DNA from: Candidatus Omnitrophota bacterium
Lineage (GTDB): Bacteria; Ratteibacteria; UBA8468; MWAK01
NCBI GenBank assembly: GCA_043797665.1
Contig: JAZDPL010000092.1
Coordinates: forward strand, 1-27,130
Length of the DNA: 27,130 nt
Reading direction: 5' to 3'
Part shown: in pieces, positions 1 to 27,130 of the stretch
How positions within the stretch are numbered: the stretch's first letter is position 1
Layout: the number at the start of each line of letters is the position of its first letter
The notes under the pieces: model-generated
What the model was told of the DNA's origin: nothing
What the model saw: only the letters and a program-made list of their open reading frames with translations
Databases searched by the model: none
Made by a program: the position numbers and the translations under genes

Positions 1-1
1 T

Positions 2-67
2 CGCACCCTGAAATACAACTGGGTCTTTGAAGATTTCGGTCAGTTTAAACTGGCGGTAAACCATTGA
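2..67 (+). CDS. Possible 3' end of a gene entering from the left (RTLKYNWVFEDFGQFKLAVNH*)
   Basis: Open frame from the window edge to TGA at 65-67; family not recognised. Confidence 0.3.
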   Translation, partial: RTLKYNWVFEDFGQFKLAVNH

Positions 68-113
68 AACACAAGGTCTTTGAGAGTAGAGAAATTTGAC
101 TGTTATCATAGGA

Positions 114-141
114 GGTTCTAACGTCGTCCCGTATGCCACCC
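114..141 (+). repeat. 28-bp att-like direct repeat, copy 1 (2 mismatches)
   Basis: GGTTCTAACGTCGTCCCGTATGCCACCC, 26/28 identical to copies 2 and 3. Confidence 0.9.
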
Positions 142-219
142 TGTGACCTTACGAATGAATATGCGAATTTTGAAGGATTTTCCCGGGATAATCTTTGGCG
201 GATGAGGATGTTTTATCTT
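142..219 (+). pseudogene. Fragment of a DUF1016/YhcG N-terminal domain gene
   Basis: Translates DLTNEYANFEGFSRDNLWRMRMFYL, matching the DL..E...GFS..NL..MR.FY motif; begins directly at the right edge of repeat copy 1. Confidence 0.7.
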
Positions 220-232
220 GGAGAGAAGTGGG

Positions 233-549
233 TTATATGTTCTCCATGAATTTTTCCGGTGTCACCTTTGCCTGTCGGAGAATACCCACCAAAGTTCCGA
301 TTGCCAATTCTTTATGTAGGGGGACAACGCATCCTACTGTTTCGGCGAGGGATACCTTCTTTAGGATTACGTGACTGCCCCGTTGTCGTATTGTTTCTAA
401 CCTGAAAGAAGCCACAGGACTTTATCTGGAGGAATTCCCATCCCAAGAAGTTTCCCGGCCAATACTTACCACTTTTGAAGTAGCTCATGTCTAAGTTAAG
501 AAGGGTCTCCGGACAAGAGATGATAGCTGCTTTGAAACGTTTAGGTTTT
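233..549. pseudogene. hicA: HicA-family mRNA interferase toxin, split by an inversion
   Basis: N-terminus MSKLRRVSGQEMIAALKRLGF on + (487-549); C-terminus TIRQRGSHVILKK...VVPLHKELAIGTLVGILRQA on - (about 395 down to 233). Confidence 0.85.
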
Positions 550-656
550 ACAACAGCTTCTTCAATTGTATAGCCTTGACTGACCGTACCTACCTCCGGA
601 CATTCGGCTACGTATAAATTTTCTTCCTTATGAACAATTGCGGTATAGAGTTCCAT
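396..656. pseudogene. hicB: HicB-family antitoxin (short form), split by the same inversion
   Basis: N-terminus MELYTAIVHKEENLYVAECPEVGTVSQGYTIEEAV on - (656-552); C-terminus NLKEATGLYLEEFP...PILTTFEVAHV* on + (399-494). Confidence 0.85.
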
Positions 657-692
657 ATTAACTCCTTTCTACTGTACATTTGTGTCACATAA

Positions 693-721
693 ATATTACC
701 ACTGAGGCAAGGCTTAGTCAA
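693..721 (-). promoter_or_regulatory. Putative sigma70 promoter of hicBA
   Basis: TTGACT-17 nt-TAATAT on the minus strand; AGGAG Shine-Dalgarno before ATG 656; near-palindrome ATTTGTGTCACATAAAT at 678-694. Confidence 0.55.
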
Positions 722-752
722 ATTGTCTGTGTCTTTCAGAATCTATTTATCA

Positions 753-997
753 TCAGGTATAACGGGAAATTTCCCGGAGCAGGATTTTTTGGAGATCGTG
801 AACAAGTTTGTGTCGGAAAAGCGGGGGCTTTGAAAAACAATCCGCAAGGCGGTTCCACTCTTAAAAAGAACCTTTTCGGAATCCGGCTCCTGGTAGAAGA
901 TGGAAAGAAAAAGGTGTTGGACATATTCTCTGGCTACGTTTATTTCGATGGTCTGATATTGTGACGCCAGTTTTTTTATTACTTCCCTGTCAAGCAT
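753..997 (-). pseudogene. AbiEii-family nucleotidyltransferase toxin with a large internal deletion
   Basis: REY.QHLFL...LFKSGTALR...SPRFS N-terminal motifs break off before the expected EDLDF; an out-of-frame C-terminal-like tail HKLVHDLQKILLREISRYT* follows at 812-753. Confidence 0.8.
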
Positions 998-1589
998 AGA
1001 TCTCCTTTATCATACGTTCCAAATTCGTGGAACGAAACAACTCCGCGTAGCAATGCATCTTTTCTTTATTGAGCGAAGAAATGTCCAAGCGGGTATTGAC
1101 GGTGTAAACTTTCCTGCCTACAAAATAAAGATAGTCCACCAGCGCTTTCTCCTTTTCTGCGATGAGTATTGTTTTTCCGCCAATCTTCTCCGGTGCGTAT
1201 TCGGTAAAAGCAGGTTTCTTTATCCGGTGATACCGAAATTCCCGCTCCAGGATTTCAAAGCGATAGGTTGGGCGGGTGGTGACGGATGTGACAACGTAGG
1301 TCATTTCAGGAATAATATGATAATGTGCAAGCGCAAAAGTGAGGGAAATGTAAGAAGGGCGGAGAAGGGCATTGGCAATTTCAAACTCGGAGGGGATACG
1401 GTCGCTTAACGCATACAAACCGCGCCGCAGCTTTGTAATAGCCCCTTTTTTTGTGTAACGGGTCAGAAAGAATTGAACCGAAATTTTGGAAACATCCAGG
1501 ATGCGTTTCAGGTCAACCGGGGTGAAAAGAGCGATCTCCGAATCTCTAATCTTCTTTTCAAACAACATCCAATTCAATATTTTAGCCAT
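990..1589 (-). CDS. AbiEi-family type IV TA antitoxin / transcriptional regulator
   Basis: wHTH with LRRGLY, PSYISL..AL..Y.IIPE, IA..EKAL.DYLY; overlaps the AbiEii start; ATG 1589 preferred over TTG 1628. Confidence 0.85.
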   Translation of the reverse strand: MAKILNWMLFEKKIRDSEIALFTPVDLKRILDVSKISVQFFLTRYTKKGAITKLRRGLYALSDRIPSEFEIANALLRPSYISLTFALAHYHIIPEMTYVVTSVTTRPTYRFEILEREFRYHRIKKPAFTEYAPEKIGGKTILIAEKEKALVDYLYFVGRKVYTVNTRLDISSLNKEKMHCYAELFRSTNLERMIKEIYA

Positions 1590-1628
1590 ATTGCTAAATA
1601 TTTCAATCCATTTTTCCAGCGCTGTCAA
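1576..1628 (-). promoter_or_regulatory. Putative abiE promoter and autoregulatory inverted repeat
   Basis: TTGACA at 1628-1623; imperfect inverted repeat AATATTTTAGC / GCTAAATATT (1576-1602) straddles the start codon. Confidence 0.4.
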
Positions 1629-1752
1629 ATTTTTTTATCCGCTTCCGCGGACTGCCTCATAAGTAATTTAGACCACAAGAATTTTTAAAATGGTATAATA
1701 TACACCTTGTAGGAATTCACCTTTTAATTATCGGAATAAGGGAGAGTACACA

Positions 1753-2685
1753 ATGGATTACGTTAAATTTGTGAAGGCGCAGGTTGAAGAGATTCGTAAG
1801 GAAGTGGGTGATGAGATTGCTATTAACGCTTTAAGTGGGGGTGTGGACAGTTCGGTAGTTACGGTGTTGGGACACCGGGCCCTGGGTAAAAAACTAAAGA
1901 CCGTCTTTATTGATAACGGCCTTATGCGCAAGGGTGAACCTGCCTGGGTTGTCAGGACTTTCGCGGGAATGAAAATCCCCGTCGAGTTGGTAGATGCCAG
2001 AGAAAAGTTTCTTGGTGCGTTGAAAAACATCACAGATCCGGAAGAAAAACGGCAGGCTATTACCGACACTTTTTATTCCAGGGTATTCGTCAACATAGTA
2101 AAGAAGACCGGTGCGAAATTCCTTTTTCACGGAACGATATTGACCGATATTGAGGAGACGGTTGCCGGTATAAAGCGCCAGCACAATATTCTTGCCCAGC
2201 TCGGGATTGACCCGGAGAAAGAATACGGATACAAAGTTATTGAACCGCTTAAGACACTTCGTAAAGACGGTGTACGGAAGGTGGCCAAGGTCTTGGGACT
2301 TGCTGAAGAGATTACCCGGCGCATTCCCTTTCCCGGACCGGCTTTGGCCACCCGCATTATCGGAGAGGTTACCGAGAAACGGCTGGAAATTGTACGTGAA
2401 GCGACGGCCATCGTTGAGGATGAGTTGGCGAAAACCGACGCATTCCAGTATCTGGCGGTTTTGCTAAGTGATTGTGCAACAGGCATTCGTAATGGTAAGA
2501 GGGAGTTCGGCCAGATTATCGTTGTACGGTGTATTGAAAGCACCGATGCCAGAAAAGCAACCGTTACACGCCTTCCCTGGAAGAAACTGGAGCGGATTTG
2601 TGAACGTATTACTGCGATTCCGGGTGTCAACCGCTGTCTCTACGACCTCACGCCAAAGCCACCCGCGACGGTTGAATATATATAG
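1753..2685 (+). CDS. guaA: GMP synthase ATP-pyrophosphatase subunit (subunit B type, no glutaminase domain)
   Basis: ALSGGVDSSV PP-loop, IEPL..L.KD.VR, PFPGPALA.RI.GEVT, YDLTPKPPATVE; extended -10 TGnTATAAT at 1691-1699. Confidence 0.92.
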   Translation: MDYVKFVKAQVEEIRKEVGDEIAINALSGGVDSSVVTVLGHRALGKKLKTVFIDNGLMRKGEPAWVVRTFAGMKIPVELVDAREKFLGALKNITDPEEKRQAITDTFYSRVFVNIVKKTGAKFLFHGTILTDIEETVAGIKRQHNILAQLGIDPEKEYGYKVIEPLKTLRKDGVRKVAKVLGLAEEITRRIPFPGPALATRIIGEVTEKRLEIVREATAIVEDELAKTDAFQYLAVLLSDCATGIRNGKREFGQIIVVRCIESTDARKATVTRLPWKKLERICERITAIPGVNRCLYDLTPKPPATVEYI

Positions 2686-2830
2686 TCTATATTGATAATC
2701 AACGGATTTCGGCAAAAATAGGGGCGGGAAAATATATGGCAGGTGTATGCCAGAATTTGCTAAAATGGGGTTTTAGTCAGGCTGGTATTGAAAAAACAGG
2801 CAATATTAAGGTTAAATTACCCAACAAGGG

Positions 2831-2858
2831 GGTTCGAACGTCGTCCCGTAAGCCACCC
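2831..2858 (+). repeat. 28-bp att-like direct repeat, copy 2
   Basis: GGTTCGAACGTCGTCCCGTAAGCCACCC, identical to copy 3. Confidence 0.95.
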
Positions 2859-2908
2859 AAATGCCAGAATAAGTAAATTACTTACATGAGACTTGCCAGT
2901 CTCCGTAC

Positions 2909-4060
2909 ATGCCAACAATGCGACAGCCGGAATATCTGATGGTGGAAACACCGCAGTGCCTAAGTGAAGCGTGCGCCATTTTGGCGAGAGCGACGACCGT
3001 CGCTCTCGACCTGGAAGCCGACACCCTGTTTCATTATGGGGAAACGGCATGTCTGGCACAATTGTCGGACGGCGCGCAAATATGGCTGGTGGATCTTCGC
3101 CAGGTGACGGACATCTCTCCCATGAAGCCGATACTCGAGAACACCGCCGTCGAGAAGGTCCTGCACGGTGCCGATTACGATATCCGGCTCCTGCGGCGCC
3201 ACTTTGGCATTAATTGCCGGCCGATCTTTGATACTGAAGTGGCGGCTCGTTTCCTCGGGATGCGCCTGTCCGGCCTGGCTGAGGTCCTGGCGAAGCGTTT
3301 CGGGGTTGTTCTCGATAAGAAGTTCCAGAAATGTGACTGGACGCGGCGACCATTGACCGCCGAAATGTGTTCCTACGCAGCCGCCGACGTCCACTGGTTG
3401 GTCCGGCTGGCGGGTCTGATGAAAGAGGATTTGGCCAGACTCGGGCGTCTGGCCTGGGTCGAAGAAGAGTGCGATATTTTGGCGTGTTCGTCGGACCGTA
3501 TCAGGGAACCCGGCCCGCTCTTTCTCTATTTCAAGGGCGCCGATCTCCTGGACCGAAGAAGTCTGGCTATACTGGAGTCTCTTCTGCAGGCGCGGGAATC
3601 ACTGGCCAAACAGCGTGATCGCCCGCCGTTCAAAGTGTTGTCTCCCGATGCGATCAGACAGATCATCCGGGAGCGGCCGGAAACGGACCGGGAACTGCTG
3701 CGGATCAATGGTTTTGGCCACAGAAGCGGGTCGTTCCGTGCCGTTGTGCTGGCAGCGGTGAGAAATGCGTTAAATCTTCCCGATGAGCGGTTGCCGGAGT
3801 ATCCGAGGGGTATCGGACGGAGACCAAGCCGCAGCCACTGGTTCCAGGCGAGAGTGCAGGGCTTGAAGGAATGGCGCGATAGTCGGTCCGCAGCCCTCGA
3901 GCTGGATGGCAGTATGGTCTGTGCCAACAGCGTGATCCAGGAACTGGCCGTGAAATGCCCGGTCACGCCGGAGGCACTGGGCCGGGTCGAACGACTTCGG
4001 AAGTGGCAGAATCGTGAGTTTGGCGCGGAAATCTGCAATATAATGTCCGGAAAAAACTAG
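2909..4060 (+). CDS. rnd: Ribonuclease D (DEDDy 3'-5' exonuclease plus HRDC domains)
   Basis: ALDLEAD, KVLHGADYD, FDTEVAA, DW..RPL....YAAAD, RE..A...DRPPFKV; visibly more GC-rich than its neighbours. Confidence 0.92.
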   Translation: MPTMRQPEYLMVETPQCLSEACAILARATTVALDLEADTLFHYGETACLAQLSDGAQIWLVDLRQVTDISPMKPILENTAVEKVLHGADYDIRLLRRHFGINCRPIFDTEVAARFLGMRLSGLAEVLAKRFGVVLDKKFQKCDWTRRPLTAEMCSYAAADVHWLVRLAGLMKEDLARLGRLAWVEEECDILACSSDRIREPGPLFLYFKGADLLDRRSLAILESLLQARESLAKQRDRPPFKVLSPDAIRQIIRERPETDRELLRINGFGHRSGSFRAVVLAAVRNALNLPDERLPEYPRGIGRRPSRSHWFQARVQGLKEWRDSRSAALELDGSMVCANSVIQELAVKCPVTPEALGRVERLRKWQNREFGAEICNIMSGKN

Positions 4061-4106
4061 ACCACTTTCCGGCTAATTAAATAGATTCTACCCCTCTTTT
4101 CTGAAT

Positions 4107-4360
4107 ATGAATATCTGGCGATTGAATGTAAGAGAGACCCAAATTGGAGAATGCATAAGGAATAAGATGTTTGCTATTGATACACGTCCAAGAAATCCCG
4201 AAATCCAAAAAGGTGACATACTTCTTTTGCAATTGGTATCTATAGATGCCGAAAGATTAGACAAGAAAAATGCGAGAATTGAATATGCTCTGATTTTCGA
4301 TCATTATGAAGAGGATTATAATGGGGCTGTGAGTCGTTATTATTGGCCGAGGGCAGGGGA
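4107..4360 (+). pseudogene. 3'-truncated ORF, possibly an EVE/PUA-like N-terminal domain
   Basis: AT-rich protein-like frame (IQKGDILLL motif) to about RYYWPRAG, after which it reads the antisense strand of the TPR gene. Confidence 0.45.
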
Positions 4361-6373
4361 AAAACGAGGATTGTTCTCTACCGCCTTCCTGAATGAAGCA
4401 ATAGCCTCCTGCCCTTTTCCAATAGATTTGTACGCAAGCCCGAGGTTATAATGCGTGACCGCGTGATTGGGATTGATTTCCAGTACCTTCCTGTACAAGG
4501 TTATAGCATCTTCTACCTTGCCGGAACTGTAGTACACGTTGGCAAGGTTATTATACGCTTCCACATAATTCGGATTGATCTCTATCGCCTTCTTGTATGA
4601 ATCTATGGCTTCCTGTTTCTTCCCGATGCTGTTATATGCAACACCAAGATTGATGTATGCCTTCGCATAGCCGGGATTAATTTCTATCGCCTTCTTGTAT
4701 GAAGTGATAGCATCCCGTGTCTGTCCAGCAGCCTTGTACGCGAGCCCGAGATTATGATGCGCTGACGCGTGCTCCGGATCGATCTCCAGTGCTTTCATGT
4801 ATGAGGCTATGGCTTTCTCCGTCCTGCCGGCACTATAGTACGCGTTGGCAAGGTTATTATGCATTTCCGCATAACCTGGATTAATCTCTATCGCTTTCTC
4901 GTACGACGCTATGGCGTCCCCCGTTTTCCCCATGTCGCGGTACACATTGCCGAGTCTGTAATGCACCCTTGCCTCTCCCGGTGATTTTTCCACCGCGTCC
5001 TTCCACAGGGTATACTCGTTCAGCCAGACCCGGTTTCTCGCTCTGGTCTCTTTGACGCAGACGATCATCAGCAGACCGACCACGGCCGCCATAACCGGAA
5101 ACGTATTACGCAGTGACAGTCGGCGAGCGATAAACATCACCGCACGCTCTAGACCAAACGCGGCGAGTCCTAAGAATCCCATTGCCGGCAAGTACATTCT
5201 GTACTCAACCATAAACTCTGCACTTCTCTGTACCAGTACATACGGAAGAAGTCCAAAAACAGACCAAAGAACCAGAAAGGACGAAACAGGCTTTTTTAAT
5301 CTCTGTTTGAAACCAACTATCATGACAGCGCCTATGCAGAGAAACGGGATCGGTGCTATCAGCGCATGAAGGACTGTTTGTGTTTTTACCACCCTCACAC
5401 AATGATCCACGCTTAAACTGGAGGAGAAAGGAACCAAAAGCCAGATATATCGCCAGAAAACCTGTGCCTCTGTCAATAGATAGGCAACATAGCTCACTCT
5501 TCCCATGATTGGGTGACGCCCGCCTTGGAACAGCATCGAGAAATATCTCTCTAGATTTACCGCAATGCAAATTACGATTGCTGCTATTGCGGCGGCTGAC
5601 ACCACCAGGGGGAAGATTCTTTTTCCCTTTGCCCATCTCCATCTGAAAATAAGAAGATAGAGGCCAATGGTCAGAACGACATAGTATATCCCGATATCCT
5701 TAGACATCCCCCCCAGCACGACACTCGCCGCAATGCCAATGACAGAAACAATCCTGCGTGTTCTTGACATTGCACTGAGAAATAGAATCGTACATATAAC
5801 GCCGGAAAGAGAAAACAGGGAGTAGAAGAGGACATGTCTTGCCTGAATATAGTTCACTGGCTCTGAGCATATGGGATGTACGGCAAAGAGGACTGCGGCC
5901 ATAAGGGGGATCTTACTCCTTGGTCGAAGATGGATATCCTGTATCAAGAGAGATAAGAACCCGTAGAGTAAGAGTGCACAGAGGATATGGAGACTGATAT
6001 TTAGATAATGCCATCTCCTTACTTCATTTGTACCGCCAAAATGGTAGTTGAGGGCAAAGGAGTAGAAGCCGACGAAACGGGACTGGTTGTTTCCCCTCCA
6101 GATACTAACAGGATTCAGGCTTCTGATAGAGGAATTCTCTACAATCGAGTGCTTGTCATCGTAGTGAAAGGAACCATCAATGCTGTTTGTGTAGGCAGTA
6201 ATACCGGTTACAATAATAAGCACCAGTGCAAGTGTATGCCATTTCCAAGACATGCCTGCATTTAACTTGCTCACTAATTCAATCTGGTCGCCGGTCTCTT
6301 TTTTATAATCTATTTGTTTTTTCTTTTCCTTCTGTCTTTCCAGGATTTTCCTTACCTTCTTTTTTTGTATCAT
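4340..6373 (-). CDS. TMTC-like multi-pass membrane glycosyltransferase-fold protein with C-terminal TPRs (3' end probably truncated)
   Basis: FHYDD..SI..N, LFAVHP..SE.V.YI..R, E.RMYLP, RN.VW..E.TLW motifs; six 34-aa TPR repeats. Confidence 0.85.
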   Translation of the reverse strand: MIQKKKVRKILERQKEKKKQIDYKKETGDQIELVSKLNAGMSWKWHTLALVLIIVTGITAYTNSIDGSFHYDDKHSIVENSSIRSLNPVSIWRGNNQSRFVGFYSFALNYHFGGTNEVRRWHYLNISLHILCALLLYGFLSLLIQDIHLRPRSKIPLMAAVLFAVHPICSEPVNYIQARHVLFYSLFSLSGVICTILFLSAMSRTRRIVSVIGIAASVVLGGMSKDIGIYYVVLTIGLYLLIFRWRWAKGKRIFPLVVSAAAIAAIVICIAVNLERYFSMLFQGGRHPIMGRVSYVAYLLTEAQVFWRYIWLLVPFSSSLSVDHCVRVVKTQTVLHALIAPIPFLCIGAVMIVGFKQRLKKPVSSFLVLWSVFGLLPYVLVQRSAEFMVEYRMYLPAMGFLGLAAFGLERAVMFIARRLSLRNTFPVMAAVVGLLMIVCVKETRARNRVWLNEYTLWKDAVEKSPGEARVHYRLGNVYRDMGKTGDAIASYEKAIEINPGYAEMHNNLANAYYSAGRTEKAIASYMKALEIDPEHASAHHNLGLAYKAAGQTRDAITSYKKAIEINPGYAKAYINLGVAYNSIGKKQEAIDSYKKAIEINPNYVEAYNNLANVYYSSGKVEDAITLYRKVLEINPNHAVTHYNLGLAYKSIGKGQEAIASFRKAVENNPRFSPALGQ

Positions 6374-6429
6374 ATTAGCGTTAAATAGTCAGATTTCTGT
6401 CAGCCCGCCAGAACTCGACACGTATTATA

Positions 6430-6458
6430 AGGATACCACCTTGTTTTGAGGTAGTCAA
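6430..6458 (-). promoter_or_regulatory. Putative sigma70 promoter of the TPR gene
   Basis: TTGACT-17 nt-TATCCT with TGn extension. Confidence 0.4.
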
Positions 6459-6661
6459 TCCGTTACCCGGATGGATAAACACATCTTTAGGACGCGGTGG
6501 GGGAGATAATTGGCTTTAGACATCTGTTCGTGAATCACCGAAGCAATCTTTTCCAACGGATTGGAAACTTTCGAAAGCAAAAAATTCCTGAACCACTTGT
6601 TGGTCAGAAAAGGATTGGCTTCAAGCAGGGTCGGTTTGTTTTCGACAACTATTCCATGACA

Positions 6662-6708
6662 TTGACAAATGTTGTAATATGTGTTATATTTTCAACAGAA
6701 AATAACAA
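6662..6708 (+). promoter_or_regulatory. sigma70 promoter with overlapping candidate DeoR operator
   Basis: TTGACA(6662)-17 nt-TATATT(6685) with TGn extension; two TGTT and two AACA motifs arranged as direct and inverted repeats across it. Confidence 0.65.
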
Positions 6709-6723
6709 TATATGGGGTGGGAA

Positions 6724-7491
6724 ATGTTAAAGAGCAACAGACAAAAAGAAATAATGAAGGTCTTGCAGACAAAAGGTTCCGTGGAAATCAGCCAACTGTG
6801 CCGTATATTTGGCGTGGTTGAAATGACCATACAACGGGATTTATCCGAGTTAATCCAAAAGGGAGGAATTATAAGAGTTCACGGAGGAGCCATACTCCCC
6901 GAAGATAATATTTTATCGGAACCGCCTTTTGACATCAGGAACAGGAAGTATCAACAGGAAAAAGAAGCTATTGCCAGAGCCGCTTTTGATATGATTGAGG
7001 ATGGACAAAAAATTCTTCTGGATTCCGGCACAACTACGTTTTCATTGGCAAAAATAATTGATAACTCAAAACGACTGATAGTAGTAACCAACGCCATAAA
7101 TATTGCCTCTGAACTGAATGTGCGCTCAAATGTTTCCGTCTTATCTCTCGGCGGAAACATGCGTAAGAATACCCTTGCCTGTGTCGGCCATTTTACCGAG
7201 TCCATGATAAGTAATTTGAAAGTCGACATTACCTTTTTGGGCGTAGGAGGGATAAGCGAAACGGGCAAACTCAGCGGCGGAAGTGTTGCGGAGGTCGGCG
7301 TTAAACAGGCAATGATTGAAGCAGGAAAACAAATTATAGTGTTGGCCGATTCCTCAAAAATCGGACGCGAAGAGTTCGTTTTAATTACAAACATAAAAAA
7401 TGTGGACTTATTGATTACCGACTCTAAAGCCCCGGAAAAAATTATCAACCGGTATAAGAAAATGGGTGTAGAAATAAAAATAGCTGATTAA
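6724..7491 (+). CDS. DeoR/GlpR-family transcriptional regulator
   Basis: HTH V.EMTI.RDL..L, RVHGGA, EKEAIA, LDSGTTT, VVTN, LADSSK; alternative start at 6712. Confidence 0.95.
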   Translation: MLKSNRQKEIMKVLQTKGSVEISQLCRIFGVVEMTIQRDLSELIQKGGIIRVHGGAILPEDNILSEPPFDIRNRKYQQEKEAIARAAFDMIEDGQKILLDSGTTTFSLAKIIDNSKRLIVVTNAINIASELNVRSNVSVLSLGGNMRKNTLACVGHFTESMISNLKVDITFLGVGGISETGKLSGGSVAEVGVKQAMIEAGKQIIVLADSSKIGREEFVLITNIKNVDLLITDSKAPEKIINRYKKMGVEIKIAD

Positions 7492-7554
7492 CGATAACTA
7501 CGCCTGGATGGCACCGTGCTCAAGATGTGAAAATATGGATAGGCCCCCCCACGA

Positions 7555-7623
7555 CAGGAGATAATCTATAGAGAAGCGGTCAGGGAAGCGGCAATAATTG
7601 GAACGGCTATAGGCGCGGCATAA
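7555..7623 (+). pseudogene. Collapsed remnant of an E1-beta subunit gene
   Basis: QEIIYREAVREA fused to AIIGTAIGAA*; 22/23 nt identity of 7567-7589 with 9780-9802. Confidence 0.7.
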
Positions 7624-7626
7624 TTC

Positions 7627-8805
7627 ATGAAGAAAGCCATACAGTTTGGCGCAGGCAATATCGGTAGGGGTTTTTTAGGACAGTTATTTAACCGGTCCGG
7701 GTATAAGGTAGTATTTATTGATGTAAATAAGGAATTGGTTTCCAATATCAACAAAAGAGGTTCTTACCCGCTGAAAATTGTCAGCAATAAAGATTGCTAT
7801 CAAGTCACGGTCGGAGATGTGAGCGCGGTTCATACGGATAATATAAAAAGAATAGCCGAAGAAATAGCCGATGTCGGAATTATAGCTACCGCAGTCGGGA
7901 AAAGATCTTTGAAATCGATTGCTCCTCTCATTGCTTCCGGAATAGAGCGGCGGATAAAACTGGGGATAGAAGAACCCTTGAATATAATCATATGCGAGAA
8001 TCTTTTTCATGGGGCAGAGACTCTAAGGGCATATATTTTAGAGAGTATGGATAAAAAACATGAAGGGTATGTTAGACGCTGCCTGGGATTGGTAGAGTCT
8101 GTCGTCAGCCGCATGGTGCCCGGCAGGCCCGAAGCGGCGGGAAATGAAGACCCCCTTCTTCTCGTGGCAGAAGAATATGCCCTTCTGCCGGTTGATAAAA
8201 ACGGGTTTGTGGGTGATGTGCCGGCGATAGACGGAATGCAGACTTGTGATAACCTGATAGCCCGCCAGGAACAGAAGATGTTTACTCACAACACCGGACA
8301 TTCATTATGTGCTTATTGGGGATATCTAAAAGGATACCAATATATTCATGAGGCGATAGGAGATAGCCAGATAAGGTCTGCAACGGTCAATGCCCTGGAG
8401 GAGTCAGGACGGGCGCTTATCAAAAAGCATACGATTGACGCTCGGGAACACCGGGGCTATGTTGAGAATTTGCTGGAACGGTTCAATAATGGCGCTTTAG
8501 GCGATACCGTATCTCGTGGGGCCAAAGACCCTATTCGTAAGCTCGGAGCAGAAGACAGATTGGTAGGAGCTGCTAATCTGGCCTTAAAATCCGGAGTTAA
8601 GCCCGATTACTTAGCCTTAGGGATTGCTGCTACTCTTCATTATGACAATCCCCGGGATGAACAGGCGCTCAGATTACTTCAAATCAAAAGAGAAGGCATT
8701 GATAAGGTGCTGTCTGAAATATGTAACCTTGACCCCCGGGAGGAACTATCTTTGCTAATCAAAGGAAAAATGGGGCAAATAAAAAATTACGCGGGAGAGC
8801 GGTGA
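7627..8805 (+). CDS. mtlD: Mannitol-1-phosphate 5-dehydrogenase family oxidoreductase
   Basis: QFGAGNIGRGFLG, IICEN, V.RMVP, K....N.GH, RF.N..L.D...R...P.RKL...DRL; exact substrate uncertain. Confidence 0.85.
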   Translation: MKKAIQFGAGNIGRGFLGQLFNRSGYKVVFIDVNKELVSNINKRGSYPLKIVSNKDCYQVTVGDVSAVHTDNIKRIAEEIADVGIIATAVGKRSLKSIAPLIASGIERRIKLGIEEPLNIIICENLFHGAETLRAYILESMDKKHEGYVRRCLGLVESVVSRMVPGRPEAAGNEDPLLLVAEEYALLPVDKNGFVGDVPAIDGMQTCDNLIARQEQKMFTHNTGHSLCAYWGYLKGYQYIHEAIGDSQIRSATVNALEESGRALIKKHTIDAREHRGYVENLLERFNNGALGDTVSRGAKDPIRKLGAEDRLVGAANLALKSGVKPDYLALGIAATLHYDNPRDEQALRLLQIKREGIDKVLSEICNLDPREELSLLIKGKMGQIKNYAGER

Positions 8806-8806
8806 C

Positions 8807-9784
8807 ATGGAATCAGAAAATCATTTACTGATAGAGTTGTTCAGGCAAATGTTGCTCATCAGACGGTTTGAGGAAAAGGTAAAAGAGCTTTATATGCAAG
8901 GTAAAATTAAAGGCATGTTACACCTTTGTATCGGGCAGGAGGCGGTGGCGGTTGGCGTAGTATCTGTCCTTCAAGTGGGTGAGTATATCGTCAGCACTCA
9001 CCGTGGGCATGGACATTTCATTGCCAAAGGGGCGGACATCAGATTAATGATGGCCGAGTTATTCGGCAAAAAGACCGGTTACTGTAAAGGAAAAGGCGGC
9101 TCCATGCACATAGCGGACATAGACCTCGGTCACCTGGGTGCCAATGGTATTGTTGGCGAGAGTCTCCCCATTGCCACCGGAGCAGCATTAGCCTTTAAGA
9201 ACATACGGCAAACCAGCCAGATAGTGGTCTGTTTTTTTGGGGATGGTGCTTTAAATATGGGCGTGTTTCATGAATCACTTAATCTGGCCGGCCTATGGAA
9301 ATTGCCGGTGGTTTACATCTGTGAGAATAATTTATACGCACTATCTACACACGTAAAAAGAGCCTGTGCCATAGAAAATGTTGCCAAAAGGGCTGAAAGT
9401 TATGGAATGCCGGGTGTGACCGTAGATGGAATGGATGTCCTGGCAGTGAGAAACGAGGCAGAGGCAGCCGTCAAACGAGCCAGGGATGGAAAAGGCCCTT
9501 CTCTGCTTATATGCCAAACTTACCGGTTCTTGGGGCATGGCAGAAACCCTGACTGCCGCCTCTATCGGACAAAGGAAGAGGAAGAAAAATGGAAAATAAC
9601 GTGTCCGATTAAAATTTTTCGAAACAGCCTCTTAAATAAAAACATACTTTCAGAAAACGACCTTGGAAACATAGAGAATAAGATAACTCAAGAGATTGAT
9701 TCAGCCGTCAAATTTGCCGAGGAGAGTCCTGATCCTGTTTCTGAAGACTTGGAGGCAGATATATATGCGCCAAATAACGTATAG
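8807..9784 (+). CDS. TPP-dependent dehydrogenase E1 alpha subunit (acetoin/pyruvate type)
   Basis: HLCIGQEA, STHRGHGH, GKGGSMH, TPP motif GDGA...NN, TYRF.GH. Confidence 0.95.
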   Translation: MESENHLLIELFRQMLLIRRFEEKVKELYMQGKIKGMLHLCIGQEAVAVGVVSVLQVGEYIVSTHRGHGHFIAKGADIRLMMAELFGKKTGYCKGKGGSMHIADIDLGHLGANGIVGESLPIATGAALAFKNIRQTSQIVVCFFGDGALNMGVFHESLNLAGLWKLPVVYICENNLYALSTHVKRACAIENVAKRAESYGMPGVTVDGMDVLAVRNEAEAAVKRARDGKGPSLLICQTYRFLGHGRNPDCRLYRTKEEEEKWKITCPIKIFRNSLLNKNILSENDLGNIENKITQEIDSAVKFAEESPDPVSEDLEADIYAPNNV

Positions 9785-10736
9785 AGAAGCGCTCAGGGAA
9801 GCCTTGCGGGAAGAGATGGAACGCGACCCGTCCGTATTTCTTATTGGTGAAGACATTGGAATTTATGGCGGAGTGTACGCAGTAACTAAGGGGTTACTTG
9901 AAGAATTTGGAGAAAAACGGGTGCTTGATACCCCTATCTCGGAAGCAGTCATTGTCGGAGCCGCCACCGGAGCGGCTGCTGTGGGAACCAGACCGGTGGC
10001 CGAGATAATGTATATAAATTTCATGACTTTTTGTATGGACCAGATTGTTAATCAAGCCGCTAAGATGAGATATATGTTCGGCGGAAAAATCAAAGTTCCC
10101 CTCGTCATTAGAACCCAGGGAGGAGCGGGAACATTCTGTGCGGCCCAGCATTCTGAGAGTTTAGAGTCCTGGTTTATACATATTCCCGGGTTGAAAGTAG
10201 TTATGCCTTCAACTCCTTACGATGCCAAAGGTTTATTAAAAAGTTCCATTAGAGACGATAATGTAGTGATTTTTATCGAGCACACCCTTCTTTATAATAC
10301 AAAAGGGGACGTGCCGGAAGATGAATATCTGATTCCCCTGGGAAGCGCAGATATAAAACGGGAAGGAAAGGATGTGACGATTATATCTTACTCGCGGATG
10401 GTTTTACTGGCTCTTGAAGCGGCAGACGAACTTGCCAGGGAAGGAATAAGCGCGGAGATAATTGACCTCAGAACCCTAAGTCCCCTGGATATTGACACGC
10501 TCATCAATTCGGTAAAGAAGACCGGACGAGTGGTTATCTGCGAGGCAGATTGCAAAACCGGGGGTATGGGCGCAGAGATATTGTCCCAGATTACCGAACG
10601 TGCGTTTGATTTCCTTGACGCACCTCCAATAAGGATAGCCGGAAAAGATACCCCCATACCTTATAGTTCTGTTTTGGAAAAAATGGCTGTCCCCGATAAA
10701 GATGATATCGTCAAGAAGATTAGAGAAATCATATAA
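9765..10736 (+). CDS. TPP-dependent dehydrogenase E1 beta subunit
   Basis: GEDIG.YGG, DTPISE, RPVAEIM, AAQHS, PSTPYDAKGLL, IDLRTLSPLD; ATG 9765 follows GGAGG. Confidence 0.95.
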   Translation: MRQITYREALREALREEMERDPSVFLIGEDIGIYGGVYAVTKGLLEEFGEKRVLDTPISEAVIVGAATGAAAVGTRPVAEIMYINFMTFCMDQIVNQAAKMRYMFGGKIKVPLVIRTQGGAGTFCAAQHSESLESWFIHIPGLKVVMPSTPYDAKGLLKSSIRDDNVVIFIEHTLLYNTKGDVPEDEYLIPLGSADIKREGKDVTIISYSRMVLLALEAADELAREGISAEIIDLRTLSPLDIDTLINSVKKTGRVVICEADCKTGGMGAEILSQITERAFDFLDAPPIRIAGKDTPIPYSSVLEKMAVPDKDDIVKKIREII

Positions 10737-10755
10737 ACCGGAGAGGAGAAAAACC

Positions 10756-12135
10756 ATGGAAAAAACGAAGATGAATTTTGTAGAAGTTGGAAAGATTGCC
10801 GGAAAAATCATTAATGAAACACTGCCTGAGATTGACGTAAACTTAGTGGTCACGCAAGAAGAGTATAAGCATCGCTGGCAAAAGATACAGGTCAAACTTA
10901 AAGAAAAAGGATATGATGTCGGTTATGCCTGCGGGAGTGAAATGGATAGAAGTGATATTGCCTGGATGGCAGGGGTATTTGACCCGATCGTCGAGAGATA
11001 CGGTATTCTCATAGGCGTTGAAGGCCCTCCCGTAATACTTGCCGGGTCGGAAGGAGGCCACGTAGTGGCGGAAGCCAAGGACCGTTCCGGCGCCGAAGTT
11101 TCACTCCTGCGCGAGTTCCAAATATCGGACGAAGATTATCGTCATACAAAATTTGATACGCTGGAGAATGTTCTGAAGAAAATGGGGGTTCCGAAAAATG
11201 GAAAAGCGGCCATTTTTGCCAGTTCCGAATTTGTTCCTTATCACCATGTAGTGATGCTGCAGGCCATATTCGGGTCCGACAACGTCTCTTTTGATCCGCT
11301 CCTTTTGCAGCTCATTAAATACGAGAAGTCGGAAAAAGAACTGGCCATCTGTCAGATGTCCAACATAGTAAGTGATGCCGCATTCCGAGCCATGCTGGCT
11401 GTGTGCGTCCCCGGTATGACGGAATTGCAAGTGGCCGGTGCCGGCGATTTTGTTATGAAAGAACTGGGGGCCGGACGGCAGGGTTTCCCCACCATCGTCA
11501 CTGCCGGGAAAAGGGGCTACACCATCATCGGGCCGGCAACAAATAACAGGATTCAAGAGGGCGATATTGTTTCCATGGGTATCAGCGGGACATTTAACGG
11601 CTACCACGGGATTATCCGACGGACTATCCGGGCGGGCAAGAATTTTTCTCCGGACCAGATGGAAGTCGTGCGGGCCGTGGAGGGACTTTATACCACTGTC
11701 ATGGATGCAACGATTGAGGCCGCAAAAACAAACGCCCCGTCCAACACCATCGACCTGAAAGGAAAAGAATACATCGCCAAGCTGAAACTAAAAGCCCTTG
11801 ACGGCTCGATAGTTACCCCCCAGGAACCGTACACTTTTATTCATAACGCCGGTTGCAGCGAAGCAAGCGAAGGATACGGCGCTATCACGCCCTATACACA
11901 AACTCCCATCGGGGAGCGGGCTACCCTGATGTGCGATGTGGCTCTCAAGGGTTTCATCAATAAAGGTGAACCTCTCTTTAACATTCTGTATGCAGTGGTT
12001 GAGGATTCCCTTTGGAAATGCAGTAAAGAAGCAGGTGTTTACAATCGGCTGCCGATCAATGTCCAGCATTTAGTGGGCAATACCGAACCGTTAGGGAACA
12101 ACATTAACCCATACCATAAATACTTCTCCTTGTAA
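10756..12135 (+). CDS. M24 (Xaa-Pro peptidase / creatinase) fold protein with atypical active site
   Basis: KSEKEL, PGMTE, FPTIV.AG, I.EGD.V, GY....RT, VED; ATG 10756 follows AGGAG. Confidence 0.8.
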   Translation: MEKTKMNFVEVGKIAGKIINETLPEIDVNLVVTQEEYKHRWQKIQVKLKEKGYDVGYACGSEMDRSDIAWMAGVFDPIVERYGILIGVEGPPVILAGSEGGHVVAEAKDRSGAEVSLLREFQISDEDYRHTKFDTLENVLKKMGVPKNGKAAIFASSEFVPYHHVVMLQAIFGSDNVSFDPLLLQLIKYEKSEKELAICQMSNIVSDAAFRAMLAVCVPGMTELQVAGAGDFVMKELGAGRQGFPTIVTAGKRGYTIIGPATNNRIQEGDIVSMGISGTFNGYHGIIRRTIRAGKNFSPDQMEVVRAVEGLYTTVMDATIEAAKTNAPSNTIDLKGKEYIAKLKLKALDGSIVTPQEPYTFIHNAGCSEASEGYGAITPYTQTPIGERATLMCDVALKGFINKGEPLFNILYAVVEDSLWKCSKEAGVYNRLPINVQHLVGNTEPLGNNINPYHKYFSL

Positions 12136-12179
12136 AGGATGTGTTGCGGACTCAGGAGGCACTCTAAACTCAAGAAACA

Positions 12180-12207
12180 GGTTCGAACGTCGTCCCGTAA
12201 GCCACCC
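12180..12207 (+). repeat. 28-bp att-like direct repeat, copy 3; apparent right border of the accessory region
   Basis: Identical to copy 2. Confidence 0.95.
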
Positions 12208-12297
12208 GGTCACAGTAGTTCCAAAAAGAGGCGGGTAGAATTCCTATAAGGCTTTATTATTTTGGGATTATGGAATATAATATGTACGGAGGAAGAT

Positions 12298-12663
12298 ATG
12301 GAGAAGAAAATTCTTGTGGTTGATGACGAAGAAGATATCAGAACGCTTTTGACAACATCGTTTGAATCGCAGGGATACCAGATAATTAGTGCCGCTGACG
12401 GTACCCAGGGCTGGGAGATGCTCAAAAACCATAAGCCGGATTTACTGATTACGGATGTTAATATGCCCGGGATAAACGGAATAGAACTTCTAAAGAAAGT
12501 ACGTGAAGATTCTGACCTGAAAGATATGCCGGTAATTATGTTGACCGGTAAATCGGCGGATGAGGAAATTCTGTCCGGACTCTCCCAGGGAGCTGACCAC
12601 TACATTACCAAGCCGTTTACCATCAAAACCGTCCTGAATACGGTTAAGATGGTGTTTGGGTGA
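12298..12663 (+). CDS. Single-domain CheY-like response regulator
   Basis: ILVVDDE, DLLITDVNMPG, PVIMLT, GAD.YITKPF; GGAGG Shine-Dalgarno. Confidence 0.95.
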   Translation: MEKKILVVDDEEDIRTLLTTSFESQGYQIISAADGTQGWEMLKNHKPDLLITDVNMPGINGIELLKKVREDSDLKDMPVIMLTGKSADEEILSGLSQGADHYITKPFTIKTVLNTVKMVFG

Positions 12664-12674
12664 GAAAAAAAGAT

Positions 12675-13775
12675 TCAGGCGATAATTCCCCCCTCTTCAC
12701 TGAGAAAGATTCCTTTGAATTTCATCCCCAGACTATCAGGATTATCAGCATATTCAAGGGCTACTTCCTTGGTGATGAAATTTTTATTTACCAGCTCAAA
12801 AAGTGAGGTTTCAAAATCTAACATCCCTTCTTTTTTTGCGGATTTAATAGCTCTGATTATCTTTTCGTACTGTCCTTCGGAAATCAGCTTTGAGATTATC
12901 GGGCTTGAAAGTAAAATTTCAGAGGCAGGAACCAGGGGTATCTCTTCCTGGCACGATGGAAGTAACATCTGGCAGACCACGGCTTTCAAATGTAAGCTCA
13001 GAGATTTTCTTATTTCCGGATGTCTGTCCTGAGGGAAGAAATTAAGAATCCGAATTATGGTCTGAGCGGCATTAGAACTGTGAAGTGTCCCGAAAACCAG
13101 GTGTCCTGTTTCGGCGCCAGTCAGGGCAAATTCAACCGTTTCCGGGTCTCGCATTTCCCCGATTAGAATAACATCCGGGTCCTCCCGCATAGCGTATTTC
13201 AATGCATCCCGAAACGATTTAACATCTATGCCGACTTCCCTTTGGTTGATGATTGATTTTTCGTCCTGGTAAAGAAACTCGATGGGGTCCTCAATACATA
13301 AGATATGGCAATTCTTCGTTTTATTAATATGGTTCACCATTGCCGCCAATGTGGTAGATTTCCCGCTGCCGGTAGCTCCGGTAACGAGAACCAATCCGTT
13401 GGTAAAGTTTAATATTTCTTTGATGGATGGCGGAAGATTCAGACTTTCAAAATCAGGGGTGAAAAAGGGGATTCTTCTGCCAACAAGGGCCAGCGTTCCC
13501 CGCTGGACGAAAATATTTATGCGGAATCTCCCTATCCGGGGAATTCCGATGGCGGTGTCGAAGTTCCCCCCTTCTTCCAGGATGGCAATTTCTTTTTCGG
13601 AAAGAATCCCGTAAATCATCTTTTTCAGCCGTTCCGGACTGATTTTGGGAAGTTTGAGTCTTACGATTTCGCTTTTAATTCTGAATGCAGGAGTAGTATC
13701 AGCCTTCAGATGGACATCGGATGCACCTTTGGTGTGCATCATTTTCAAGAGGTCAATCAATGAAAAGTTTTCCAT
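12675..13775 (-). CDS. PilT/PilU-family type IV pilus retraction ATPase
   Basis: GASDVHL, GATGSGKST, IEDPIE, QREVG, REDPDVILIGEMRD, ETGHLV.GTLH; lacks the PilT AIRNLIRE motif. Confidence 0.93.
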   Translation of the reverse strand: MENFSLIDLLKMMHTKGASDVHLKADTTPAFRIKSEIVRLKLPKISPERLKKMIYGILSEKEIAILEEGGNFDTAIGIPRIGRFRINIFVQRGTLALVGRRIPFFTPDFESLNLPPSIKEILNFTNGLVLVTGATGSGKSTTLAAMVNHINKTKNCHILCIEDPIEFLYQDEKSIINQREVGIDVKSFRDALKYAMREDPDVILIGEMRDPETVEFALTGAETGHLVFGTLHSSNAAQTIIRILNFFPQDRHPEIRKSLSLHLKAVVCQMLLPSCQEEIPLVPASEILLSSPIISKLISEGQYEKIIRAIKSAKKEGMLDFETSLFELVNKNFITKEVALEYADNPDSLGMKFKGIFLSEEGGIIA

Positions 13776-13777
13776 TT

Positions 13778-14680
13778 TTACTCCTTCCCTGGGTTGGGAA
13801 AGCTATTTAGTTTTTTAACATTATATACCGAGGTATCGCAGATTGTAAAATCCGAAGTTAAAGAGACCATCCAGAAAGGGTCGATCGGTTTCCCTTGCAA
13901 ATAGATTCCAAAATGAAGGTGTGGCTCAGTCGACCAGCCGGTATTACCCACTTCGGCGATGACTTCGTTTTGGTCGACCATATCCCCGACCTTTTTAAAG
14001 ATTCGGGACAGGTGAAAGTAACAACTGACCACTCCTTGTCCGTGATCGATAATCAGGAGGTTACCGTATATATTAAAATTGTGCTCACTCAGAATGACCT
14101 TTCCCGAATTTGTTGCCTGAACCGGCGTACCTTCCGGAGCAGTGAGGTCCACTCCCCAGTGATAGTAGGTGTAAGTTCCCAGGTTACGTTTGACACCAAA
14201 TTCGGTACTGACTTCACTCCTGAGTGGGAGAAGAAACGGCTGATTCCAATACTTTTGGGGCTCCCGGTTATTGATGGCTGCAAGGACTTTTTTCTGTTGT
14301 TCAGGAATGGAAGGTTGTGCTTTTCTCATCCTCCGGCTGGTTTTACCCAGGGATACCGTCTTTATCTTCCTTTGGGCCACTTTTACTAAAAAGGAGTGTT
14401 TTTTTTCCGGACCGGCAGGAGATATCTTCTCCACGGTTAGTTCCCTCTCTCCAGCGGTTTCGATGCCCAGGGGCAGAAAGATTTCCCATACACCTTCCGA
14501 GACCGGAAAGGGTTTATATCTCTGATGTTCAAAGCGGATCCGGTAGTCGCCTTCCGAATCTCCTTTAAACCGGAGTATGAGACCTTCTCCGCCGGTCAGG
14601 TTTTCCGGCAATGTTTGGAAGGTAAATGCCTGCAGTTGAGATACAATTAGCGATGTTACTAACCACTTCCTTCTACTCAT
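13778..14680 (-). CDS. M23-family metallopeptidase
   Basis: HWGVD (HxxxD), YGN..IIDHG.G....Y.HL, GNTG.ST.PHLHF. Confidence 0.92.
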   Translation of the reverse strand: MSRRKWLVTSLIVSQLQAFTFQTLPENLTGGEGLILRFKGDSEGDYRIRFEHQRYKPFPVSEGVWEIFLPLGIETAGERELTVEKISPAGPEKKHSFLVKVAQRKIKTVSLGKTSRRMRKAQPSIPEQQKKVLAAINNREPQKYWNQPFLLPLRSEVSTEFGVKRNLGTYTYYHWGVDLTAPEGTPVQATNSGKVILSEHNFNIYGNLLIIDHGQGVVSCYFHLSRIFKKVGDMVDQNEVIAEVGNTGWSTEPHLHFGIYLQGKPIDPFWMVSLTSDFTICDTSVYNVKKLNSFPNPGKE

Positions 14681-14824
14681 CTTATCACGGATGGTGTCCA
14701 GTCAGGCGTAAAAAGCGTCTGCCATTCCGGCAATATCATTTTTATTATACCCCACCACCTATGAAGAAGGGAAGAGTATCGTCTCCAGTAACTGCGCCAT
14801 CTCAGCTCTATTTTTAAGTAGTAC

Positions 14825-14853
14825 TGGACAAACAGATGGAAAGATAGTATAAT
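14825..14853 (+). promoter_or_regulatory. sigma70 promoter of the cold-shock gene (implies a 5' UTR of about 100 nt)
   Basis: TGGACA-17 nt-TATAAT. Confidence 0.6.
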
Positions 14854-14962
14854 AGTAAATAACAGAAAGTAGATTGGATATATTTGGCCGCAGGGTGAGA
14901 AGGCGCTAACCTTGAGGTTTTTGTTTTTAAGCGCACTAAGAAACTGGAATAAGGAGGTCAGG

Positions 14963-15169
14963 GTGCATAACGGGAAGATAAAGAAATTAGTTCGTGAGAG
15001 AGGCTTTGGTTTTATCAGCGACACCGACGGTACGGAAGTTTTTTTCCATCGGAGCAGTCTGATGGATGTTGAGTTCGATGCTCTATCAGAAGAACAGGGG
15101 GTAGAATTTGAGACCGAGAAGTCGGACAAGGGACCGCGTGCCATTAATGTGCGCGTTGTCCAGCAATAA
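14963..15169 (+). CDS. Cold-shock domain protein
   Basis: RNP1 RGFGFI, RNP2 VFFH, KGPRA.NV; GTG start after AAGGAGG. Confidence 0.93.
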   Translation: MHNGKIKKLVRERGFGFISDTDGTEVFFHRSSLMDVEFDALSEEQGVEFETEKSDKGPRAINVRVVQQ

Positions 15170-15192
15170 CCGTATTTTCTCGTGTCTAAAAA

Positions 15193-15217
15193 GATAAAAC
15201 CGATAAAACCGATAAAA
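15193..15217 (+). repeat. Short tandem repeat of GATAAAACC (two full copies plus a partial third)
   Basis: gataaaaccgataaaaccgataaaa. Confidence 0.7.
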
Positions 15218-15359
15218 GAACGCAGGGTTTGTAAGTTTTTAGGTTGCAGGCATGTTTTAAGCATATATAACCCTGAAACCTACTGTTATGTCCATCAGCA
15301 GCTCGTTGTGGTAATACAAACGCCCAAAAGAGCATTAGGCCCTGCATAGAATTCAAGGG

Positions 15360-16649
15360 ATGACACAGGCACATCAGCAGGCAAATACTTATTTTTACGG
15401 TTTAGGTATTGCGCCGAGAATTCTTGAGGTATTAGACCGCCTGCAATTTACGGTTCCGACGCCGATTCAGCATAAAGCCATACCTATCGCGATAGAAGGT
15501 AAGGACATTATCGGAATCGCGCAGTCCGGTACCGGAAAGACGCTGGCGTTCGCCATTCCCATTATTCAGCGTCTTGCTCAGCAAAAGGGGCGGTGCCTCA
15601 TCCTTGTTCCCACCAGAGAACTCGCCTTGCAAATCGATGAAACGTTCCGGAATCTCACTCCTTTATTCAGCATGTGCACAGCCGTTCTTATAGGCGGAGC
15701 CTCTATGCATATGCAGCTGCAGGCACTGCGAAAAAATCCCCGCATTCTTATAGCAACACCCGGCCGTCTCGTCGATCACATAAATCGACGCACGGTATTT
15801 TTGTCCGATGCATCCGTGTTAGTCCTCGATGAAGCCGACCGCATGCTTGATATGGGATTTTTGCCGCAGATTGAACGCATCCTAAAACTTATCCCGAGGG
15901 AAAGACAGACAATGCTCTTTTCGGCAACCATACCCAAAGAAGTTATCACCATAGCGGCCGCGCATATGAAACTGCCCGTTCACATTGAGGTTGCGCCATC
16001 CGGCACAACGGCAGAGGGCATCATTCAGGAACTATTCATTGTCAAAAAAGACGCAAAGAAAGAACTTCTTATTAAATTGCTCGCCCAGTATCACGGATCG
16101 GCGTTGCTTTTTTCCCGTACGAAGATCGGCGCGTCAAAAATCGTGCGTTTTCTCAGAGAAGCAGGACATCGCGCCGCAGAAATCCACTCGAACCGTTCTC
16201 TGCCTCAGCGTCTCGAAGCACTCGAGGGTTTTAAATCCGGTAAATACAGGGTGCTTGTCGCGACCGATATCGCGGCCAGGGGGATTGACGTCATCGGCAT
16301 AGAAATTGTTATCAACTATGACCTTCCCGAAGACGTCGAAAATTACGTGCACCGTATCGGCCGCACGGCACGTGCCGGACACGAAGGACGCGCCATATCT
16401 TTTGCGACGCCCGACCAGTGGTCCGACGTCCGTAATATCGAGAAACTGATCAAGACGGAACTGCCCATTTTGGAACACCCGGAACTCCCCCGGGAAATCT
16501 TCACCAAAAATTCAGCCCAGCCTGCCGGCCCCGCTTCAGGGGGGAGCCGAAATCGTAAATATTACGGGCACGACAATACCCGCCGCAAACACTATTCTGG
16601 AGGCGGGTCCGCCCACCGCCGCAGAACACACAAGCCGGCATCCCGTTAG
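15360..16649 (+). CDS. DEAD-box RNA helicase (RhlE-like)
   Basis: PTPIQ, SGTGKT, PTRELA, TPGRL, DEAD, SAT, ARGID, HRIGRTAR; basic C-terminal tail. Confidence 0.96.
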   Translation: MTQAHQQANTYFYGLGIAPRILEVLDRLQFTVPTPIQHKAIPIAIEGKDIIGIAQSGTGKTLAFAIPIIQRLAQQKGRCLILVPTRELALQIDETFRNLTPLFSMCTAVLIGGASMHMQLQALRKNPRILIATPGRLVDHINRRTVFLSDASVLVLDEADRMLDMGFLPQIERILKLIPRERQTMLFSATIPKEVITIAAAHMKLPVHIEVAPSGTTAEGIIQELFIVKKDAKKELLIKLLAQYHGSALLFSRTKIGASKIVRFLREAGHRAAEIHSNRSLPQRLEALEGFKSGKYRVLVATDIAARGIDVIGIEIVINYDLPEDVENYVHRIGRTARAGHEGRAISFATPDQWSDVRNIEKLIKTELPILEHPELPREIFTKNSAQPAGPASGGSRNRKYYGHDNTRRKHYSGGGSAHRRRTHKPASR

Positions 16650-16667
16650 CCACCCGGCGGGTTTTTA

Positions 16668-16717
16668 GTAGGGGTCGGATTCATCCGACCCGCGGGTTCG
16701 ATAAATCGAACCCCTAC
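16668..16717. repeat. GTAG-type REP doublet (two hairpins)
   Basis: GTAGGGGTCGGATTCATCCGACCCGCGGGTTCGATAAATCGAACCCCTAC. Confidence 0.85.
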
Positions 16718-16723
16718 TCTGCG

Positions 16724-18178
16724 ATGAAAAAATTAGAAAAACAAAGCACGCTTACATTTGCGGAACTTCCTCCTGCGCAATTTGGGCTGCTTGACGGAGA
16801 AGCTAACTGCGATTTTTACAGCGCGATCAGACTTCCTTCCAGGGCAATTCCTGCTCTTGCCGGTGTGTTGAATACGGACGGCTGGAGTGATATACGGGAG
16901 ATAAATCCCCTGTATCACGGAATAAAAGGAAAACTAAGTGCGGAAAATTTTAAAAGGATATTTGGTTCGGATGTTCTGCTGATATCTTCTATAACAAGAA
17001 CTTCTATGCAGTCAATGAAACTTGCCGACTTGTATAAAGCCAGGAATCCTTACGGTATGGTTATTGCGGGAGGTCCTGATGCTACGTTCAGAATAAAGGA
17101 TTGGCTCGAACATGTTGACATCGTTGTACGGGGCGAAGGTGAAAGGACCATAAAAGAACTGATGGAGGAGCTGACGAAAGGAATGCCCGATTTAAAGACT
17201 ATAGACGGGATAGCTTTCAAAGAAAACGGCGGCGTAATTATTACCGGGCAAAGAAAATTGATGACGGCGGAGGAGCTGAGCAAATTACCGCACCCTTATT
17301 ACGACAGGACAATAAGGCGAAAGGTTGCGAGCATGGTTGTAGAGGCTTCGAGAGGATGCCCGAACAACTGCGATTTTTGCAGCGTGACGGAAATTTACGG
17401 AAGAGTTTACAGACAGAAATCAAAGAAATATGTTATCGAGGAACTGGAAGAGATAGAGAAAATCGGGAAATACTGTTTTTTTACCGACGACAACATTGCT
17501 GCGAATCAAAGTAAGACGATAGATCTTCTGGAAGAGATAAAAAAACACAGCGTAAAAAGGGAGAAGATAGCGCAGATTACAATTGCGGCTGCATTTAACG
17601 ATGGGCTTCTGAAGGCGCTGAAGAAAGCCGGATTCTTACATTTATGCATCGGGATAGAGTCCATAGTTGAGGAAACACTGAAGTTTTTCGGCAAACCTTA
17701 CCAAGCGGATAAAATAAAGGAAGCCATAAAGATATACCGGGATAACGGATTCTGGGTTCACGGCATGATGATGCTGGGGGGAGATGGAGATACGCCGGAA
17801 ACATTGGAAGAAACAGGACAATGGATTGGCAAAAATCTGGATAGTGTTCAGCTTTTTAGTCCGATTCCGATACCGGGTACAAGATTCTATGACCGAATGG
17901 AGCAGGAGGGGAGGATTTTGACCAAAGAATGGTATCTATACGACGGACAGCATGTTGTCGTAAGGCCGAAAAATTTTACCCCATACCGGCTGCAGAAAAA
18001 GATTTGCCGCATGTACAGGAAATTTTATTCGTTCAAGGACAGTTTTCTGCGGAATCTTGGAAGCGGAAAAATGAACCGGAGTATGCTTTTTTCGTTTTAT
18101 GCGAATTCCCTGGGCAGGAAATTCTTCAAAAACCCGCAATTAGATTCACACCTTAAGTTTTTGAAATCCGTAAGTTAG
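16724..18178 (+). CDS. B12-binding domain radical SAM protein
   Basis: IAGGP.AT, D.VVRGEGE, SRGCPNNCDFC (CxxxCxxC), FTDDN, IGIES, P.PGT. Confidence 0.92.
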   Translation: MKKLEKQSTLTFAELPPAQFGLLDGEANCDFYSAIRLPSRAIPALAGVLNTDGWSDIREINPLYHGIKGKLSAENFKRIFGSDVLLISSITRTSMQSMKLADLYKARNPYGMVIAGGPDATFRIKDWLEHVDIVVRGEGERTIKELMEELTKGMPDLKTIDGIAFKENGGVIITGQRKLMTAEELSKLPHPYYDRTIRRKVASMVVEASRGCPNNCDFCSVTEIYGRVYRQKSKKYVIEELEEIEKIGKYCFFTDDNIAANQSKTIDLLEEIKKHSVKREKIAQITIAAAFNDGLLKALKKAGFLHLCIGIESIVEETLKFFGKPYQADKIKEAIKIYRDNGFWVHGMMMLGGDGDTPETLEETGQWIGKNLDSVQLFSPIPIPGTRFYDRMEQEGRILTKEWYLYDGQHVVVRPKNFTPYRLQKKICRMYRKFYSFKDSFLRNLGSGKMNRSMLFSFYANSLGRKFFKNPQLDSHLKFLKSVS

Positions 18179-18195
18179 GTGTTGAGTAATGTATT

Positions 18196-18224
18196 AGCGT
18201 GGCGAAGACTTCCCCACGCTTTTT
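18196..18224 (+). terminator. Probable intrinsic terminator nested in a larger hairpin
   Basis: AGCGTGG...CCACGCT stem followed by TTTT, just after the radical SAM stop. Confidence 0.5.
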
Positions 18225-18318
18225 CTGACGCTAATGTGTTACGGTGTTGACACTGGCGATTGTCTTAGGTTGACTTTTGTGATAAACTATAGAAGATGAT
18301 AAAAATGATCGGTTTGAC

Positions 18319-18368
18319 GTAGGGGTCGCATTCATGCGACCCGCGGGCTTGATAAATCAAGCCCCTAC
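18319..18368. repeat. GTAG-type REP doublet, second copy
   Basis: GTAGGGGTCGCATTCATGCGACCCGCGGGCTTGATAAATCAAGCCCCTAC; compensatory changes relative to the 16668 copy. Confidence 0.85.
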
Positions 18369-18393
18369 ATTTCAAACGTCTACTGTATTTCGT

Positions 18394-19200
18394 ATGAAGA
18401 AGCAGGGATTCACGCTCGTGGAGTTGCTGGTCGGGATAGGTATCCTGGTAATAATTGCGCTGATAGGTCTGGTCGTTATTGCCCAGGTATCCCAGCGGAC
18501 CAAGGCGGTGGTGGCAAAACTGACCATTGCCCAGTACGCGATGCTCCTGGAGACAGTCAAGGAAGATATCAACCATTACCCGGATGACGAGGCGTGTACT
18601 ACAGACTCAGGAACGCTGCAGGTTCTTACCAGTACCCTCAGTCAATTACGTACCGAACCCTACGTATGGGATTACCAGGCGAATTATAGGGGCTGGAATG
18701 GTCCTTATCTGAAGGCGGAACAAAAACTTGACCCCTGGAAGACCCTTTATTTTTACGTATTAAATGTGGAACCGGATAATTTTCTTACGACAGTTCAATT
18801 ATATAGAACAACCGGTGCTCCTAATGTCTACTCTTTTTCTTTTACTTCCCCCGTGGACTCAGGAACATTGGTAGTAATCAACGGCGCGGTCAGTTCCGGC
18901 AGCATTACCCTGAACGGCACCGAGGTAGTCGCAGAGAGCGAACTGAAGTCCGATGTCACCAAGATAGAAAAGGCAGTGACCCTAAAAACTTTTCCTCCTG
19001 ATACTAATACGTTGGTGGCGACGTTGAGGGGTATAAAAGATAACTGGATTATCGTTACCGTAAAGAGCGCTAATCCCAGCCCTTTTGAAGAGCCCACGGC
19101 TTATACCATGGGTAGTCGGGGTGCTGACCGCCAGCCAGGCGGCACCGGTCTTAATAAGGATATCATCTGGGTATCCGGTCAGTCCGGAGGTGGTTTTTAA
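18394..19200 (+). CDS. Prepilin-type GspG-like (pseudo)pilin with an inserted domain
   Basis: MKKQG|FTLVELL cleavage/methylation motif, GWNGPYL, DPW...Y.Y, S.GAD..PGG.G...DI. Confidence 0.85.
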   Translation: MKKQGFTLVELLVGIGILVIIALIGLVVIAQVSQRTKAVVAKLTIAQYAMLLETVKEDINHYPDDEACTTDSGTLQVLTSTLSQLRTEPYVWDYQANYRGWNGPYLKAEQKLDPWKTLYFYVLNVEPDNFLTTVQLYRTTGAPNVYSFSFTSPVDSGTLVVINGAVSSGSITLNGTEVVAESELKSDVTKIEKAVTLKTFPPDTNTLVATLRGIKDNWIIVTVKSANPSPFEEPTAYTMGSRGADRQPGGTGLNKDIIWVSGQSGGGF

Positions 19201-19220
19201 CGATTTCAGTAACCGCCTGT

Positions 19221-19245
19221 GTAGGGGTCGGATTCATCCGACCCG
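19221..19245 (+). repeat. Single GTAG REP unit
   Basis: GTAGGGGTCGGATTCATCCGACCCG, identical to the left half of the 16668 copy. Confidence 0.85.
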
Positions 19246-19258
19246 AAGAAGGTCTATT

Positions 19259-19723
19259 ATGAAAGAAGAGAAAAAGTTTAAGCGGTCTTTCTGGAGGGTG
19301 GTTAACCGGGAGATGGAGATACAGTACCCATTAGTGGTTGTCTGGCTGATGATTATCGGGTTTTTGGTAAGCGGCCTGATGACCTATTTGACTATCTGGA
19401 ATAACATTTTGCTTATGCCGCAGATGCTGTCTTCCCCGGAACAACTTCTGGTTATGCAGAAACGCATCCTGCAACTTTTGGGGATTGAGTTTCTGGCAGG
19501 GGGAGTCATAATGATGGTTCTGGCCGCCATCTTACAATTCAGGTTTTTGCACCGGATCGCCGGACCGCTCTTTCGTCTGGAAAACATGCTTAAAGATTTG
19601 TCTAAGGGGAAGCTGCCATCCTATCCGATTGTCTTCCGTCAAAATGACCTCTGCAAGGGTCTGGCGGAGGCGTTCAACCAGTTGGTATCCGCCATTAAAT
19701 CCGGCACCAAGTTTGAAAATTGA
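19259..19723 (+). CDS. Two-TM membrane protein with a HAMP-like domain
   Basis: Two hydrophobic helices, then HRIAGPL.RL...L..L..G.L....FR.ND....LAEAFN. Confidence 0.75.
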   Translation: MKEEKKFKRSFWRVVNREMEIQYPLVVVWLMIIGFLVSGLMTYLTIWNNILLMPQMLSSPEQLLVMQKRILQLLGIEFLAGGVIMMVLAAILQFRFLHRIAGPLFRLENMLKDLSKGKLPSYPIVFRQNDLCKGLAEAFNQLVSAIKSGTKFEN

Positions 19724-19739
19724 TAAATCCTTCCCATAG

Positions 19740-21953
19740 ATGAGGGTAAAACGAATTCTCCGCATATTATTCAGAATATTGTTCTTTCCGCTGCGTCTGA
19801 TAGGTAACAGGTTACGGTTTATCAAGCGGATATGGTTCTTCTTTTCGCCGGTACGGACATTTAAGAAGACCAGGGCGGCAACACGGTCAATAATCAATAA
19901 AAGAAGGGATAAGGAATTTCTTATTCTCTGTGCCGGCGTAATTCTGGCTTTTATTCTTCTCCGGTTAGTCGACGCTTCTCTTTACCGCAGACTCTATCCT
20001 GTCGTTAAAAAACCCACCTACGTCCAAAAGAACTGGGATAAAAAGATTTACCGGAGTATCTTGAGCCGTCTCAAGAAAAATAAGGGGAAAGAGGAAGAGA
20101 AGAAGTCATTCTCCAAAGAGATGGCTCCGTTAATCTCCTGTGCCTATACCAAAAATGTCCCGGTCATTGACAGCCAATTTGATGATTCCTGGAAACAGTC
20201 GCAGTTGGCGACTCACTTTATCAACACAAAAGAGCTCAGGCTATCCCGGGTAAGCACCCTGGTTTACAGTTTGTATAATGACAAGAATATCTATTTTTAT
20301 TTCTTCTGTGCCGAACCGTATGCGCAAAAGATGCGCGCCGGAGTTAAAGAACCGGACAGCGAACTTTCCGGGAACGATTCCGCGGAGATTCTTCTATCTG
20401 TTCCTTCCGAAAAAGGTGAAATGTCTTATTATCGGTTTGCCTTTGATAGTAACGGGACCAGGTACGAGGCAAAAGAGGTTTCCCGGGAGGATACGGCCAC
20501 TTACGATAAGAGCTGGCCGGCAGAATGGAACGCAGCCTGCCGGAGGGTGAAAGAAGGCTGGAGTGCGGAGGTTGCCATTCCGTTTAAGTCTCTGGGAAAG
20601 GCAGGGGTTAATCCCGGGGATGCCTGGGGAATAAATTTCGTCCGGCACCGCTACCCGGAAAAAGATGAGGAGAGCCACTGGTTCCCGCTGAGTGAAAAGG
20701 TACCGGCGTCTCCGAACTTATTTGCCTCTCTTGTTTTTGATGAAACACCAATACAGGCAAGGATTCTTGCCGCGGAATACTCTGACCGGGAATCGGCCGG
20801 TAAGGCGACGTTAGAATTAACCAATCCCTCCCGTACCGCAGCCAGAATCACTTTGAAAATTACCAGTTTTTCTACCTCGGGAGCCAGAGGCGCGGAAAAT
20901 AAATATTCGGTAGACATAAACGGGAGAGAGGAGAAGAAGGATACCTGGGATTATGAATTGACTTCCGTACTTAAAAGAGAAAAGGTTCATAACGTGGTGG
21001 TAACTCTGCTCAATGACGAGGAGAAAATAATCTATCAGGGATTAATGCCGGTGGAGGTTTCTCCGGTAAACCCGATTTTGAGTTGCAACGAGGTTTCGGA
21101 ACCGCCGGTAATTGACGGGAATCTGAACGATTCCGCCTGGAGTTTATCCCAGGTGGCAAGTAATTTTGCCTATTTGGAAGGAGAAAAATTAGCCAAGATT
21201 CAGACCACCGGTTATGCGGTCCGTGATAATAAGAATCTCTACCTTGCTTTAGTGGCGGAAGAGCCGTATATCAACGAACTAAAGGCTGAGACCAGGGATT
21301 ATGACGGTAACGCCTGGAGTGACGATTGTATCGAGATATTTATTGATACCGTGGGTGACGGCAATAGTTTATATCAGTTGGTTTCCAATACCCGGGATGT
21401 CCATTACGATGCCTACCATCCACAGGTGCCAAACTGTAATATAAAGTGGAATTCCGCCTGGCAGAGCAAGACCTCGGTCGGAAAGGACCGCTGGGTAATG
21501 GAGGTGGCTATCCCTCTCGGGGATATAAGGATAAATGCAAGGAAGGGGATGGTTCGTCTAAATCTGAATCGGGAACGGTATGCCCATAATGAATTAGAGT
21601 GTAGCGGGTGGGCCTGTACCTACGGCGGGTTCCATTGTCCCTTCCGATTCGGTACGCTCTTATTTACGAAGGAGGCACCGGTAATAGAAATCCTTCCGGT
21701 TAAGGAGACCGGTCCGATTTCCCTTCAGGTGAAGAATTTGCGTAAAGCAGATACGGAGTTTTTCCTGCGGGTTACCTCGATAGCCGCAAAGGCGGGGGTT
21801 ACTGCCAATAACTATACCGTACGGCTTTCTGTCGGGGAAAAGAAAGGGTTTGAGTTGTCCCGACCACCCAAGGTCCCGGCGTCGGTTATCATTGAAGCTT
21901 ATTTCCCGAACGAGAAAGAGCCTTTCTTCCGTTCGGTCATTCCTTTTCCTTAA
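19740..21953 (+). CDS. Membrane-anchored protein with two CBM9/DOMON-like sugar-binding domains
   Basis: Two copies of P.ID...D..W, D..N.Y, D..EI, W..EVAIP...L, N..R; N-terminal TM segment. Confidence 0.75.
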   Translation: MRVKRILRILFRILFFPLRLIGNRLRFIKRIWFFFSPVRTFKKTRAATRSIINKRRDKEFLILCAGVILAFILLRLVDASLYRRLYPVVKKPTYVQKNWDKKIYRSILSRLKKNKGKEEEKKSFSKEMAPLISCAYTKNVPVIDSQFDDSWKQSQLATHFINTKELRLSRVSTLVYSLYNDKNIYFYFFCAEPYAQKMRAGVKEPDSELSGNDSAEILLSVPSEKGEMSYYRFAFDSNGTRYEAKEVSREDTATYDKSWPAEWNAACRRVKEGWSAEVAIPFKSLGKAGVNPGDAWGINFVRHRYPEKDEESHWFPLSEKVPASPNLFASLVFDETPIQARILAAEYSDRESAGKATLELTNPSRTAARITLKITSFSTSGARGAENKYSVDINGREEKKDTWDYELTSVLKREKVHNVVVTLLNDEEKIIYQGLMPVEVSPVNPILSCNEVSEPPVIDGNLNDSAWSLSQVASNFAYLEGEKLAKIQTTGYAVRDNKNLYLALVAEEPYINELKAETRDYDGNAWSDDCIEIFIDTVGDGNSLYQLVSNTRDVHYDAYHPQVPNCNIKWNSAWQSKTSVGKDRWVMEVAIPLGDIRINARKGMVRLNLNRERYAHNELECSGWACTYGGFHCPFRFGTLLFTKEAPVIEILPVKETGPISLQVKNLRKADTEFFLRVTSIAAKAGVTANNYTVRLSVGEKKGFELSRPPKVPASVIIEAYFPNEKEPFFRSVIPFP

Positions 21954-22528
21954 TAATTTTCAGCCAGGATTTCATAATATGCCCGGGGGTGTTTACATGC
22001 CGGACATTCTTTTGGCGCCTCGGTTCCCTCAAAAACATAACCGCAGTTAAGGCAGTGCCACTTAACCGGGGTCTTTTTCGCAAAAACTTCGTTGCTGGTA
22101 ACGTTGGCGATAATCTTTCGGTACCGGGCTTCGTGGAACGTTTCAACCCCGGCGATTTCGTCAAAAGATTGGGCGATTTCCGGAAGTCCTTCTTCCCGCG
22201 CAATTTTTGCGGAGTCCGGGTAGATCTTTGTCCATTCTAATTGTTCGCCGGCCGCTGCGGCTTCCAGATTTTCTTTGGTACTTCCGATTACACCCGCCGG
22301 GTAAGAGGCGTTAATTTGAACATCACCGCCTTCCAGGTATTTAAAAAATACTTTCGCGTGTTCTTTTTCGTTTTCCGCGGTTTCCAGAAAGATGTTTCTA
22401 ATCTGTTCGTAACCTTCCTTCTTTGCCACACCGGCGAAATAGGTGTACCGGTTTCTTGCCTGTGATTCACCGGCAAATGCTGCCAGCAGATTCTTTTCCG
22501 TCCGTGTTCCTTTTATTGGGTTTGCCAT
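21950..22528 (-). CDS. rbr: Rubrerythrin
   Basis: FAGESQARNRY, ENEKEHA, E..HE.RY, C-terminal rubredoxin CLNCG...CPAC.H. Confidence 0.96.
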   Translation of the reverse strand: MANPIKGTRTEKNLLAAFAGESQARNRYTYFAGVAKKEGYEQIRNIFLETAENEKEHAKVFFKYLEGGDVQINASYPAGVIGSTKENLEAAAAGEQLEWTKIYPDSAKIAREEGLPEIAQSFDEIAGVETFHEARYRKIIANVTSNEVFAKKTPVKWHCLNCGYVFEGTEAPKECPACKHPRAYYEILAENY

Positions 22529-22548
22529 ATTTTACCTCTTTTAAGTGG

Positions 22549-23562
22549 TTAATCTTTTTCCGCCATCGCATCAAAAAACGCCACGATGTCCTTACGGTCA
22601 TCGCTGGCCATGAATTTCATCGCATCCCGGGGATGCTGGTTAAGGCGGCCGGTAATCATATACGGCAGGTCAAAACCCCACCGCAAGTTTGCCCTCATCG
22701 GTTCAATCCAGTCCCGGATACACTTGAGAACGGGTCTGACTCGGAACTTCGGATTATGGAGAAAACCGATGAGCAGTTCCATCTGACAATTACCCGCTCC
22801 CCTGCCTAATCCGGCCATGCTTGCATCCAGACGGTTGGCTCCCAGGACGAGCGCTTCAATGGTATTCGCGTAGGCAATCTGCTGGTTATTATGGGTGTGG
22901 ATGCCGACTTCTTTGCCGGCCGGCTTGGCGTACTTGAGATATTTCAGGGTTAACTCGCGAATCTGTTCGCTGTAGAGGGCACCGAAACTGTCGACAAGAT
23001 AGATGGTGTCGACCGGCGATTCCACCAGTGCTTCCAGGGCGTCGTCAAGTTCGTGTTCTTTTACCACGGAAATCGCCATAATGTTGACCGTTGTTTCGTA
23101 GCCTTTGTCGTGGGCATCCTTAATCATATCGATGGCGGTGGGAATCTGGTTGATGTAAGTGGCGATGCGAATCATATCCAGGACGCTCTTTTCTTTGGGA
23201 AGAATGTCCTCGTGGTAATCGGTGCGTTCCGCGTCAGCCATCGCGGCCAGTTTGAGGCCGGTCTTGTTTTCACCCACTATCCGCCGGATGTCGTCCTCAC
23301 GGGAGTACTTCCAGGTTCCGTACTGGGTGGGGGAAAAGATTTTTTGGGAAGATTTATATCCCACCTCCATATAGTCAATGCCCGCTTCCACGCAGGTTTC
23401 ATAAATTGATTTGACTATGGCGTCGTCAAACCGGTGGTCGTTCATAAGACCACCGTCACGGATGGTGCAGTCGAGTATTTTTATCTCCGGCCGGAAGGTT
23501 ACCCACTTTCCATGAGGGGACCCCTGAGATTTACCGGCCGTCTGTTCGTTATTCGCAGCCAT
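22549..23562 (-). CDS. DRE-TIM (HMGL-like) aldolase catalytic domain protein
   Basis: LDCTIRDGG, VDSFG, GIHTHNN, G.GRGAGN. Confidence 0.88.
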   Translation of the reverse strand: MAANNEQTAGKSQGSPHGKWVTFRPEIKILDCTIRDGGLMNDHRFDDAIVKSIYETCVEAGIDYMEVGYKSSQKIFSPTQYGTWKYSREDDIRRIVGENKTGLKLAAMADAERTDYHEDILPKEKSVLDMIRIATYINQIPTAIDMIKDAHDKGYETTVNIMAISVVKEHELDDALEALVESPVDTIYLVDSFGALYSEQIRELTLKYLKYAKPAGKEVGIHTHNNQQIAYANTIEALVLGANRLDASMAGLGRGAGNCQMELLIGFLHNPKFRVRPVLKCIRDWIEPMRANLRWGFDLPYMITGRLNQHPRDAMKFMASDDRKDIVAFFDAMAEKD

Positions 23563-23593
23563 AAGTCTTAGGGGTTACAACCCCTTATATTTT

Positions 23594-24838
23594 TCAGGCG
23601 AATTCTTCGGAGACCTCGACGGCTATTTGGGTCCATTCCCGTAGCCGCTGAGGCTGGTAACGTATAGTACTGATATCCTTCATAATGATTTCTGTGATGC
23701 AGCCGTGGGATTTCAGGATTTCCAGAGTCTGCCGTAATTCCGTCCGGATTGCCTCCGGATTCCAGGCGTCGGTGGCTAAAACAGCCGGGTTGGGTTTATA
23801 GGAAAAGATATATTTGTCTCCGAGCGCCGAGGCACCTTCTTCCACGTTGGCACGGGGACTCATTGAGATGCGACGGAGGTTGGGGATTTGTTTTAGGATT
23901 TCCACCTTGCGGTGAAGTTGTTCACAACAGCCGTAATAGTTGAGACCAAAGCGTTCCAACCACCGCAATTCGTATTTTAAAGCAAATTCCAGATGCATCT
24001 CCGGTGAGACTTCGGAGAAGATCTGGGCGGTTGCAAATCCCCAGAGGTCTTTGGCGCGAATCCGGTTTGGGTTAAAGTCCGGCTGGGGGAGCAACTCGGT
24101 AAATCCCAATCCACCGGAACCGACCCCGGAATTGCCGTTATTCAAAGAGAGCAGGTTCAATTTTTCATACTGTCTGAGCATTTCAAAATGGGCTTGTACC
24201 AGGCGGTCAAGTGCTTTATGAACCATCTCTGGCCGAATTACCAAATCCGTCAGAAATTCCTGGATACCCCACCACATTGCCAGAGAATCACATGGTGCAA
24301 GCCAGAAGCCTGTTCTGCCTATCTTTTCAATTTCTAAAATATCACCAAAGAGGTTCTGCAGCGTCTGGTAATTTCTTTCGGTCACTTCCCTGTCCACCGT
24401 AACTTCAGGTGTCTTAATCTTTTTGATGTCTCCTTCTTCTTTGATTACCGGTTCGTAGTGATGGGAAGAGATGTGTCCGGGTCCCTGGAGAATCGTCTGT
24501 TCCTGAATCTGAAGACCAAATCCGCTGTCTTTGATTTCTATGGGGCAGTAAAACTTGGGTTCAACTACCATATCTCCCCGGATATGTTTCCATTGATAAA
24601 AGGTACGGAGGAACTGGGATTCAATATCACGGCAAAACGGGGTAGACGTCCGGAGTTGCAGTTCTTCTTCCGTTTCCAGTTCCGGCCAGGGTATTTCCCT
24701 GACCCAGACCATTGGCTTACCGTGTTCCAGGCGGTTCATCCGGCGCCACATCTCAACGGTCGTCTTCTGAACGGGCAGTCTGGCTATCTCTGCCTGTTTC
24801 TCCGCAAGTTCACGGAGGATTGTGCGGTCTTTTTCCAT
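23594..24838 (-). CDS. Uroporphyrinogen decarboxylase-like / methyltransferase-fold protein of unknown function
   Basis: G...FL.DL..RPE.VH, VSPEM..EF...Y, YGCCE, K.NPA. Confidence 0.6.
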   Translation of the reverse strand: MEKDRTILRELAEKQAEIARLPVQKTTVEMWRRMNRLEHGKPMVWVREIPWPELETEEELQLRTSTPFCRDIESQFLRTFYQWKHIRGDMVVEPKFYCPIEIKDSGFGLQIQEQTILQGPGHISSHHYEPVIKEEGDIKKIKTPEVTVDREVTERNYQTLQNLFGDILEIEKIGRTGFWLAPCDSLAMWWGIQEFLTDLVIRPEMVHKALDRLVQAHFEMLRQYEKLNLLSLNNGNSGVGSGGLGFTELLPQPDFNPNRIRAKDLWGFATAQIFSEVSPEMHLEFALKYELRWLERFGLNYYGCCEQLHRKVEILKQIPNLRRISMSPRANVEEGASALGDKYIFSYKPNPAVLATDAWNPEAIRTELRQTLEILKSHGCITEIIMKDISTIRYQPQRLREWTQIAVEVSEEFA

Positions 24839-24854
24839 AAAGGGGTAAATTGTA

Positions 24855-24883
24855 ATTATAAAGTAATTTTACGGGTTTGTCAA
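24855..24883 (-). promoter_or_regulatory. Consensus sigma70 promoter overlapping the pabB 3' end
   Basis: TTGACA-17 nt-TATAAT, a perfect match, upstream of ATG 24838. Confidence 0.75.
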
Positions 24884-26080
24884 AAAGGAGGCTTTCAGTT
24901 TACATTCCGCATATTCACGCCGGGGTTCAGAATCAAAGACGATTCCGCTGCCGACACCCATTTCGCCGTGATGGTCAGTAATTAAAACGGTGCGGATGGC
25001 GATATTAAAAACCGCATCCCGCCCGGGAGAAAAGAAGCCCACCGCACCGGTATAGACTTTCCGTTCCGTTTTTTCCAACTCCCTGATAATCTCCATCGTC
25101 CTGATTTTCGGGGCACCGGTGACGGAACCGGATGGAAAGAGAGCCTGGAATAATTGATAAAAGGGAAGGGGGGATTTTAAATCCGCCGAGATGGTTGAGG
25201 TCATCTGGAAGAGGGTTTCGTACTTCTCAACGTCAAAGAGGGAATTTACCTTTACGGTTCCAATCTTTGAGACCTTACCCAGGTCATTCCGCAAAAGGTC
25301 GACGATCATCAGGTTTTCACTCCGGTCTTTAAAGTTTTTGTGCAGTATATCCGCTTGTTTCCGGTCCTCAGGGAGGTTTTTTCCGCGGCCGATGGTGCCT
25401 TTCATGGGCCGCACGGTAATTTTTTGTCCGGTTTTACGTAAGAAGAGTTCCGGAGACAGGGAAAGGATGCTTAAGTCCCGGTCTTTAATAAAGGCGGAAT
25501 AACATACCGATTGCTTTTTGCGTAAGTCAAGATAGAGACCGGAAGGCGAGCCGGAAAAGTGAAACTGTACTTTAAAGGTGTAGTTTACCTGATAAGTATC
25601 GCCGGATGTTATCAGGTTTTTTATTTTGTTGATATTCCGGTGGTATTCACCGGGTCCCACATTGAAGGAAGGTCTGCTAAGGTCATAACGTTCAGGGGAG
25701 TTAACGGATGGAAACCGAATCTTTCCGGAGAAGGTTCCTGAGCGGTGGTCAAAGGTCAGGGGGGGATGAAAAAGATAGAGCCGGGCTAAAGGAAAAGAAA
25801 ACTTTTTTTTCATCGTCTTTTGCAGAATTTTCTCAAATCCAAAACCCGTTTCATAGGAAAAGAAGCCGGACAGGTAATAACCCCGGGATAAGGCAGTTTC
25901 AATTTTTTCAAAAAAGTCCGGCAGGTCAGACAGGTTCCGGGATTCAATTTTGCCAACCGGTTCTATAAACAGGTAGGAGAGGTGATTTTCCGGGTCTTCG
26001 CGGATAGTTTCCAGAAGGACGAAGGGGTCTTTACCGGCCAGAAAAGACAGGATTTTTTCAATCGGGAGCGGATAAAACAT
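24869..26080 (-). CDS. pabB: Aminodeoxychorismate synthase component I
   Basis: GDTYQVN, SPELF, PMKGT, ENLMIVDLLRNDL, FPSGSVTGAPK, YTGAVG, FNIAIRT; ATG 26080 preferred. Confidence 0.9.
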   Translation of the reverse strand: MFYPLPIEKILSFLAGKDPFVLLETIREDPENHLSYLFIEPVGKIESRNLSDLPDFFEKIETALSRGYYLSGFFSYETGFGFEKILQKTMKKKFSFPLARLYLFHPPLTFDHRSGTFSGKIRFPSVNSPERYDLSRPSFNVGPGEYHRNINKIKNLITSGDTYQVNYTFKVQFHFSGSPSGLYLDLRKKQSVCYSAFIKDRDLSILSLSPELFLRKTGQKITVRPMKGTIGRGKNLPEDRKQADILHKNFKDRSENLMIVDLLRNDLGKVSKIGTVKVNSLFDVEKYETLFQMTSTISADLKSPLPFYQLFQALFPSGSVTGAPKIRTMEIIRELEKTERKVYTGAVGFFSPGRDAVFNIAIRTVLITDHHGEMGVGSGIVFDSEPRREYAECKLKASFLTNP

Positions 26081-26087
26081 AGTTAGG

Positions 26088-26208
26088 GGGTAAATATTCA
26101 GTAAACAGCGTGTCATTCTGAGGAGCATTGCGACGAAGAATCTCGTTGTTAAAAGCGAGACCCTTCGTTATCACTCAGGGTGACACGTACTTCACTGAGT
26201 GGTCGCCC
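26088..26208. repeat. Long palindromic intergenic element (MITE/REP-like, GTCATTCTGAG...CTCAGGGTGAC type)
   Basis: Inner arms CGTGTCATTCTGAG / CTCAGGGTGACACG (26109-26187); central TCTCG/CGAGA stem; outer arms pair using G-T wobbles. Confidence 0.65.
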
Positions 26209-26217
26209 TTTTCTTTG

Positions 26218-26877
26218 TTATGCTTTGCTGTCAATATATCCTGACAGTAAGGTGAGGTCGGCTTCCGAAATCTTCGTGAACTGAATGCTTACTCCGTATT
26301 CCGAATTATAGAGGGCACCGGAAGAACCGGAGGAGGACACGGCGTCCACATTTTTGATTTCGCCTTTTGTCTGAATTTTCCTTCCGCCCGGCAGGTCTAA
26401 GAGGACCGAAACTTCAGTACCGGATTCAGGCGGTTCTTCCGGGACAACAACTCTTAGTCCGCCCAGGCTGAGATTGGAAGTGACGCCCCGCCAGGATTTT
26501 TTGGAGAAGAGGCCTGATTTTAACGCCATTTCCGCAGTGATTTCCACCTTGATGCGGTTAAACTTTCTTTTGTAATGTTTGTGCTTATAGAAGATATTTT
26601 TAATCCGGTAAAGGATATCGTTATCGCTGTCTTTCCATTTTTCGTCACCCGGCTCCCGGCTGACCAGCATTCCCTGGAAGACAGAGACCAGATCTTTTTC
26701 CTCTACCAGTACCCGGATGATGGTATGGGGATGGAGAGGGAGGCGTTCTCTTTCTGATGGAGATTGAGAAACCACAATTTCGTTATCACTCACCACACCC
26801 CGTACTTTTAATGACCCTTTTCTTAGAGAGTGGGGTTGGTCTACTTCAATTTCCTGTCCAATCTGAAAATTAGCCAT
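26218..26877 (-). CDS. PilZ-domain c-di-GMP-binding protein
   Basis: RKFNR (RxxxR) and NLSLGG ([D/N]xSxxG) motifs; Y.V.I.F C-terminal strand. Confidence 0.85.
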   Translation of the reverse strand: MANFQIGQEIEVDQPHSLRKGSLKVRGVVSDNEIVVSQSPSERERLPLHPHTIIRVLVEEKDLVSVFQGMLVSREPGDEKWKDSDNDILYRIKNIFYKHKHYKRKFNRIKVEITAEMALKSGLFSKKSWRGVTSNLSLGGLRVVVPEEPPESGTEVSVLLDLPGGRKIQTKGEIKNVDAVSSSGSSGALYNSEYGVSIQFTKISEADLTLLSGYIDSKA

Positions 26878-27130
26878 TATTTTTTAAGTTCTAAACTTTG
26901 CGTCCTATCTATTTAACCACCTTATTCCCGGCAAGTCAAACACTTGACTAATTACTGGGTATTTAGTAGACTATAGTCGTTATACCTGAAAAAAGCGTGA
27001 AAAATGATACCTAAAATCAGAAAACCGCGAAAACATTGGGAATTCCAGAGTCTCATTTCTACAATTTTCAGCAAATGGACAAAAAATCATAGAGATTTCA
27101 CCTTTAAAAAATATTAATACAAGCGATTAA

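Follow-up and report, generated by a model that had tools for sequence, protein, structure and literature searches.

The window analysed here, a 27,130-nucleotide stretch of contig C62 of a Candidatus Omnitrophota genome, carries three copies of a 28-bp sequence on the + strand (Table 1). These co-oriented copies, the first with two mismatches, had been reported in an initial annotation and are confirmed, none being expected in 100 shuffles; the gaps of 46, 145 and 44 nt separating them from + strand stops at 67, 2685 and 12135 hold as well. The spacings of 2717 and 9349 rule out a CRISPR-like array. Sharp edges of identity, as first described, exist at the right boundary, and on both sides only if the three window copies are compared; they fail for copy 2 against other loci, where an upstream arm of ~55-170 bp is common at 79-90% identity. 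Between copies 2 and 3, identity covers precisely the half-site and core.

Table 1 Coordinates of the features discussed in the window.
Feature	Position	Strand	Description
IS110-family (IS1111-like) right end	1-112	+	last 21 transposase codons (stop 65-67); core AG 113-114 shared; subterminal inverted repeat ~94-107
Copy 1	114-141	+	P half-site 114-138; inferred crossover CC 139-140; IS in place of the upstream arm (L028: IS-free allele, arm intact, right flank shared)
hicB-hicA-type toxin-antitoxin pair	233-656	-	scrambled by inversion of 392-552
Truncated abiEii	743-997	-	
abiEi antitoxin	990-1628	-	PF13338
GMP synthase synthetase subunit	1753-2685	+	PF00958; second copy of the genome
Distal P arm of copy 2	2777-2830	-	orphaned integrase C-terminal coding tail
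Copy 2	2831-2858	+	P half-site 2831-2855; putative ZD motif 2832-2840; presumed crossover CC 2856-2857
rnd (ribonuclease D-like)	2909-4060	+	PF01612 and PF00570; foreign-looking cargo
TPR-repeat protein	4340-6373	-	
Catabolic operon	6712-12135	+	DeoR regulator, mannitol-1-P dehydrogenase-like, E1 alpha, E1 beta, M24-like
Copy 3	12180-12207	+	P half-site; ~5 bp of distal arm remaining
Response regulator and pilT-type ATPase	12262-13775		right-hand flank of the window's array

Pfam and NCBIfam matches agree with the cargo as originally listed (AbiEi, GMP synthase C-domain, rnd, TPR and the DeoR-mtlD-E1a-E1b-M24 genes). The hicB/hicA call has no Pfam match in the window and gains a HicA match (PF07927) in L028, a 96-97% identical locus; the segment 392-552 lies in the opposite orientation in L028 and in sequencing runs X1-X3. 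The abiE region is 93% identical in nucleotides to an intact pair located 5' of a site on contig C31 of genome G006. The GMP synthase subunit has a paralogue on C10 at 43%, and a copy with 99% nucleotide identity stands behind a different site in L029. The rnd gene has a GC content of 0.585 versus 0.45-0.47 in its surroundings and is 85-92% identical in nucleotides to other genera, the pilT, M23 and DEAD genes reaching only 66-80%; across genera, rnd and abiEi are 92-93% identical. That backbone-like genes begin right after copy 3 is doubtful, as synteny between L032 and the window stops at 13849, beyond which L032 carries DNA like contig C44. ARAGORN and Rfam identified no tRNA, tmRNA or other RNA in the window, and tblastn and profile searches of the window yielded no integrase remnants beyond the tails described below.

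The window was thought to lack a transposase. In fact, the + strand frame with its stop at 67 encodes the C-terminus of an IS110-family transposase, 20 of 21 amino acids being identical to an element in G003. This end shares 90% nucleotide identity with three G003 copies and 95% amino acid identity (tblastn) with L073:3612-4637, whose transposase scores over cut-off for PF01548, PF02371 and NF033542. The first 141 nt of the window are identical to the start of contig C9. A DEDD transposase (only its last 21 codons in the window) and subterminal inverted repeats mark the element as IS1111-type. Its long non-coding region lies upstream of tnp and not in the downstream position of that type, to which the accessible portion of PMC11187229 notes exceptions. 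In the left end on C63, a putative 12-nt guide slot complements the target exactly, and the second guide is deleted in this copy. The ends of the IS relatives all lie at ribosome-binding-site-like targets (13/13), whereas the window copy was apparently re-aimed at the docking site.

tRNA likeness and integrase coding tails

The 28-mer matches the 3' end of tRNA-His at 14 of 15 terminal nucleotides, the other 38 of the 39 tRNAs matching at 10 or fewer. Five additional bases behind the T-loop motif, along with internal mismatches, set it apart from this tRNA; in tRNA-Asn-type sites, six central bases differ from the tRNA. Read on the opposite strand, the 28-mer codes for a large serine integrase's C-terminal tail. 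At copy 2, the reading runs on the - strand from 2860 to a stop near 2778 and matches the P0001 integrase tail at 21 of 27 amino acids (E=2.8e-6); the P0001 gene (PF13408) reads through a site in L033. The closest full-length homologues of P0001 (P0002-P0004, 65-68% identity) comprise resolvase (PF00239), recombinase (PF07508) and zinc-ribbon (PF13408) domains and terminate in WGG-stop, which is tRNA-His read in antisense. The nearest solved structure is that of the A118 integrase.

Across 121 integrases, the tRNA-antisense motif stands at +7 in 43 and an xRT motif at +9 in 31; the remainder stop within six residues (42) or end otherwise (5). Within the first 20 residues, both strict motifs are confined to these offsets. 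The +7 versus +9 register of 74 of the 121, with none off register, thus indicates a fixed 5-nt shift. A profile built from 30 integrase tails, P0001 excluded, returned known sites as 13 of its 14 top matches in the genome, the window copies scoring weakly on their own (iE 0.36 and 22). Coding constraint on site variants was not significant over 21 distinct site sequences (19 of 37 variants synonymous or conservative, P=0.16), after removal of three sites that carried indels or were duplicates, as well as of four B-type sites.

For the Listeria A118/LI system, the available text of PMC3783163 gives a ZD motif at positions 16-24 in attP and 11-19 in attB, with an arm of 25 bp. In this respect, the sites follow the model: relative to tRNA-His, -Asn and -Gln, the ZD motif lies 5 bp farther from the crossover within an arm of ~25 bp, and the site fits the described geometry with CC at tRNA positions 72-73. 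Conservation stops at tRNA position 73-74, position 74 being C in 23 and T in 3 of 26 sites. The mirror ZD motif is absent from positions 16-24 of the P' arm in L033, the sole candidate P' arm, and scores at background level across 26 right flanks, a set from which a decayed site and four near-duplicates had been removed. As these 26 flanks lack the motif, loss of the integrase at internal junctions through pseudo-attB recombination was rejected.

Distribution of the sites and arrangement of the blocks

The site also occurs beyond this locus: the genome holds 13 profile matches (E<=0.01) on eight contigs. Every multi-copy contig is co-oriented (three copies each on C62 and C52, two on C64, eleven on C61). 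The matching geometry recurs in this genome 3' of tRNA-Asn (11 profile matches, C61) and of tRNA-Gln (three, C44). The copies on C17, C52, C33 and C56 could not be assigned to one array, and the C17 copy adjoins tRNA-Gly on the opposite strand. The site pattern is confined to 3 of 41 relatives.

On contig C31 of G006, seven same-strand sites lie within 36 kb 3' of tRNA-His, the last one preceding rnd; one degenerate copy in G006 lies upstream of tRNA-His. The tRNA-His 3' end directly adjoins rnd in G008 and G005, and the right flank of copy 2 is orthologous to the DNA 3' of tRNA-His in these two genomes. Judged by the rnd flank, the window contig may lie behind tRNA-His, a gene that is absent from the window and sits on C25, 750 bp from the contig end. 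Comparison of strains, suggested earlier as a check for precise gain or loss of blocks, revealed that block 2859-12207 is precisely absent in L029, L032 and runs X1 and X3, which join a copy-2-type arm straight to 12208 and may represent one population. Between sites, the blocks are ordered Fic/hicAB in L028; IS, hicAB-abiE-guaA and rnd in the window; and abiE, GNAT, ATP-grasp, Fic and rnd in G006. In L036, rnd stands alone between two tRNA-like ends. Run X6 holds a 2812-113 joint (depth 2.1, with 17 other letters), which we interpret as an allele without the IS rather than as a circle.

Integrase remnants are missing behind most scars, profile matches being limited to L033, C75 and G006, with a weak remnant at C9 (E=0.014). 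No His-targeting integrase of the P0001 type was found in this genome (86% complete), whose two serine recombinases lie on C75, at tRNA-Gln, and on C37. Matches to P0001 at E<=1e-20 occur in 4 of 65 relatives, and viral contigs contained neither a site match nor an integrase relative. The searches recovered no complete element with both ends and no full attP/attB/attL/attR set from one.

Proposed mechanism and comparison with known systems

We consider it very probable that the 28-mers are attR-type scars of tandemly accreted, integrase-less tRNA-His islands of a large serine integrase. Each 28-mer would join the crossover to a 25-bp P half-site, the attachment-site half contributed by the element, and the integrase would place islands at the extreme 3' end of tRNA-His, crossing over near tRNA positions 72-73 (+/-1). 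As one enzyme reads both half-sites, the P arm would mimic the tRNA 3' end, its T-loop motif lying 5 bp farther out. Since the integrase gene spans attP, integration would split its body, converging on the tRNA and ending in WGG-stop, from its tail, and the last ~27 codons would stay at the far island end as the conserved arm. The tRNA would be regenerated at each insertion, allowing islands to stack; with the integrase genes lost, co-oriented scars would separate cargo blocks, which recombination at the scars may add, remove or exchange, or which may travel with an adjacent intact island. At a later stage, an IS110-family element carrying a guide that matches the P arm would have landed immediately outside copy 1. 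Sequence comparison establishes the tRNA-His identity, the shift of 5 bp, the integrase tail, the tRNA-His array of G006 and the empty alleles; the crossover bond, the order of events, the position of C62 behind tRNA-His and the movement of integrase-less blocks are inferences.

The original view of the sites as junctions between blocks that were stacked by a site-specific recombinase absent from the window, and that are precisely gained or lost there, survives. Its undescribed integron-like site gives way to a large-serine-integrase half-site at the tRNA-His 3' end, with neither IntI nor an attC-like hairpin, and a defined mechanism takes the place of the proposed new cassette system.

A still active system, in which a trans-acting serine integrase reuses the half-sites to excise and reinsert integrase-less blocks, would account for the differing block orders in L028, the window, G006 and L036, for the exact extent of identity between copies 2 and 3, and for the closeness of rnd and abiEi across genera. 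We judge it improbable: both block ends are P-type left halves with unrelated, motif-free right flanks, P-type/P-type pairing is not reported for serine integrases in the accessible portion of PMC3783163, and cargo decay is visible. The circle joints 12207-2859 and 2858-142 do not appear among the joints listed for four of the eight runs; all runs consist of relatives' contigs at low coverage with at most 0.10 of the words, so that the missing joints are no evidence of absence. A joint reading, a serine-integrase integron analogue behind several tRNAs combined with an IS110-family guide reprogrammed onto its half-sites, appears unlikely to us. If true, orphan P half-sites would be reusable junctions at which an integrase excises and reorders integrase-less blocks and hands them on between genera, the integrase tail would be restored at tandem junctions, and the IS110 element would parasitise the array as the IS1111-attC group does integrons.

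Ordinary displaced tRNA 3' fragments from tyrosine-integrase islands would share the identity to the tRNA-His 3' end, and genuine ones exist at C63, at G005:C113 and behind a 130-bp mini-element (G006, L036). The 28-mer, however, has the 5-bp insertion and internal mismatches and is crossed by a serine integrase gene; none of the genome's six tyrosine-recombinase matches (PF00589) lies on C25 or C62, and no tyrosine recombinase was called in G006:C31:38000-97000. The family-wide +7/+9 register largely refutes this reading, which retains very little probability. Least credible of all is a dispersed mobile-element end, an IS91/ISCR-like origin or miniature repeat that does not target tRNAs. One sharp end, variable right flanks and copies on eight contigs would suit it; against it, copies are co-oriented within every multi-copy contig, follow three different tRNAs of matching 3' sequence and encode integrase tails, and no IS91/ISCR-like transposase lies beside any site examined.

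With tandem direct repeats that follow a structural RNA gene, the arrays recall the ssrA islands of Dehalococcoides (PMC3146451). As far as the accessible part of that source describes them, many of these islands (15) likewise lack an integration module, and the ~540-aa serine integrase DsiB is encoded on the reverse strand without its own stop, its 3' end overlapping attL; a DsiA/ParB/Mom module belongs to that system, and the part consulted mentions no 5-bp shift. Their target is the tmRNA gene; here it is tRNA-His (also Asn and Gln), with no tmRNA in the window. The A118/LI sites, as far as the available text of PMC3783163 covers them, share the 25-bp P arm with its distal 9-bp motif 5 bp farther out in attP, and the integrases share homologous domains. 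A118/LI is a phage system, whereas the B half here is the T-arm and acceptor stem of a tRNA and the int gene spans attP; the mirror motif in the other half-site was not found on the right half. A cognate enzyme stands beside the site in related DNA (L033/P0001, P0002-P0004) and is absent from the window and its genome.

Tyrosine-integrase tDNA islands and CIMEs, in the portions consulted of PMC4383910 and PMC5704250, resemble the array in tRNA 3'-end insertion, tandem arrangement and integrase-less decay that keeps att sites; co-oriented scars downstream of an RNA gene and precise empty or alternative alleles were found here too. The enzyme class differs, and the scar is a shifted mimic, not a displaced tRNA piece, which island finders based on tRNA fragments would tend to overlook. 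Serine integrases aimed at tRNA 3' ends contradict the 2015 statement, in the part of PMC4383910 available, that tRNA genes are targeted by tyrosine integrases only, no serine recombinase being known to do so. We found no description of such integrases in the literature; supplements lay outside the search, and TIGER/Islander might list such islands. The main text of bioRxiv 2021.11.05.467528 lacks the word 'tRNA', and the accessible portion of PMC12884075 does not address the topic. The family offers enzymes with a conserved target that is left undisrupted.

Integron arrays are divided by co-oriented sites into exchangeable cargo, including toxin-antitoxin pairs. The array shares both traits, and its blocks, unlike theirs, are multi-gene and run on both strands. 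No integron integrase exceeded the cut-off in the genome (86% complete; TIGR02249 best 85.5 bits vs 265). Folds of four regions on both strands gave no attC-like hairpin (z -0.5 to +1.7 vs shuffles), in line with the absence of attC structure claimed at the outset. The IS110-family end resembles the IS1111-attC group and seekRNA-guided IS1111/IS110 elements, as described in part of PMC11187229, in its DEDD transposase and subterminal inverted repeats, in a non-coding region with the top-strand complement ahead of the bottom-strand match, and in targeting another element's recombination site. It departs from that group in that its target is a serine-integrase P arm, its non-coding region lies upstream of the transposase and its relatives occupy ribosome-binding-site-like sequences; this copy is a candidate for natural guide-RNA retargeting onto another element's att site.

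Occurrence of the 28-mer and its likeness to a tRNA end

The 28-mer is a real feature of the window, and the three co-oriented copies of the initial annotation are confirmed against a chance expectation of 0. The source genome comprises 93 contigs and is 86% complete; the window spans its contig C62 from end to end. The sites are not restricted to the window: eight matches with up to six mismatches are found in the genome, and a site profile gives 13 matches across eight contigs. Copies share one orientation on every contig that carries several.

On contig C25, the profile built from the sites picked out the 3' terminus of tRNA-His(GUG). Over the terminal 15 nt, tRNA-His and site agree at 14 positions, while the remaining 38 of the 39 scored tRNAs reach at most 10 (46 in the genome, 7 without the anchor motif left out). 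The site differs from tRNA-His by five additional bases separating the T-loop motif from the stem.

In the related genome G006, contig C31 carries seven same-strand sites within 36 kb behind tRNA-His, followed by rnd, and one degenerate copy upstream of the tRNA. The inter-site intervals contain toxin-antitoxin, Fic, GNAT, phosphate-transport and other genes and no intact integrase. Immediately before rnd, in flanks orthologous to that of copy 2, lie an intact tRNA-His in G008 and a displaced tRNA-His 3' half in G005, so copy 2 occupies the position of the tRNA-His end in relatives. Since tRNA-His of the window's genome lies only 750 bp from its contig end (C25), we can only infer the physical linkage of C62 to it.

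Coordinates of sites, neighbouring genes and associated features
Feature	Location	Strand	Remark
Site, copy 1	window 114-141	+	two mismatches
Site, copy 2	window 2831-2858	+	exact
Site, copy 3	window 12180-12207	+	exact
IS110-family right end	window 1-112		
hicB/hicA	window 233-656		inversion at 392-552 scrambles both, compared with L028 and X1-X3
abiEi	window 990-1628		
guaA (GMP synthase)	window 1753-2685		second copy in genome
rnd	window 2909-4060		GC 0.585
Dispersed intergenic repeat, separate	window 2690-2776		upstream of copy-2 arm; matches on C71, C52, C15, C56
67 additional bases	at window 2691		in L029
TPR protein, ~700 aa	window 4340-6373; C9:301-2427	-	near the IS end and site opening both contigs; N-terminal parts unrelated at E<=1e-20
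38-bp insertion	window 12294		in relatives (X1-X3), just upstream of response regulator
GTAG-tagged REP-like double hairpins	window 16660-16717, 18311-18368, 19221-19245		intergenic
Tail-profile matches	C61:53985-78715		11 further, behind tRNA-Asn; two alternating integrase-tail types
Tail-profile matches	C44:13700-24084		three, behind tRNA-Gln
Tail-like site	C90 near 13354		one more
tRNA-His 3' half	C63:2332-2400 (L061)		then what is left of the C-terminus of a serine integrase of a second subfamily, similar to the one at tRNA-His in G036 and G033
~130-bp element	C25:640-750; L060; L036:1-70		right behind tRNA-His; in G006 and L036 its end is an 18-nt true duplicate of the tRNA 3' terminus; DNA resembling it lies behind tRNA-Ser in L043
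High-GC membrane-protein gene	C25:1-637; C64:1-164		behind tRNA-His (C25) and behind a site (C64); 98.8% over 164 bp

Integrase tails and the origin of the sites

The gene for a large serine recombinase (P0001) at L033, a metagenomic locus, crosses a site uninterrupted on the opposite strand and stops ~27 codons beyond; of the 27 residues of this tail, copy 2 with its arm shares 21. Its nearest full-length homologues, three proteins at 65-68% identity, combine resolvase, recombinase and zinc-ribbon domains, each finishing with WGG-stop, the reading of antisense tRNA-His. The nearest solved structure is that of the A118 integrase. Of the C-termini of 121 integrases (P0001 plus the 120 top-ranking of 1153 matches), 43 carry the motif at +7 and continue as antisense tRNA, 31 have an xRT tail at +9, 42 end within six residues and 5 are of other kinds; neither strict motif occurs at any other offset over the first 20 residues. 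Both motifs derive from a single DNA word, their register difference being a 5-nt shift. The genome's own C75 integrase runs likewise into tRNA-Gln, and the tRNA-Asn (C61) and tRNA-Gln (C44) sites each show the same 5-bp insertion relative to their own tRNA.

In the integrase frame, (V/I)RT is read in 24 of 29 translated sites, which were picked by DNA likeness and are hence not independent. An independent line is provided by a profile of 30 integrase tails, P0001 excluded, which places known sites at 13 of the top 14 genome matches, with weak scores.

In the A118/Listeria model, as described in PMC3783163, the P arm (element-side half-site) measures 25 bp and a 9-bp zinc-domain motif lies at 16-24, and at 11-19 in attB. 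With the crossover set at tRNA 72-73, where the bond would lie to within one base, the 28-mer divides into 25 + 2 + 1 bp, with the motif common to site and tRNA exactly at the positions given for attP and attB. On this fit, integration would leave the tRNA intact; the body of the integrase gene would point towards the tRNA, and the P arm and integrase tail would lie at the island's other end. Further rounds of integration would stack islands; 31 of the 121 integrases adjoin such a P arm. Loss of integrase genes from stacked islands could then produce the arrangement in the window.

We consider the 28-mers very probably attR-type scars of serine-integrase islands targeted to tRNA-His. Against this island origin, an integrase remnant is retained at few scars only, the copies on C17, C33, C52 and C56 cannot be fitted into a single array, and the C17 copy adjoins tRNA-Gly on the opposite strand. 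The mirror motif was not detected in the right flanks of the sites, a coding-constraint test on site variants gave a null result, a complete element was not recovered, and the cognate tRNA-His integrase was not found in this 86% complete genome.

Cargo mobility and the IS110-family element

The precise gain or loss of blocks that the initial annotation proposed to look for is borne out: in L029 and L032, position 12208 follows directly on a copy-2-type arm and 2859-12207 is missing, and contigs in two of four sequencing runs (X1 and X3), possibly from one population with L029 and L032, have the same joint. Window blocks reappear in different orders in L028, L036 and G006. Between genera, rnd and abiEi are 85-93% identical and neighbouring genes 66-80%; together with the second copy of guaA, this sequence evidence indicates that the cargo between sites is mobile. 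Our preferred reading is that integrase-less blocks move by recombination between identical scars or by co-mobilisation. More boldly, an integrase supplied in trans could reuse the half-sites to move them. No excised circles were seen in the thin run data.

The earlier statement that no transposase is present does not hold, as the right end of an IS110-family element, with a transposase fragment, adjoins copy 1. All three IS junctions found in the genome (left end on C63, right ends on C62 and C9) lie at one AG core immediately outside the 25-bp arm; C33 bears a 9-nt scar of the left end at the same point, and L028 is an allele without the IS. At the non-coding end on C63 there is a 12-nt slot exactly complementary to the IS target; the genome has five occurrences of the 11-nt word, one being in this slot and the other four in sites. 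We regard the slot, known from one internally deleted copy, as a candidate guide matching the site. The order of the slots fits that of IS1111-type seekRNAs (PMC11187229). All 13 IS left ends from five further genomes follow GGAG; the slot, parsed in four of these copies, is A+T-rich and differs from that of C63. Across the phylum (L073, L074, L075, L081-L094), an IS110-family element inserts after GGAG sequences resembling ribosome-binding sites.

Comparison with known systems

An integron is rejected: neither the integrase IntI, searched for in the 86% complete genome, nor attC was found. According to PMC4383910, no serine recombinase is known that targets tRNA genes; no later description of tRNA-targeting serine integrases was found in the literature searched. 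Accretion and CIMEs are defined in PMC5704250.
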